Assembly (NCBI GenBank): GCA_020025795.1
Contig: JAHHRK010000001.1
Coordinates: 1-51,213 of the forward strand
Length of the DNA: 51,213 nt
Reading direction: 5' to 3'
From: Faecalibacterium sp.
Lineage (GTDB): Bacteria > Bacillota > Clostridia > Oscillospirales > Ruminococcaceae
Shown one piece after another: positions 1 through 51,213 of this stretch. The first letter of the stretch is position 1. The number at the start of each line of letters is the position of its first letter. Position numbers and translations under genes: made by a program. The notes beneath the pieces are model-generated. The model made no database searches and was not told the DNA's origin. It saw only the letters and a list, made by a program, of their open reading frames with translations.

Positions 1-81
1 AAGCCTGCTCTGGGCCTGAAGACCCGCAAGACCAAGAACCGCTCCGACAAGTTCATTGTCAAGCGTGCTAACGAAAAGTAA
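1..81 (+). CDS. rplB: 50S ribosomal protein L2, 3' end (partial)
   Basis: Frame 1 reads KPALGLKTRKTKNRSDKFIVKRANEK*, the L2 C-terminus; precedes rpsS. Confidence 0.95.
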   Translation, partial: KPALGLKTRKTKNRSDKFIVKRANEK

Positions 82-98
82 GAGAGGAGATTTGACTT

Positions 99-365
99 AT
101 GGGTAGAAGCATTAAAAAGGGCCCTTATGTGCAGCCCGCTCTTATGAAGCGCGTGGAAGCTATGAACGCTTCCGGCAAGAAGCAGGTCGTTAAGACCTGG
201 AGCCGTTCCTCCACGATCTTCCCCGAGTTCGTCGGTCACACCTTCGCCGTCCACGACGGCCGCAAGCATGTGCCGGTGTACGTCACTGAAGACATGGTTG
301 GTCACAAGCTGGGCGAGTTCGTGCCCACCCGCACGTTCAAAGGCCACGCAGCCACCACCAAATAA
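99..365 (+). CDS. rpsS: 30S ribosomal protein S19
   Basis: MGRSIKKGP...KTWSRSSTI...GHKLGEF; SD GGAG. Confidence 0.99.
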
Positions 366-383
366 TTGAAGGAGGAACACAAA

Positions 384-719
384 ATGGAAGCACGGGCAAT
401 TCTTCGTTATGCCCGCATTAGTCCTCGTAAGGTTTCTATCGTTATGGATCTGATCCGTAACAAGCCCCTGGACGAAGCGCTGGCAATCATGCAGTACACC
501 CCGAAGGCCGCTTGTGAGCCCCTTCTGAAGCTGGTGAAGTCTGCAGCCGCTAATGCGGAAAACAATTTCAACATGGACAAGAACAATCTGTACGTGGCAG
601 AGTGCTTTGTCACTCCCGGCCCCACGCTGAAGCGCATGATGCCTCGCGCACAGGGCCGCGGCTACCGCATCCTGAAGCGTACCAGCCACATGACTGTTGT
701 TCTGAAAGAGAAAGAATAA
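384..719 (+). CDS. rplV: 50S ribosomal protein L22
   Basis: RISPRKV...SAAANAENN...PRAQGR; ATG at 384 after SD GGAGG. Confidence 0.98.
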
Positions 720-731
720 GGAGGTAAACAA

Positions 732-1424
732 ATGGGCCAGAAAGTTAATCCGCACGGTCTGCGTGTGGGCGTCATTAAAGACTGGGACAGCCGCTGGTTT
801 ACTTCCAAGAAGGAATTCAGCGAGAACCTGGTTGAGGATCACAACATCCGTGCAGAGCTGAAGAAGCAGCTGTATGATGCAGGTATCCCCAAGATCGAGA
901 TCGAGCGTACTGTGGATGCTTCCACCGGCGCTCCCAAGGTCACCGTTAACATTTACTGCTCCAAGCCGGGCATGGTCATCGGCAAGGGCGGTGAGGCTCG
1001 CGTTGCTCTGCAGGAGCAGCTGAGCAAGAAGTACGGCAAGGCTTTTGTCGTTAACGTTATCGAGGTAAAGAGCTTCGCTACCGACGCACAGCTGGTTGCT
1101 GAAGACATCGCTCGTCAGCTGGAGAACCGTGTCACCTTCCGTCGTGCCATGAAGCAGAGCATGCGCAATGCTATGAGCCCCCGTGATCGCAGCACTGTTC
1201 CCGCTAAGGGCATCAAGGCAATGTGCTCCGGCCGTCTGGGCGGCGCTGACATTGCTCGTACCGAGAGCTATCACGAAGGCACCATCCCCCTGCAGACCCT
1301 GCGTGCAGACATCGACTACGGCTTCGCAGAAGCTAACACCACCTACGGTAAGATCGGTGTTAAGGTTTGGATCTACAAGGGCGAAGTGCTGAAGAGCGTA
1401 AAGAAGGAAGGAGGCAACAAGTAA
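732..1424 (+). CDS. rpsC: 30S ribosomal protein S3
   Basis: [11 protein letters not shown]...PGMVIGKGG...[12 protein letters not shown]. Confidence 0.99.
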
Positions 1425-1861
1425 TGCTGCTGCCTAAGCGTGTTAAATATCGCCGCGTTCACCGCGGTCGTATGACGGGCAAGGCTCTGCGCGGTAACAC
1501 CGTGAACCAGGGCCAGTACGGCCTGATGGCTATGGAGCCCGCCTGGATTACTTCCAAGCAGATCGAAGCAGCCCGTGTTGCCATGACTCGTTACATCAAG
1601 CGTGGCGGCAAGGTCTGGATCAAGATCTTCCCCGATAAGCCCGTTACCGAAAAGCCCGCTGAAACCCGAATGGGTTCCGGTAAGGGCAGCCCGGAGTACT
1701 GGGTTGCTGTTGTTAAGCCCGGCCGCGTTATGTTTGAGCTGGCTGATGTTGATGAGGCAACTGCTCGCGAGGCTCTGCGCCTGGCTATGCACAAGCTGCC
1801 CGTCAAGTGCAAATTTGTGGTCCGTGAGGATCTGAAGGAGGATGGCACGAATGAAGGCTAA
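1424..1861 (+). CDS. rplP: 50S ribosomal protein L16
   Basis: [11 protein letters not shown]...RMGSGKG; TAATG overlap with rpsC stop. Confidence 0.98.
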
Positions 1862-2036
1862 GGAACTGCGCGAACTGCAGGTTGCAGAGCTGAACACTAA
1901 GCTGGGTGAGCTCAAGAGCGAACTGTTTAACCTCCGTTTCCAGCATGCCATCAACCAGCTGGAAAACCCCGGCCGCATTGATGCTGTCAAGAAGGACATC
2001 GCTCGCGTGATGACCATTCTGGCAGAAAAGCAGTAA
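1851..2036 (+). CDS. rpmC: 50S ribosomal protein L29
   Basis: MKAKELR...ELFNLRFQ...KKDIARVMT; start chosen from SD GGAGG spacing. Confidence 0.96.
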
Positions 2037-2048
2037 GGAGGTTATACG

Positions 2049-2306
2049 ATGGAAGAACGTAATCTGAGAAAGACCCGCGTCGGCGTTGTTGTGTCCGACA
2101 AAATGGATAAGACCATCGTGGTTGCCGTTAAGGATAGCGTGCAGCACCCCCTGTACAAGAAGATCCTGAAGCGTACCGTGAAGTTCAAGGCTCGTGATGA
2201 GAAGAGCGAGTGCGGTATTGGTGACCGTGTCGAGATCATGGAGTGCCGTCCCCTGTCTAAGGAAGTTAACTGGCGCCTGGTCAAGATCATCGAGAAGGCA
2301 AAGTAA
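2049..2306 (+). CDS. rpsQ: 30S ribosomal protein S17
   Basis: [14 protein letters not shown]...HPLYKK...ECRPLSK. Confidence 0.99.
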
Positions 2307-2341
2307 TTTTGCTTTGGTAACTTTGAAAGGAGAAATCTGAT

Positions 2342-2710
2342 ATGGTTCAGATGCAGACTTATCTCAAAGTGGCCGACAACACCGGTGCCAAGGAACTGAT
2401 GTGCTTCCGTGTGCTGGGCGGTACCCGCAAGAGATACGCAAACATTGGTGACGTCGTTGTGTGCTCCGTTAAGAAGGCAGCACCTGGCGGCACTGTTAAG
2501 AAGGGCGACGTCGTGAAGGCTGTTATCGTACGCAGCAAGCACGGTCTGCGTCGCGCAGACGGCAGCTACATTCGTTTCGACGAGAACGCAGCCGTCATCA
2601 TTGGAGCCGATAAGAGCCCCAAGGGCACCCGTATTTTTGGACCCGTTGCCCGTGAGCTCCGTGAGGCTGGTTACACCAAGATCCTGAGCCTGGCTCCGGA
2701 ATCGCTGTAA
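2342..2710 (+). CDS. rplN: 50S ribosomal protein L14
   Basis: VADNTGAK...FDENAAVII...[13 protein letters not shown]. Confidence 0.99.
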
Positions 2711-2723
2711 GGAGGTTTTAAGA

Positions 2724-3038
2724 ATGAATAATCTTCATGTTAAAACCGGCGATAACGTCATGATCATCAGCGGTAAGGATAAGGGCCAGACCGGCAAGGT
2801 TCTGCAGGTCAGCCCCTCCGAAGGCAAGGTCATCGTTGAAGGCCGCAACATGGTCACGAAGCACGTCAAGCCTCGCCGTCAGGGCGAGCAGGGCGGCATC
2901 GTGAAGGCTGAGGGTGCTCTGTACGCATCCAAGGTCCAGATCGTTTGCCCCAAGTGCGGCAAGACCACTCGTGTTGGTCATGTCGTTAAGGATGGCAAGA
3001 ACATTCGCGTTTGCAAGAAGTGCGGCGCAGAACTGTAA
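2724..3038 (+). CDS. rplX: 50S ribosomal protein L24
   Basis: KOW motif [21 protein letters not shown] pair. Confidence 0.98.
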
Positions 3039-3055
3039 GGGAAGGAGTAGGAAAG

Positions 3056-3595
3056 ATGGCTCGTCTGAAAGAACAGTATGTGAAAGAGATCGCTCCTGCT
3101 CTGAACGCAAAGTTCGGCTACAAGAGCGTTATGCAGATCCCCAAGTTGGATAAGGTTGTTATCAACGTTGCCTGCGGCGACGCTAAGGATAACGCTAAGA
3201 TCCTGGACGCTGTTATCAATGATCTGAATCAGATCTGCGGCCAGCGTGGCACTATCTGCAAGGCAAAGAAGAGCGTTGCTAACTTTAAGCTGCGCGCAGG
3301 CACCCCGATCGGCGTTAAGCTGACTCTGCGTGGTGACCGTATGTATGAGTTCGTTGATCGTTTCTTCAACGTTGCTCTGCCCCGTGTCCGCGACTTCCGC
3401 GGCATCAACGGCAACTCCTTCGATGGCCGTGGCAACTACGCTTGCGGCATCAAGGAGCAGATCATCTTCCCCGAGATTGACTTCGACAAGGTCGACGCAA
3501 TCCGCGGCATGGATATCTGCTTTGTTACCACCGCTAAGACCGACGAAGAGGCCAAGGAGCTGCTGAAGGCTCTGGGCGCTCCGTTCGCTAACTAA
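3056..3595 (+). CDS. rplE: 50S ribosomal protein L5
   Basis: MARLKEQY...PKLDKVVIN...LPRVRDFRG...IIFPEI. Confidence 0.98.
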
Positions 3596-3617
3596 GAGAA
3601 AGGGAGGAACTCTGATT

Positions 3618-3803
3618 ATGGCTAAGTTGTCTATGAAGCTGAAGCAGGCTCGTCCCGCTAAGTTCTCTACCCGCGCTTACACTCGTTGCAAGATCTGCGG
3701 TCGTCCTCACTCCGTCCTGCGCAAGTACGGTATCTGCCGTATCTGCTTCCGCGAGATGGCATACAAGGGCGAGATTCCTGGTGTGAAGAAGGCTTCTTGG
3801 TAA
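3618..3803 (+). CDS. rpsN: 30S ribosomal protein S14, zinc-binding type Z
   Basis: 61 aa, RCKICGR...CRICFR...GVKKASW. Confidence 0.98.
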
Positions 3804-3864
3804 GCTTTTTTCTCATAAATATACGAACATTCACAATTTGAACTAATCTTAGGAGGTTAGTGGC

Positions 3865-4263
3865 ATGCACATTACTGATCCTATCGCGGACCTGCTGACT
3901 CGCATCCGCAACGCTGGCACTGCCAAACACCCTTCTGTAGAAATCCCCGCTTCTAATATGAAGAAGGCAATCTGCCAGATCCTGGTAGATGAGGGCTACA
4001 TCAAGGGCATGCAGGTCAAGAACGACACCCCCCAGGGCACTATCGTCCTGACCCTGAAGTACCAGGAAGACGGTTCTTCCGTTATCGCTGGTCTGCGCCG
4101 TGTTTCTAAGCCCGGCCTGCGTATCTACACCAACTGCGAGAACATGCCCAAGGTCATGAAGGGCCTGGGCGTCGCTATCATCTCCACTTCCAAGGGCATC
4201 ATGACCGATAAGGCTGCTCGCGCAGCTAACGTCGGCGGCGAAGTGCTGGCCTTTGTGTGGTAA
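3865..4263 (+). CDS. rpsH: 30S ribosomal protein S8
   Basis: [12 protein letters not shown]...SKPGLRIY...STSKGIMT...GGEV. Confidence 0.99.
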
Positions 4264-4280
4264 GAAAGGGGTAAAAGACA

Positions 4281-4832
4281 ATGTCGAGAATTGGAAGAAA
4301 ACCCATCGTCATTCCTGCCGGCGTCACGGTTACTGTTGACCAGGCTGCTCACACCGTTGATGTCAAGGGCCCCAAGGGTAACCTGCATTCCAACTATCAT
4401 CCCATGATGACCGTTGCGGTCGAGGGCAATGAAGTTTTGGTCACCCGCCCCAATGACGACAAGGAAGCACGTAGCCTGCACGGCCTGACTCGCACTCTGA
4501 TTGCGAACATGGTTGAAGGCGTTACCAACGAGTTTAGCAAGGCTCTGGAACTGCAGGGCGTTGGTTTCCGTTGGCAGAAGCAGGGCAGCAATCTGGTTAT
4601 GAACCTGGGCTTCTCTCATCAGGTTACTGTTTCTGAAACCGAAGACGTCAAGATCGATCTGATCGACGCAAACCACATCACCGTCCACGGTGCTGACAAG
4701 CAGAAGGTTGGCCAGTTTGCTGCTGACCTGCGCGCTAAGCGTGCTCCGGAACCCTACAAGGGCAAGGGCATCCGCTACAAGGGCGAAGTTGTTAAGCACA
4801 AGGAAGGCAAGGCCGGTAAGGGCAAGAAATAA
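4281..4832 (+). CDS. rplF: 50S ribosomal protein L6
   Basis: MSRIGRKPI...PEPYKGKGIRY. Confidence 0.99.
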   Translation: MSRIGRKPIVIPAGVTVTVDQAAHTVDVKGPKGNLHSNYHPMMTVAVEGNEVLVTRPNDDKEARSLHGLTRTLIANMVEGVTNEFSKALELQGVGFRWQKQGSNLVMNLGFSHQVTVSETEDVKIDLIDANHITVHGADKQKVGQFAADLRAKRAPEPYKGKGIRYKGEVVKHKEGKAGKGKK

Positions 4833-4850
4833 GGTAAGGAGTGAGAGACA

Positions 4851-5210
4851 ATGGTTAAGCAGATTGACAAGAACGAAGCTCGCCTTCGTCGTCATCGCCG
4901 CGTTCGCGGCAAGATCAGCGGCACCGCCGCACGTCCTCGTCTGGATGTTTTCCGCTCCGCCAAGCACATCTACGCTCAGATCATCGACGATGAGGCTGGC
5001 GTGACCCTGGCTGCAGCATCCACCATGGACAAGGATTTCAATGGTTACGGCGGCAACATTGAGGCCGCTACCCAGGTTGGCAAGAACATTGCTGCCAAGG
5101 CTCTGGAAAAGGGCATCACCGAGGTCGTTTTCGACCGTGGTGGTTTCGTGTATCATGGCCGTGTCAAGGCCGTAGCTGAGGGCGCTCGCGAGGGCGGCCT
5201 GAAGCTGTGA
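4851..5210 (+). CDS. rplR: 50S ribosomal protein L18
   Basis: RPRLDVFRS...IYAQIIDD...FDRGG..YHGRV. Confidence 0.99.
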
Positions 5211-5229
5211 TGAGAGGAGGAGACACAAT

Positions 5230-5733
5230 ATGGCTATGAGAAATCGTGAGCCCGATGATGGCATGATCACTAAGGTCGTCTCCATCAATCGCGTTTCTAA
5301 GACCGTTAAGGGCGGCCGCATCATGAAGTTCGCTGCCCTGGTCGTTGTCGGCGACGGCAAGAACACCATCGGCTACGGCATCGGCAAGTCCGGTGAAGTT
5401 CCCGAGGCCATCCGCAAGGGTGAAGCTGCTGCTAAGAAGAACCTGCACAAGATCTCTCTGAAGGGTACCACCATTCCCCACGAGACCATCGGCAAGTTCG
5501 GCGCTGGCGCAGTTCTGATGAAGCCCGCAGCTCCCGGTACCGGCGTTATCGCTGGTGGCCCTGTGCGTGCTGTCATCGAAGTGTCCGGTATCAAGGACAT
5601 CCGTACGAAGTCTATGCGTTCCAACAACCCCGTAAACGTTGTTGCCGCTACTTTCGCAGGTCTGACTGGCCTGGTCAGCGCTGAAGAAGTCGCTGCCAAG
5701 CGTGGCAAGACTGTGAAGGAAATTCTGGGCTAA
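5230..5733 (+). CDS. rpsE: 30S ribosomal protein S5
   Basis: [12 protein letters not shown]...[12 protein letters not shown]. Confidence 0.99.
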
Positions 5734-5747
5734 GGAGGTAACGAAAC

Positions 5748-5933
5748 ATGGCAGACAAGATGCTCAAGATCGAGCTGAAGAAGAGCCTGATCGGCCGTGG
5801 CGATAAGCACATTGCTACCGCTCACAGCCTGGGCCTGAAGAAGCCGGGCGACGTTACTGTTCAGCCCGCTAACGATGCAACGCAGGGCAAGATCGCAAAG
5901 ATCAGCTACCTGCTGAGCGTCACCGAAGCGTAA
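5748..5933 (+). CDS. rpmD: 50S ribosomal protein L30
   Basis: LKIELKKSLIGR...SLGLKK; canonical position. Confidence 0.95.
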   Translation: MADKMLKIELKKSLIGRGDKHIATAHSLGLKKPGDVTVQPANDATQGKIAKISYLLSVTEA

Positions 5934-5951
5934 CAACAGGGAGGTAGCGCA

Positions 5952-6392
5952 ATGAAACTGCATGAACTGCACGCTGTTCCCGGTGCTAACAAGGCTGTGA
6001 CCCGCAAGGGCCGCGGCAACGGCTCCGGCAACGGTAAGACTGCCGGTTACGGCAGCAAGGGTCAGAAAGCACGCTCTGGTGTCAAGAAGGCCGGCTTCGA
6101 AGGCGGCCAGATGCCTCTGCAGCGCCGCCTGCCCAAGTTTGGCTTTAAGAACATTTTTGCCACCCAGTACGCAATCGTTAAGATTAGCGATCTGGAAGAG
6201 CGCTTCAACGCCGGCGACGTCGTTGATACTGAAGCTCTGAAGGCAAAAGGCCTGATCAAGAAGACCCTGGACGGTGTTAAAGTCCTGGGCAACGGCGAGC
6301 TGACTAAGGCCCTGACCGTTAAGGCCGCAGCCTACTCCGCTTCTGCCAAGGAAAAGATCGAAAAGGCAGGCGGAAAGGCTGAGGTGATGTAA
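5952..6392 (+). CDS. rplO: 50S ribosomal protein L15
   Basis: [13 protein letters not shown]...[18 protein letters not shown]. Confidence 0.99.
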
Positions 6393-6393
6393 G

Positions 6394-7689
6394 GTGTTTG
6401 CAACATTCCGAAACGCATGGAAGATTCCCGAACTGAAAAAGCGTATGCTGTTTACGCTGCTCATCCTCGTGGTCTACCGTCTGGGTTGTGCTGTGCCGGT
6501 GCCGTTCGTTAACGGTGCCGCACTGGAATCCATGTTCTCTACCGGCAATATGCTGGGTTACCTGAACATGATGTCCGGTGGCGCATTGTCTCAGTCGACG
6601 CTTTTCGCTTTGGGTGTTATTCCCTACATCAATGCATCGATTATTATTCAGTTGCTGACCGTAGCGATTCCTTACCTGGAAAACCTGGCTAAGGAACCCA
6701 ACGGCCAGAACAAACTGCAGCAGATCACTCGTTATGCAGGTGCTGGCGTCGCATTCGTGATGTCCATCGGCTACTACTTTGTTCTGCGTGCACAGGGCGC
6801 GCTGGCTTATACCACCGGCGGCGCTGGCTGGTTTGCAGCTATCGTTGTTATTCTGGCCTTTACGGCTGGTGCACAGTTGATCACCTGGTGCGGTGAGCAG
6901 ATTGACGATAAGGGTATCGGCAACGGTATCTCTTTGCTGATCTTCGCTTCCATCGTTTCCAACTGGTCCGGTGTGTACCGTACCGTTGCCGGCCTGCTGG
7001 TCGAAGCTCAGAATGGCAAGCCCTTCCTGTATGTTGTTCTGCCCCTGCTGCTGGTGCTGGCTGTCGCGGCGATCGTGTTCATCATCGTCCTGACCAATGC
7101 CGAGCGCCGCATCCCGGTCATCTACGCTAAGCGCGTGATGGGCCGCAAGATGATGGGTGGCCAGAACAGCTACATTCCGCTGAAGGTCAACATGAGCGGC
7201 GTTATGCCCGTCATCTTCGCATCTGCTATCCTGTCCGTTCCTGGCATGATTGCAAGCTTTGTGAATGTGAACGCAAGCAACCACCCGTTCTGGTATGCAT
7301 TCCTGCATGCCTTTGACTACAACACCATCCTGTATGTTGTGCTGTACGTCCTGTTGATCATTGGATTCAACTATTTCTATGTTGCAATTCAGTACAACCC
7401 CATCGAAATCGCTAACAATCTGCGCCAGAACAATGGTACCGTTCCCGGTATGCGTCCCGGCAAGCCGACCAGCGATTTCATTGCAAAGACCTTGAGCAAG
7501 ATCACCCTGATCGGTGCAATCTTCCTGGCCATCGTTGCTATCACGCCTATCGTGCTGGGCAACCTGACCGGTGTAGCTATCCAGCTGGGCGGTACCAGCC
7601 TGCTGATCGTTGTTGGCGTGGCTCTGGACACCACCCGCAGCATGGACAGCTATATGACTATGCGTAGCCATAAGGGCTTCCTGGGTTAA
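6394..7689 (+). CDS. secY: Preprotein translocase subunit SecY
   Basis: LGVIPYINASII, GIGNGISL, GVMPVIFA, PGMRPG, GGTSLLI; GTG start. Confidence 0.99.
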   Translation: MFATFRNAWKIPELKKRMLFTLLILVVYRLGCAVPVPFVNGAALESMFSTGNMLGYLNMMSGGALSQSTLFALGVIPYINASIIIQLLTVAIPYLENLAKEPNGQNKLQQITRYAGAGVAFVMSIGYYFVLRAQGALAYTTGGAGWFAAIVVILAFTAGAQLITWCGEQIDDKGIGNGISLLIFASIVSNWSGVYRTVAGLLVEAQNGKPFLYVVLPLLLVLAVAAIVFIIVLTNAERRIPVIYAKRVMGRKMMGGQNSYIPLKVNMSGVMPVIFASAILSVPGMIASFVNVNASNHPFWYAFLHAFDYNTILYVVLYVLLIIGFNYFYVAIQYNPIEIANNLRQNNGTVPGMRPGKPTSDFIAKTLSKITLIGAIFLAIVAITPIVLGNLTGVAIQLGGTSLLIVVGVALDTTRSMDSYMTMRSHKGFLG

Positions 7690-7731
7690 TTTGCAACAAG
7701 AGATTGAAATCATCGAAAGGGGACAGATCCT

Positions 7732-8370
7732 ATGAATCTGATTTTGTTGGGTGCGCCTGGTGCAGGAAAAGGCACGCAGGCAGAAATCATCAGCAAGACT
7801 TGTAAGATTCCCGCTATTAGCACAGGCAACATTTTGCGTGCTGCCATCAAGGATAATACTGAGATGGGCCAGAAGGCAAAAGGCTTTATGGATGCGGGTC
7901 AGTTGGTCCCCGATGATGTGATTATCGGTATCGTTAAGGAGCGCCTGAACGCTCCCGACTGCGCAAACGGCTTCATCCTGGACGGCGTGCCCCGCACGAT
8001 CGCCCAGGCAGAAGCCATCGAGCGCATGGGTATCCGCATCGACACGGTGTTGGAACTGGCGGTCGCAGATGAAGACATCATCAAGCGTATGAGTGGTCGT
8101 CGGGTCTGTGAGGCCTGCGGCGCCAGCTACCACGTAGCTAACAAGCCCAGCAAGACCGAAGGCGTCTGCGATGCCTGCGGCGGCGATCTGGTCACCCGCA
8201 AGGATGACCTGCCGGAAACCGTGCTGGATCGCTTGAAGGCTTATCATGAACAGACCGAACCGCTGGTCGCTTTCTATAAGGAACGCGGCAAGCTGATCGT
8301 TGTCGACAATCAGCCCACGATCGAAGCCACTACGGTAAAGGTCATGGAAGCGCTGAACGTGGAGGCATAA
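7732..8370 (+). CDS. adk: Adenylate kinase (zinc-lid type)
   Basis: P-loop GAPGAGKGT, GFILDGVPR, CEAC/CDAC lid. Confidence 0.99.
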   Translation: MNLILLGAPGAGKGTQAEIISKTCKIPAISTGNILRAAIKDNTEMGQKAKGFMDAGQLVPDDVIIGIVKERLNAPDCANGFILDGVPRTIAQAEAIERMGIRIDTVLELAVADEDIIKRMSGRRVCEACGASYHVANKPSKTEGVCDACGGDLVTRKDDLPETVLDRLKAYHEQTEPLVAFYKERGKLIVVDNQPTIEATTVKVMEALNVEA

Positions 8371-8371
8371 G

Positions 8372-9145
8372 GTGATTCAAATCAAAACAGCCAAAGAACT
8401 CGAAGGGATGCGCCGCGCTTGCGCGATCAGTGCGGCAGCCCTGAAGTTCGGCGGCGATCATATCGAAGCCGGTATGACCACCGCAGAGTTGGATAAACTC
8501 ATTTATGATTTTATCGTGAAGCACGGCGCAAAGCCAAACTTCAAAGGTCTGTATGGATTCCCCGGCACGGCATGCATCAGTTTGAATGACACAGTCATTC
8601 ATGGCATCCCCAGCAAGGATATCCAGATCCGACCTGGCGATATTGTTAGCATCGACACGGGCGCAAAGATCAATGGCTTCAATGGCGATAATGCCTGCAC
8701 CTTCGCGTGCGGCAAGATCGACATCGAAGCGCAGCGTCTGCTGGATGTGACCAAACAAGCACTGCATCTGGGCATTGCTCAGGCGCAGGTAGGCAATCGA
8801 ATCGGTGACATTGGTTACGCGGTTCAGAACTACTGCGAGGAGAACGGATTCTCCGTTGTCCGCGAGTTTGTTGGTCATGGCATCGGCAAGGAGCTGCACG
8901 AGGACCCCGAAGTGCCGAACTTCGGTCACGAGGGCAGAGGCCCCCGCTTGGTCAGCGGCATGACGATTGCAATCGAGCCGATGATCTGTGAGAAGGACCG
9001 CAAAGTGAAAACTTTGTCCGACGGTTGGACGGTCAAGACCCGCGACGGTGGCCTGGCTGCTCATTTCGAGCATACCGTGGCTATCCTGCCGGGCGGCCCC
9101 GAGATTCTTACCATCGGTTGGGAAGGCCCCGAATCCACGCTGTAA
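8372..9145 (+). CDS. map: Methionine aminopeptidase type I
   Basis: CISLNDTVIHGIP, GHGIG..LHEDP, AIEPM, HFEHT; GTG start. Confidence 0.98.
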   Translation: MIQIKTAKELEGMRRACAISAAALKFGGDHIEAGMTTAELDKLIYDFIVKHGAKPNFKGLYGFPGTACISLNDTVIHGIPSKDIQIRPGDIVSIDTGAKINGFNGDNACTFACGKIDIEAQRLLDVTKQALHLGIAQAQVGNRIGDIGYAVQNYCEENGFSVVREFVGHGIGKELHEDPEVPNFGHEGRGPRLVSGMTIAIEPMICEKDRKVKTLSDGWTVKTRDGGLAAHFEHTVAILPGGPEILTIGWEGPESTL

Positions 9146-9152
9146 TACGAAG

Positions 9153-9184
9153 AAGTTTCCGCCTGAAAGGGCGGAAACTTTTTT
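9153..9184 (+). terminator. Intrinsic terminator after map
   Basis: AAGTTTCCGCC-tgaaag-GGCGGAAACTT followed by T-run. Confidence 0.85.
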
Positions 9185-9288
9185 ACCGCGGGGGTCTCGA
9201 TCAGTATGTCTGCTGTAAATACCACGGCGAAACGGTTATGCAGACTAGGCTGGTCCGAAATTTTTGCCGTAAATCGCAAAAAAAGTCC

Positions 9289-9317
9289 TTGCAATGTAAG
9301 ACAAATCGGAGTATAAT
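9289..9317 (+). promoter_or_regulatory. Sigma-A-type promoter for the infA-rplQ block
   Basis: TTGCAA-N17-TATAAT. Confidence 0.8.
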
Positions 9318-9479
9318 ATATAATCGCCGTGGTAAACCAGATGTTTTCTGAGGCAAAGGGGAAAGTATGCCCTTTTGTCATTGGATTTTGTGCCAATAAG
9401 ACAGAAGATATGTGGTTTCCATTGCATCCGTCCGTTACGAAGACAAACTCTGAGCAGACCCAAAGAGGAGGCAATTAGC

Positions 9480-9731
9480 TTGTCTAAAGAAGACGTCATC
9501 GAAGTTGAAGGTGTTGTTCGTGAGGCAATGCCCAACGCTACTTTTAAAGTAGAGTTGTACAGCGAAAACAAGGAAACCGGTAAGCTGGTTCCCACTGGTC
9601 ACGTTATCGCTGCTCACATCTCCGGTAAGCTGCGTACCAATTTTATCCGCATCCTGCCCGGAGATAAAGTCACGATGGAAATGTCGCCCTACGATATGAC
9701 GAAGGGCCGCATTACCTGGCGTTCCAAATAA
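9480..9731 (+). CDS. infA: Translation initiation factor IF-1 (83 aa, internal insertion)
   Basis: TTG start after [25 protein letters not shown]...[27 protein letters not shown]. Confidence 0.97.
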
Positions 9732-9770
9732 GTTGGAGCGTCCTTAGAACTATACAAGGAGGTTCACATC

Positions 9771-9884
9771 ATGAAGGTCAAGCCTTCCGTCAAACCCATC
9801 TGCGAGAAATGCAAAGTCATTCGCCGCAAAGGCCGCGTGATGGTCATCTGCACGAACCCCAAGCACAAGCAGCGTCAGGGCTAA
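9771..9884 (+). CDS. rpmJ: 50S ribosomal protein L36 (below the ORF-track cutoff)
   Basis: Manual translation [45 protein letters not shown]. Confidence 0.98.
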
Positions 9885-9966
9885 TTACCGGCGCCTGGGG
9901 GCCAAGTGCGTAGAATCCCGGCGCAGGCCCCGACACTGACATGGGATGAATTTGGAGGAAAACCAT

Positions 9967-10338
9967 ATGGCACGTATTGCCGGCGTTGACCTGCCCCGCG
10001 AAAAGCGCGTGGAGATCGGTCTCACCTACATTTACGGTATCGGTCTGACTACTTCCAAGAAGATCCTGGAAGCTACCGGTATCAATCCTGACACCCGCGT
10101 CAAGGATCTGACCAACGATGAAGAGTCCAAGATTCGTGACTACATCGATCAGGCAGGTATCCTGGTTGAGGGTGACCTGCGTCGTAACGTCGCTCTGGAC
10201 ATCAAGCGTCTGGTTGAGATCCAGTCCTACCGCGGCGTGCGCCATCGCAAGGGTCTGCCTTGCCGTGGCCAGCGCACTAAGACCAATGCTCGTACCCGCA
10301 AGGGCCCCAAGCGTACGGTCGCAAATAAGAAGAAGTAA
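9967..10338 (+). CDS. rpsM: 30S ribosomal protein S13
   Basis: [10 protein letters not shown]...IYGIG...[14 protein letters not shown]. Confidence 0.99.
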
Positions 10339-10353
10339 GGAGGATTACGCGTA

Positions 10354-10755
10354 ATGGCTAACGTTAAGAACACCAAGGGCGTCTCCCGCAAAAAGCGCGA
10401 GCGCAAGAACATTGCCGCCGGCCAGGCTCACATTCAGTCTACGTTCAACAACACTGTTGTTACGATCACTGACCTGCAGGGCAACGCGGTATCCTGGTCC
10501 AGCTGCGGTGCACTGAATTTCCGCGGCAGCCGTAAGAGCACTCCGTTTGCAGCACAGAGCGCAGCTGAAACTGCTGCTAAGGCTGCAATCGAGCACGGCA
10601 TGAAGACCGTCGAAGTTTACGTTAAGGGCCCCGGCAACGGCCGTGAGAGCGCTATCCGTGCTCTGCAGGCTACCGGCCTGGAAGTGACCCTGATCAAGGA
10701 CGTCACCCCCGTTCCTCACAACGGCTGCCGTCCCCCGAAGCGTCGTCGTGTCTGA
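10354..10755 (+). CDS. rpsK: 30S ribosomal protein S11
   Basis: STFNNT...RKSTPFAAQ...[18 protein letters not shown]. Confidence 0.99.
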
Positions 10756-10775
10756 TTGAAGGAGGAAAATGAATT

Positions 10776-11381
10776 ATGGCTAAGAATAATCAGCCTATTG
10801 CAAAGCGCTGCAAGGCTCTGGGCATTTCTCCTGCAGTCATGGGCTATGCCAAGAAGAACACTACCCGCAACTCCAGCAACAACAACTTCCGTAAGAAGAA
10901 GTCTGAGTACGCTTGCCAGCTGCAGGAAAAGCAGAAGGTCAAGTTCATCTACGGCGTTCTGGAGAAGCAGTTTGCTAACTACTTCGACGAAGCAGCTCGT
11001 CGCCCCGGCCAGACCGGTGAGAACCTGCTGCAGATGCTGGAGACCCGCCTGGACAACGTTGTTTTCCGCCTGGGCTTTGCATCTACCCGTCGTGACGCTC
11101 GCCAGCTGGTGAGCCACGCACACTTCACCGTCAACGGCAAGAAGGTCAACATCCCCTCTTACCTGGTGAAGGCTGGCGACGTGATCGAAGTTCGTGAGAG
11201 CAGCCGCTCTTCCGTCAAGTTCAGCAAGCTGACCGGTGCTGAGGCTCCCATCGTTGCTCTGCCTTCTTGGCTGAGCCGTGAGCAGGGCAGCCTGAAGGGC
11301 ATCGTCACCAAGCTGCCTGAGCGTAGCGATGTCGACTTCGAGGTTCAGGAGCACCTGATCGTCGAGTTGTACTCCAAGTAA
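10776..11381 (+). CDS. rpsD: 30S ribosomal protein S4
   Basis: QLQEKQK...LETRLDNVVFRLG...ARQLVSH...IVELYSK. Confidence 0.99.
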   Translation: MAKNNQPIAKRCKALGISPAVMGYAKKNTTRNSSNNNFRKKKSEYACQLQEKQKVKFIYGVLEKQFANYFDEAARRPGQTGENLLQMLETRLDNVVFRLGFASTRRDARQLVSHAHFTVNGKKVNIPSYLVKAGDVIEVRESSRSSVKFSKLTGAEAPIVALPSWLSREQGSLKGIVTKLPERSDVDFEVQEHLIVELYSK

Positions 11382-11485
11382 TCCATTACAGGTTTTGCAC
11401 CTGTGGTGCATTACCTGGTTCTTAGAATCAAGAATGAGAATGGGCTGCGGCCCTTTGGCCGCAGTTTTACAAGGAGGGCATTGAT

Positions 11486-12442
11486 ATGATGGAGATTGAA
11501 CGTCCCAGAATCGAAACGGTAAGCCTGTCTCCCGATGGCCGCTACGGCAAGTTCGTAGCTGAGCCCCTGGAGCGCGGCTTTGGCATCACGCTGGGCAACA
11601 GCCTGCGTCGCGTGCTGCTTTCTTCTCTGCCCGGTGTGGCAGTCACCAGCGTCAAGATCGACGGTGTGGTTCACGAATTCTCTACCATTGAAGGCGTGAA
11701 GGAAGACGTTACCGAAATCGTCTTGAACCTGAAGGGTATTGCCGCACAGCTGTACACCGATGGCCCCAAGACGGTTCGCATTGAAGCAGTCGGCCCGTGC
11801 GAAGTCACCGCCGGCAGCATCAAGCAGGGCGACGAGATCGAGATCCTGAACCCCGAGTGGCACATTGCCCAGCTGGGTGAGGGTGGCAAGCTTGTGATGG
11901 AGCTCACCTTTGATAAGGGCCGCGGCTATGTCCCGGCAGAGCGCAACAAGCAGGCGATCGTTGAGAAGAACGATATCAATACGTTGCCCGTGGACAGCAT
12001 CTATACCCCTGTGCTCAAGGTGAACTACAACGTTGAGAACACTCGCGTTGGCCAGATCACCGATTACGATAAACTGACCCTTGAGATTTGGACTGACGGT
12101 ACGATCAGTGCAAAAGAGGCTGTAAGCCTGGCTGCACGTGTTCTGACCGAGCACCTGAATTTGTTCGTCAACCTGTCTGAGCAGGTCGCTGGCGTGGACA
12201 TCATGGTAGAAAAGCCGGATCAGGACAAGAGCAAAGCTCTGGAGATGACCATCGAAGAGCTGGATCTGAGCGTCCGTTCCTTCAACTGCCTGAAGCGTGC
12301 CGGCATCAACACTGTTGAGGACCTGGTAAGCAAGAGCGAAGAAGAAATGATGAAGGTCCGTAATCTCGGCCGTAAGAGCCTGGAGGAAGTCGTTGCGAAA
12401 CTGGATTCGCTGGGCTTCCAACTGAGCCAGGACGATGACTGA
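11486..12442 (+). CDS. rpoA: RNA polymerase alpha subunit
   Basis: [22 protein letters not shown]...[15 protein letters not shown]. Confidence 0.99.
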
Positions 12443-12467
12443 TTTATTATTAAAGGAGTGAAACGGG

Positions 12468-12809
12468 ATGCCCGGTACTAGAAAGCTCGGTCGCGCTAGC
12501 GACAGCCGCAACGCTATGCTGCGCGCTATGGTGACCTACCTGTTGGAGAACGGCAAGATCGAAACCACCGTTCCCCGTGCCAAAGACGTTCGTTCTATGG
12601 CTGAAAAGATGATCACCCTGGGTAAGAGCAGCGACCTGCACACCAAGCGTCAGGTTTACAGCTACATCACCAAGGAAGACGTTGCTAAGAAGCTGTTCGA
12701 TGAGATCAGCCCCAAGTATGCTGACCGCAACGGTGGTTACACCCGCATCATCAAGATCGGTGTCCGCCGCGGTGACGCTGCTGAGATGGCAATCCTGGAG
12801 CTGGTCTGA
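12468..12809 (+). CDS. rplQ: 50S ribosomal protein L17
   Basis: RKLGR...IETTVPRAK...[10 protein letters not shown]...RRGDAAEMA. Confidence 0.99.
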
Positions 12810-12841
12810 TAAAACAGACGGCACCATACTGCTGTGATCTG

Positions 12842-12878
12842 GAAGCTCTCTGGCTGAAAAGCCGGGGAGCTTCTTTTT
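12842..12878 (+). terminator. Intrinsic terminator of the alpha operon
   Basis: GAAGCTCTCTGGCT-gaaa-AGCCGGGGAGCTTC-TTTTT. Confidence 0.85.
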
Positions 12879-12955
12879 ACGTATTTGCACATAGCATCGA
12901 AAGTTGGGCAATAGAATAAATTTGTCTGATTTTACAAAGAAATCGGGATTTTCTG

Positions 12956-12984
12956 TTTACTTACGCCGAAAAATGTGCTATTAT
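12956..12984 (+). promoter_or_regulatory. Promoter for S-box/metK
   Basis: TTTACT-N17-TATTAT with extended -10 TG. Confidence 0.65.
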
Positions 12985-13008
12985 CCTACTTGCACAACAG
13001 AATAGCAA

Positions 13009-13103
13009 CTTATCAAGAGTGGCAGAGGGGACAGGCCCTGTGAAGCCCGACAACCTGCATGAAAATGTAAGGTGCCAATTCCTGCGGGAAACCGAAAGAT
13101 AAG
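13009..13103 (+). ncRNA. SAM-I (S-box) riboswitch aptamer
   Basis: CTTATCAAGAG..GAGGG..GGCCC.GTGAAGCCC.ACAACC...AAGGTGCCAATTCC...AAAGATAAG matches the S-box consensus; upstream of metK. Confidence 0.96.
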
Positions 13104-13109
13104 CGTCAC

Positions 13110-13140
13110 ACGCTCAGGTTTCGGCCTGAGCGTTTTATTA
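13110..13140 (+). terminator. Riboswitch expression-platform terminator
   Basis: ACGCTCAGGT-ttcg-GCCTGAGCGT-TTTATT immediately after the aptamer. Confidence 0.85.
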
Positions 13141-13204
13141 TCTGGAAAAACCACAGTTGCCTTTCTGTACAACACCATTTTGTAGTATGAAAAGGAGAAC
13201 GATT

Positions 13205-14362
13205 ATGGCAAGACATTTCTTTACTTCCGAATCCGTTACCGAGGGACATCCCGACAAAATCTGCGACCAGATTTCGGATGCAATCCTGGACGAGATCCTG
13301 GCAAATGATCCGGGTGCTCGCGTTGCTTGCGAGACCTGCGCTTCCACCGGCCTGGTGCATATCATGGGCGAAATCACCACTTCCTGCTATGTGGACTTTC
13401 AGAAGATCGTCCGCGAGGTCGTGCGTGATATCGGCTACACCCGCGCAAAGTTCGGCTTTGACTGCGATACCTGCGCTGTGATCTCCAATGTGGATGGTCA
13501 GAGCCCCGACATTGCCATGGGCACCAACGATGAAGTTGGCGGCGCTGGCGACCAGGGTATGATGTTCGGTTACGCTTGCAATGAGACTCCTGAGCTGATG
13601 CCTATGCCCATCAGCCTGGCACACAAGCTGTGCCTGAAGCTGACTGAGGTCCGCAAGAGTGGCCTGCTGGACTACCTGCGTCCGGACGGCAAGAGCCAGG
13701 TCACCGTGGAATACGTTGACGGCAAGCCCGTTCGCGTGGACACCGTGGTTATCTCCAGCCAGCACAGCGAGGACATCAGCACCGAGCAGCTGCGTGCTGA
13801 CATTCTGGAGCACGTTATCAAGGCTACCATCCCCGCAGAGCTGATGGACGAGAACACCAAGTTCCACATCAACCCCACCGGTCGTTTCGTCGTGGGTGGC
13901 CCTCAGGGCGACTCCGGCCTGACTGGCCGTAAGATCATCGTGGATACCTACGGCGGTTACGCACGCCACGGCGGCGGCGCATTCTCCGGCAAGGACCCCA
14001 GCAAGGTGGACCGCAGCGCTGCTTACGCAACCCGTTGGGTCGCTAAGAACATCGTTGCTGCTGGCCTGGCTTCCAAGTGCGAAGTTCAGGTTGCTTACGC
14101 AATCGGCGTCGCAAAGCCCGTTTCTATCCTGGTGGATACCTTCGGCACCGGCACCGTTGCAGACGAAATCATCGAAGCTGCTGTGGAGAAGGTCTTTGAC
14201 CTGACCCCCGCTGCAATCATTCGTGATCTGGATCTGCGCAAGCCCATCTACCGCGCACTGGCAGCTTATGGCCACATGGGCCGTGAGGACCTGGGCGTGA
14301 AGTGGGAAGAGACCAACCGCGTTCAGGAACTGAAGGACGCTGTTGCAGCCCTGCAGGCTTAA
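13205..14362 (+). CDS. metK: S-adenosylmethionine synthetase
   Basis: [35 protein letters not shown]. Confidence 0.99.
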
Positions 14363-14371
14363 GTATCTTAT

Positions 14372-14410
14372 AAAAAAGGCCACTCGCTTTAAAAGTGAGC
14401 GGCCTTTTTT
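14372..14410 (+). terminator. Terminator after metK
   Basis: AAAAAAGGCCACTCGCTT...AAGTGAGCGGCCTTTTTT. Confidence 0.8.
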
Positions 14411-14619
14411 CGTGCAAAAGAGTTTTGATACGGTAAAGTTCTTGTAAAAAACAGCTAGGTTACATTCCTTTTTTGGAAAATACCTGTGCAAAGCACAGAA
14501 AATGTAAAAGCGTGTCGAAAGATTGTGCCAAGTGACGAAAAATATGTTAGAATGAGAATTAGTGACAATACTGAAAATGCTGTGAGAAATGGAATTAAAT
14601 GACAAAAGGAGCTGCACCT

Positions 14620-15780
14620 ATGTCTAACAAAAACATGAAACCGCAAGAGTTTTTCTCTGTCAATACCCAGGTCGCTGATCTGGCTCTGATCGCCTGCCCC
14701 GGCGCTGAAGAACTGACCAATCAGATTGACCAGTTCCTGGTGAACTGGGCAAAGCAGGCTGGTATGGACGTTGAGAGCTTTATCGTTTCCTGCGATTGCC
14801 CTCGTTTCCAGAGCGGCGATGCAAAGGGCCTGGTCAAGGAGTCTGTCCGTGGCGATGATATCTACATCGTTGTGGACCCGGGCAATTACAGCGTTACCTA
14901 CAAGCTGTTCGGCTACGAGAACCACCTGTCTCCGGACGATCACTTCGCAAACCTGAAGCGTATCATCCAGGCAGTTGCAGGCCGTGCACACCGCGTGTCT
15001 GTCATCATGACCAGCCTGTACGGTGGCCGTCAGCATCGTCGTATGGTGCGTGAGAGCCTGGACTGCGCTGTTGCCCTGCAGGAACTGCAGAGCATGGGCG
15101 TTCAGAACATCATCACCTTTGACGCACACGATCCGCGCCTGCAGAACGCTGTGCCTCTGATGAGCTTCGACAACGTTATGCCTACTTACCAGGTTCTGAA
15201 GTGCCTGCTGCGCAACATGCCCGACCTGAGCTTTGACAAGGACGACTTTATCGTCATCAGCCCGGACGAAGGCGCTATCAACCGCAATATGTACTTCTCC
15301 AGCGTGCTGGGCTGCAACCTGGGTATGTTCTACAAGCGCCGTGACTACACCCGCGTTGTCAACGGCCGTAACCCCATCGTTGCACACGAGTACCTGGGCG
15401 AATCTGTGGAAGGCAAGACCGTCTTTATCGCAGACGACATCATCGCATCCGGCGAGAGCATGCTGGAAGTTGCGCGCGAGCTGAAGAAGCGCGGTGCAGC
15501 ACGCATCATCACCGACGCAACCTTCCCGCTGTTTACCGGCGGCCTGGAGAAGTTCGATGAAGCTTACAAGGAAGGCATCATCACTGCTGTGGTTGGCACC
15601 AACGTGACCTACCGCACCCCCGAACTGCTGAGCCGTGAGTGGTACTTCGACGCTGATATGTCCAAGTACATCGCTTACTTTGTTGCAGCTCTGAACCACG
15701 AGATGTCCGTTTCCCGCCTGTGCGATCCCATCAAGAAGATCCAGGCTCTGTTGGAAAAGAATAATCACAAGGTCGGCTAA
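14620..15780 (+). CDS. prs: Ribose-phosphate pyrophosphokinase (long clostridial form)
   Basis: RFQSGDAK...ESVRGDD, FDAHD, ISPDEGA, PRPP loop ADDIIASGES. Confidence 0.9.
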   Translation: MSNKNMKPQEFFSVNTQVADLALIACPGAEELTNQIDQFLVNWAKQAGMDVESFIVSCDCPRFQSGDAKGLVKESVRGDDIYIVVDPGNYSVTYKLFGYENHLSPDDHFANLKRIIQAVAGRAHRVSVIMTSLYGGRQHRRMVRESLDCAVALQELQSMGVQNIITFDAHDPRLQNAVPLMSFDNVMPTYQVLKCLLRNMPDLSFDKDDFIVISPDEGAINRNMYFSSVLGCNLGMFYKRRDYTRVVNGRNPIVAHEYLGESVEGKTVFIADDIIASGESMLEVARELKKRGAARIITDATFPLFTGGLEKFDEAYKEGIITAVVGTNVTYRTPELLSREWYFDADMSKYIAYFVAALNHEMSVSRLCDPIKKIQALLEKNNHKVG

Positions 15781-15792
15781 TCAATTTTGCAT

Positions 15793-15831
15793 AAAAAAGG
15801 CACCTCTGCACCGTGCAGAGGTGCCTTTTTT
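15793..15831 (+). terminator. Terminator after prs
   Basis: AAAAAAGGCACCTCTGCA-ccg-TGCAGAGGTGCCTTTTTT. Confidence 0.9.
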
Positions 15832-16295
15832 GCTTGAAAAGAGACAATATGTGTGGCCGCAGACATTCAGACAATATTAAGAAAACAGGCAGAATATCAA
15901 GACGGCATAAAGGCAAAAAAATGCAACGAGAAGTACGCTGTTGTGAGAAACAATAAAAAAAACACAAAAAAATGGGAACTCTGCCAAAAACAAACTGATT
16001 TTCATAAAAAATTAACAAAATGTTGATGGTGGAGCGATAAATCGTAACGAAAAATCATGTATGATACCTAGGAAAAAAGTGCAGCCACAGGGAAAAACGC
16101 ACAAAATCTATGCCACGATCCTTGCAGATATCGGAAATTTGTCTGGAAAACTGGCCTGGAATGTGCTATAATATGCCCATGCGTTGCCATTTGAACGCAG
16201 CTTCGAAAAACTGCAGCAGTTTTCTGAAAGTGAGCAGAAAACTGGTGCATGGTTGCAGCCGGAGAGAGAGGCGCACCGGAAAGGAATAAGCACAG

Positions 16296-16781
16296 ATGAA
16301 AATCGGAATGTGGGAATTGGTTGTTATCGTGGTTGTAGCGATGATCTTCATCGGACCGGATAAGTTGCCCGAATATGCTCGTATGGCAGGTAAGTGGCTG
16401 CGTCAGCTGCGTACTTATACCGATACGGCAACCAAGGAAGTAAAGGAAATCACCGAACCGCTGAAGGAAATGACCGAGCCGCTGAAGGAGATCACCGATC
16501 CCCTCAACGCAATCAAAAAGGACATTACGGACAGTATGAACGATGTGACCAAGAGCATCGACAGCATCGGCAAGGAGCCTTCCAAGACGGAGCAGGCACG
16601 CAAGGCTGCTGCTGAGGAAGAAGTTGTTGAGCTGGAAGAAATCGCACCCGAAGCAGAAGCAGCAGAGGCTGTTGCCGCAATCGATGCCATCGGCAATGCG
16701 GCCGAAGCAGCACCTGCAGAACAGGCTGAGCCTGCAGCAGAAGAAGTTGCACCTGCCGCTGAGGAAACGGCATCCGTTTAA
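16296..16781 (+). CDS. tatB: TatA/TatB-family protein, TatB-like with long acidic tail
   Basis: MKIGMWELVVIVVVAMIFIGPDKLP + amphipathic helix; first gene of the tat operon. Confidence 0.75.
   Translation: MKIGMWELVVIVVVAMIFIGPDKLPEYARMAGKWLRQLRTYTDTATKEVKEITEPLKEMTEPLKEITDPLNAIKKDITDSMNDVTKSIDSIGKEPSKTEQARKAAAEEEVVELEEIAPEAEAAEAVAAIDAIGNAAEAAPAEQAEPAAEEVAPAAEETASV
16443..16505 (+). repeat. 3 x 21-bp imperfect tandem repeat (KEITEPL/KEMTEPL/KEITDPL)
   Basis: aaggaaatcaccgaaccgctg / aaggaaatgaccgagccgctg / aaggagatcaccgatcccctc. Confidence 0.9.
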
Positions 16782-16876
16782 TTTAGTCGCAGCTGCGCTT
16801 GATATGAGGGCAGTAGCAATATAAAGTGAAAGTTGGCCTGACGGCAAAGCTGGACGGCCCAAAAAGGAGAGTACTT

Positions 16877-17074
16877 ATGAGAATCGGAACCCAAGAATTG
16901 ATGATCATCCTGCTGGTTGTCCTGATTATTTTTGGACCCAAGCAGCTGCCGAAGCTGGGCAAGATGTTCGGCAAGACCATGCGTAACTTCAAGGACGGCA
17001 TCAGCGAGGCTGCTGACGACGACGATGAAGCACCCGCAGAAAAGAAGGAAGCAAAGACTGAGGATAAAGAGTAA
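16877..17074 (+). CDS. tatA: Twin-arginine translocase TatA
   Basis: MRIGTQELMIILLVVLIIFGPKQLPKLGKMFGKTMRNFK; SD AGGAG. Confidence 0.93.
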   Translation: MRIGTQELMIILLVVLIIFGPKQLPKLGKMFGKTMRNFKDGISEAADDDDEAPAEKKEAKTEDKE

Positions 17075-17077
17075 GAT

Positions 17078-17866
17078 ATGGCCAAAACACTGACGAAAAA
17101 AGCGGCAGTGGAACGAGACGGCAGTATGAGCCTTGGTGGCCACATGAAGGAACTGCGCAATCGCCTGGCGGTTTGCGCAGCAGTCTTTGTAATCGGCACG
17201 GTGTACTTTCTGGCAAATGCCGCTAAGCTGGTTACGCTGCTGGCCGATATGGGCAGAGTGTATGGATATCAGTTTGTTGTGATTTCCCCGCAGGAAAAAC
17301 TGTTGCAGTATTTCCGCCTGGCAATCATGGCTGCCATTATCCTTACTATTCCTGTTATACTGTATCAGATTTGGGCCTTTGCAAAGCCGGGCCTGAAAAA
17401 AAGCGAAAATCTGTTTTTCGGTATGACTCTGCTGTTGGGTCTGGGTCTGTTCTGCGTAGGTGTGCTTTTTGCCTACAAGGTCACCCTGCCCTTTATGCTG
17501 AACTTCCTGATTACACTGGAAGGTACCGATTTTATTACAGCGCAAATCAGTATTGCAAGCTATCTGAGCTTCGTTTTGATGATTTTTACCATTTTCGGAT
17601 GTATTTTTGAAATCCCGCTGGTAACTATCATCCTGGCAAAGCTGGGTATTGCAAGCCCCACGCTGATGAAAAAAGGCCGCGGTGTCGCAATCGTGATTTG
17701 CTTCTTTGTCGCTGCAGTCATTACTCCTCCGGATATTGTATCGCAGACCCTGGTGGCTATTCCCATGGTTCTGCTGTATCAAATCTCCATCTGGCTGGCA
17801 AAGATTTTCTACAAGCCCCATCTGGATGATGACGATGAGGATGACGAAGAAACTGACGAAGATTGA
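17078..17866 (+). CDS. tatC: Twin-arginine translocase TatC
   Basis: MSLGGHMKELRNRL, YQIWAFAKPGL, FEIP, AAVITPPD. Confidence 0.97.
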   Translation: MAKTLTKKAAVERDGSMSLGGHMKELRNRLAVCAAVFVIGTVYFLANAAKLVTLLADMGRVYGYQFVVISPQEKLLQYFRLAIMAAIILTIPVILYQIWAFAKPGLKKSENLFFGMTLLLGLGLFCVGVLFAYKVTLPFMLNFLITLEGTDFITAQISIASYLSFVLMIFTIFGCIFEIPLVTIILAKLGIASPTLMKKGRGVAIVICFFVAAVITPPDIVSQTLVAIPMVLLYQISIWLAKIFYKPHLDDDDEDDEETDED

Positions 17867-17886
17867 TCTCGTTTCCATCAGAATTC

Positions 17887-17922
17887 AAAAAGGCACTGCC
17901 CTGCACAGGGTGGTGCCTTTTT
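17887..17922 (+). terminator. Terminator after tatC
   Basis: AAAAAGGCACTGCCCTG..CAGGGTGGTGCCTTTTT. Confidence 0.8.
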
Positions 17923-18019
17923 CATGTTAGAAAAAACAATTGTCTATGCCCCTGTGCCCACAACTATGTTATACTAAAAGCAATAAGCCAATCGGCACGC
18001 GAAAAGGAGAATGGACGTT

Positions 18020-18967
18020 ATGAAAGAATATGCATTTGGCATTGATTTGGGCGGCACAACCGCGAAAATCGGCTTGTTTCATGTAACCGGTACTCTGTTG
18101 GAAAAGTGGGAAGTCCCCACGGACACCTCTGAAAACGGTGCACATATCCTGCCGAATCTGGCTGCCAGCGTAAAGAGCAAAATGGAAGAAAAGCAGCTGA
18201 CGGCCGAGCAGGTCGTGGGCGTAGGCATCGGTGTGCCCGGTCCTGTTATAAAGGACAGCTATGTGCCTATCATTTGCGCAAACCTGGGTGGCTGGGGCAA
18301 GCTGGATGTTGCACAGACACTGAGCGAGCTGCTGGATGGTATGTCTGTTAAGGTCGGCAACGACGCTAACATTGCTGCTCTGGGCGAAATCTGGGTCGGT
18401 ACCGCAAAGGGCTGCCACAGTATGGTTATGGTTACTTTGGGCACCGGTGTTGGCGGTGGCGTAATCGTGAACGGTAACGTGATCTGCGGCGAGCATGGTG
18501 CAGGCGGCGAAATCGGCCATATTACGGTCAACCGCCACGAGACGGCATCCTGCGGCTGCGGCAAGAAAGGCTGCCTGGAGCAGTACTCCAGCGCAACCGG
18601 TATCGTTCGCTGCATGAAGAAGCTGCTGGAAGAAAGCGATGCACCCAGTGTACTGCGTGGCCGCGACTTTACCGCAAAGGACGTTCTGGACGCAGCGCGT
18701 GACGGCGATGCACTGGCTTTGCAGGAGCTGCACGACTGCGCAGACCTGCTGGGCTTTGCACTGTCCAGCATTGCAGCAACCGTTGACCCTGAAATGTTCC
18801 TGCTGGGCGGCGGCGTGAGCCGTGCCGGTGATATTCTGGTGAATGCGGTTACCGAAGCATATCAGAAGTATTGCTTCAGCGCAATCCGCGAGATTCCCAT
18901 CAAGGTTGCTTCTCTGGGCAACGATGCGGGCATTTGCGGCGCGGTTCGTCTGGTTAAGGGCGAATGA
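18020..18967 (+). CDS. ROK-family glucokinase
   Basis: GIDLGGT, NDANIAALGE, TLGTGVGGG, GEIGH...CGCGKKGCLE. Confidence 0.92.
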   Translation: MKEYAFGIDLGGTTAKIGLFHVTGTLLEKWEVPTDTSENGAHILPNLAASVKSKMEEKQLTAEQVVGVGIGVPGPVIKDSYVPIICANLGGWGKLDVAQTLSELLDGMSVKVGNDANIAALGEIWVGTAKGCHSMVMVTLGTGVGGGVIVNGNVICGEHGAGGEIGHITVNRHETASCGCGKKGCLEQYSSATGIVRCMKKLLEESDAPSVLRGRDFTAKDVLDAARDGDALALQELHDCADLLGFALSSIAATVDPEMFLLGGGVSRAGDILVNAVTEAYQKYCFSAIREIPIKVASLGNDAGICGAVRLVKGE

Positions 18968-18990
18968 TGCTGAAAGAATAAAACACGTTA

Positions 18991-19025
18991 AAAGGCCCCT
19001 GGCAGACGCTCTGCCAGGGGCCTTT
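18991..19025. terminator. Bidirectional terminator between convergent ROK and ABC genes
   Basis: AAAGGCCCCTGGCAGA-cgc-TCTGCCAGGGGCCTTT. Confidence 0.85.
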
Positions 19026-19041
19026 GCTATATTTACGTGAT

Positions 19042-20853
19042 TTATGCTTCGGGAATGGGCGCGTCAGCAGGAATCTGGTTCCACAAACGATAGTAAATGC
19101 CCTTCTTTTCCAGCAGCTGGGCATGATTGCCTTCTTCACAGATGCCATCTGCACCCAGGACCAGAATTCGGTCGTAATCCTTGACGGTGGTCAGGCGGTG
19201 AGCGATGGTCAGTGTGGTGCGACCATGAGCCAGTGCTTCCAGACTTTGACCGACCAGGATTTCGCTTTCGTTGTCCAGCGCACTGGTGGCTTCGTCCAGA
19301 ATCAGGATGCGGGGGTCTTTCAAAAATACACGGGCAATGGCAATGCGCTGCTTTTGTCCGCCGGACAGCTTTACGCCGCGCTCGCCCACATAGGTGTTGT
19401 AGCCGTCTTTCAGCTCGCGAATGAAGCCATCTGCACCGGCCAGCACAGCGGCACGCTGAATGGCTTCGGGGGTGGCGTCAGGCTTGCCGTAGGCAATGTT
19501 CTCGGCTACGGTGCCGCTGAACATATGCACATCCTGCTGTACGATACCAATTGCACTGCGCAGGCTCTTCAAAGTTACATCCCGCACGTCTTGGCCGTCT
19601 ACCTGAATGCTGCCGCTGGTGACTTCATAAAAACGGGGAATCAGGTTGCAAAGCGTTGTCTTGCCGCCGCCGGACGGACCAACCAGCGCCACACGCTCGC
19701 CGGGGCGAATGTGCAGATTGACGTGGTGCAGCACCCGGTTGTGGTCGTCGGGATATTCAAAGCTTACGTCATTGAAATCGATGCTGCCGTCGGTTGCCTG
19801 CAAAGGCTTGGCATCTGGCTTGTCCTGAATCTCCACAGGGGTATCCATAATATCGAAGAAACGCTCGATGCCGGTCACACCCTGCTCGAAGTTTTCGGCA
19901 AACTCGACGATGCGGCGAATGGTAGCAATCAATGTGGAAACATACAACGTATAGGCCACCAGGTCGCCGGCAGTGATCCAGCCTTTGACTACAAACAGGC
20001 CGCCGCCGCAGATGACAACCAGATACATCAGACCGTCAAACAGACGGGTAGAAAACTGGAAACGGGCCATATACTTATAGGACAGCTTCTTGACCCGCAG
20101 AAACTCCATGTTGCCTTGCTCGAACTTTTCGATTTCCGTGTCCTCGGCGCAGAAAGCTTTGATAACACGTTCGCCCAGAAGGCTGTCTTCAATGCGGCTG
20201 TTCAGAGCACCAACCTGTACGCGGCGGCGGCGGAAAGCGGCGCGCTGCTGGTGATTGATCTGAATGGATACATAAATCATCGGCGGCACGCACAGGAACA
20301 GCAGAATGGTCAGCGGAACGTTGTAGGAGCACAGAATACAGAAGCTGACCAAAATTTTCAGTCCGGCGATAAAGAATTCTTCCGGGCAGTGATGAGCGAA
20401 CTCGGTTACATCAAACAGGTCACTGGTGATGCGGCCCATGATTTCGCCGATTTTGGTGTTGGAATAGTAGGTCAGACCCAGCTTTTGCAGATGGGTGAAT
20501 GCATCCCGGCGCATATCGGTTTCAATGGCAACACCCATGCAGTGGCCTACGTCAGCCATATAATACTGGGCGACCGCATCAATCAGACGCAGAACTAGAT
20601 ACAACAGCGCCATACGTAGAATCAACGAAACCGTCAGCGCAGCGGCATTGTTCATTGCCGTGTTGGTGATGGTGCGCAGAATCAGCGGCAGAACCATGTC
20701 ACACAGACAGGTCAGCGAAGCACAGAACAAATCCAGTGCAACGGTGCGGCGGTATTTGTACAAATAAGGCCAGAAGCGGCGCAGCAGCGTGCCGCTGGGC
20801 ATAGCGTGTGCGCCCGGATCATCTACCGGGGGCGTTTTTTTACTTGCAAACAT
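19042..20853 (-). CDS. ABC exporter, fused TMD-NBD (MsbA/multidrug type)
   Basis: Walker A GPSGGGKT, LSGGQKQR, ILDEATSALD, IAHRL; N-terminal TM domain. Confidence 0.93.
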   Translation of the reverse strand: MFASKKTPPVDDPGAHAMPSGTLLRRFWPYLYKYRRTVALDLFCASLTCLCDMVLPLILRTITNTAMNNAAALTVSLILRMALLYLVLRLIDAVAQYYMADVGHCMGVAIETDMRRDAFTHLQKLGLTYYSNTKIGEIMGRITSDLFDVTEFAHHCPEEFFIAGLKILVSFCILCSYNVPLTILLFLCVPPMIYVSIQINHQQRAAFRRRRVQVGALNSRIEDSLLGERVIKAFCAEDTEIEKFEQGNMEFLRVKKLSYKYMARFQFSTRLFDGLMYLVVICGGGLFVVKGWITAGDLVAYTLYVSTLIATIRRIVEFAENFEQGVTGIERFFDIMDTPVEIQDKPDAKPLQATDGSIDFNDVSFEYPDDHNRVLHHVNLHIRPGERVALVGPSGGGKTTLCNLIPRFYEVTSGSIQVDGQDVRDVTLKSLRSAIGIVQQDVHMFSGTVAENIAYGKPDATPEAIQRAAVLAGADGFIRELKDGYNTYVGERGVKLSGGQKQRIAIARVFLKDPRILILDEATSALDNESEILVGQSLEALAHGRTTLTIAHRLTTVKDYDRILVLGADGICEEGNHAQLLEKKGIYYRLWNQIPADAPIPEA

Positions 20854-20870
20854 TTCTTTTCTCCATTACT

Positions 20871-21593
20871 TCAAGCTTTGTGGCTGTAATCTCGTGCACC
20901 ATAAATGGCGGTGCCGATGCGCACGATGGTGGCACCTTCCCGCACGGCGTTTTCATAATCGCTGCTCATACCCATGGACAGCTGCTCCATCGAAACGTGT
21001 TCCAGATGGCGCTGCTGTGCGGCAAAAGCAAGCTCTCGCATCTGCGCAAAGTAGCGGCGGTTTTCGGCGTCACTTTGATCCGCAGGGGGAATGGCCATCA
21101 GACCTTTTACGCGCAGATGGTCAAACCCGGCGGCAGCCTCTAATAGTACAGGCAGTTCCGCTTCTGGTAAGCCGGTTTTGGAATCTTCTGCACCGATGTT
21201 TACTTCCAGCAGAATATCTTGTACCAAATCCAGCTTGGCGGCCTCTTTCTCAATGGCCTGCATTAAGCGCAAGCTGTCGACACTTTGAATCAGGCTGGCA
21301 CGGCCCAATACCTTTTTGATTTTGTTGGTTTGCAAATGTCCGATCAGGTGGGCAGGCTTGCCCAGATAGGCGCCGGCATCCGCATTGCGCACCAGCTCCT
21401 GTACATGGTTTTCGCCAAACAAATCAATGGGCAACTTAGCGCTTTCCATGACGGTTTCCGGGGTGCGTGTCTTGCAGGCAGCGCACAGCAGCACTTCGGC
21501 CGGGTTTCGTCCGGCTTCTTTGGCGGCTGTGGCGATTTTATCGCGGATGGATGCAACGACCTGCTCCATCTGCTGGGGAGAAATTTCCGGCAT
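20871..21593 (-). CDS. yggS: YggS/PipY-family PLP homeostasis protein
   Basis: AACKT (PLP lysine), FGENHVQE, HLIGHLQTNK, LSMGMSSD, VRIGTAIYG; start MPEISP. Confidence 0.93.
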   Translation of the reverse strand: MPEISPQQMEQVVASIRDKIATAAKEAGRNPAEVLLCAACKTRTPETVMESAKLPIDLFGENHVQELVRNADAGAYLGKPAHLIGHLQTNKIKKVLGRASLIQSVDSLRLMQAIEKEAAKLDLVQDILLEVNIGAEDSKTGLPEAELPVLLEAAAGFDHLRVKGLMAIPPADQSDAENRRYFAQMRELAFAAQQRHLEHVSMEQLSMGMSSDYENAVREGATIVRIGTAIYGARDYSHKA

Positions 21594-21595
21594 CG

Positions 21596-22156
21596 TTACA
21601 CCTCCTCCGGGTAGTGGGCACGGATGCCGCCAATCAGCTTGGGGCGGGTGCGAGCACACAGCAAAATAGCGCTGCCGATGTGGTCCAGGCTGAGCCGCAC
21701 CGGTACGGCTACACGCTTCAGATGCATACCAATCAGCGTGCCGCCAATGTCCAAACCGGCATTGGCACGAACCTCCTCTACCGCCACCGGCGCAGTAAAG
21801 TTCTGCCAGCAGGTGGTGGCCCAGCTGCCGCCTGCATGGGGCTGGGGCAGGACACACACCGGCTCATAGCCAAAGCGTTCGGCAGCTTCTTGTTCCAGCA
21901 CGATAGCACGGTTCAAATGCTCACAGCACTGGGCAGCCAGATAAATGCCATGTTCGGCCAGCAAGGGTGCAATGCCCTGATACACAGCGGCGGCAGCCTC
22001 CATGCTGGAATCCTTGCCGATGTGTCCGCCTACGATTTCGCTGGACGAACAGCCTACCACGAACAAATCGCCGGCTTTCAGGTGTGCGGTCTCAATCAGT
22101 TCGGCAGCAGCCTGGTGTGCCTGTTCTTCAATCTGTTTTCGTTCCATTGCTTCCAT
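21596..22156 (-). CDS. UPF0340/TIGR01440 (YwlG-like) protein
   Basis: VVGCSSSEI.GG.IGK, AAQCCEHLNRAIV, PHAGGS, GLDIGGTLIGMHL. Confidence 0.88.
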   Translation of the reverse strand: MEAMERKQIEEQAHQAAAELIETAHLKAGDLFVVGCSSSEIVGGHIGKDSSMEAAAAVYQGIAPLLAEHGIYLAAQCCEHLNRAIVLEQEAAERFGYEPVCVLPQPHAGGSWATTCWQNFTAPVAVEEVRANAGLDIGGTLIGMHLKRVAVPVRLSLDHIGSAILLCARTRPKLIGGIRAHYPEEV

Positions 22157-22169
22157 AGCGAAGCCTCCT

Positions 22170-23447
22170 TTATCGTGTAATGCCATACAGGCGGCCTGCG
22201 TCAGCGTTGGCCAGCCAGATGGTGGTTTCCGTTTCACAAATGCCAGTAATGCGTCCGTCCATGTTGGGCAGCTGTGCCGCCACAGCGCGGCTCAAGGTGC
22301 CGTCATCGGATATAGAAAATGCCCAGCCCGTGTCCGCTTGGGGGGTCAGCAGCCAGTGCTGTGTCAGATCAGGCAGATTGAGGACTACTTTGCGCAGCAA
22401 CGGTGCTCCGGCAGTTTTATCTACCCAGGAAATCGGCTTGCCGCATACAGCCGCCCAGACATCTCCATTTTGTGCAAGGGACAATCCAGCAGCATAGCCG
22501 TCCAGACCGTCTAAAAGGATTTTTCCGGCCTCTTGCACCGTTTCGGTGCGTGCGTCGGCAGGATAAGCCCAGACCCGGCGGGCGTTGGTTTCGCTCAGGT
22601 AGATGGTTTTGCCGTCTGGAGAAACCGCAATACCGCCTGCACCGGATAAACCGCCGGTCAGACGCTCTGCCTCGCCGGTGTGTGGGTCGAGCACATAAGC
22701 GGTACCACTATCGGTGTGGGCCAGCAGCTCGTTGAAAAAGCGCTGTTCCAGTCCGTCCTGTTCGATGGGCTGTTGTGCATACTGCGTGAAATATACAGTG
22801 CCGTCTGCGGCCACAGCGATAGCAGAAGGCGAGACCAGCGGCGCACCGTCTATGTCGGTTAAAATCGGTTTTACATCCACAGCCCAGCCGTCAAAGCTGG
22901 CACGGTAGATGGCATTGCCTCCTGCCAGATACAGGCTGCCGTCCGGCCCAAAAGCCATGCCGGAAATCTCGCTGTCGGTAGTGAATACTTCCGTCAGGCC
23001 GGTGCCGTCTTCACGAATACGAATGACCTTGTTGCCTTTGACAGCGGCATACAGCCAGCCGTCCTGCCAGGCGACGCACAGCGGTTTTTCATAGGGCGCA
23101 AGATCCAGTGCAGTAGTTTGTGTGTTACCCGCAGTGGTTAGGGACATCGCGGCCGTGGAAGGTTCATACGCCTGCGGCACAGCGGCAGGCGTGTGCAGCA
23201 CAAGAAAAGCAGCGTAGCCCACAAAACCAACAATCAGCAAAAAGCTGGTGACTACCTGGAAGCGGTGAAGCAAGGCGTCGCGTTCTGCCGCCGCTTGCCG
23301 CCGGACCTGCTCCTGCTGGCGCTGAATTTGTTTCTTTGTGTGCTCTGCGCGGCGCAGCCAGCCATGTACCCAGGGGATAACGGTGGGACCAAACAATATC
23401 AGGATAATGCAAAAAAGCAGAATCAATTCCCAAAAGCCGAACTTCAT
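22170..23447 (-). CDS. Membrane protein: TatA-like N-terminus + second TM + SMP-30/strictosidine-synthase-like beta-propeller
   Basis: MKFGFWELILLFCIILILFGP; propeller repeats GMAFGPDGSLYLA, AIAVAADGTVYFT, GIAVSPDGKTIYLSET. Confidence 0.75.
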   Translation of the reverse strand: MKFGFWELILLFCIILILFGPTVIPWVHGWLRRAEHTKKQIQRQQEQVRRQAAAERDALLHRFQVVTSFLLIVGFVGYAAFLVLHTPAAVPQAYEPSTAAMSLTTAGNTQTTALDLAPYEKPLCVAWQDGWLYAAVKGNKVIRIREDGTGLTEVFTTDSEISGMAFGPDGSLYLAGGNAIYRASFDGWAVDVKPILTDIDGAPLVSPSAIAVAADGTVYFTQYAQQPIEQDGLEQRFFNELLAHTDSGTAYVLDPHTGEAERLTGGLSGAGGIAVSPDGKTIYLSETNARRVWAYPADARTETVQEAGKILLDGLDGYAAGLSLAQNGDVWAAVCGKPISWVDKTAGAPLLRKVVLNLPDLTQHWLLTPQADTGWAFSISDDGTLSRAVAAQLPNMDGRITGICETETTIWLANADAGRLYGITR

Positions 23448-23642
23448 ATCAGGTTTCCTTCTCCGGCAGGAAGCCGGTAATATTTTATGAGAAAAAGTGC
23501 ATAATATCCACACTTGCAATATTACTACTATACCGCAAATTCCGGTAAAAATCGAGAGCCGCACAGTTAAAAATCTCCGGCGGGATTCTGTATCCGTGCA
23601 GGATATGCATGGTCGGGCCGAGGTGCAGGACAGGATGGGTGC

Positions 23643-23682
23643 AAAAAGAACCGATACAGGGGTTTCTGCATCGGTTCTTTTT
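23643..23682 (-). terminator. Terminator after the DJ-1 gene
   Basis: AAAAAGAACCGATACAG...CTGCATCGGTTCTTTTT. Confidence 0.8.
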
Positions 23683-23698
23683 ATGCAACGAATGAAAA

Positions 23699-24250
23699 TC
23701 AGTGGCGATACTGTACCGCTTCGCGCACCTTGTCGGCAGTCTCCTGGCCTTTCAGGATGCGAACCAGTTCCAGACCAAAGGGGATTGCGCCGCCCAGGCC
23801 AAAGCTGGTGGTAATATTGCCGTCGGTGACCACCTCAGTGTCCAGCACTTCGGCACCGGTCAATTCCTGACGGAAAGAAACAAAGCTGGTTGCACGCTTG
23901 CCTGCCAGCAAGCCCATGTGGCCCAGAATACTGGGTGCGGCACAGATGGCGGCAATGGGTTTGCCAGCCTGGGCAAAATAGGTTACTGCGCCGATCACAG
24001 CAGGGCACTGCTCCAGATTCTGGGTGCCGGGCCAGCCGCCGGGCAAAACCAGCATATCATAATCGGCAGGATTCACATCCTCTGCCAGCACGTCGGCGGT
24101 GATTTTTACCTTGTGGCTGCTGACCAGTTGCAGGCTGCCGCCCACAGCGGCAATCGTTACATCAATATTGGCACGGTACAGCAGGTCGGCCGTGATAAGT
24201 GCTTCACATTCTTCGGTATCGTTTGCAAAAAACAACAGAACTTTAGCCAT
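23699..24250 (-). CDS. DJ-1/PfpI (YajL/ThiJ-like) protein
   Basis: EECEA, LVLPGG.PG, AAICAAP nucleophile elbow. Confidence 0.9.
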   Translation of the reverse strand: MAKVLLFFANDTEECEALITADLLYRANIDVTIAAVGGSLQLVSSHKVKITADVLAEDVNPADYDMLVLPGGWPGTQNLEQCPAVIGAVTYFAQAGKPIAAICAAPSILGHMGLLAGKRATSFVSFRQELTGAEVLDTEVVTDGNITTSFGLGGAIPFGLELVRILKGQETADKVREAVQYRH

Positions 24251-24305
24251 AAAAAGGACTCCTTTCTTTGATAAAAAAAGCCGACGCAATGCGTCGGCAG
24301 AAGTT

Positions 24306-24590
24306 TTATTTTGCGGTTTCCGCCAGAACGCGCCGCAGCGAGCTGTCCTCGTTTGCCAGCACACGGTTCACACGGCTGATGATAGCGCTGGAAGCGCCGG
24401 TTTTTTCCATGATGTTCACATAAATCTGCTTGTCCAGCAGCATTTCTGCGATGTCAAAACGCTGTTCCATGGCACTCAGCTCGGAATAGCTGCATACGTC
24501 CTGCAAAAAGCGGTATACTTCTTCGGGCGTTTTTAAGGTCAGTAGTGCCTGATACAGTCCCGATTCTCCGGTGGGATGGTCTTTGGTCAT
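24306..24590 (-). CDS. YerC/YecD (TrpR-related) regulator
   Basis: FLQDVCSYSEL..MEQR...TGASSAIISRVNRVL. Confidence 0.88.
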   Translation of the reverse strand: MTKDHPTGESGLYQALLTLKTPEEVYRFLQDVCSYSELSAMEQRFDIAEMLLDKQIYVNIMEKTGASSAIISRVNRVLANEDSSLRRVLAETAK

Positions 24591-24707
24591 TGAGATGCTC
24601 CTCCTGCATGAATTATAGATAAGTCCGCCAGCCCGGCGGACCGGTTCGTCAGCTTGCCTATTTTATTACATTACTGTACGAAATTCAAGGGGCAAAAGTA
24701 CCGAATT

Positions 24708-25202
24708 TTACAGTCGCTTTTCCATCCAGTATTCCGGCCACAGGATACCGGGGGCAAGCTCGGTATCCATAGGACGCAGAACACGGAAGCCTGCACCCTT
24801 GAAAAATCCCTGTGTATCCAGCTGTTTCTGGCCTACGCGCACGCCAATGGCGGTTTTGCCTTCTGCACGGGCCAGGCGCTCGATGCTCTGCAGCACCGTG
24901 CGGCCGATACCCTTGCCACGCCAAGGACTTTCCAGATAAAAGTGCTTAATCAGCATCATACCGCCGGACGTCTGCCAGGCCACATAGCCAGCAACCTTGC
25001 TGCCCTGCATAATCAGCTGGTAGTTCACATCCTCATCCATATCGGATTCAATGGCTTCTACGCTCTGCAGGTTGTCCAGAATGGCATCCAGCTGCTTTTT
25101 GTTAAAGCGGCGTGCGTAGTACTCGCGCCAGATGCGGTCGGCCATATCGGCAGTCATCTGAATATAACGTGCTTTTGCTACAAGTTTCAGTTCTGGTTTC
25201 AT
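24708..25202 (-). CDS. GNAT-family N-acetyltransferase
   Basis: Acetyl-CoA motif YLESPWRGKGIG, FFKGAGF. Confidence 0.8.
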   Translation of the reverse strand: MKPELKLVAKARYIQMTADMADRIWREYYARRFNKKQLDAILDNLQSVEAIESDMDEDVNYQLIMQGSKVAGYVAWQTSGGMMLIKHFYLESPWRGKGIGRTVLQSIERLARAEGKTAIGVRVGQKQLDTQGFFKGAGFRVLRPMDTELAPGILWPEYWMEKRL

Positions 25203-25219
25203 AGTGTCTCCTTATTGCT

Positions 25220-25882
25220 TTACTCTATGGTTACGCCCAGCAGCTCCGCCAGGGCGACGGCACCCATCTCGTCTACGATGGCACCGCGCAGTTCTTTCAT
25301 ATGTTCACTTACCGAGAGCTGCTCCAGCGCGCAGCCTCGCAAATCGACCCCTTTCAGTGGAGTGCCTGTCAGACAGGCACCACGCAGGTCACACTCTTTG
25401 AAGATAGGCTGTTTCCATTTCATTTCGGTCAGCATCGCACCGCCCAGGTTGCACCCGGCCAGAGAAACACTGGTCCATTTGCTCTGTTCAAAGGCGCACA
25501 GACGCAGCATACAGCTTTGCAGGCTTACGTCCCGCCAGCTGCTTTCAGAAAAATTTGTACCCATCAGTTTGCAGCCAATCAGGCGGCAGCGGGAAAAATA
25601 GCTGTCCAGCAGTTCCGCACCGGAAAAATCGCAGGAGCGAAATTCACAGTCTACAAAGCTGGCTTTTTCCAAGATTGCCCGGGAAAAGCGGCACCCGTCA
25701 AAGATACAGCGCGCAGCGGACAGCCGTTCCAGCGTTTCCTCAGACAGATCAGCATTTTTCAGGGAGAGGTCAGTGAGTTCCTCTTCTTCCGATACGGTGC
25801 TGTATACCAGCATTGCAGCCTCTGCACCTTGCACGAGAGGAAGGTCCTTCGGCAGATAGGGGGCAGTAATAGTATGTTTCAC
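25220..25882 (-). CDS. Pentapeptide-repeat protein
   Basis: Repeats CIFDG CRFSR ASFVD CEFRS CDFSG...CDLRG ACLTG; GTG start. Confidence 0.88.
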   Translation of the reverse strand: MKHTITAPYLPKDLPLVQGAEAAMLVYSTVSEEEELTDLSLKNADLSEETLERLSAARCIFDGCRFSRAILEKASFVDCEFRSCDFSGAELLDSYFSRCRLIGCKLMGTNFSESSWRDVSLQSCMLRLCAFEQSKWTSVSLAGCNLGGAMLTEMKWKQPIFKECDLRGACLTGTPLKGVDLRGCALEQLSVSEHMKELRGAIVDEMGAVALAELLGVTIE

Positions 25883-25919
25883 GGATTGGGCACCTCCTAT
25901 ACGGATGGGACTTTTTTGA

Positions 25920-26918
25920 TTACTTCAAATCAAAACGGACAACCACCAGTCGATACCACAGATAGGGGAACATATTCCAAATCAGCCACAGCTCCATTAG
26001 GATATAGTTGGGCAGATCTTTCCAACGGAAGGGACGCTTTTCAATTTTGCCGGCTTTCAAAAGGGCAAAGGCTTCGTGCATACCTTGATCCCATTCTTTG
26101 GCATAGCCTTTTTTGTGGAACGCATAGCGCTTCAGCCCATACCCGATTGCCTGGGGAATAAAGTTCAAAATCAGCATGAGCAAAGGCTGATTTTTCCAGG
26201 GCAGCAGAATGCTGTTGCGTCCGCTCTGGATGCTCTTGAAGCCGTTATAGCGCACCGCACCGGTGGTAGCACCACAGATGTGGTAGCACTTGGCAGCCGG
26301 GCAAATGATGTTTTTATAGCCTGCATTGTTGGCACGCCAGGACAGATCCACGTCCTCGAAATAGGCAAAAAAGTTTTCGTCGAACAGGCCGATTTCCTCC
26401 AGAATAGAACGGCGGTACAGCACAGCGCCGCCGCAGGCGGAAAAAATGCGCTTCTGCTTGGTGTAGCGGGTTACCTTGCGGCCGTCGCCTTCTTTTGCGG
26501 CGAAGGCAAGCAGGTTCACATAGTCACCGGCATCATCTGCCAAATCTCGCTCAAAGTGGCGGATCATCAGGCTCTGTACGGCAAAAATCTTGGGGTCCTG
26601 GTCAGCAGCAGCCAGCAGCTTTTCCAGCCAGTCCGGCTCGGCAAAGGCGTCGTTGTTGAACAGTGCCACATAAGGTGCCTTGCTGATGCGGATACCCTGA
26701 TTCACTGCATGGGAAAAGCCAGTGTTTTCGCTGTTTTCAATCAGGGTATAGTTGGGCAGATCCCGATAGCGGCGGGCAATGTCCAGGCTTTCATCCGTGG
26801 AACCGTTATCAATAACGATCAGTTCAAAATCCTGCTCGGTCTGGTTCAGGATCGACTGAATTGAATCTTCCAGCCAGCCTTTTCCGTTTAGATTGGGAAT
26901 AACGACGCTTGCTTTCAT
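25920..26918 (-). CDS. Glycosyltransferase family 2
   Basis: SVVIPNLNG, VIDNGSTD, ENTGF, FNND, FFAYFEDVDLSWR. Confidence 0.92.
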   Translation of the reverse strand: MKASVVIPNLNGKGWLEDSIQSILNQTEQDFELIVIDNGSTDESLDIARRYRDLPNYTLIENSENTGFSHAVNQGIRISKAPYVALFNNDAFAEPDWLEKLLAAADQDPKIFAVQSLMIRHFERDLADDAGDYVNLLAFAAKEGDGRKVTRYTKQKRIFSACGGAVLYRRSILEEIGLFDENFFAYFEDVDLSWRANNAGYKNIICPAAKCYHICGATTGAVRYNGFKSIQSGRNSILLPWKNQPLLMLILNFIPQAIGYGLKRYAFHKKGYAKEWDQGMHEAFALLKAGKIEKRPFRWKDLPNYILMELWLIWNMFPYLWYRLVVVRFDLK

Positions 26919-26962
26919 GGAGTATGCCCTCACTTTTTCTGTATTACCTTAAAGTATAACAT

Positions 26963-26993
26963 AAAAAAGCACTGCGGCACAGGGCCGCAGTGC
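26963..26993 (-). terminator. Terminator after lipoprotein gene
   Basis: A6-GCACTGCGGC-acagg-GCCGCAGTGC (U-tract on minus strand). Confidence 0.75.
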
Positions 26994-27021
26994 AGAAACA
27001 CATAGAATTTTTACAATGCGC

Positions 27022-27960
27022 TTACATTGCGTCAGGGTTCTCGGCAGTAGCAGTGATGGTCCAGCCTTCTGCTTCCAGAGCGGGAACCAGCTCAGCCTGA
27101 ATGTCAGACAGAGTCATGACAAACAGAACGTTGTTGCCCTTAGCAGCAGTCAGTGCCACGTCGGGAGCAACGCAGACCCACTTGCGCCAGTCAGCATTTT
27201 CCATCAGGGTATTCTGCAGAGCGTCTGCATCCGCACCGTCATTCAGCTGGAACAGGACCATAGAGTGGGCAAGGGTACCCATCATGTTCTGCACAACGGT
27301 GGTGGAAGCAATGTCGGCATTGGCCTCGATGCCGGTGCTGTAAGCGTAGTTCTCGTCATCGGAAGGCAGGTTCGCAGCAGCATTGTTTTCCAGTGCCAGA
27401 TTGCTCAGGTGAGCAAAGATGCTTTCCAGCTCAGCCTTTGCGTCAGCGTTTACATCATCACTAAAGGGAACTTCAGCACGGTAAGGCTCCATGGTTTCCA
27501 TAGCGGACTTAACGGCCTCGTCCATTGCCTTGAAGTTGGTAACGAACAGCTCCGGGATTTCGCCGCCGAAAGCGCAGGAGAACATGGAACCGTCTGCAAA
27601 TTCCAAGGACATGGAAGCGGAAGCTTCGCCGTCGCCGTATTCGTTCTTTTCGTTCAGGGTGGCCAGCTCGGACTTTTCGTACAGAGCGGTCAGGTTGTTC
27701 AGCAGAGCTTCGTCCACAGTGCCCTTGGACATTTCCGCTGCGGAGTTGTAGTCCAGCATGAACTTGCCTTCGGTTTCAGCAGGGAAGATGTTGATAAAAA
27801 TCGTATCGTCCATGGTTTCGCCGTAAGAAGCAGAGAAAGCGGTGATGGGGTTCTTCGAGGGTTCAGCGTTGTTGGAATTGGATGCACTGCTGCCGCAGGC
27901 AACCAGAGACAGGGCCATAACGCCTGCCACCAGAGCGGCCAGAACACGTTTCATTTTCAT
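27022..27960 (-). CDS. Acidic lipoprotein, function unknown
   Basis: Signal peptide II with lipobox LVAC; C-terminal NADWRKWVCV motif. Confidence 0.8.
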   Translation of the reverse strand: MKMKRVLAALVAGVMALSLVACGSSASNSNNAEPSKNPITAFSASYGETMDDTIFINIFPAETEGKFMLDYNSAAEMSKGTVDEALLNNLTALYEKSELATLNEKNEYGDGEASASMSLEFADGSMFSCAFGGEIPELFVTNFKAMDEAVKSAMETMEPYRAEVPFSDDVNADAKAELESIFAHLSNLALENNAAANLPSDDENYAYSTGIEANADIASTTVVQNMMGTLAHSMVLFQLNDGADADALQNTLMENADWRKWVCVAPDVALTAAKGNNVLFVMTLSDIQAELVPALEAEGWTITATAENPDAM

Positions 27961-28075
27961 GAATGAATCTCCTTTAATATAAAATTACTTGCTTCACTAA
28001 GGAAAATGCGCTGTTTTATCCAGCGTCATTCACCATACGTTTCAAAGGATCAAAAAATTGCAGAAAAAATAAATT

Positions 28076-28723
28076 TTATTGGTGGCAGCGTCCTGCACGG
28101 AAAGTAGGAGCCTGGTTATCGCAGAATCCGCGGCAGGAAGGCTGCATGGCGGCATGATGGTGGTGGGAGGGCATTTCCGGGTTGAAATTGGGGTCCTCGT
28201 AGAAATAGTTATCGTCCGGATCGTAATAAGGCATACCAAAAGGATCGTCGTAATATTCACTGAACGGACCGGAGTGCGGTCCACCGTAACCATACCAGGC
28301 GTCAGTAATATCATCTAAGAATGAAAAGAAGCCAACCACCAGGGCCACGAGGGCCACAGCACCAACGACCAGCCAGACACAGGTTTTGATCAGGACGGCG
28401 CGTGCCAGGCGCTGGCGCGGCGTTTCCACATGAGAGCCAAAAGCCCAGTAGAACAGGAAAAACCAGCCAATAATGGGCACAGCAAACAGAATCAGAGACC
28501 AGAAATACTGGGCAGTGGTCAGGCCGCCGTCCGGGCAGACAGAGCGCTCCCGTGCATAGTGCGGCGTATAGGTACGAGTGTTCGTTTCCGGTGCAGCAGA
28601 AGCGTTTTCTTGTGCGCCGGCAGGGGAAGGGGGCGCTGCGTGGCAGGCGCAGGGCGCGCCACAGTACGGGCAGTTGGAAACATCGGGCGGCAGTGCGCTG
28701 CCGCAGTTCGGACAATGACGCAT
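28076..28723 (-). CDS. Zinc-ribbon domain membrane protein
   Basis: CPNCG...CPYCG, hydrophobic segments, Tyr/Asp/His-rich tail; SD GGAGG. Confidence 0.75.
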   Translation of the reverse strand: MRHCPNCGSALPPDVSNCPYCGAPCACHAAPPSPAGAQENASAAPETNTRTYTPHYARERSVCPDGGLTTAQYFWSLILFAVPIIGWFFLFYWAFGSHVETPRQRLARAVLIKTCVWLVVGAVALVALVVGFFSFLDDITDAWYGYGGPHSGPFSEYYDDPFGMPYYDPDDNYFYEDPNFNPEMPSHHHHAAMQPSCRGFCDNQAPTFRAGRCHQ

Positions 28724-28724
28724 T

Positions 28725-29177
28725 TTAAAATACCTCCTGTTGCGCAAGAATATCCAATCCGTTTCGATCCAATGGAACAGACAGAATCATTTGTGTGTTG
28801 GTTTGTCCCAGTTGCTGGAACGAGTGGATCACTCGCTCCAGATGGCTCATGTCGGTGCAGCTGACGCGCACCATAAAGCTGTGGTCACCGGTAACGTGGT
28901 AACATTGCAGAACTTCGGGCTGCTGCTGCATCAGAGTCAGCAAACGTTCAAAGTTGTTGGGGTGCGTAGATACATTGATCAAAGCATTGATGCCATTCTG
29001 GCCCTTGGGACGATTCAATGTGATCGTATAACCGCCGATGATGCCGGCTTGTTCCAGCTTATGGATGCGGCTGGATACAGCAGGGCTGGTTAACGAAACC
29101 TGGTCTGCAATATCTTTTACAGACATACGCGCATTGGCAGACAGCAATTTTAGAATCTTGTAGTCCAAATCATCCAT
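28725..29177 (-). CDS. Lrp/AsnC-family transcriptional regulator
   Basis: MDDLDYKILKLL..NAR.S...IA..V.LT.PAV..RI.KLE..GII; CYHVTGD. Confidence 0.93.
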   Translation of the reverse strand: MDDLDYKILKLLSANARMSVKDIADQVSLTSPAVSSRIHKLEQAGIIGGYTITLNRPKGQNGINALINVSTHPNNFERLLTLMQQQPEVLQCYHVTGDHSFMVRVSCTDMSHLERVIHSFQQLGQTNTQMILSVPLDRNGLDILAQQEVF

Positions 29178-29295
29178 GAAAACACCCCCCTTTTTGGATA
29201 AAGAATACAATATGCAAATTTTCCTGAAATTAAACGTAACTTTTCAAAAGCCGAAAAAATACAGAAAAGACAGATTTTTTCGGACGGTCAACTTT

Positions 29296-29324
29296 ATTAT
29301 ATAAAGTGGAAATCAAAAAGTAAA
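29296..29324 (-). promoter_or_regulatory. Promoter of lrp, -10 inside palindrome ACTTTATTATATAAAGT (29291-29307)
   Basis: Minus strand TTTACT-N17-TATAAT. Confidence 0.65.
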
Positions 29325-29359
29325 GGAAAAAGCAAAATAAAACCAGGTGTCAGGACAGT

Positions 29360-29387
29360 TTGACAAAAATGATTTGTGCATTATAAT
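29360..29387 (+). promoter_or_regulatory. Consensus sigma-A promoter with no downstream gene
   Basis: TTGACA-N16-TATAAT. Confidence 0.7.
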
Positions 29388-29393
29388 TTTATA

Positions 29394-29474
29394 TGCAAAA
29401 AAGATATTTTCCTACTTTATATACTTTCCCACCCCTCTATGCACAAAGACCCGCTGCCAGGCGGGTTTTTGTGT
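29394..29474 (+). ncRNA. Candidate small RNA (~80 nt)
   Basis: Between the promoter above and hairpin GCACAAAGACCCGC-tgccag-GCGGGTTTTTGTGT; C/U-rich body; ends approximate. Confidence 0.45.
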
Positions 29475-29778
29475 TATATGGGAGAAATGCGAAACAGCGA
29501 TAAATTTTTTGCTGTCCCAAGGGAAAGGGTTTTCTTTATTAAACACGATGCCTGGCATGAATGCAATGCATCATAAAGAAAAATTCCGAAAAAAGATAAA
29601 AAGCTGTCGGCTGTGCAAATCAGTCGGCAGCTTTTTTTGTAAAGCAAACCGGTAAAAAAGATAAAGCGGCACGGCGAAAACAAAGAACAAAGAAAAAGCA
29701 CAATGGCAGACAGTTTGTTTTGCAGAGAAAACTGTGTTAAAATAAATCAGATTTTGTCGAAAGATGGGGTGCGAAGAT

Positions 29779-31218
29779 ATGACAGCTTCCTGCCAAAAAG
29801 AGCCCAACACCGGTTTGCGTCTGTGCAGGACCAAAGGACCGATGCGTGCGGAATATATGTTGTTTGCCGCAGGGGCAGCAATATGTTTTTTGCTGTTCAA
29901 CCATCCGGATATTATGGAAACGGCCCGCCACGCATACATTTTGATTCAGAGCACTCTGGACGGTGACTTTCTGCAATTTTTTGAGAATACGCTGTCGCGT
30001 ACATATGGCTATCAATATGTGAATGCGGCACACTATAATATTTTGATGTATATTCTGTATGCCTTGTGGGAGCTGCCGCTGTATCTGGTGGAGCGCATTG
30101 GCGGATTCGTTTTTGACGATGTGCTTTTGGCCATGTGGTGCAAAGCCATTGGCACAGGCTTTTATCTGGGCTGTGGTGTTTTGGTAGGCAAGCTGGCCCG
30201 GCGCATCGGCTGCGATGAAACCGCGTGCCGATGGGCACCGCTTTTGTTCTGGCTGAACCCCATCAGCTTTTTCAATACACTGGTGATGGGTCAGTACGAC
30301 AGCATTTGTCTGTTTTTTGTTTTGTGGGCATTTATGCTGTATTTTGATAAAAAATACATGGCCTTTTCTCTGGTGATGGGCGTAGGCTTTGTTTTTAAGT
30401 TTTTCCCTTTGTTTGTGTTCATCCCCATGCTGCTTCTGGTGGAAAAACGTGTACCACACCTGCTGAAATATGGTGCAGTCAGCTTGTGGCTGTACCTTCC
30501 CACAACGCTTTTATTCGCCGGACGCACAGGCGATGCAGCGTTCTTTAACCAGCTGATGACGGAGCGCCTGTTCGCTGTGGGATTCCCCGGCGGTACAGCA
30601 AATGCGTCTTATTTTGGTCTGGCTATGGTCCTGATTTGCGTGACGGCCTATTTGTACCGTCTGCAGGATGAGCAAACCTGGTATGATGTGACGGTATATG
30701 GAGCCATGGCGGTGTTCTCGCTATTGTTTATTTTTGTGCTGTGGCATCCGCAGTGGCTCATTTTACTCACACCGTTTTTGATTTTAACGGCACTGCGGCA
30801 GAAGGAAAAGACAACCTATGCATATTTGAATGTTGCACTTTGCATTGGCTTCTTTCTGCTGGTGGCATTTATTTACCCGCACGGCCTGGAAGGTAATCTG
30901 TTCGATTGGGGCGTATTGCGCCCGCTGACAGGGTGGTTTTATTCCATCGTAGCCGAGCCTCGCTGGAATGCGTTCTATCTGGCATTGGTTCCGTATCTGG
31001 ACAAAATTGCACCGATTCTGTTTTATGGAGCACTTTTCAGCGGCATTTTGTTCCAGTTCCCGCTGCGCGGTAAGAGCTTGGGCGATCGGCTGGCCGGCGA
31101 CTGCACGGATCGCTTCCGTTACCGTTTGACCTGCTGGGGTACCTTTGTCCTTGCTTTTGGCGGCTTCTGGTTTGCACCTACACTGTTTAGTTATGTAAAA
31201 ACCATCGGGCTGTTATAA
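29779..31218 (+). CDS. Polytopic membrane protein, GT-C-fold glycosyltransferase-like
   Basis: WLNP...MGQYDS, FKFFP, WHPQW and many TM segments; start uncertain (29764/29779/29842). Confidence 0.65.
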   Translation: MTASCQKEPNTGLRLCRTKGPMRAEYMLFAAGAAICFLLFNHPDIMETARHAYILIQSTLDGDFLQFFENTLSRTYGYQYVNAAHYNILMYILYALWELPLYLVERIGGFVFDDVLLAMWCKAIGTGFYLGCGVLVGKLARRIGCDETACRWAPLLFWLNPISFFNTLVMGQYDSICLFFVLWAFMLYFDKKYMAFSLVMGVGFVFKFFPLFVFIPMLLLVEKRVPHLLKYGAVSLWLYLPTTLLFAGRTGDAAFFNQLMTERLFAVGFPGGTANASYFGLAMVLICVTAYLYRLQDEQTWYDVTVYGAMAVFSLLFIFVLWHPQWLILLTPFLILTALRQKEKTTYAYLNVALCIGFFLLVAFIYPHGLEGNLFDWGVLRPLTGWFYSIVAEPRWNAFYLALVPYLDKIAPILFYGALFSGILFQFPLRGKSLGDRLAGDCTDRFRYRLTCWGTFVLAFGGFWFAPTLFSYVKTIGLL

Positions 31219-31277
31219 GGAAATGATGTAAAAAGCCGTTGTGGGAAACGGATGGCTTTTATAAAACATGAAAATAG

Positions 31278-31317
31278 AAACAGCGGGCAGAGATTTTTCT
31301 CTGCCCGCTGTTTTTTT
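31278..31317. terminator. Bidirectional terminator
   Basis: AAACAGCGGGCAGAGA-tttt-TCTCTGCCCGCTGTTT. Confidence 0.85.
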
Positions 31318-31358
31318 GATAGAAAGCGATCAATCAATCAAAATGAGTACGATAGCCG

Positions 31359-31931
31359 TTAAGAATTCTTGTTGCAGGAATCCAGTGCCTGTATCATGCA
31401 ATCAATGCCTTCCTGAACTTCGCAAAGGTTCTTTGCTTTTCGGAAAGCTGGCGTGTAGTATACGTTTCTGCTTCGATCACAGCAGAAGCCATTGGCGGAA
31501 AGTGTTTCACATTCGGTTTGTAATAAACTTTCTCCCAGCAGGCATCGCAAAAAGTCGATGCCTGCACACATTGTTGCAATGGGTTTGCCCTGTTCCGCAA
31601 AAGAAAGGACAAGTTTTCGGACGGATTCGTTATTTCTATAATTGCTCAGCAATCCAATACCACCGGGAATGAGCAGACAGTCGAAATCATCTGGATTGAC
31701 ACAGTCTAACTCCTGAATGGTACCGCGGCCAATACGGGCGGATTCAACCAAAATATTCCGCTTTTCTTCCGGTTCCTCTGAAATGTGATTGATAGATGGC
31801 GCCTCCATAGCATGCGCCACAGGCTGATACGACCAGTTGTATTTATCCAGTGCAAGATACGTCAGGATGACTTCTTCGATGCAGGAGCCATCTCCCAGTC
31901 CACAACCGGCCAATAAGACCAAACTTTTCAT
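31359..31931 (-). CDS. ElbB/ES1-like DJ-1 superfamily protein
   Basis: LAGCGLGDGS.I.E, RNILVESARIGRG, LLIPGG.G, ATMCAG. Confidence 0.8.
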   Translation of the reverse strand: MKSLVLLAGCGLGDGSCIEEVILTYLALDKYNWSYQPVAHAMEAPSINHISEEPEEKRNILVESARIGRGTIQELDCVNPDDFDCLLIPGGIGLLSNYRNNESVRKLVLSFAEQGKPIATMCAGIDFLRCLLGESLLQTECETLSANGFCCDRSRNVYYTPAFRKAKNLCEVQEGIDCMIQALDSCNKNS

Positions 31932-32015
31932 TCAAGGTACTCCTTTCCAATCGGACCATGCCGATACGATTTTACAGACATCCGACCAAAGCTGCGGTGC
32001 TTTTGAATGCATTTT

Positions 32016-33278
32016 TTACTGCAAATAGTCCTCGTAAAAATGCAGATCTTCTGCCTTTACAACGCCTTCCAGATACAGGCCGCCTTCCTGATATTCTTCC
32101 AATGTGACACTGCCGCGCTGGCGCATGGGACCAGCCAAACTGATTTTATCATACGGCAGCAGGACTTTGATGCTGCGCACACGGTCGGCCAGCAAGCGGT
32201 CCAGTTCTTCCAGCAGCTGCGGCAGTCCTTCGCCGGTTTTTGCACTGGTCAGCAGTACGTCCGGCGAAAAGCTGATGGCACCGGCCCTGTCACATTTGTT
32301 GTAAACGGTCAGGCGGGGAATATCGTCGCAGTCCAGCGAGTGCAGAACTTCGTCCGTCACGTTCAGCTGCTCATCTCGCTGGTCGTCGCAGGCATCTGCC
32401 ACACGAACGATGACATCCGAGAATGCGGCTTCCTCCAAAGTGCTCTTGAAAGCTTCCACCAGATGGTGGGGCAGGCGGGATACGAAACCAACCGTATCAA
32501 CCAGCAAAACCGCCAGACCGCTGGGCAGAACCAGCTTGCGGCTGGTGGGGTCCAGCGTAGCGAACAGCATATTGGCTTCCAATACCTGCGCGCCGCACAA
32601 AGCGTTCATCAGGCTGGATTTGCCTACGTTGGTATAACCAACCAGGCTGACAACAGGCATTCCGGTACGGCTGCGTGCGCGGCGTAGCTCGCCGCGGCGC
32701 TTTTCCATTTCAGCCAGACGCTCGCTTAGCATATCAATGCGGGCACGAACATGGCGCTTGTCCAGTTCCAGCTTGGTTTCACCGGCACCACGGCGTGCAC
32801 CGGCACCGCCGCCGCCACCACCGCCCTGACGGCTCAAAGATGCGCCCATGCCGGAAAGACGAGGCAGCTGATAGCGCAGCTCAGCCAGTTCGGTTTGCAG
32901 TTTGCCTTCGTTTGTGACGGCACGGCTGCGGAAAATCTCCAAAATCAGCATGGTGCGGTCCAGAACTTCACACTGTAAAAGGCCGGACAGGTTGCGGATT
33001 TGGCTGCCAGTCAATTCACCGTCGAATACGGCAGTCTGCACATCCAGTTCTTCTACGGCCAGACGTGCTTCCTCCACCTTTCCGCTGCCCAGCAGGGTGG
33101 CGGCTTCCGGGGTAGAACGCTTTTGAGTTACGCGGCCTACGGCTACCATGTGGTTTGCTTCGCACAAAGCAGCCAGCTCGTCCAGACTGCGTGCGCAATC
33201 CCATTCGCCCATGTCCAAGGCCAGCAGCAAAACGCGTGCAGGCGGGGTTTCGGTTAAAATATCAATCAATTCGCTCAA
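32016..33278 (-). CDS. hflX: GTPase HflX
   Basis: LILEIFRSRA..EGKLQ, GETKLELD, GYTNVGKSS, LFATLD, DTVGF, NKCD. Confidence 0.97.
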   Translation of the reverse strand: MSELIDILTETPPARVLLLALDMGEWDCARSLDELAALCEANHMVAVGRVTQKRSTPEAATLLGSGKVEEARLAVEELDVQTAVFDGELTGSQIRNLSGLLQCEVLDRTMLILEIFRSRAVTNEGKLQTELAELRYQLPRLSGMGASLSRQGGGGGGGAGARRGAGETKLELDKRHVRARIDMLSERLAEMEKRRGELRRARSRTGMPVVSLVGYTNVGKSSLMNALCGAQVLEANMLFATLDPTSRKLVLPSGLAVLLVDTVGFVSRLPHHLVEAFKSTLEEAAFSDVIVRVADACDDQRDEQLNVTDEVLHSLDCDDIPRLTVYNKCDRAGAISFSPDVLLTSAKTGEGLPQLLEELDRLLADRVRSIKVLLPYDKISLAGPMRQRGSVTLEEYQEGGLYLEGVVKAEDLHFYEDYLQ

Positions 33279-33894
33279 GTGTGTTCTCCTTTTTCATTGT
33301 CTCCCACAAAGGGAGGGGCAAATTGTAATAATCACATTCCACGGGGGTTCCGTCGAATTTGCGGTCCATGCCGGAATGGTCGAACTGAAAACCAATATGC
33401 CGCAATACACATCCGCTGGCAGGATTTTCGGTGGCGTGGCAGCCGGACAGCCATGTGCCGCCGCATACGCTGAACCAGTAGTCCACCACAGCACGCAGCG
33501 CTTCGGTGGCAAGGCCCTGCCCCTGCCAAGGCTTGCCGATACAGTAGCCGGGTGACCACACACCATCCGTGCCATCTAACCCGGTACAGCGCCAACAGTT
33601 GCGTGCACTGCCGACGGAATAGCGGTCATCAAACAGGCTGATTTCGCCAATCAACTGGCCGGAAACCTGTTCCACAATGCCCCAGTGGTAGTAATCCGGC
33701 TTAGCGTATGCAGTCTCCCATGCAGCAAGCAAGGCGTGAGTCATGGTTTCGTCCCGATGTGCGCCGCGGCGCATAAAAAGGAAGATCTGAGGATCTCCCG
33801 CCCAACCAGTAAACATGGCATGGGTATCCTGAACGGACAAACGGCGCAGCAGCAGGCGGTGCGTCTTTAGGGGACAAGTGCCTTGGTGCTGCAT
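33262..33894 (-). CDS. RimJ/RimL-type GNAT acetyltransferase
   Basis: LKTHRLLLR, GYCIGKPWQGQGLATEA, ENPASGCVL..IGF. Confidence 0.85.
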   Translation of the reverse strand: MQHQGTCPLKTHRLLLRRLSVQDTHAMFTGWAGDPQIFLFMRRGAHRDETMTHALLAAWETAYAKPDYYHWGIVEQVSGQLIGEISLFDDRYSVGSARNCWRCTGLDGTDGVWSPGYCIGKPWQGQGLATEALRAVVDYWFSVCGGTWLSGCHATENPASGCVLRHIGFQFDHSGMDRKFDGTPVECDYYNLPLPLWETMKKENTLERID

Positions 33895-34183
33895 GACAAT
33901 CTCCTTTGCGTTGCGTTTGATTCAGTATAGCATAAAACATAAAAATTTCCAGCAGTAGAAAAATAAGAAAAAACTGTGATATGACCAAATATTACCCGTA
34001 GATATGATAAACTAAAAAAGCCTATTTGTGTGACAGACCTGCCGGACGAATCAGGTGGCTGCGCCTGAGGAAAGCCCTCTTTACAATAAATGTCAAAAAG
34101 GTTACAATAAATATAATTGTAATCCTGCGGAATCGTCACGAGGTGAATGACGAGAAACCAAAAAGGAAAGGAATCGTATTAAA

Positions 34184-35446
34184 ATGAAACTTTCACGCAG
34201 AGAATTTATTGAAAAGGCGGCCATTGCGGCAGCTGCAGCCGGTGTGCTGGTAGGCTGCGGCGGTCCGCTGCCGAGCCCTACGCCGGAACCGACACCCACC
34301 CCGACACCGACCCCCACGCCGGAACCGCCATATGATCCGGATGTACTGACGGGCGAAGGCCGTGCGCGCGATGCAAAGGACAGCCGTATTATTGGTATCA
34401 TGATCAATAATATGTCCAACACCAGCCGCCAGAATGCACGCCCCCATCGCGGCATTGGCGAAGCAAAGATCCTGATCGAAATCAAAGTCGAGGGCGGCAT
34501 TACCCGTTTCTGCGCTTTGTTTGATGATGTGGACGACATTCCTGAAATTGGACCCATCCGCTCCGGCCGTGACCAGTTTTTGCAGCTGATCCTGCCCTGG
34601 CAGGCTGTCTACTACCACGAGGGCGAGAGCGTGTTCTGCACCCGTTACATCAAGGATTGGGAGTACTGGGGCCTGAACTTCGGCGGAATGAGCTACTTCA
34701 AGACCCCCACCCAGCGCAACTATTCGCACCGCGACAAGCGCGGCCGTAATGTGGCAACCGAGCATACGCTGTTTACCAGCGGCGAGGAAGTCCAGAAGGC
34801 AATCGACAAGGCGGATCTGGATATGACCCGCAAATATAACAGTACTTTCTTTAAGTTTGCCGATTACCGCTATGATGAGTATGTAAGCCTGGACAACGGC
34901 GAGTCGGCCACCAGCGTGACCATTCGCCATTCTTCCAGCTATCGCACCTATTTCGATTACGATGCAGCAACCCAGACCTACAAAATGAGCATGTACAGCA
35001 ATGCAAGTAAGTCTGTCAGCCCGACCATCGATGAGAATACAGGCGAGCAGCTGAGCTTTACCAACCTGGTTGTTTTGTTCACCGCTATGGAAGCTTATCC
35101 CGGCGATTCGCACAATATCCAGGATGTGGACTATGACTACGGCGGAGTTGGCTATTACTTTACCAACGGCCGCTGCGAGATGATCGGCTGGCAGAAGGGC
35201 AGTCCCGGAAACGTTTTGATCCTCAACGACCATAATAGCGAGGACGACGAGATGGTGACCCTGAACTGCGGCAAGACCTACTTGTCCTTTGTAGACTTGA
35301 AAGAGGCCGAACACTTTAATTATGACGGCGAGGAAGATGCAGCCGGAGGCGACGACCTGAGCGATGCGGAAGATACTTCCGACGTGACGGATGCAGATGA
35401 TGCCGTTGTGGACGAAGATGCCGCAGCAGACATCAACACCGACTGA
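34184..35446 (+). CDS. DUF3048 (YerB-like) lipoprotein with twin-arginine signal
   Basis: MKLSRREFIEK, lipobox LVGC, PT linker; IMINN..ARP..GI..A....E..VEGGITRF, IGPIRSGR. Confidence 0.85.
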   Translation: MKLSRREFIEKAAIAAAAAGVLVGCGGPLPSPTPEPTPTPTPTPTPEPPYDPDVLTGEGRARDAKDSRIIGIMINNMSNTSRQNARPHRGIGEAKILIEIKVEGGITRFCALFDDVDDIPEIGPIRSGRDQFLQLILPWQAVYYHEGESVFCTRYIKDWEYWGLNFGGMSYFKTPTQRNYSHRDKRGRNVATEHTLFTSGEEVQKAIDKADLDMTRKYNSTFFKFADYRYDEYVSLDNGESATSVTIRHSSSYRTYFDYDAATQTYKMSMYSNASKSVSPTIDENTGEQLSFTNLVVLFTAMEAYPGDSHNIQDVDYDYGGVGYYFTNGRCEMIGWQKGSPGNVLILNDHNSEDDEMVTLNCGKTYLSFVDLKEAEHFNYDGEEDAAGGDDLSDAEDTSDVTDADDAVVDEDAAADINTD

Positions 35447-35487
35447 TTCAGCGCTAATCCCCAGATGAAGGAGAGTTTTTGCGACCC

Positions 35488-36588
35488 ATGAAACAATTGA
35501 TTGCAGCTATTTTGTGCGTGGCCCTGCTGTTGGCAGGCTGCGGTGCAGCGCCCAGCAGCAGCCAGATCGCATCTGACCAGGTGCAGGATGTGCTGCCGGA
35601 AGGCACGCAGCAGCCACTGGTAGCGGCCAAAGCGGTTTATCCGCTGACCGGCCAGGAACTGACAGGCGATGTGCAGCGTCCTGTGGCAGTGATGGTTAAT
35701 AATGCCGCCGCAGCCGGTGCACGCCAGTGGGGCCTGAGTGGTGCCAGTGTGATTATGGAAGCTCTGACCGAAGGTGAGACTACCAACTGGATGCTCTGGT
35801 TTGATAATCTGGAAAGTGTTCCAAAGGTTGGGCCTGTTGCACCGGGCAAGGATCTGTTCTGGCAGTTTGCGCTGCCCATGAACAGCATTCTGGTTCAGAA
35901 GGGCATGAATACCTATGCGGAAAATCTGCTGAATTGTTACGGATGGCAGCCGCTGGATGCCCTGATGCTGGGTGTGAACAGCTTTGACTATGATGGCAGC
36001 GATGCTGCTATGCCGATGGAATACGACTGGTATACACAGGGCGGTTCGCTGCAGTATGGCGTGGATCACTATCAGATTCCGCTGTCTGGTAAAGTACCTG
36101 TCTGGCAGTTCTTTGGTTCTCCGGTTCTGGGGCAGACGGCTGCTGCGTTAACCGTGAATTTTTCGGAAAAGCAGGGTACGACCCTGCGTTACGAAAACGG
36201 CGCATGGGTGATGTATCGTGCCGACGGAACCCAGCAGTTGGATGCCAATAATGGTGTTCCGGTTCAGGTAAACAATGTGCTGGTGCTGCGCAGCGAAGCG
36301 TCGGTTAAGGATGACAAGTTTACCCGTGAGTATAACCTTACCCAGGGCGAAGGCCTGTATCTGGTCAACGGAACCTGGCAGAAAATCACCTGGAAAAAGG
36401 GTGATGTAGCGGACGAGCTTCAGTTGTTTACCGAAAACGGAAATCCGCTGGTTCTGGCACCGGGCAAGAGCTATGTGGCTGTTTACGGCGACTTTGCCGG
36501 CCAGTCGCTGAGCATTACAGATGAAGAAGGCAACACGGTTTATCCGGAGGCAGAAACGGAGCCTGATACCGAAGCTGCTGCTGAATAA
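35488..36588 (+). CDS. Divergent DUF3048-like lipoprotein with Sec-type signal
   Basis: MKQLIAAILCVALLLAGC; PLTG, RPVAVMVNN, QWGLS.A, EG..T, KVGPV. Confidence 0.8.
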   Translation: MKQLIAAILCVALLLAGCGAAPSSSQIASDQVQDVLPEGTQQPLVAAKAVYPLTGQELTGDVQRPVAVMVNNAAAAGARQWGLSGASVIMEALTEGETTNWMLWFDNLESVPKVGPVAPGKDLFWQFALPMNSILVQKGMNTYAENLLNCYGWQPLDALMLGVNSFDYDGSDAAMPMEYDWYTQGGSLQYGVDHYQIPLSGKVPVWQFFGSPVLGQTAAALTVNFSEKQGTTLRYENGAWVMYRADGTQQLDANNGVPVQVNNVLVLRSEASVKDDKFTREYNLTQGEGLYLVNGTWQKITWKKGDVADELQLFTENGNPLVLAPGKSYVAVYGDFAGQSLSITDEEGNTVYPEAETEPDTEAAAE

Positions 36589-36596
36589 GAAAATAT

Positions 36597-36636
36597 AAAA
36601 AAAGCCGAACTCGTACAAAATGAGTTCGGCTTTTTT
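36597..36636. terminator. Bidirectional terminator
   Basis: AAAAAAAGCCGAACTC...GAGTTCGGCTTTTTT. Confidence 0.85.
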
Positions 36637-36643
36637 GCTTTGT

Positions 36644-37291
36644 TTATTCCTGGTGGTCAACGGTATCCAGGTAGCCTTCAGGAATCACGTCGATGGCCTC
36701 GACCAGGCGGTCACGCATCCACAGCTCCACGTCGGTGCGGACGGTGTAGCCGCAGCCGGGGTCTGCCATCCACATTTCCGGCTTACGGCTGGGCAGTGCA
36801 CGCTGGCTGAGCATGCTCATGATAACACCACCGTGGGTCACGCAGGCAGCCTCGGTGATTTGGGATTTGATCATATATTCAAACATCTTCAGCAACGCAT
36901 CGGCGCAGCGCTGATGGAATTCAACGGTGGGTTCTGCGCCTTCCGGGGTGTAGCCGGAGGTGGGGTCCATCCAGCGGACAAAATCCGGATCTTTGACCAG
37001 ATCCTGAATTGGCTTGCCTTCAAATTTACCAAAGCCTGCCTCGCGCAGAGCATCTACACTATATTTGTGGGGTGCGTTGGGGAACAGGATATTGCTGGTT
37101 TCAACGGCGCGCTTCAGCGGGCTGGAAAAAACAATTTCAGGGGTAGGATACTCGAATCGCTGGGTCAGATCAATCAGCTGGGCGCGGCCGGTATCGCACA
37201 GAGGCAGATCAGTGCCGCTGCCCACATACAGGCCGTCCAGATTGCCCTGGGTCAGACCATGGCGGATCAGATGCAGTTTGAATGTTTTCAT
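36644..37291 (-). CDS. Histidine phosphatase (PGM/CobC-like)
   Basis: LIRHG, FSSPLKRA.ET, LRE..FG.FEG, VTHGG; start MKTFK. Confidence 0.88.
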   Translation of the reverse strand: MKTFKLHLIRHGLTQGNLDGLYVGSGTDLPLCDTGRAQLIDLTQRFEYPTPEIVFSSPLKRAVETSNILFPNAPHKYSVDALREAGFGKFEGKPIQDLVKDPDFVRWMDPTSGYTPEGAEPTVEFHQRCADALLKMFEYMIKSQITEAACVTHGGVIMSMLSQRALPSRKPEMWMADPGCGYTVRTDVELWMRDRLVEAIDVIPEGYLDTVDHQE

Positions 37292-37505
37292 AAAATACTC
37301 CTCTCTGCGGCAGTACCGCACAGTGTATAAAATGGACTTTTGGAAGAAAAAAGAAAAATAGCGATTTCCACAGAAGCTGAGGGGCGAAATTTGGTATCCC
37401 CCTACATCTTGGGCGACGTTGCGGAAAATTCGCCACGGATAGGGCGAAAACAAGAGAAATCGGCAGAATCGCTGCGGAAAAGCGGGAAAGAATACAAATT
37501 GTGTA

Positions 37506-37534
37506 TTTACAAATCGTTTTCTGCAGAGTATAAT
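37506..37534 (+). promoter_or_regulatory. Promoter of XRE gene
   Basis: TTTACA-N17-TATAAT. Confidence 0.7.
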
Positions 37535-37588
37535 CAACGTACCGTAAAAACAGATTGCGGGTATTGCAGAAATAGAGAGGAATCCACA

Positions 37589-38278
37589 ATGGAATTCAAC
37601 CGAATTATCACCCTGCTGCGAAAAGAGCGCGGAATCACACAGAAACAGGCAGCGGCCGATCTGGGCGTTTCGCAGGCATTGCTTTCTCACTACGAAAAAG
37701 GCATTCGAGAATGCGGCTTGGAATTCGTCGTTAAAGTGGCGGATTATTATGGGGTGTCCTGTGATTATTTGCTGGGCCGCAGTGCGGACCGGAGCGGTGC
37801 AGTGCTGAGTGCAGAAAATCTGCCCAACCCTGACGCCATGAAGGACGGTATCTACCGCGGCAGCGTGCTGCCTACGATGAATAAAAAGCTGATTTCCAAC
37901 AGCCTGAACGTGCTGTATGCCAAGCTGGGCAACTGCCAGAACAAGGAAATCGTCACCGAAGCCAGCGCATATTTGATGCTGGCTGTATACAAGGTGTTCC
38001 GCCATTTGTACAGCGCCGAAAGCCGCAACACCAGCAGCCTGTTCAGTATATCACAAAATACCTGGCAAGGCTATTCCGATTCTGCTATGAAAGTGGCAGA
38101 GGCAAACCTGTGTGCTACGCTGGCCGGTGAAGACGTAAGCGGCAAGGGCGAACAGCTGAAGGATACGACCTGCCTTGCAATGACGACGGACAGCCTGTCG
38201 GAGGAATATCCGCTGTATGCATCCAGCCTGCTGAATCTGGTAAAAACCAGTGAAGGTCGCATTGAAAAATTGAAGTAA
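37589..38278 (+). CDS. XRE-family HTH regulator with C-terminal domain
   Basis: LRKERGITQKQAAADLGVSQALLSHYEKG...VSCDYLLG. Confidence 0.88.
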   Translation: MEFNRIITLLRKERGITQKQAAADLGVSQALLSHYEKGIRECGLEFVVKVADYYGVSCDYLLGRSADRSGAVLSAENLPNPDAMKDGIYRGSVLPTMNKKLISNSLNVLYAKLGNCQNKEIVTEASAYLMLAVYKVFRHLYSAESRNTSSLFSISQNTWQGYSDSAMKVAEANLCATLAGEDVSGKGEQLKDTTCLAMTTDSLSEEYPLYASSLLNLVKTSEGRIEKLK

Positions 38279-38434
38279 TCCCAAAAGAACACTTGTCGCA
38301 TTTCAGCGGCAGGTGTTCTTTTTTTGCCGTGAAAAAGGCGAATCAGAGAACTGGAAGCTGCGCCCATCAGGAAAAACAAAAAGCAAGGGCACACCTTGAG
38401 AAGGTCACCCTTGCTTTGGATCAGGTTGGACGGC

Positions 38435-38686
38435 TTACAGTTCGCGGAGCTTGGAAAGACAAGCCGAGCAAACGCAGACGTTGTTTACTACGATGGCGTT
38501 GGGATCTTCCTTGCCGCAGAATACACAGCGATCATGCGGACGATGCTTTTTCAGCAGGATTGTGTCACCTTCTACGGAAATATCCATAGAGGTGCCTGCG
38601 GGCAGATCAAGACTGTCACGCAGTTCTTTCGGTAGGACGATGCGTCCCAAATGGTCCACATTGCGTGTAATGCCGATATGTTTCAT
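38435..38686 (-). CDS. abrB: AbrB-family transition-state regulator
   Basis: GITRNVDHLGRIVLPKELR; C-terminal CVFC...CSAC. Confidence 0.85.
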   Translation of the reverse strand: MKHIGITRNVDHLGRIVLPKELRDSLDLPAGTSMDISVEGDTILLKKHRPHDRCVFCGKEDPNAIVVNNVCVCSACLSKLREL

Positions 38687-38719
38687 GATAAGGTTCCCTT
38701 TCCGTTACCGGGTGGGAGA

Positions 38720-39730
38720 TCACAACTGCAGCAGGCCTACTTTTTTGTAGACCTTCTGCACCATGCGATCAGCCAGTCGGGATGCGCCAGCGGCACCATC
38801 CGCCAACACCTGGTCAACGTAAGCCTTATCCGCCAGGATGCGGCTATATTCGTTCTGGATGGGAGCAAGACCGTCTGCGATAACTTCGCCTACGGCCTGC
38901 TTGAAGCTGCCGTAGCCCTGGCCTTCAAATTCAGCCTGGATAGCGGCCATGTCCTTGCCGGTAAAGACACCGTACATGGTCATCAGGTTGGAAACGCCGG
39001 GCTTTTCAGCAGGATCAAAGCGGACAATACCATCCGAATCGGTTACAGCGCGCTTGCACTTGCGCAGGATGGTGTCCTTGTCGTCTGTCATCAGGATGAA
39101 GCCGTTCACGTTGGTGTCGCTCTTGCTCATCTTGCGGGTGGGATCGGCCAGGCTCATGATCTTGGCGCCAGCCTTGGGTACATAGCCTTCCGGCAGGGTG
39201 AACGTGGGGCTGTATGCGTTATTGAAGCGCTGGGCCACGTTGCGTGCCAGCTCCAGATGCTGGGTCTGATCCTGACCAACGGGAACCAGGTCGGCGTTGT
39301 AAATCAGGATGTCAGCAGCCATCAGGCTGGGGTAGGTGAACAGACCACCGTTTACGTTGTCAGGATGCTTTGCGCTCTTATCCTTAAACTGGGTCATGCG
39401 GCTCAGCTCGCCAAACTGGGAATTACAGGTCAGAATCCAGCTCAGCTGGGTGTGCGCAGGCACATGGCTCTGCACGAATACCAGGCTGCGGCTGGGGTCA
39501 ATGCCAGCGGCCAGAACCATGGCAACCGCTTCACGCGTATGGCGGCGCAGCTCGGCGGGAACCTGGCGGACGGTCAGTGCGTGCAGGTCGGCAATCATGT
39601 ACAGGCTTTCGAATTCATCCTGCAGCTTTGCCCAGTTGCGAATCGCACCAATGTAATTGCCCAGGGTAAAGGTGCCTGTGGGCTGAATACCGGAAAGAAT
39701 GCGCTTTTTGCGCTCGATTGTTTCACTCAT
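38720..39730 (-). CDS. trpS: Tryptophanyl-tRNA synthetase
   Basis: SGIQPTG, TLGN, YP.LMAADIL, VPVGQDQ, KMSKS. Confidence 0.98.
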   Translation of the reverse strand: MSETIERKKRILSGIQPTGTFTLGNYIGAIRNWAKLQDEFESLYMIADLHALTVRQVPAELRRHTREAVAMVLAAGIDPSRSLVFVQSHVPAHTQLSWILTCNSQFGELSRMTQFKDKSAKHPDNVNGGLFTYPSLMAADILIYNADLVPVGQDQTQHLELARNVAQRFNNAYSPTFTLPEGYVPKAGAKIMSLADPTRKMSKSDTNVNGFILMTDDKDTILRKCKRAVTDSDGIVRFDPAEKPGVSNLMTMYGVFTGKDMAAIQAEFEGQGYGSFKQAVGEVIADGLAPIQNEYSRILADKAYVDQVLADGAAGASRLADRMVQKVYKKVGLLQL

Positions 39731-39835
39731 ACGGATTTCCTCACTTTTTATATGGAATCTTTTAGAATAGTACGTATAGCACTTTAGGAAACGAAAGAAT
39801 TAGATATATAGTAAGTATATCACGTTTATTGTGCG

Positions 39836-39864
39836 TTGACAAACGCATTTGTAAAGGGTAGACT
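39836..39864 (+). promoter_or_regulatory. Promoter of gltX
   Basis: TTGACA-N17-TAGACT. Confidence 0.7.
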
Positions 39865-39938
39865 AAATTCGACGATATTGCGGCGCACGTCGCCCCGTTA
39901 TTGGCCTGTTAAAGGGCCAGATATAAGGAGAGAAGAAT

Positions 39939-41408
39939 ATGGCAACTAACAAAGTTCGCACTCGATTTGCACCCAGCCCTACGGGTTATATGCACGTAGG
40001 CAACCTGCGTACTGCTCTGTATGCTTACCTGATGGCAAAGCATGAGGATGGTACCTTTATCCTGCGCATCGAAGATACCGACCAGGAGCGCTATGTGGAA
40101 GGCGCTGTGGATGTGATTTATAACACCTGCCGCGAAACCGGCCTGATCTGGGACGAAGGTCCGGATATTGGCGGTCCCGTTGGCCCCTATGTGCAGAGCG
40201 AGCGCATGGGTATGTTCAAGAAGTATGCGGAGCAGCTGGTGGAAGCTGGCAAGGCTTACTACTGCTTCTGCACGCCGGAGCGCCTGGAAAAAATGCACGC
40301 AGAACAGCAGGCAAAGGGCGAAATGACGCACTATGACGGCCACTGCCGTGATCTGCCTGCGGATGAAGTGAAGGCTCTGCTGGATGCCGGCACTCCCTAC
40401 GTTATCCGCCAGAAAATCCCCAAGGGCCAGGTGGCAGGCTTTGACGATCTGGTATATGGCCATATCGAAATCAGCACCGACGAGATCGACGATCAGATCC
40501 TGATCAAGACCGACGGTATGCCCACCTATAACTTTGCAAACGTGGTGGACGACCACCTGATGGGCATTACCCACGTGATCCGCGGCAGTGAGTACCTGTC
40601 CTCTACGCCCAAGTACAACCTGCTGTACGAGGCATTCGGCTGGGATATTCCGGCTTATATCCACTGCCCGCCCGTGATGAAGGACGCACAGAACAAGCTG
40701 TCCAAGCGCAATGGTGATGCCAGCTATCAGGATCTGGTGGCAAAGGGCTACCTGACCGAAGCAATCATGAACTATATCTGCCTGCTGGGCTGGAGCCCCC
40801 GCGGCGAATATGCAGAGCAGGAAATCTTCTCGCTGGAAGAACTGAAGAAGGTTTGGGAGCCGTCCGGCATTTCCAAGTCTCCTGCTATTTTTGACCCGCT
40901 GAAGCTGCGTGCCATCAATGCTGAGTATATCCGCCGCCTGTCTCCGGAAGAATTCCTAGCAAAGGCTGAGCCTTGGATCGACAGCGCTGTGAAGCGCCCC
41001 ATCAACAAGGCTTTGCTGTGCGCAAACCTGCAGCCTCGCTGCGAGGTCCTGGGCGAAATCCCGGAGCAGCTGGATTTCTTTGACGAAATGCCGGAATACG
41101 ACATTTCCATGTATGCCAACAAGAAGCAGAAGACCAGCCCGGAAACCGCTCTGGAAGCACTGAAGGCTCTGGAAGTGGTGCTGTCTGATGCAAATCTGGA
41201 CTTTAACGATAAGGACGCTCTGTTTGCAGCCTGCAAGGCAAAGGCGGAAGAAATGGGCAAGAAGAATGGCTGGCTGCTGTATCCGCTGGGCATTGCTTTG
41301 TCTGGCAAGCAGCGTACCCCCGGCGGCGGCACCGATCTGGCTTGCATGTTCGGCCAGGAGGAAACCCTGAACCGCGTGCGCGCAGCCATCGCCAAGCTGG
41401 AAGCATAA
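39939..41408 (+). CDS. gltX: Glutamyl-tRNA synthetase
   Basis: RFAPSPTG.MHVGN, LRIEDTD, KLSKR. Confidence 0.98.
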   Translation: MATNKVRTRFAPSPTGYMHVGNLRTALYAYLMAKHEDGTFILRIEDTDQERYVEGAVDVIYNTCRETGLIWDEGPDIGGPVGPYVQSERMGMFKKYAEQLVEAGKAYYCFCTPERLEKMHAEQQAKGEMTHYDGHCRDLPADEVKALLDAGTPYVIRQKIPKGQVAGFDDLVYGHIEISTDEIDDQILIKTDGMPTYNFANVVDDHLMGITHVIRGSEYLSSTPKYNLLYEAFGWDIPAYIHCPPVMKDAQNKLSKRNGDASYQDLVAKGYLTEAIMNYICLLGWSPRGEYAEQEIFSLEELKKVWEPSGISKSPAIFDPLKLRAINAEYIRRLSPEEFLAKAEPWIDSAVKRPINKALLCANLQPRCEVLGEIPEQLDFFDEMPEYDISMYANKKQKTSPETALEALKALEVVLSDANLDFNDKDALFAACKAKAEEMGKKNGWLLYPLGIALSGKQRTPGGGTDLACMFGQEETLNRVRAAIAKLEA

Positions 41409-41466
41409 AATAGAACTTTCTATAAAAAACGGCGATAACGCGAAAATATTCCCCGAAAAGAAGCAG

Positions 41467-41502
41467 AAAAGCCCCTTTCCCATAACGGGAGAGGGGCTTT
41501 TT
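41467..41502 (+). terminator. Terminator after gltX
   Basis: AAAAGCCCCTTTCCC...GGGAGAGGGGCTTTTT. Confidence 0.8.
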
Positions 41503-41599
41503 GCAGCTTTGTGCCGCTTCGCCGCCTGCGGCATTTTCCGCCGTTTGGTGCGTGGTACCTTGTTCTTGCAAGATGCAGAGAAACAGGGAGGGAGCTCAA

Positions 41600-43870
41600 G
41601 TGGAAAAACTTTCGGAATGGTGGAGTGATACAGCGCAGCGTCCGGTAGCGGCAGGGAATGCGGCAGCGCGGATGTTTGGGCACCAGCTAGCGTGCATCGC
41701 CTGGGGCGCAGCAGCCGGTTTTGGCAGCTGGTACGGCTTATTGCACCCATTGGGGCTGGCTGTGGTGCTGGGTGCGGCGGAGACAGATTATTTCTGGGTT
41801 GCGCTGGGTGCTGGAGCTGTGTCGCTGCTGGTACATACGCAGCCGATGGCACTGGTGCACCTTTGTGTGGCTATTGCAACGGCAGGCATACGCTGGGCAC
41901 GACCGCGCAGCTTCCCATTTGCAGCAACACTGGGGGCTGGTATGTTGCTTTGCATGAGCTGGCTTTTGTGGCTGGGCGGCAGCATATCGGCACAGGTGGC
42001 ACTGGTATCTCTGGCAGAGAGTGTGCTGGCGGTTTTATTGGGATGGCAACTGGTGCGCTGCCCACCAAACGGCAGCGAAAAGGGATTGCTTTTGCCGGGT
42101 GTGGTGCTGCTGACGATTTTGGCGAATATTCCGGCTGGGCCGCTTTGGATTGGCGTGATTTTTTCCACTGGCGCAGGGCTTGTACTGTCCTGTCGTGGCC
42201 GGCGGGAACGGGCGTTGGTGACCATGGGCGTGTTGGCAGCTGGTTTGTGTGCGGCAGCGCCGCAGCAGTTGTTTGCAGGCGTTGCTGTTTTAGGTGGAAC
42301 GCTGCTGGCTGTTACATATGGCGCAGGAGATCGGCTGCGGTGCAGCGGACTATTTTTGCTGGGATGTTTGCCCGGTGCATTGTGTGTGTCTGGGGCTGGG
42401 CAGGCAGGATGCTTCTGGTTGGCATTTGCGCTGGGCCAGGTACTGTTTTTTTGTATGCCTGCACATTTGGTGCTCGCGGTGCCCGTATCTGACCCAACCG
42501 AAAGCGCAGGTCGCCCGGCGGTGAGCCTTGCGGCAAATCGACTGGAAGCAGCGGCAAACAGTCTGACCGAAATTGCAGATACCATTCAACAAATCTACGA
42601 AGTGCTGCCCCCGCAGGGCGAAAATTATAACTGGGTGGTGGAGCGCACCCAGGAGGCATTGTGTTCCCATTGCGAAAATAGGGAGAAGTGCTGGCAGACC
42701 CGCTATAACGATACCGTGGAGGCACTGTTCCATCTGAAACCCATGCTGGAACAGAACGGTCAGCTGGATCTGGCCAAGCTGCCGGGACAGTTTTCCTATT
42801 GTATTCATCCATCGGCGCTGTGTGCCGCAGTGGAGCGCAGCTGGGTGGAGTATGGTGCGCGCCGCAAAGCGAGAGCGCGCTCACAGGGGATGCGTGCGGC
42901 CATTACGGAACAATACGAAGCAATCGCTCAAGCATTGGCGGCATTGGCGCAGCAGCTTGGTGTACAGGGCAGCCGGGATGCAGGACGAACTGGACGTCTG
43001 GCGGCGGCGTTTGCTTCGCTGGGGCGCGAACCGTTGGCCTGTTCCGTCACTTTTGGCGGACAGGGACAGTTGCAGGCTGCTGTAACCTTACGCCGCATGG
43101 ATTTTTCCAAGAATGATTTGCGCATCTTGGCGGAGGAAACCAGTCGCGTTTGCCACCGACAGATGGATGTTCCGCAGGTGTGCAACGGCAAGGATGCTGT
43201 CACATTGATTTTCGCGGAAAAGGCGCGGCTGCGTCCCATATTCGGTATGGCGAACAGTCCGGCACAACAGCAGGTATCCGGCGATGTGGTGCGTCAGTTC
43301 TGTGTGGGCGATACGGCAGCAATGCTGCTGTGTGACGGTATGGGTACCGGTCGCCCTGCGGCGGTAGACGGCACGGTGGCGGCGAACCTGACGACAAGCT
43401 TGTTACAGGCAGGCTTTCAGGCAGAAACTGCTGCCCGTTTGACCAATGTGGCGCTGGCGCTGAAAAGCGATGAAGAAAGCAGTGCAACGCTGGATTTATT
43501 GCAGGTGGATTTGTACACCGGTTCCGCGCTGTTGTACAAGGCAGGCGCAGCACCTGGTTTTGTGGTACAGAACGGGAAAGCGCGTGTGCTGGATGGTCCG
43601 GGTTTGCCGATGGGGCTTTTGGCGCGAGTGAAAAGCGAAACACGCAGCCTGCGTTTGTATGCCGGAGACTGGGCGGTTCTGGTATCGGACGGCATGCTGA
43701 TGGATGGAACGGACTGGATCTTACAGCAGCTGGAGCTGTGTGCAGCCAGTGGCAGCACCCCGGCGGATACCGCAGCACTTTTAGTACGCACCGGAAAAAT
43801 GCGTGCGCAGCGTACCGGCCGACCGGACGATATTACGGTGACGGTAATGCGGCTGGAACAGGTGAGCTGA
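41600..43870 (+). CDS. spoIIE: Stage II sporulation protein E-like membrane PP2C phosphatase
   Basis: Multi-TM N-terminus, CSHC...CW linker, SGD, LCDGMG.G, ATLD, KAGA, SDG, DDITV; GTG start after GGAGG. Confidence 0.8.
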   Translation: MEKLSEWWSDTAQRPVAAGNAAARMFGHQLACIAWGAAAGFGSWYGLLHPLGLAVVLGAAETDYFWVALGAGAVSLLVHTQPMALVHLCVAIATAGIRWARPRSFPFAATLGAGMLLCMSWLLWLGGSISAQVALVSLAESVLAVLLGWQLVRCPPNGSEKGLLLPGVVLLTILANIPAGPLWIGVIFSTGAGLVLSCRGRRERALVTMGVLAAGLCAAAPQQLFAGVAVLGGTLLAVTYGAGDRLRCSGLFLLGCLPGALCVSGAGQAGCFWLAFALGQVLFFCMPAHLVLAVPVSDPTESAGRPAVSLAANRLEAAANSLTEIADTIQQIYEVLPPQGENYNWVVERTQEALCSHCENREKCWQTRYNDTVEALFHLKPMLEQNGQLDLAKLPGQFSYCIHPSALCAAVERSWVEYGARRKARARSQGMRAAITEQYEAIAQALAALAQQLGVQGSRDAGRTGRLAAAFASLGREPLACSVTFGGQGQLQAAVTLRRMDFSKNDLRILAEETSRVCHRQMDVPQVCNGKDAVTLIFAEKARLRPIFGMANSPAQQQVSGDVVRQFCVGDTAAMLLCDGMGTGRPAAVDGTVAANLTTSLLQAGFQAETAARLTNVALALKSDEESSATLDLLQVDLYTGSALLYKAGAAPGFVVQNGKARVLDGPGLPMGLLARVKSETRSLRLYAGDWAVLVSDGMLMDGTDWILQQLELCAASGSTPADTAALLVRTGKMRAQRTGRPDDITVTVMRLEQVS

Positions 43871-43877
43871 AAATAAT

Positions 43878-43913
43878 AAAAAGAGAGGACGACCTTTCGA
43901 TCGTCCTCTCTTT
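43878..43913. terminator. Bidirectional terminator spoIIE/fba
   Basis: AAAGAGAGGACGA...TCGTCCTCTCTTT. Confidence 0.8.
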
Positions 43914-43943
43914 ATTTATGCGATTCGCAAAGTGGGGTCAGGA

Positions 43944-44807
43944 TCAAGCCTTGTTGCCGCAGCCAAACAGGCTGATCTTCTCACGGCACTTGTCCTTGAT
44001 AGCTTCGCAGCCGGGAGCCAGCAGCTTGCGGGGGTCGAAGCCCTTGCCTTCCAGATCCTTGCCTGCCTCGATGTACTTGCGAGTAGCCTCAGCAAATACC
44101 AGCTGGCAGTCGGTGTTCACGTTGATCTTGCAAACGCCCAGGCTGATTGCCTTAGCAACCATCTCGTCGGGGATGCCGGTGCCGCCGTGCAGAACCAGAG
44201 GAATGTTGTCGGTTGCCTTGTGGATACGGTCCAGAGCCTCGAAGTCCAGACCCTTCCAGTTTGCGGGGTACTTGCCGTGGATGTTGCCGATGCCTGCTGC
44301 CAGGAAGTCAACGCCCAGAGCAGCGATCTTTGCGCACTCTTCGGGATCAGCGATCTCGCCGCTGCCGATGACGCCGTCTTCTTCGCCGCCGATTGCACCA
44401 ACCTCAGCCTCGATGGAGATGCCCTTGGAATGTGCCAGAGCTACCAGCTCCTTGGTCTTTTCTACGTTCTCCTCGATGGGGTAGTGGCTGCCGTCAAACA
44501 TGATAGAAGTGAAGCCAGCCTCGATGCAAGCCTTGCAGCCTTCGTAGCTGCCGTGGTCCAGGTGCAGAGCAACGGGAACAGTGATGCCCAGGCTGTCGTG
44601 CATAGCGCGAACCATAGCAGCAACGGTCTTATAACCGGTCATGTACTTGCCAGCGCCTTCAGAAACGCCCAGGATAACGGGGCTCTTCAGCTCTTCGCAG
44701 GCCAGCAGGATGCTCTTGGTCCACTCCAGGTTGTTGATGTTGAACTGGGGCACGCCGTAGTGACCGTCGCGAGCCTTCAGCAGCATTTCAGTTGCGTTTA
44801 CCATCAT
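43944..44807 (-). CDS. fba: Class II fructose-1,6-bisphosphate aldolase
   Basis: FNINNLE, LHLDHG, MFDGSH, EAEVG.IGGEED, GNIHG, VLHGGTG. Confidence 0.97.
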   Translation of the reverse strand: MMVNATEMLLKARDGHYGVPQFNINNLEWTKSILLACEELKSPVILGVSEGAGKYMTGYKTVAAMVRAMHDSLGITVPVALHLDHGSYEGCKACIEAGFTSIMFDGSHYPIEENVEKTKELVALAHSKGISIEAEVGAIGGEEDGVIGSGEIADPEECAKIAALGVDFLAAGIGNIHGKYPANWKGLDFEALDRIHKATDNIPLVLHGGTGIPDEMVAKAISLGVCKINVNTDCQLVFAEATRKYIEAGKDLEGKGFDPRKLLAPGCEAIKDKCREKISLFGCGNKA

Positions 44808-44873
44808 GATAGATTACCTCACTTTACAATTGATACAAGGGTGAAATCCCATGTATGTGTGATATGCGTATAT

Positions 44874-44902
44874 AGTATAAACAAATTCAGACGAAATTGC
44901 AA
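44874..44902 (-). promoter_or_regulatory. Promoter of fba
   Basis: Minus strand TTGCAA-N17-TATACT. Confidence 0.75.
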
Positions 44903-45053
44903 TCAAAATCCGGCACAATGTGATATTTGCTACTAAATTCGCAATATAAACGGGGATGATGCAACGAATGTATTATTGTTGCGGTCGAGAATGCGTTTAT
45001 GGACGAAATATTCTGTCGAAACAAGAATATTCCTGCGTGTAAAACTTTTTGGT

Positions 45054-45196
45054 AGTGGAAAACTTTCAAATTTGAGCGGAAAAGCAGTGGAAAACTTAGT
45101 GGATAAAGTGGAAAGCGTTTTAAAAAAGATGGAGAAATCAATATTTCATCCACATTTCTCACTGGATTTTCCACATGTGGAAAACTTTGCGGGAAA
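45054..45196. promoter_or_regulatory. Cluster of DnaA-box-like 9-mers
   Basis: AGTGGAAAA x2, AGCGGAAAA, AGTGGATAA, AGTGGAAAG, TCATCCACA, TTTTCCACA, TGTGGAAAA versus consensus TTATCCACA. Confidence 0.65.
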
Positions 45197-45427
45197 GTAG
45201 GTCTCTTTTTACGACAAGTATAAAATGTCCCATATGATGGAATGGATCTTAATAACAACGTCCATACTGTAAACGGGAAAGGGAAAGATCACTGTCGTGT
45301 GTGTAAAAAATGGAAAAACACCGCGCAATTTGCTAGAAAACAAAATCCGGGTATGCTATAATTTAACTGTATAAGCAAAACATAAAATGCGCCTCTTTTG
45401 GGCGCGTGACGATAAAAAGGAGCAGTT

Positions 45428-46309
45428 ATGGAACAGTTTAAGCCCTATGGACGTCCCCCCCGCAAGGATCGCAGCGAGCGTAAGCCGCGCGAAAACCGCA
45501 CCTTCCGTGAAGAACGCCCTTTCCGTGAGGAACGTGCGCAGCAGGACGAGCGTCCCGAAGGCGGCAACCTGAAAAGCGAAATTATTTACGGCAAGAATCC
45601 TGTCACCGAACTGCTCAAGAGCGGCACCGGTGTGGATACTGTGCTGATCAGCGACAGCATGGCACCGGCCGTGGCTTCTTACTATACCGCAATGGCTAAG
45701 GATGTTGGTGCTGTGGTCAAGCGTGTCAACCCCAACAAGCTGCGTGCAATGACCGGAACCGAAAGTCACCAGGGCGTGGCAGCGTTTGCCAGCGAAATCA
45801 GCTACGCTACCCTGGACGATTTGCTGAACATTGCAAAAGAAAAGGGCGAACCGCCGTTCCTGGTGCTGTCTGACGGCATCGAAGATCCGCACAACCTGGG
45901 TGCTGTGATTCGCAGCGCACTGCTATGTGGTGCACATGGTATTGTAATTCCCAAGCGTGGCGGTGCAGCGGTTACCGCTACGGTTATGAAGTCCAGTGCC
46001 GGCGCTGCCGAGCGCTTGCCGGTGGCACGCGTGGCCAATATTGCCGAAACGATTCGCCGCCTGAAAGACGAAGGCGTGTTTGTGTACTGCGCCGATATGG
46101 ACGGCACTTCTTTGAAGAAAACCAATCTGTCCGGTCCGGTTGCTTTGGTACTGGGCAGTGAAGGCAGCGGCGTCAGCCAGCTGGTCAAAAAGCGCTGCGA
46201 TGGCGCGGTTCGCCTGGACATGGCAGCACCGGGAACCGGTGTGGACAGCTTTAATGTGTCGGTAGCTGCCGGCATTATTCTGTACGAAATCATGTCGCAG
46301 CGCGGCTGA
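45428..46309 (+). CDS. rlmB: 23S rRNA Gm2251 2'-O-methyltransferase RlmB (TrmH family)
   Basis: IYGKNPV.E, HQGV, DGIEDPHNLGA.IRS, GSEG.G, SFNVSVA. Confidence 0.92.
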   Translation: MEQFKPYGRPPRKDRSERKPRENRTFREERPFREERAQQDERPEGGNLKSEIIYGKNPVTELLKSGTGVDTVLISDSMAPAVASYYTAMAKDVGAVVKRVNPNKLRAMTGTESHQGVAAFASEISYATLDDLLNIAKEKGEPPFLVLSDGIEDPHNLGAVIRSALLCGAHGIVIPKRGGAAVTATVMKSSAGAAERLPVARVANIAETIRRLKDEGVFVYCADMDGTSLKKTNLSGPVALVLGSEGSGVSQLVKKRCDGAVRLDMAAPGTGVDSFNVSVAAGIILYEIMSQRG

Positions 46310-46325
46310 AAAGGGGGAGAGCACG

Positions 46326-49300
46326 ATGCAGGAAAAACAGGGAGGAAATCCTTCTGACGATACCTGGTCCCAAAACATCTTTCATCGGGAAAATGGACCG
46401 GCAAATGGTGAAGAATTGCAGCGGGACGAAGCATTCCGCGAGTTCTTTACCAATACCGTTATCGAGGTGCCGGAGGATATGCGCCATGTAACGGCAGGCG
46501 TTTTACTGGAAGAGGAAGAAAAAGAAAAGCCCAAAAAGAGAGGCTTTTTCTCCTGGCTGCGCCGCCAACAGGAAGATGACGAAGACGAAGATGAAGATTG
46601 CTACGACGAAGAATCCGAGGATGATTCTGAAAATGAATCTGACGCTGAATCGGATTCCGCCGACGAAGACGACAATGTGGCTGACGAGGAAGATACTCTG
46701 GAAGTTCCCAGTCTGATGGAATTCGATCAGGAACAGCCGGAACCGGAAGAAGAACCCCAGCCGCAGCCCAAACCTGAACCGAAACCGCAGCCCAAGCAGG
46801 GAGCAAAGCCTGCAGAACAGCACAAGATCACAGCAGATGAGCTGATGCGCAAAACAGCGCAGCAAAAGGTGTCGGTCGATGAGCTGCTGAACCAGATCAA
46901 CCATTTGGAGACAGGTGAAGTTGAACCGAAACAGAAATCGGAACCGAAAACCTTGATGCCGGAAGTTCAGCCGGAAGCAAAGCCTCAAACAACACCGAAA
47001 CAGGAGGCAAAACAAGAGCCGATTCCTGAAGTGCAGCCGAAGCCAGTTGAAAAGCCGGTGGAACAAGCACCGCAGGAAGAAAGCCTGCCGGAAGTGCCCA
47101 AGACAGAGGAAAGTGCGGAAGACAAAAAACGTCTGGATGCAATCATGGCAGACATCTATACGCATGCAAGCGAGGAAAATGTACATTCTTCCATGCAGCT
47201 TGTTGCGGATGAAGCAGATGCCTGCACAGAACATACGGACGATAATACCGAAACAGTGGAAATTTCTCTGAATGTGCCTGTCGAACCGCAGCAGCCGGTG
47301 GTAGAGGAAATGCCGGATACAGGCGAGATTTTGTTGGGTGCTGAACCGGAAGAAGAGGAAGAAGTACCGGTGCGCAGCTGGACTCCGGCAACCGAAAAGG
47401 CTGAGGCCCAGCCGGAAGAAGCCGATACAGGTGAGATCAGCTTTACCAATCTGGAAGATGCTGCCGATGCAGCAGAGAATGCCGATCAGGTTGACGATGC
47501 CGATACGTTGGGAACCATTCCGTTCGACACGGAAGAATCTGCACCGGAAGAAGAACCGGTTGAAGTAGAAGAAAAGTGCGGCGGCTTCAAAGGAATGCTC
47601 CGTATGCTGGGTCTGGATGGTATTCGGGAAGAGCTGGAAGACGACACGGACGAAGAAGATCTGTACGAAGAACCAGAGGATGAAAGCGAAGAACAGGCAA
47701 CGGAAAAATTTGCTTTCAAATTCCCGTTTGGCAAAAAGGCCGATACGGAAAATGCAGAGACAGAACCGGCTGAGCTGCCCATCGAAGAGTATACCAATCC
47801 GGAGGATGCACCGCATGTGCAGGAGCTTTTGCAAAAGCGCTGTGCCCGCCTGACCTTGATGACGGCAATTTCCGGAATTTTGGCTGTGGCTTTGCTGGTG
47901 CTGGACATCCTGGGCCAGTTTGGCAGCGATATGCTGACAGGCGTAGATCCCGTTGCATCTCCTGCAACCTGGCTTTGCGTAAATCTGCTACTGCTTGTGG
48001 GCTGCGCGTTGCTGAACCTTCGCGGTTTGGCGGATGGCCTGAAGAGCCTGCTGCCCGGCTATAAGCCTACGGTAGACGGTCTGCCTGCACTGGCGGCCTG
48101 CGCAGCTGTATTGCAGCTGGTATTGGCACTGGTGTTCCAGAAGGAATTTGACCTGACCAAACAGGCTGTGTTTGCCGGTGTTGCCGCAGTGTTGATTTTC
48201 GCAAACCTGTTGGGTAAGCGCATGAAGGCCGCGGTAGATCGTGATGGTTTCGCAGTTATGACCTCGGGCGTAAACCACTCCACGTCTTACCGGCTGGAGG
48301 ACCGTGCACTGACACAGATGCTGTGCAACGGAATGGACGAAGACGATCCGGTCGTGATGCTGAGCCGTCCGGACGCCATGATGAAGGGCTTTGTGGCACA
48401 GAGCAGTGCACCGCACTACTGCGACCAACGGTCGGTTATGCTGATTCGTGTGCTGGGGGCTGCCGCTTTGGTCGCAGCACTGATCACGATGATTCGCGGC
48501 GGCAATGCAGTAACAGCTGGCTCCGTGCTGGCAGGTGTACTGTGCATGGGGGCGCCCATGGGTATGCTGTTGCTGTGCGGCTTGTCTACACTGCTGATGC
48601 AGAAGTCCGCCGGTCAGGTGGGTGCCGTGGTGCCCGGCTGGCCTTCGATTGAAAAGCTGGGCGAAGTGGATGTAATCCAGGTGGATGCATCGGAATTGTT
48701 CCCGCCGGTCTGCGCACATCTGGATGGCATCAAGACCTTCCAGAAGGAGCGAATCGACTCTGCAATTTTGTATGCAACCAGTGTTTTGATTGCAGGCTGT
48801 AATACATTGGAAGGCTTGTTCCGCGGTATGATCGAAAATCATACGGATATGCTGTATCCGGTTAAGGATTTGGAGTGTCGTACCGGTCGCGGTTATGTGG
48901 CCTGGTGTGATCATTGCCGCGTGGTACTGGGTACGCGCGAAATGATGCAGGAAGAAGGCATTCCTCTGCCGGCACTGGATTACGAAAAGCGCTATACCAA
49001 GGAAGGCAGTAGCCATGTGTTGTACCTGGCGGTTTCCGGTAAACTGTATGCGATGTTCCTGTTTGGCTACAACGGTACGAAACAGGTGGCACACACCCTG
49101 GGCATACTCCGCAGAGAAAATGTCCGGCTGCTGGTAACTGCACAGGACCCCACCCTGACCGAGAGCCGCATTGAAGAAATCTATCGCCTGCGCCCTGGTT
49201 TTGTAAAGGTGCTGAATGAGGAAGAAACTGAGCGCCTGCGCCCGGCGGTGGGCTACCTGCCGTATGAAGACGGATGCATGGTGCATCTGGGCGGATTTGT

Positions 49301-49517
49301 CAGCATGGTTGGTGGCCTGCGTGCCGCAGCCGGTGCGGAAGATGCACAGCGCAGCGGATGCACAGTGCAGACGGTGTCCGCAATCGTGTCTATTGTGATT
49401 GGCCTGTTGTTGAGCGTGACTGGTGGCATGGCTTCGATCAGTTTGCCGGCGGTTCTGCTGTATCAGCTGGCGTGGGCTGTTTTGGGCATTGCTCTTGCCG
49501 CAACCAAGAAATATTAA
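46326..49517 (+). CDS. Large membrane protein: acidic disordered N-half + degenerate P1B-ATPase-like C-half
   Basis: Long ORF with SD; P1B-like segments IEKLGEVDVIQVD, GRG...VVLG.REMM, LYLAVSG; no DKTGT, TGE or GDGxND. Confidence 0.7.
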   Translation: MQEKQGGNPSDDTWSQNIFHRENGPANGEELQRDEAFREFFTNTVIEVPEDMRHVTAGVLLEEEEKEKPKKRGFFSWLRRQQEDDEDEDEDCYDEESEDDSENESDAESDSADEDDNVADEEDTLEVPSLMEFDQEQPEPEEEPQPQPKPEPKPQPKQGAKPAEQHKITADELMRKTAQQKVSVDELLNQINHLETGEVEPKQKSEPKTLMPEVQPEAKPQTTPKQEAKQEPIPEVQPKPVEKPVEQAPQEESLPEVPKTEESAEDKKRLDAIMADIYTHASEENVHSSMQLVADEADACTEHTDDNTETVEISLNVPVEPQQPVVEEMPDTGEILLGAEPEEEEEVPVRSWTPATEKAEAQPEEADTGEISFTNLEDAADAAENADQVDDADTLGTIPFDTEESAPEEEPVEVEEKCGGFKGMLRMLGLDGIREELEDDTDEEDLYEEPEDESEEQATEKFAFKFPFGKKADTENAETEPAELPIEEYTNPEDAPHVQELLQKRCARLTLMTAISGILAVALLVLDILGQFGSDMLTGVDPVASPATWLCVNLLLLVGCALLNLRGLADGLKSLLPGYKPTVDGLPALAACAAVLQLVLALVFQKEFDLTKQAVFAGVAAVLIFANLLGKRMKAAVDRDGFAVMTSGVNHSTSYRLEDRALTQMLCNGMDEDDPVVMLSRPDAMMKGFVAQSSAPHYCDQRSVMLIRVLGAAALVAALITMIRGGNAVTAGSVLAGVLCMGAPMGMLLLCGLSTLLMQKSAGQVGAVVPGWPSIEKLGEVDVIQVDASELFPPVCAHLDGIKTFQKERIDSAILYATSVLIAGCNTLEGLFRGMIENHTDMLYPVKDLECRTGRGYVAWCDHCRVVLGTREMMQEEGIPLPALDYEKRYTKEGSSHVLYLAVSGKLYAMFLFGYNGTKQVAHTLGILRRENVRLLVTAQDPTLTESRIEEIYRLRPGFVKVLNEEETERLRPAVGYLPYEDGCMVHLGGFVSMVGGLRAAAGAEDAQRSGCTVQTVSAIVSIVIGLLLSVTGGMASISLPAVLLYQLAWAVLGIALAATKKY

Positions 49518-49568
49518 GGCGGATTCCTCCAAATCAATACCAATTTGCAAGCTTTTTGCAAATTGGTA

Positions 49569-49597
49569 TTGAAAAAAAGTCCCGAATAGGATATAAT
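49569..49597 (+). promoter_or_regulatory. Promoter of putative metal transporter; -35 overlaps a 17-bp inverted repeat
   Basis: TTGAAA-N17-TATAAT; IR at 49534-49572. Confidence 0.7.
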
Positions 49598-49695
49598 ATC
49601 GCAGCAATACAATGTTTTTGTACTGTTGCGAAATTGCAGCCTGTTGCAGTTTTTGTAACAGGCTGTTTTATTTTTGGGAAAAGAGGGGATAAGCC

Positions 49696-50604
49696 TTGTT
49701 TGAAGAACTGTTTCATCACTTTATGCCGCACATGCTGGCGCACGTACTGGATCATGCGCTGACAGACGCAATCCAAACCCTGCCACTTTTGTATCTGGCG
49801 TGCCTGCTCATCGAGTATATCGAGAGCCGCCACGGAGATTCCATCGAGCGTGCATTGGCACGTAGCGGTCGCTGGGGCTTTATCCCGGCATCTGTGCTGG
49901 GTTGTGTGCCGCAGTGTGGATTTTCGGCCGTTGCCGCCAATCTGTATTCCTCCAAGGTCATTACACTGGGCACGCTGATGGCGGTGTTCCTTTCCACCAG
50001 TGACGAGGCAATTCCGCTGCTGGCTTCCATGCCTGGTCAGTGGCATATGCTGGTGATCCTGCTGGGCATCAAGGTGGTATATGCACTGGGCGTTGGTTTC
50101 TTACTGGACGGCGTTTTGCGCCGTATGATGCCTGTTGGTCTGCGCGGCGGCTACACCGGTCATGCCGATGAGGTGGACTGCCACGGCGAGCACGAAGGCG
50201 CGGAGCGTGTCAGCATTTGGCGTGCTGCACTGCGTCATACGCTGGAGCTGTCCTTTTTCATTATTCTGTTCAGTATCCTGTTTGGCCTGATCGTAGAGTT
50301 GGTGGGCTATGAAACCTTCTCCGGTGCCCTGCGCAATCTGGGTGTCATTCAGCCGATGGTGGCTGCGCTGGTGGGTTTGATTCCGAACTGCGCCGCCAGT
50401 GTGCTGCTGACCCAAATGTATGTGTCCGGTGCAATTCGCTTTTCCAGCCTGGTAGCTGGTTTGGCTACCGGTGCAGGCATTGGTCTGGCCGTGCTGTGGC
50501 GCACGAACCGCAGCTGGAAACAGAATCTGTTTATCACAGGATTACTGTGGGCAGCAGGCTCTTTCGTGGGCATCTTTATCCAGGTTGTTATGCTGTTTGT
50601 ATAA
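49696..50604 (+). CDS. Putative manganese/metal permease (DUF2899-like)
   Basis: Internally duplicated motifs LGCVPQCG / VGLIPNCA, LSTSDEA, His-containing loop; start uncertain (TTG). Confidence 0.75.
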   Translation: MFEELFHHFMPHMLAHVLDHALTDAIQTLPLLYLACLLIEYIESRHGDSIERALARSGRWGFIPASVLGCVPQCGFSAVAANLYSSKVITLGTLMAVFLSTSDEAIPLLASMPGQWHMLVILLGIKVVYALGVGFLLDGVLRRMMPVGLRGGYTGHADEVDCHGEHEGAERVSIWRAALRHTLELSFFIILFSILFGLIVELVGYETFSGALRNLGVIQPMVAALVGLIPNCAASVLLTQMYVSGAIRFSSLVAGLATGAGIGLAVLWRTNRSWKQNLFITGLLWAAGSFVGIFIQVVMLFV

Positions 50605-50632
50605 GTATTGTGAGTGAATTGTAAAATCCTGC

Positions 50633-50679
50633 AAAAAGCGATTTGCGCGTCGGAAAGATCGCGCAAATCGCTTTTTTTG
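50633..50679 (+). terminator. Terminator after the permease
   Basis: AAAAAGCGATTTGCGCG...CGCGCAAATCGCTTTTT. Confidence 0.85.
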
Positions 50680-50720
50680 TGATATACTGTATGGTATGTA
50701 AGAAAAGTAAGGAGATCGCC

Positions 50721-51213
50721 ATGGAGAACCAATATACTTTGTATGCCAGCGATTTTGATAACACGCTGGTTCCCCTGGGGGAAAGCTGCCCACGAAAAGC
50801 GGTAGAACAAGCCGTTCAAAACCTGAAAGCGCAGGGCGCAAAATTTGTAATTTGCACAGGCCGTTCACAAAGTTCGCTTTGCGGTTCCAAAAAGTTGCTG
50901 GGCAAGCTGAAATTTGACTATGCCGTCTGCAACAACGGTGCGCACGTTGTGGATGCTAAAGGCCAGACCATCAGTAAGATCACGCTCACCAATGAAGAAA
51001 TGTATGTCCTGGTGGATTTTTGCGAAGATTACGACTATCCGCTGCAGTTCGCTTTCTCGGATGGTTATTACAGCTACGTTGGGTATGACCAGATCAAGGA
51101 TGCTTTTGCAAAATTGAATGAGGCCGGTACGAATCTGAACGTGCTGGACGGCGAGGACCAGGATCGTCATCTGGACGAGATGCCGGTATCCGCCTTTGTA
51201 ATGTTCCCGCCGG
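50721..51213 (+). CDS. Cof-type HAD hydrolase, 5' part (runs off window)
   Basis: Manual translation MENQYTLYASDFDNTL...VICTGRS...VCNNGA; SD AAGGAG. Confidence 0.88.
   Translation, partial: MENQYTLYASDFDNTLVPLGESCPRKAVEQAVQNLKAQGAKFVICTGRSQSSLCGSKKLLGKLKFDYAVCNNGAHVVDAKGQTISKITLTNEEMYVLVDFCEDYDYPLQFAFSDGYYSYVGYDQIKDAFAKLNEAGTNLNVLDGEDQDRHLDEMPVSAFVMFPP

Follow-up and report, generated by a model that had tools for sequence, protein, structure and literature searches.

The window, a stretch of 51,213 nucleotides from Faecalibacterium sp. (contig JAHHRK010000001.1 of assembly GCA_020025795.1), carries on its minus strand a gene whose 425 amino acids combine a TatA/B-like N-terminal helix, a second transmembrane segment (TM2) and a beta-propeller (Table 1). 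The open reading frame described at this place in an earlier note is real and runs from an ATG at 23447 to a stop codon at 22170-22172. A longer frame with a GTG at 23564 was ruled out as the gene, since the database homologues begin at the methionine encoded by the ATG at 23447. Upstream of this start the sequence contains a ribosome-binding site and a promoter-like site, and the hairpin with a T-run behind the DJ-1 family gene is a probable terminator which sets the start of the transcription unit. A probable orthologue is listed as a detected protein of ordinary abundance in the supplement of a proteome study of F. duncaniae, and the fusion gene is probably expressed. An entry of F. duncaniae A2-165, marked as a 382-aa 'Fragment', is without the N-terminal helix, perhaps owing only to its gene model.

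Table 1. Features of the fusion gene, its neighbours and the local tat operon. Positions refer to the window.
Feature	Position	Strand	Basis
Whole coding sequence, 425 aa (TatA/B-like helix, basic helix, second TM, stalk, six-bladed propeller)	22170..23447	-	
aa 1-21, TatA/B-type short TM helix and hinge	23385..23447	-	PF02416, profile matches
aa 22-40, amphipathic helix after the hinge, diverged from that of TatA/B	23328..23384	-	alignments
aa 41-62, Arg/Gln/Ala-rich cytoplasmic helix; Arg43, Arg56 and Arg62 invariant	23262..23327	-	
aa 63-85, second TM	23193..23261	-	aligns with anchor of distant SSL homologues
aa 86-120, extracytoplasmic stalk, poorly conserved	23088..23192	-	identity 0.35, pLDDT dips to 70
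aa 121-425, six-bladed SGL/strictosidine-synthase-like beta-propeller without canonical Asn and Asp metal ligands	22173..23087	-	
Ribosome-binding site GGAG/AAGGA, 8-17 nt before ATG	23455..23464	-	direct reading
Promoter-like site TGGATA, 17 nt, TAAAAT	23482..23510	-	consensus match only
Hairpin and T-run 3' of upstream DJ-1 family gene	23643..23678	-	direct reading; not flagged by scan
TIGR01440 family gene, 14 nt downstream of the propeller gene	21596..22156	-	related-loci comparison
YggS family PLP protein, next same-strand gene (start approximate)	20871..21593	-	related-loci comparison
TatB-like protein, local tat operon	16296..16781	+	PF02416, 44.9 bits
TatA, local tat operon	16877..17074	+	PF02416, 67.1 bits
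TatC	17078..17866	+	193.6 bits

The order of the downstream genes is conserved. Each of the 34 related loci compared has the TIGR01440 gene behind the propeller gene, and YggS comes next in 33 of them, the remaining locus ending before YggS. The fusion gene itself lies outside the tat operon and on the strand opposite to tatC. The distance of about 4 kb to the tat operon given in the earlier note is correct: the 3' end of the fusion gene is 4.3 kb away from the end of tatC, and four genes (ROK glucokinase, ABC transporter, YggS and TIGR01440) separate the two. Among 29 genomes with both genes on one contig the spacing is 2.8 to 10.2 kb in 22 cases and extends from 22 kb to hundreds of kb in the other 7.

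Architecture of the protein and its propeller

The basic and glutamine-rich helix, the second transmembrane segment and the propeller which had been described behind the N-terminal helix were all found. Distant strictosidine-synthase-like (SSL) homologues possess a single N-terminal transmembrane segment, and this segment aligns with TM2. Because these propeller homologues open with only this one segment, a fusion origin is suggested: the gene looks like a natural union of two formerly complete genes, one for a small TatA/B-family paralogue (residues 1 to about 60) and one for a type-II-anchored SSL/SGL propeller (residues 63-425), in support of the architecture first proposed. From the sequence the predicted topology follows directly, namely a membrane protein that crosses the membrane with two helices and has its N-terminus, as in TatA/B, and its C-terminus on the outside. 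The Arg-rich loop would be located in the cytoplasm and the propeller tethered to the outer face by a flexible stalk. The AF2 model draws residues 5-84 as a single straight helix, its confidence being lower towards the N-terminus, and is uninformative on topology. SSL/SGL propellers, including the type-II-anchored SSL proteins, share the six-bladed fold, and the additional TatA/B-like helix is found only in the fusion family.

The assignment of the propeller is supported by both HMMs that had been suggested for the remainder of the protein. Pfam SGL (PF08450) matched residues 136-336 with an E-value of 1.7e-19 and a score of 70.8 (cut-off 26.3), and Pfam Str_synth (PF03088) reached an E-value of 3.2e-8 and a score of 34.0 (cut-off 25.0). 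The AF2 model has a mean pLDDT of 93.3; using this predicted model, Foldseek returned strictosidine synthase with a TM-score of 0.79-0.80 (E 2e-17) and lactonases with about 0.70-0.74. When the PDB was searched with the propeller by phmmer, most of the output consisted of repeat matches to designed WD40 proteins and was useless for residue mapping. Three long variants among the representatives, P0144 (with SLH domains), P0132 and P0154, switch abruptly to unrelated sequence and look like chimeric or frameshifted gene calls and not like new architectures.

Two motifs separate the family from its distant homologues: all 40 distant homologues have the Asn of the 'xNG' motif and the Asp of the 'PDN' motif, whereas none of the 41 family members has either residue. 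We take these two columns to be the ligand positions in the numbering of SMP30, an equation made by motif and not by residue-level alignment. The metal ligands of SMP30 are Glu18, Asn154 and Asp204 (PMC3551927). The position of the blade-1 Glu is ambiguous in the alignment, with Pro or Leu in this protein and Asp in 14 of 41 sequences. The fusion propeller differs in this respect from the metal-dependent lactonases of the SGL clan (SMP30, Drp35, DFPase and PON1), whose Asn and Asp ligands are absent from it, and resembles the aligned plant strictosidine synthases, which also lack both. As the Asn and Asp ligands are lost, a classical lactonase is less likely than a propeller that binds a partner or works as an enzyme without metal.

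Relationship of the N-terminal helix to TatA and TatB

The scan of the N-terminus with TatA-family HMMs, which the earlier note had recommended, gave a match at a borderline score. Pfam TatA_B_E (PF02416) aligned residues 4-27 with positions 2-25 of its 53 profile positions at an E-value of 2e-4, so that the expected family was found, but the score of 20.9 bits is below the curated cut-off of 21.0. The NCBIfam tatB model TIGR01410 covered residues 3-48 (E 4e-4) and remained with 20.8 far below its cut-off of 56.5; TIGR01411 scored 14.8 (cut-off 53.9). Within the family only 10 of 29 members reached PF02416 at E <= 0.01.

A match of this kind could be a chance resemblance, in which a hydrophobic N-terminal helix followed by Gly-Pro mimics the transmembrane part of the Pfam model without common descent. 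A score just under the cut-off and a match restricted to the first half of the profile are what one would expect in this case, and false matches of PF02416 through its transmembrane segment are documented in two publications (PMC2912341, PMC3217874), the first of which counts it among the models prone to such matches and gives 13.6% as problematic. Against a chance resemblance stands the fact that outside the family the profile of the module matches only TatA/B proteins, in the PDB, among the representatives scanned and in the genome itself. A module profile built from residues 1-62 of 19 sequences was searched against 177,635 PDB sequences; the three best matches were E. coli TatB, found twice, and B. 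subtilis TatAd (E-values 1e-4, 1.2e-4 and 5e-3). As a control, a 31-sequence profile was run against all 18,474 six-frame frames of the assembly to which the window belongs. It recovered the gene itself with 96 bits and then only the three TatA/B proteins of this genome (27.3, 26.1 and 22.7 bits), all remaining frames staying at or below 9.3 bits. Among 1.84 billion representatives the module profile produced 160 matches at E <= 1e-3. Twenty listed matches ranked after the family's own fragments (E 3e-5 to 7.3e-4), and 16 of these were scanned: 14 are small proteins, all of which pass PF02416, and two are divergent full-length members of the family. In a class-wide sample the fusion gene was the sole PF02416 match within a long frame, and the 22 others were located in frames of 62-163 aa. 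Two weak PF02416 matches elsewhere in the genome, L005 and L006 (E 0.15 and 0.37), were dropped, as one falls in a non-coding frame and the other within a transmembrane segment of a transporter.

The helix is also in the same register (Met1, Gly4, Glu7, Gly20, Pro21) as TatA and the TatB-like protein, which confirms the alignment with the local proteins made at the outset; hhalign gave 96.7% against the TatA of the genus and 96.8% against its TatB-like protein. Judged from these comparisons, the helix is derived from the Tat family and is not a chance look-alike. The idea of a chance resemblance is largely refuted, and we give it only a very slight probability.

The first 21 residues contain Gly4, Glu7, twelve hydrophobic residues at positions 8-19 and the hinge Gly20-Pro21. 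Glu7, which aligns with Glu8 of TatB, and the Gly20-Pro21 pair are present in all 31 sequences of the genus, and all three residues are preserved in four divergent members as well, whose residue 85 is Trp, Cys or His. No insertion or deletion interrupts the 12 residues between Glu7 and Gly20 in any of the 31 genus sequences or of the 10 divergent members; many family members have Ser or Thr at positions 16 and 18. According to one report, this stretch of 12 residues is strictly conserved in TatA/B and important for the stability of TatB-TatC (PMC9424591). Conservation within the protein is highest in the transmembrane helix with the hinge: over the 31 genus sequences its mean identity is 0.62, with 7 of 21 columns invariant, compared with 0.51 for the propeller, 0.42 for TM2 and 0.35 for the stalk. 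Behind the hinge, residues 22-40 still show an amphipathic pattern, with a gap of four residues relative to TatB, and the usual Leu-Pro (Pro25) is kept in merely 5 of 31 genus sequences.

Like TatA, TatB and TatE, the fusion protein begins directly with a short helix preceded by a tail of 6 residues, carries a Glu in the place of TatB Glu8, where the family has a conserved Glu or Gln, and continues with twelve hydrophobic residues and a Gly-Pro hinge; the amphipathic part behind the hinge has diverged. Those proteins are small, have a single transmembrane segment with a short cytoplasmic tail and are encoded together with tatC, whereas the fusion protein has 425 residues, a second transmembrane segment and an extracytoplasmic propeller, is encoded outside the tat operon and scores below the curated cut-offs.

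Distribution of the fusion and use of the Tat pathway

Faecalibacterium is a major human gut commensal. The fusion gene is present as a single copy in 86 of 91 genomes of this genus and in 41 of 41 high-quality ones. It was found in none of 397 genomes from the other genera of the family and in none of 400 genomes of the order, in which the divergent members P0216, P0225, P0207 and P0201 were searched for as well. Two metagenome scans for genomes carrying divergent members found none, and a search of a protein atlas with residues 1-95 gave no usable match. TatC was detected in 88 of 91 Faecalibacterium genomes and in 12 of the 397 genomes of the other genera; it is core in Faecalibacterium and rare in the family. 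Homologues with the helix were not found to be common in genomes lacking tatC; had they been, this would have spoken against the original proposal. The co-occurrence is nevertheless a powerless test, since the fusion and tatC are both core in one genus and count as one evolutionary event. As 12 Tat-positive genomes of other genera do without the fusion, it is not a general part of the Tat system.

Complete Faecalibacterium genomes contain 37-44 Tat-signal matches each. The genus seems to depend on Tat for the export of lipoproteins, among them the binding proteins of transporters, and its Tat cargo consists mainly of lipoproteins. The fusion protein might itself be a Tat cargo, with a propeller that has folded in the cytoplasm before Tat exports it, TM2 acting as an uncleaved Tat signal-anchor and the TatA/B-like helix assisting in cis. 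An invariant Arg62-Phe63 pair directly before TM2 would agree with this, as would the cofactors often bound by propellers of this clan. However, the twin-arginine motif which Tat substrates carry before their hydrophobic region is absent, residue 61 being His, Gln, Lys, Thr or Arg; none of the 12 TIGR01409 matches in the genome falls in the fusion gene, and the distant homologues with a plain single anchor have no Tat link. We consider export as a Tat cargo highly unlikely.

Possible docking on TatC and alternative roles

In solved complexes, as described in a cryo-EM report, Glu8 of TatB forms a hydrogen bond with Thr208 of TatC, Gln215 bonds to the backbone of Glu8, and the TatA helix occupies the same TatC site as TatB (PMC13323110). 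The local TatC has Thr216 and Gln223 as counterparts of this polar cluster of E. coli TatC, and both are invariant in 45 of 45 TatC sequences. The helix of the fusion protein retains the determinants by which TatC is contacted in these complexes. That the Tat-like helix is the most conserved segment suggests that contacts of the Tat type persist. Our tentative main reading, with a probability of roughly 0.4, is that the helix is still a docking helix of the Tat type which holds the propeller at the translocon. It would either fill the site of TatA and TatB at TM5/TM1, between protomers of TatC, where Glu7 would meet the Thr216/Gln223 cluster, or join the TatA/B assemblies. The propeller would in this way be kept beside the exit side of a translocon that exports mainly lipoproteins in Faecalibacterium.

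Several observations argue against docking and would rather fit a helix that is a relic of the fusion and today does no more than cross the membrane a second time or fix the topology, with no contact to Tat. The gene is excluded from the tat operon and keeps TIGR01440 and YggS as its conserved partners; its distance to tatC is variable and large in 7 of 29 genomes; the PF02416 match ends at the hinge and the amphipathic part has diverged; and other Tat-positive genera manage without the fusion. In such a surface-tethered propeller enzyme or binder, Glu7 could aid translocation of the N-terminal tail or the first helix could pack on TM2. A possible partner for Glu7 is residue 85 at the outer end of TM2, where 30 of 31 genus sequences have Arg or His. 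Glu7 is nevertheless invariant in divergent members that have Trp, Cys or Gly as residue 85. Furthermore, twelve hydrophobic residues make a poor stand-alone anchor, yet their number is maintained without any indel, and the helix is more conserved than TM2. An independent anchor is a serious possibility, at less than even odds.

The conservation that speaks for docking would equally fit a helix that binds the TatA/TatB site as a competitor and tunes the assembly of the translocon, with the propeller as a sensor. Since TatA and TatB share one site on TatC in the solved complexes (PMC13323110), any third protein bound there would be their competitor. Against a regulator stand the lack of a known ligand or signal and the ordinary abundance in the proteome supplement, and the present evidence does not separate a regulator from a helper. 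We regard a regulatory occupant as rather improbable.

If the helix docks, the protein could be a fourth kind of Tat subunit. Its helix would occupy one TatA/TatB site of the TatC trimer, the long basic helix would reach the rim of the complex, TM2 would cross the membrane there, and the propeller would lie over the exit face and handle folded cargo as it emerges. As the cargo is almost entirely lipoproteins, the protein might pass their signal anchor on to lipoprotein maturation or act in release. The complete picture is unlikely as it stands.

Natural gene fusions often indicate partners that work together. For the Tat system a precedent exists in the haloarchaeal TatC with 14 transmembrane segments, which consists of two fused TatC copies according to the fusion passages of a 2026 review (PMC13673990) and shows that natural fusions of Tat parts occur in a lineage with heavy Tat use. 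That case joins two copies of TatC, whereas here a TatA/B-type helix is combined with an extracytoplasmic domain foreign to Tat. These passages of the review describe no fusion of TatA/B with a propeller, and we found no description of a natural one in the literature searched, which left most subscription journals outside its scope.

The fusion protein touches on the question of how the Tat complex releases folded cargo and the signal anchor of this cargo. To our knowledge, the exit side of the translocon has no described accessory factor. The fusion protein, being genus-wide, single-copy, probably expressed and equipped with a large outside domain and a helix that keeps the features binding TatC in the cryo-EM structures, is a concrete, testable candidate, and it may mark an undescribed helper of the Tat export machine. 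Should it be a fourth Tat subunit, it would give a Tat translocon its first trans-side accessory. It might also be used as a natural topological probe for the translocon. Should it be only an anchor, it would represent a case of a TatA/B helix reused outside the Tat system. Whichever role holds, the Pfam match confined to a transmembrane segment reflects real homology in this fusion protein.

The fusion gene and its neighbourhood

The earlier note had described a TatA-family membrane module fused to a beta-propeller, and the open reading frame concerned was confirmed as a real gene. A longer frame with a GTG start is not the gene, because database homologues begin at the same methionine.

Features of the fusion gene, the tat operon and other genes discussed
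Feature	Position	Strand	Remarks
fusion gene	22170-23447	-	425 aa; ATG 23447, stop 22170-22172
ribosome-binding site GGAG/AAGGA	8-17 nt 5' of ATG	-	read in the sequence
promoter-like site	23482-23510	-	sequence scan
hairpin with T-run	23643-23678	-	3' of upstream DJ-1 family gene; seen by eye, unflagged by scan
TatB-like protein gene	16296-16781	+	tat operon
TatA gene	16877-17074	+	tat operon
TatC gene	17078-17866	+	tat operon
third TatA paralogue, stand-alone	G000:C18:21163-21297	-	contig C18 of the window's assembly (G000); 63-aa frame, 30.8 bits
apparent lipoprotein gene	34184-35446	+	twin-arginine signal
apparent lipoprotein gene	35479-36588	+	ordinary Sec-type lipoprotein signal

The 3' end of the fusion gene lies 4.3 kb from the end of tatC, with ROK glucokinase, ABC transporter, YggS and TIGR01440 genes in between, the last two being downstream neighbours of the fusion gene. 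Related loci carry Faecalibacterium in their NCBI titles. In all 34 loci compared, a TIGR01440 family gene comes next on the same strand, followed in 33 by YggS (the remaining locus stops short of there); neither is Tat-related. Fusion gene and tatC lie on one contig in 29 genomes: in 22 they are 2.8-10.2 kb apart and always on opposite strands, and in the other seven the distance is between 22 kb and hundreds of kb. The proximity to the tat operon is residual synteny and not an operon. Identity of the propeller protein falls to 30-35% across the genus, compared with about 75-95% for the neighbouring genes, or 62-95% for TIGR01440 and YggS over loci L016-L045, which fits a fast-evolving surface protein.

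A TatB-type partner alongside TatA and TatC is unusual in Firmicutes. Short acidic repeats around Glu-Pro-Leu-Lys/Asn-Glu form the tail of the TatB-like protein, whose length ranges from 151 to 242 aa across Faecalibacterium. The third TatA paralogue was restricted to the window's small-genome clade (G000, G166 and G461) among 29 near-complete genomes searched.

Homology of the N-terminal helix to TatA/B

The anticipated TatA-family match was present (Pfam TatA_B_E on residues 4-27, profile positions 2-25 of 53, E 2e-4), but with 20.9 bits it stayed below the cut-off of 21.0. NCBIfam tatB aligned over residues 3-48 (E 4e-4), well beneath its cut-off, and PF02416 reached E <= 0.01 in just 10 of 29 aligned family members. 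Since PF02416 is described among the Pfam models gathering false hits via a TM segment (PMC2912341, PMC3217874), homology of the N-terminus needed testing.

From 19 family members a profile of the module (residues 1-62) was built and compared with 177,635 distinct PDB sequences. E. coli TatB took the first two ranks (E 1e-4, 1.2e-4) and B. subtilis TatAd the third (E 5e-3), with Glu7 of the fusion protein aligned to TatB Glu8. Against 1.84 billion representatives the same profile gave 160 matches at E <= 1e-3; among the 150 matches listed, sequences from the family itself, whole or fragmentary, rank first and 20 lie at E 3e-5 to 7.3e-4. Sixteen of these 20 were scanned, the other four being fragments of 33-42 aa. 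The 14 small proteins scanned (55-136 aa) all exceed the PF02416 cut-off, and the remaining two are divergent full-length members of the same architecture. The window's own assembly served as a control: unfiltered, the profile was applied to all 18,474 stop-to-stop frames of at least 40 aa. Its best match was the fusion gene at 96.3 bits; the three TatA/B genes followed at 27.3, 26.1 and 22.7 bits, and no other frame scored above 9.3 bits. Using a 31-sequence module alignment as query, hhalign gave 96.7% over 26 columns against the genus's own TatA and 96.8% over 35 columns, with a 4-residue gap past the hinge, against its TatB-like protein; these two gave 98.6% with each other. The register of the module (Met1, Gly4, Glu7, twelve residues, Gly20, Pro21) is exactly that of both proteins.

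Clean membership of the TatA/B family is countered by the scores below cut-off and by a likeness that weakens past the hinge, in the PDB profile search as well as in hhalign. At the sequence level, five tests nevertheless speak for true homology. We put the probability that the helix derives from TatA/B at about 0.9, and a chance likeness, as a TM segment might produce, appears very improbable. On these data either paralogue could have been the donor.

Propeller, topology and origin of the fusion

The predicted propeller part was recovered by Pfam as SGL (residues 136-336, E 1.7e-19) and Str_synth (E 3.2e-8). An AlphaFold2 model built on an 81-row alignment (mean pLDDT 93.3) contains a six-bladed propeller at residues 111-424 and a single long helix at 5-84, with a confidence of 71-79 across the first 30 residues. 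Within the membrane the helix cannot have this straight form, and the model carries no information on topology. Foldseek placed strictosidine synthases nearest to the propeller (TM-score 0.79-0.80 on target, E 2e-17), followed by beta-propeller lactonases, Drp35, SMP30 and PON1. The topology can be read from the sequence: because most Arg and Lys sit in loop 22-62, this loop is cytoplasmic, which puts N-terminus and propeller both outside. TatA/B proteins are known to be oriented N-out, and distant propeller homologues have a type-II anchor, both in agreement with this topology.

These distant homologues, annotated at source as sugar lactone lactonases, carry SSL_N, Str_synth and SGL domains and one N-terminal TM, which aligns with TM2 (residues 63-85) and the next Pro-rich segment. 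Since their sole TM corresponds to TM2, the architecture is as expected from a read-through fusion, the partners being, we infer, a whole small TatA/B paralogue and a whole propeller gene with a type-II anchor. No natural fusion of TatA/B with a propeller was described in the literature searched.

The 'xNG' Asn and 'PDN' Asp columns, which we take to be SMP30 metal-ligand residues, hold Asn and Asp, respectively, in 40/40 distant homologues and in 0/41 module-bearing sequences. SMP30 is described as binding its metal via Glu18, Asn154 and Asp204, which have counterparts in DFPase, Drp35 and PON1 (PMC3551927). Without this Asn and Asp a classical metal lactonase appears unlikely. The plant strictosidine synthases that were aligned lack the same two residues and yet are enzymes, so the fusion family need not be inactive. 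In three gene calls of the representative library (P0144, P0132 and P0154) the propeller protein continues into unrelated sequence, in one case with three SLH domains; as new architectures they were rejected, being most likely chimeric contigs or frameshifts.

Distribution, constraint on the helix and Tat use

The fusion gene is single-copy in 86 of 91 Faecalibacterium genomes, every match starting at profile position 1 except one (G480) clipped by a contig end, and TatC is present in 88. Both occur in 84 genomes, the fusion alone in 2, tatC alone in 4 and neither in 1; all seven outside the 84 are < 90% complete, and the high-quality genomes have both (41/41 each). The fusion gene was found in 0/397 genomes of other genera of the family (E <= 1e-20) and 0/400 other genomes of the order; TatC occurred in 12 of the 397, spread over 8 genera. 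These counts indicate that the fusion arose in, and is confined to, a Tat-positive lineage. Across 400 genomes sampled class-wide, the fusion gene was the sole PF02416 match in a long frame, the 22 others lying in frames of 62-163 aa. TatA/B was similarly rare there (13/400 genomes). Co-occurrence with tatC within the genus amounts to a single evolutionary event, however, and the fusion is absent from Tat-positive relatives. An autonomous anchor making no Tat contact is possible, if somewhat doubtful.

Conservation in 31 distinct Faecalibacterium sequences
Segment	Mean pairwise identity	Invariant columns
TM1 and hinge	0.62	7/21: Met1, Gly4, Glu7, Leu10, Ile14, Gly20, Pro21
amphipathic helix	0.46	0/19
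basic helix	0.59	3/22: Arg43, Arg56, Arg62
TM2	0.42	2/23: Phe63, Leu82
stalk	0.35	1/35
propeller	0.51	29/305

No segment of the protein is under stronger constraint than the Tat-like helix, whose length stays at 12 residues in all 31 sequences. TatA and TatB helices are reported to have only 12 consecutive hydrophobic residues, a strictly conserved length whose mismatch is important for stable TatB-TatC interaction (PMC9424591). In a 2026 cryo-EM study TatB Glu8 hydrogen-bonds TatC Thr208, Gln215 bonds the Glu8 backbone, Met205 packs between TatB Ile4 and Leu9, and the TatA helix takes the same site (PMC13323110). The aligned equivalents in the local TatC, Thr216 and Gln223, are invariant in 45/45 TatC sequences, nearly all of which are at least 60% identical to the window's TatC. 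An alternative partner for Glu7 might be the Arg or His at residue 85, where TM2 reaches its outer end; however, four divergent members retain Glu7 with Trp, Cys or His there, and two closer members have Gly. We tentatively favor, as quite possible, that the helix still engages in Tat-type contacts and holds the propeller at the translocon. That the protein competes for, or regulates, the TatA/TatB site is unlikely.

TIGR01409 gave 37-44 matches per complete Faecalibacterium genome and 12-14 in the small-genome clade holding the window. A motif scan found twin-arginine-type N-termini in 18 frames of the window's assembly, 12 of them with a clear consensus motif and then a lipobox Cys; such frames lie in the window and on contigs C19, C31, C32, C44, C50, C53, C91, C94, C101 and C107 of G000. 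At least one of the 12 (frame L076) resembles a transporter binding protein. A cargo-type reading of the fusion protein itself is very unlikely. The window's twin-arginine frame, assigned to no family by the NCBIfam scan, and the gene after it appear to encode tandem paralogous lipoproteins.

Tat seems to be a main lipoprotein export route in Faecalibacterium. In the F. duncaniae proteome, Tat-signal lipoproteins are reported among the most abundant membrane-fraction proteins, and the supplementary tables include TatA and, for strain A2-165, a 382-aa 'Fragment' entry (PMC13020158). With one family member per genome, this entry is probably the orthologue of the fusion protein. Should the entry lack its N-terminus, the TatA/B-like helix may have been overlooked for that reason.
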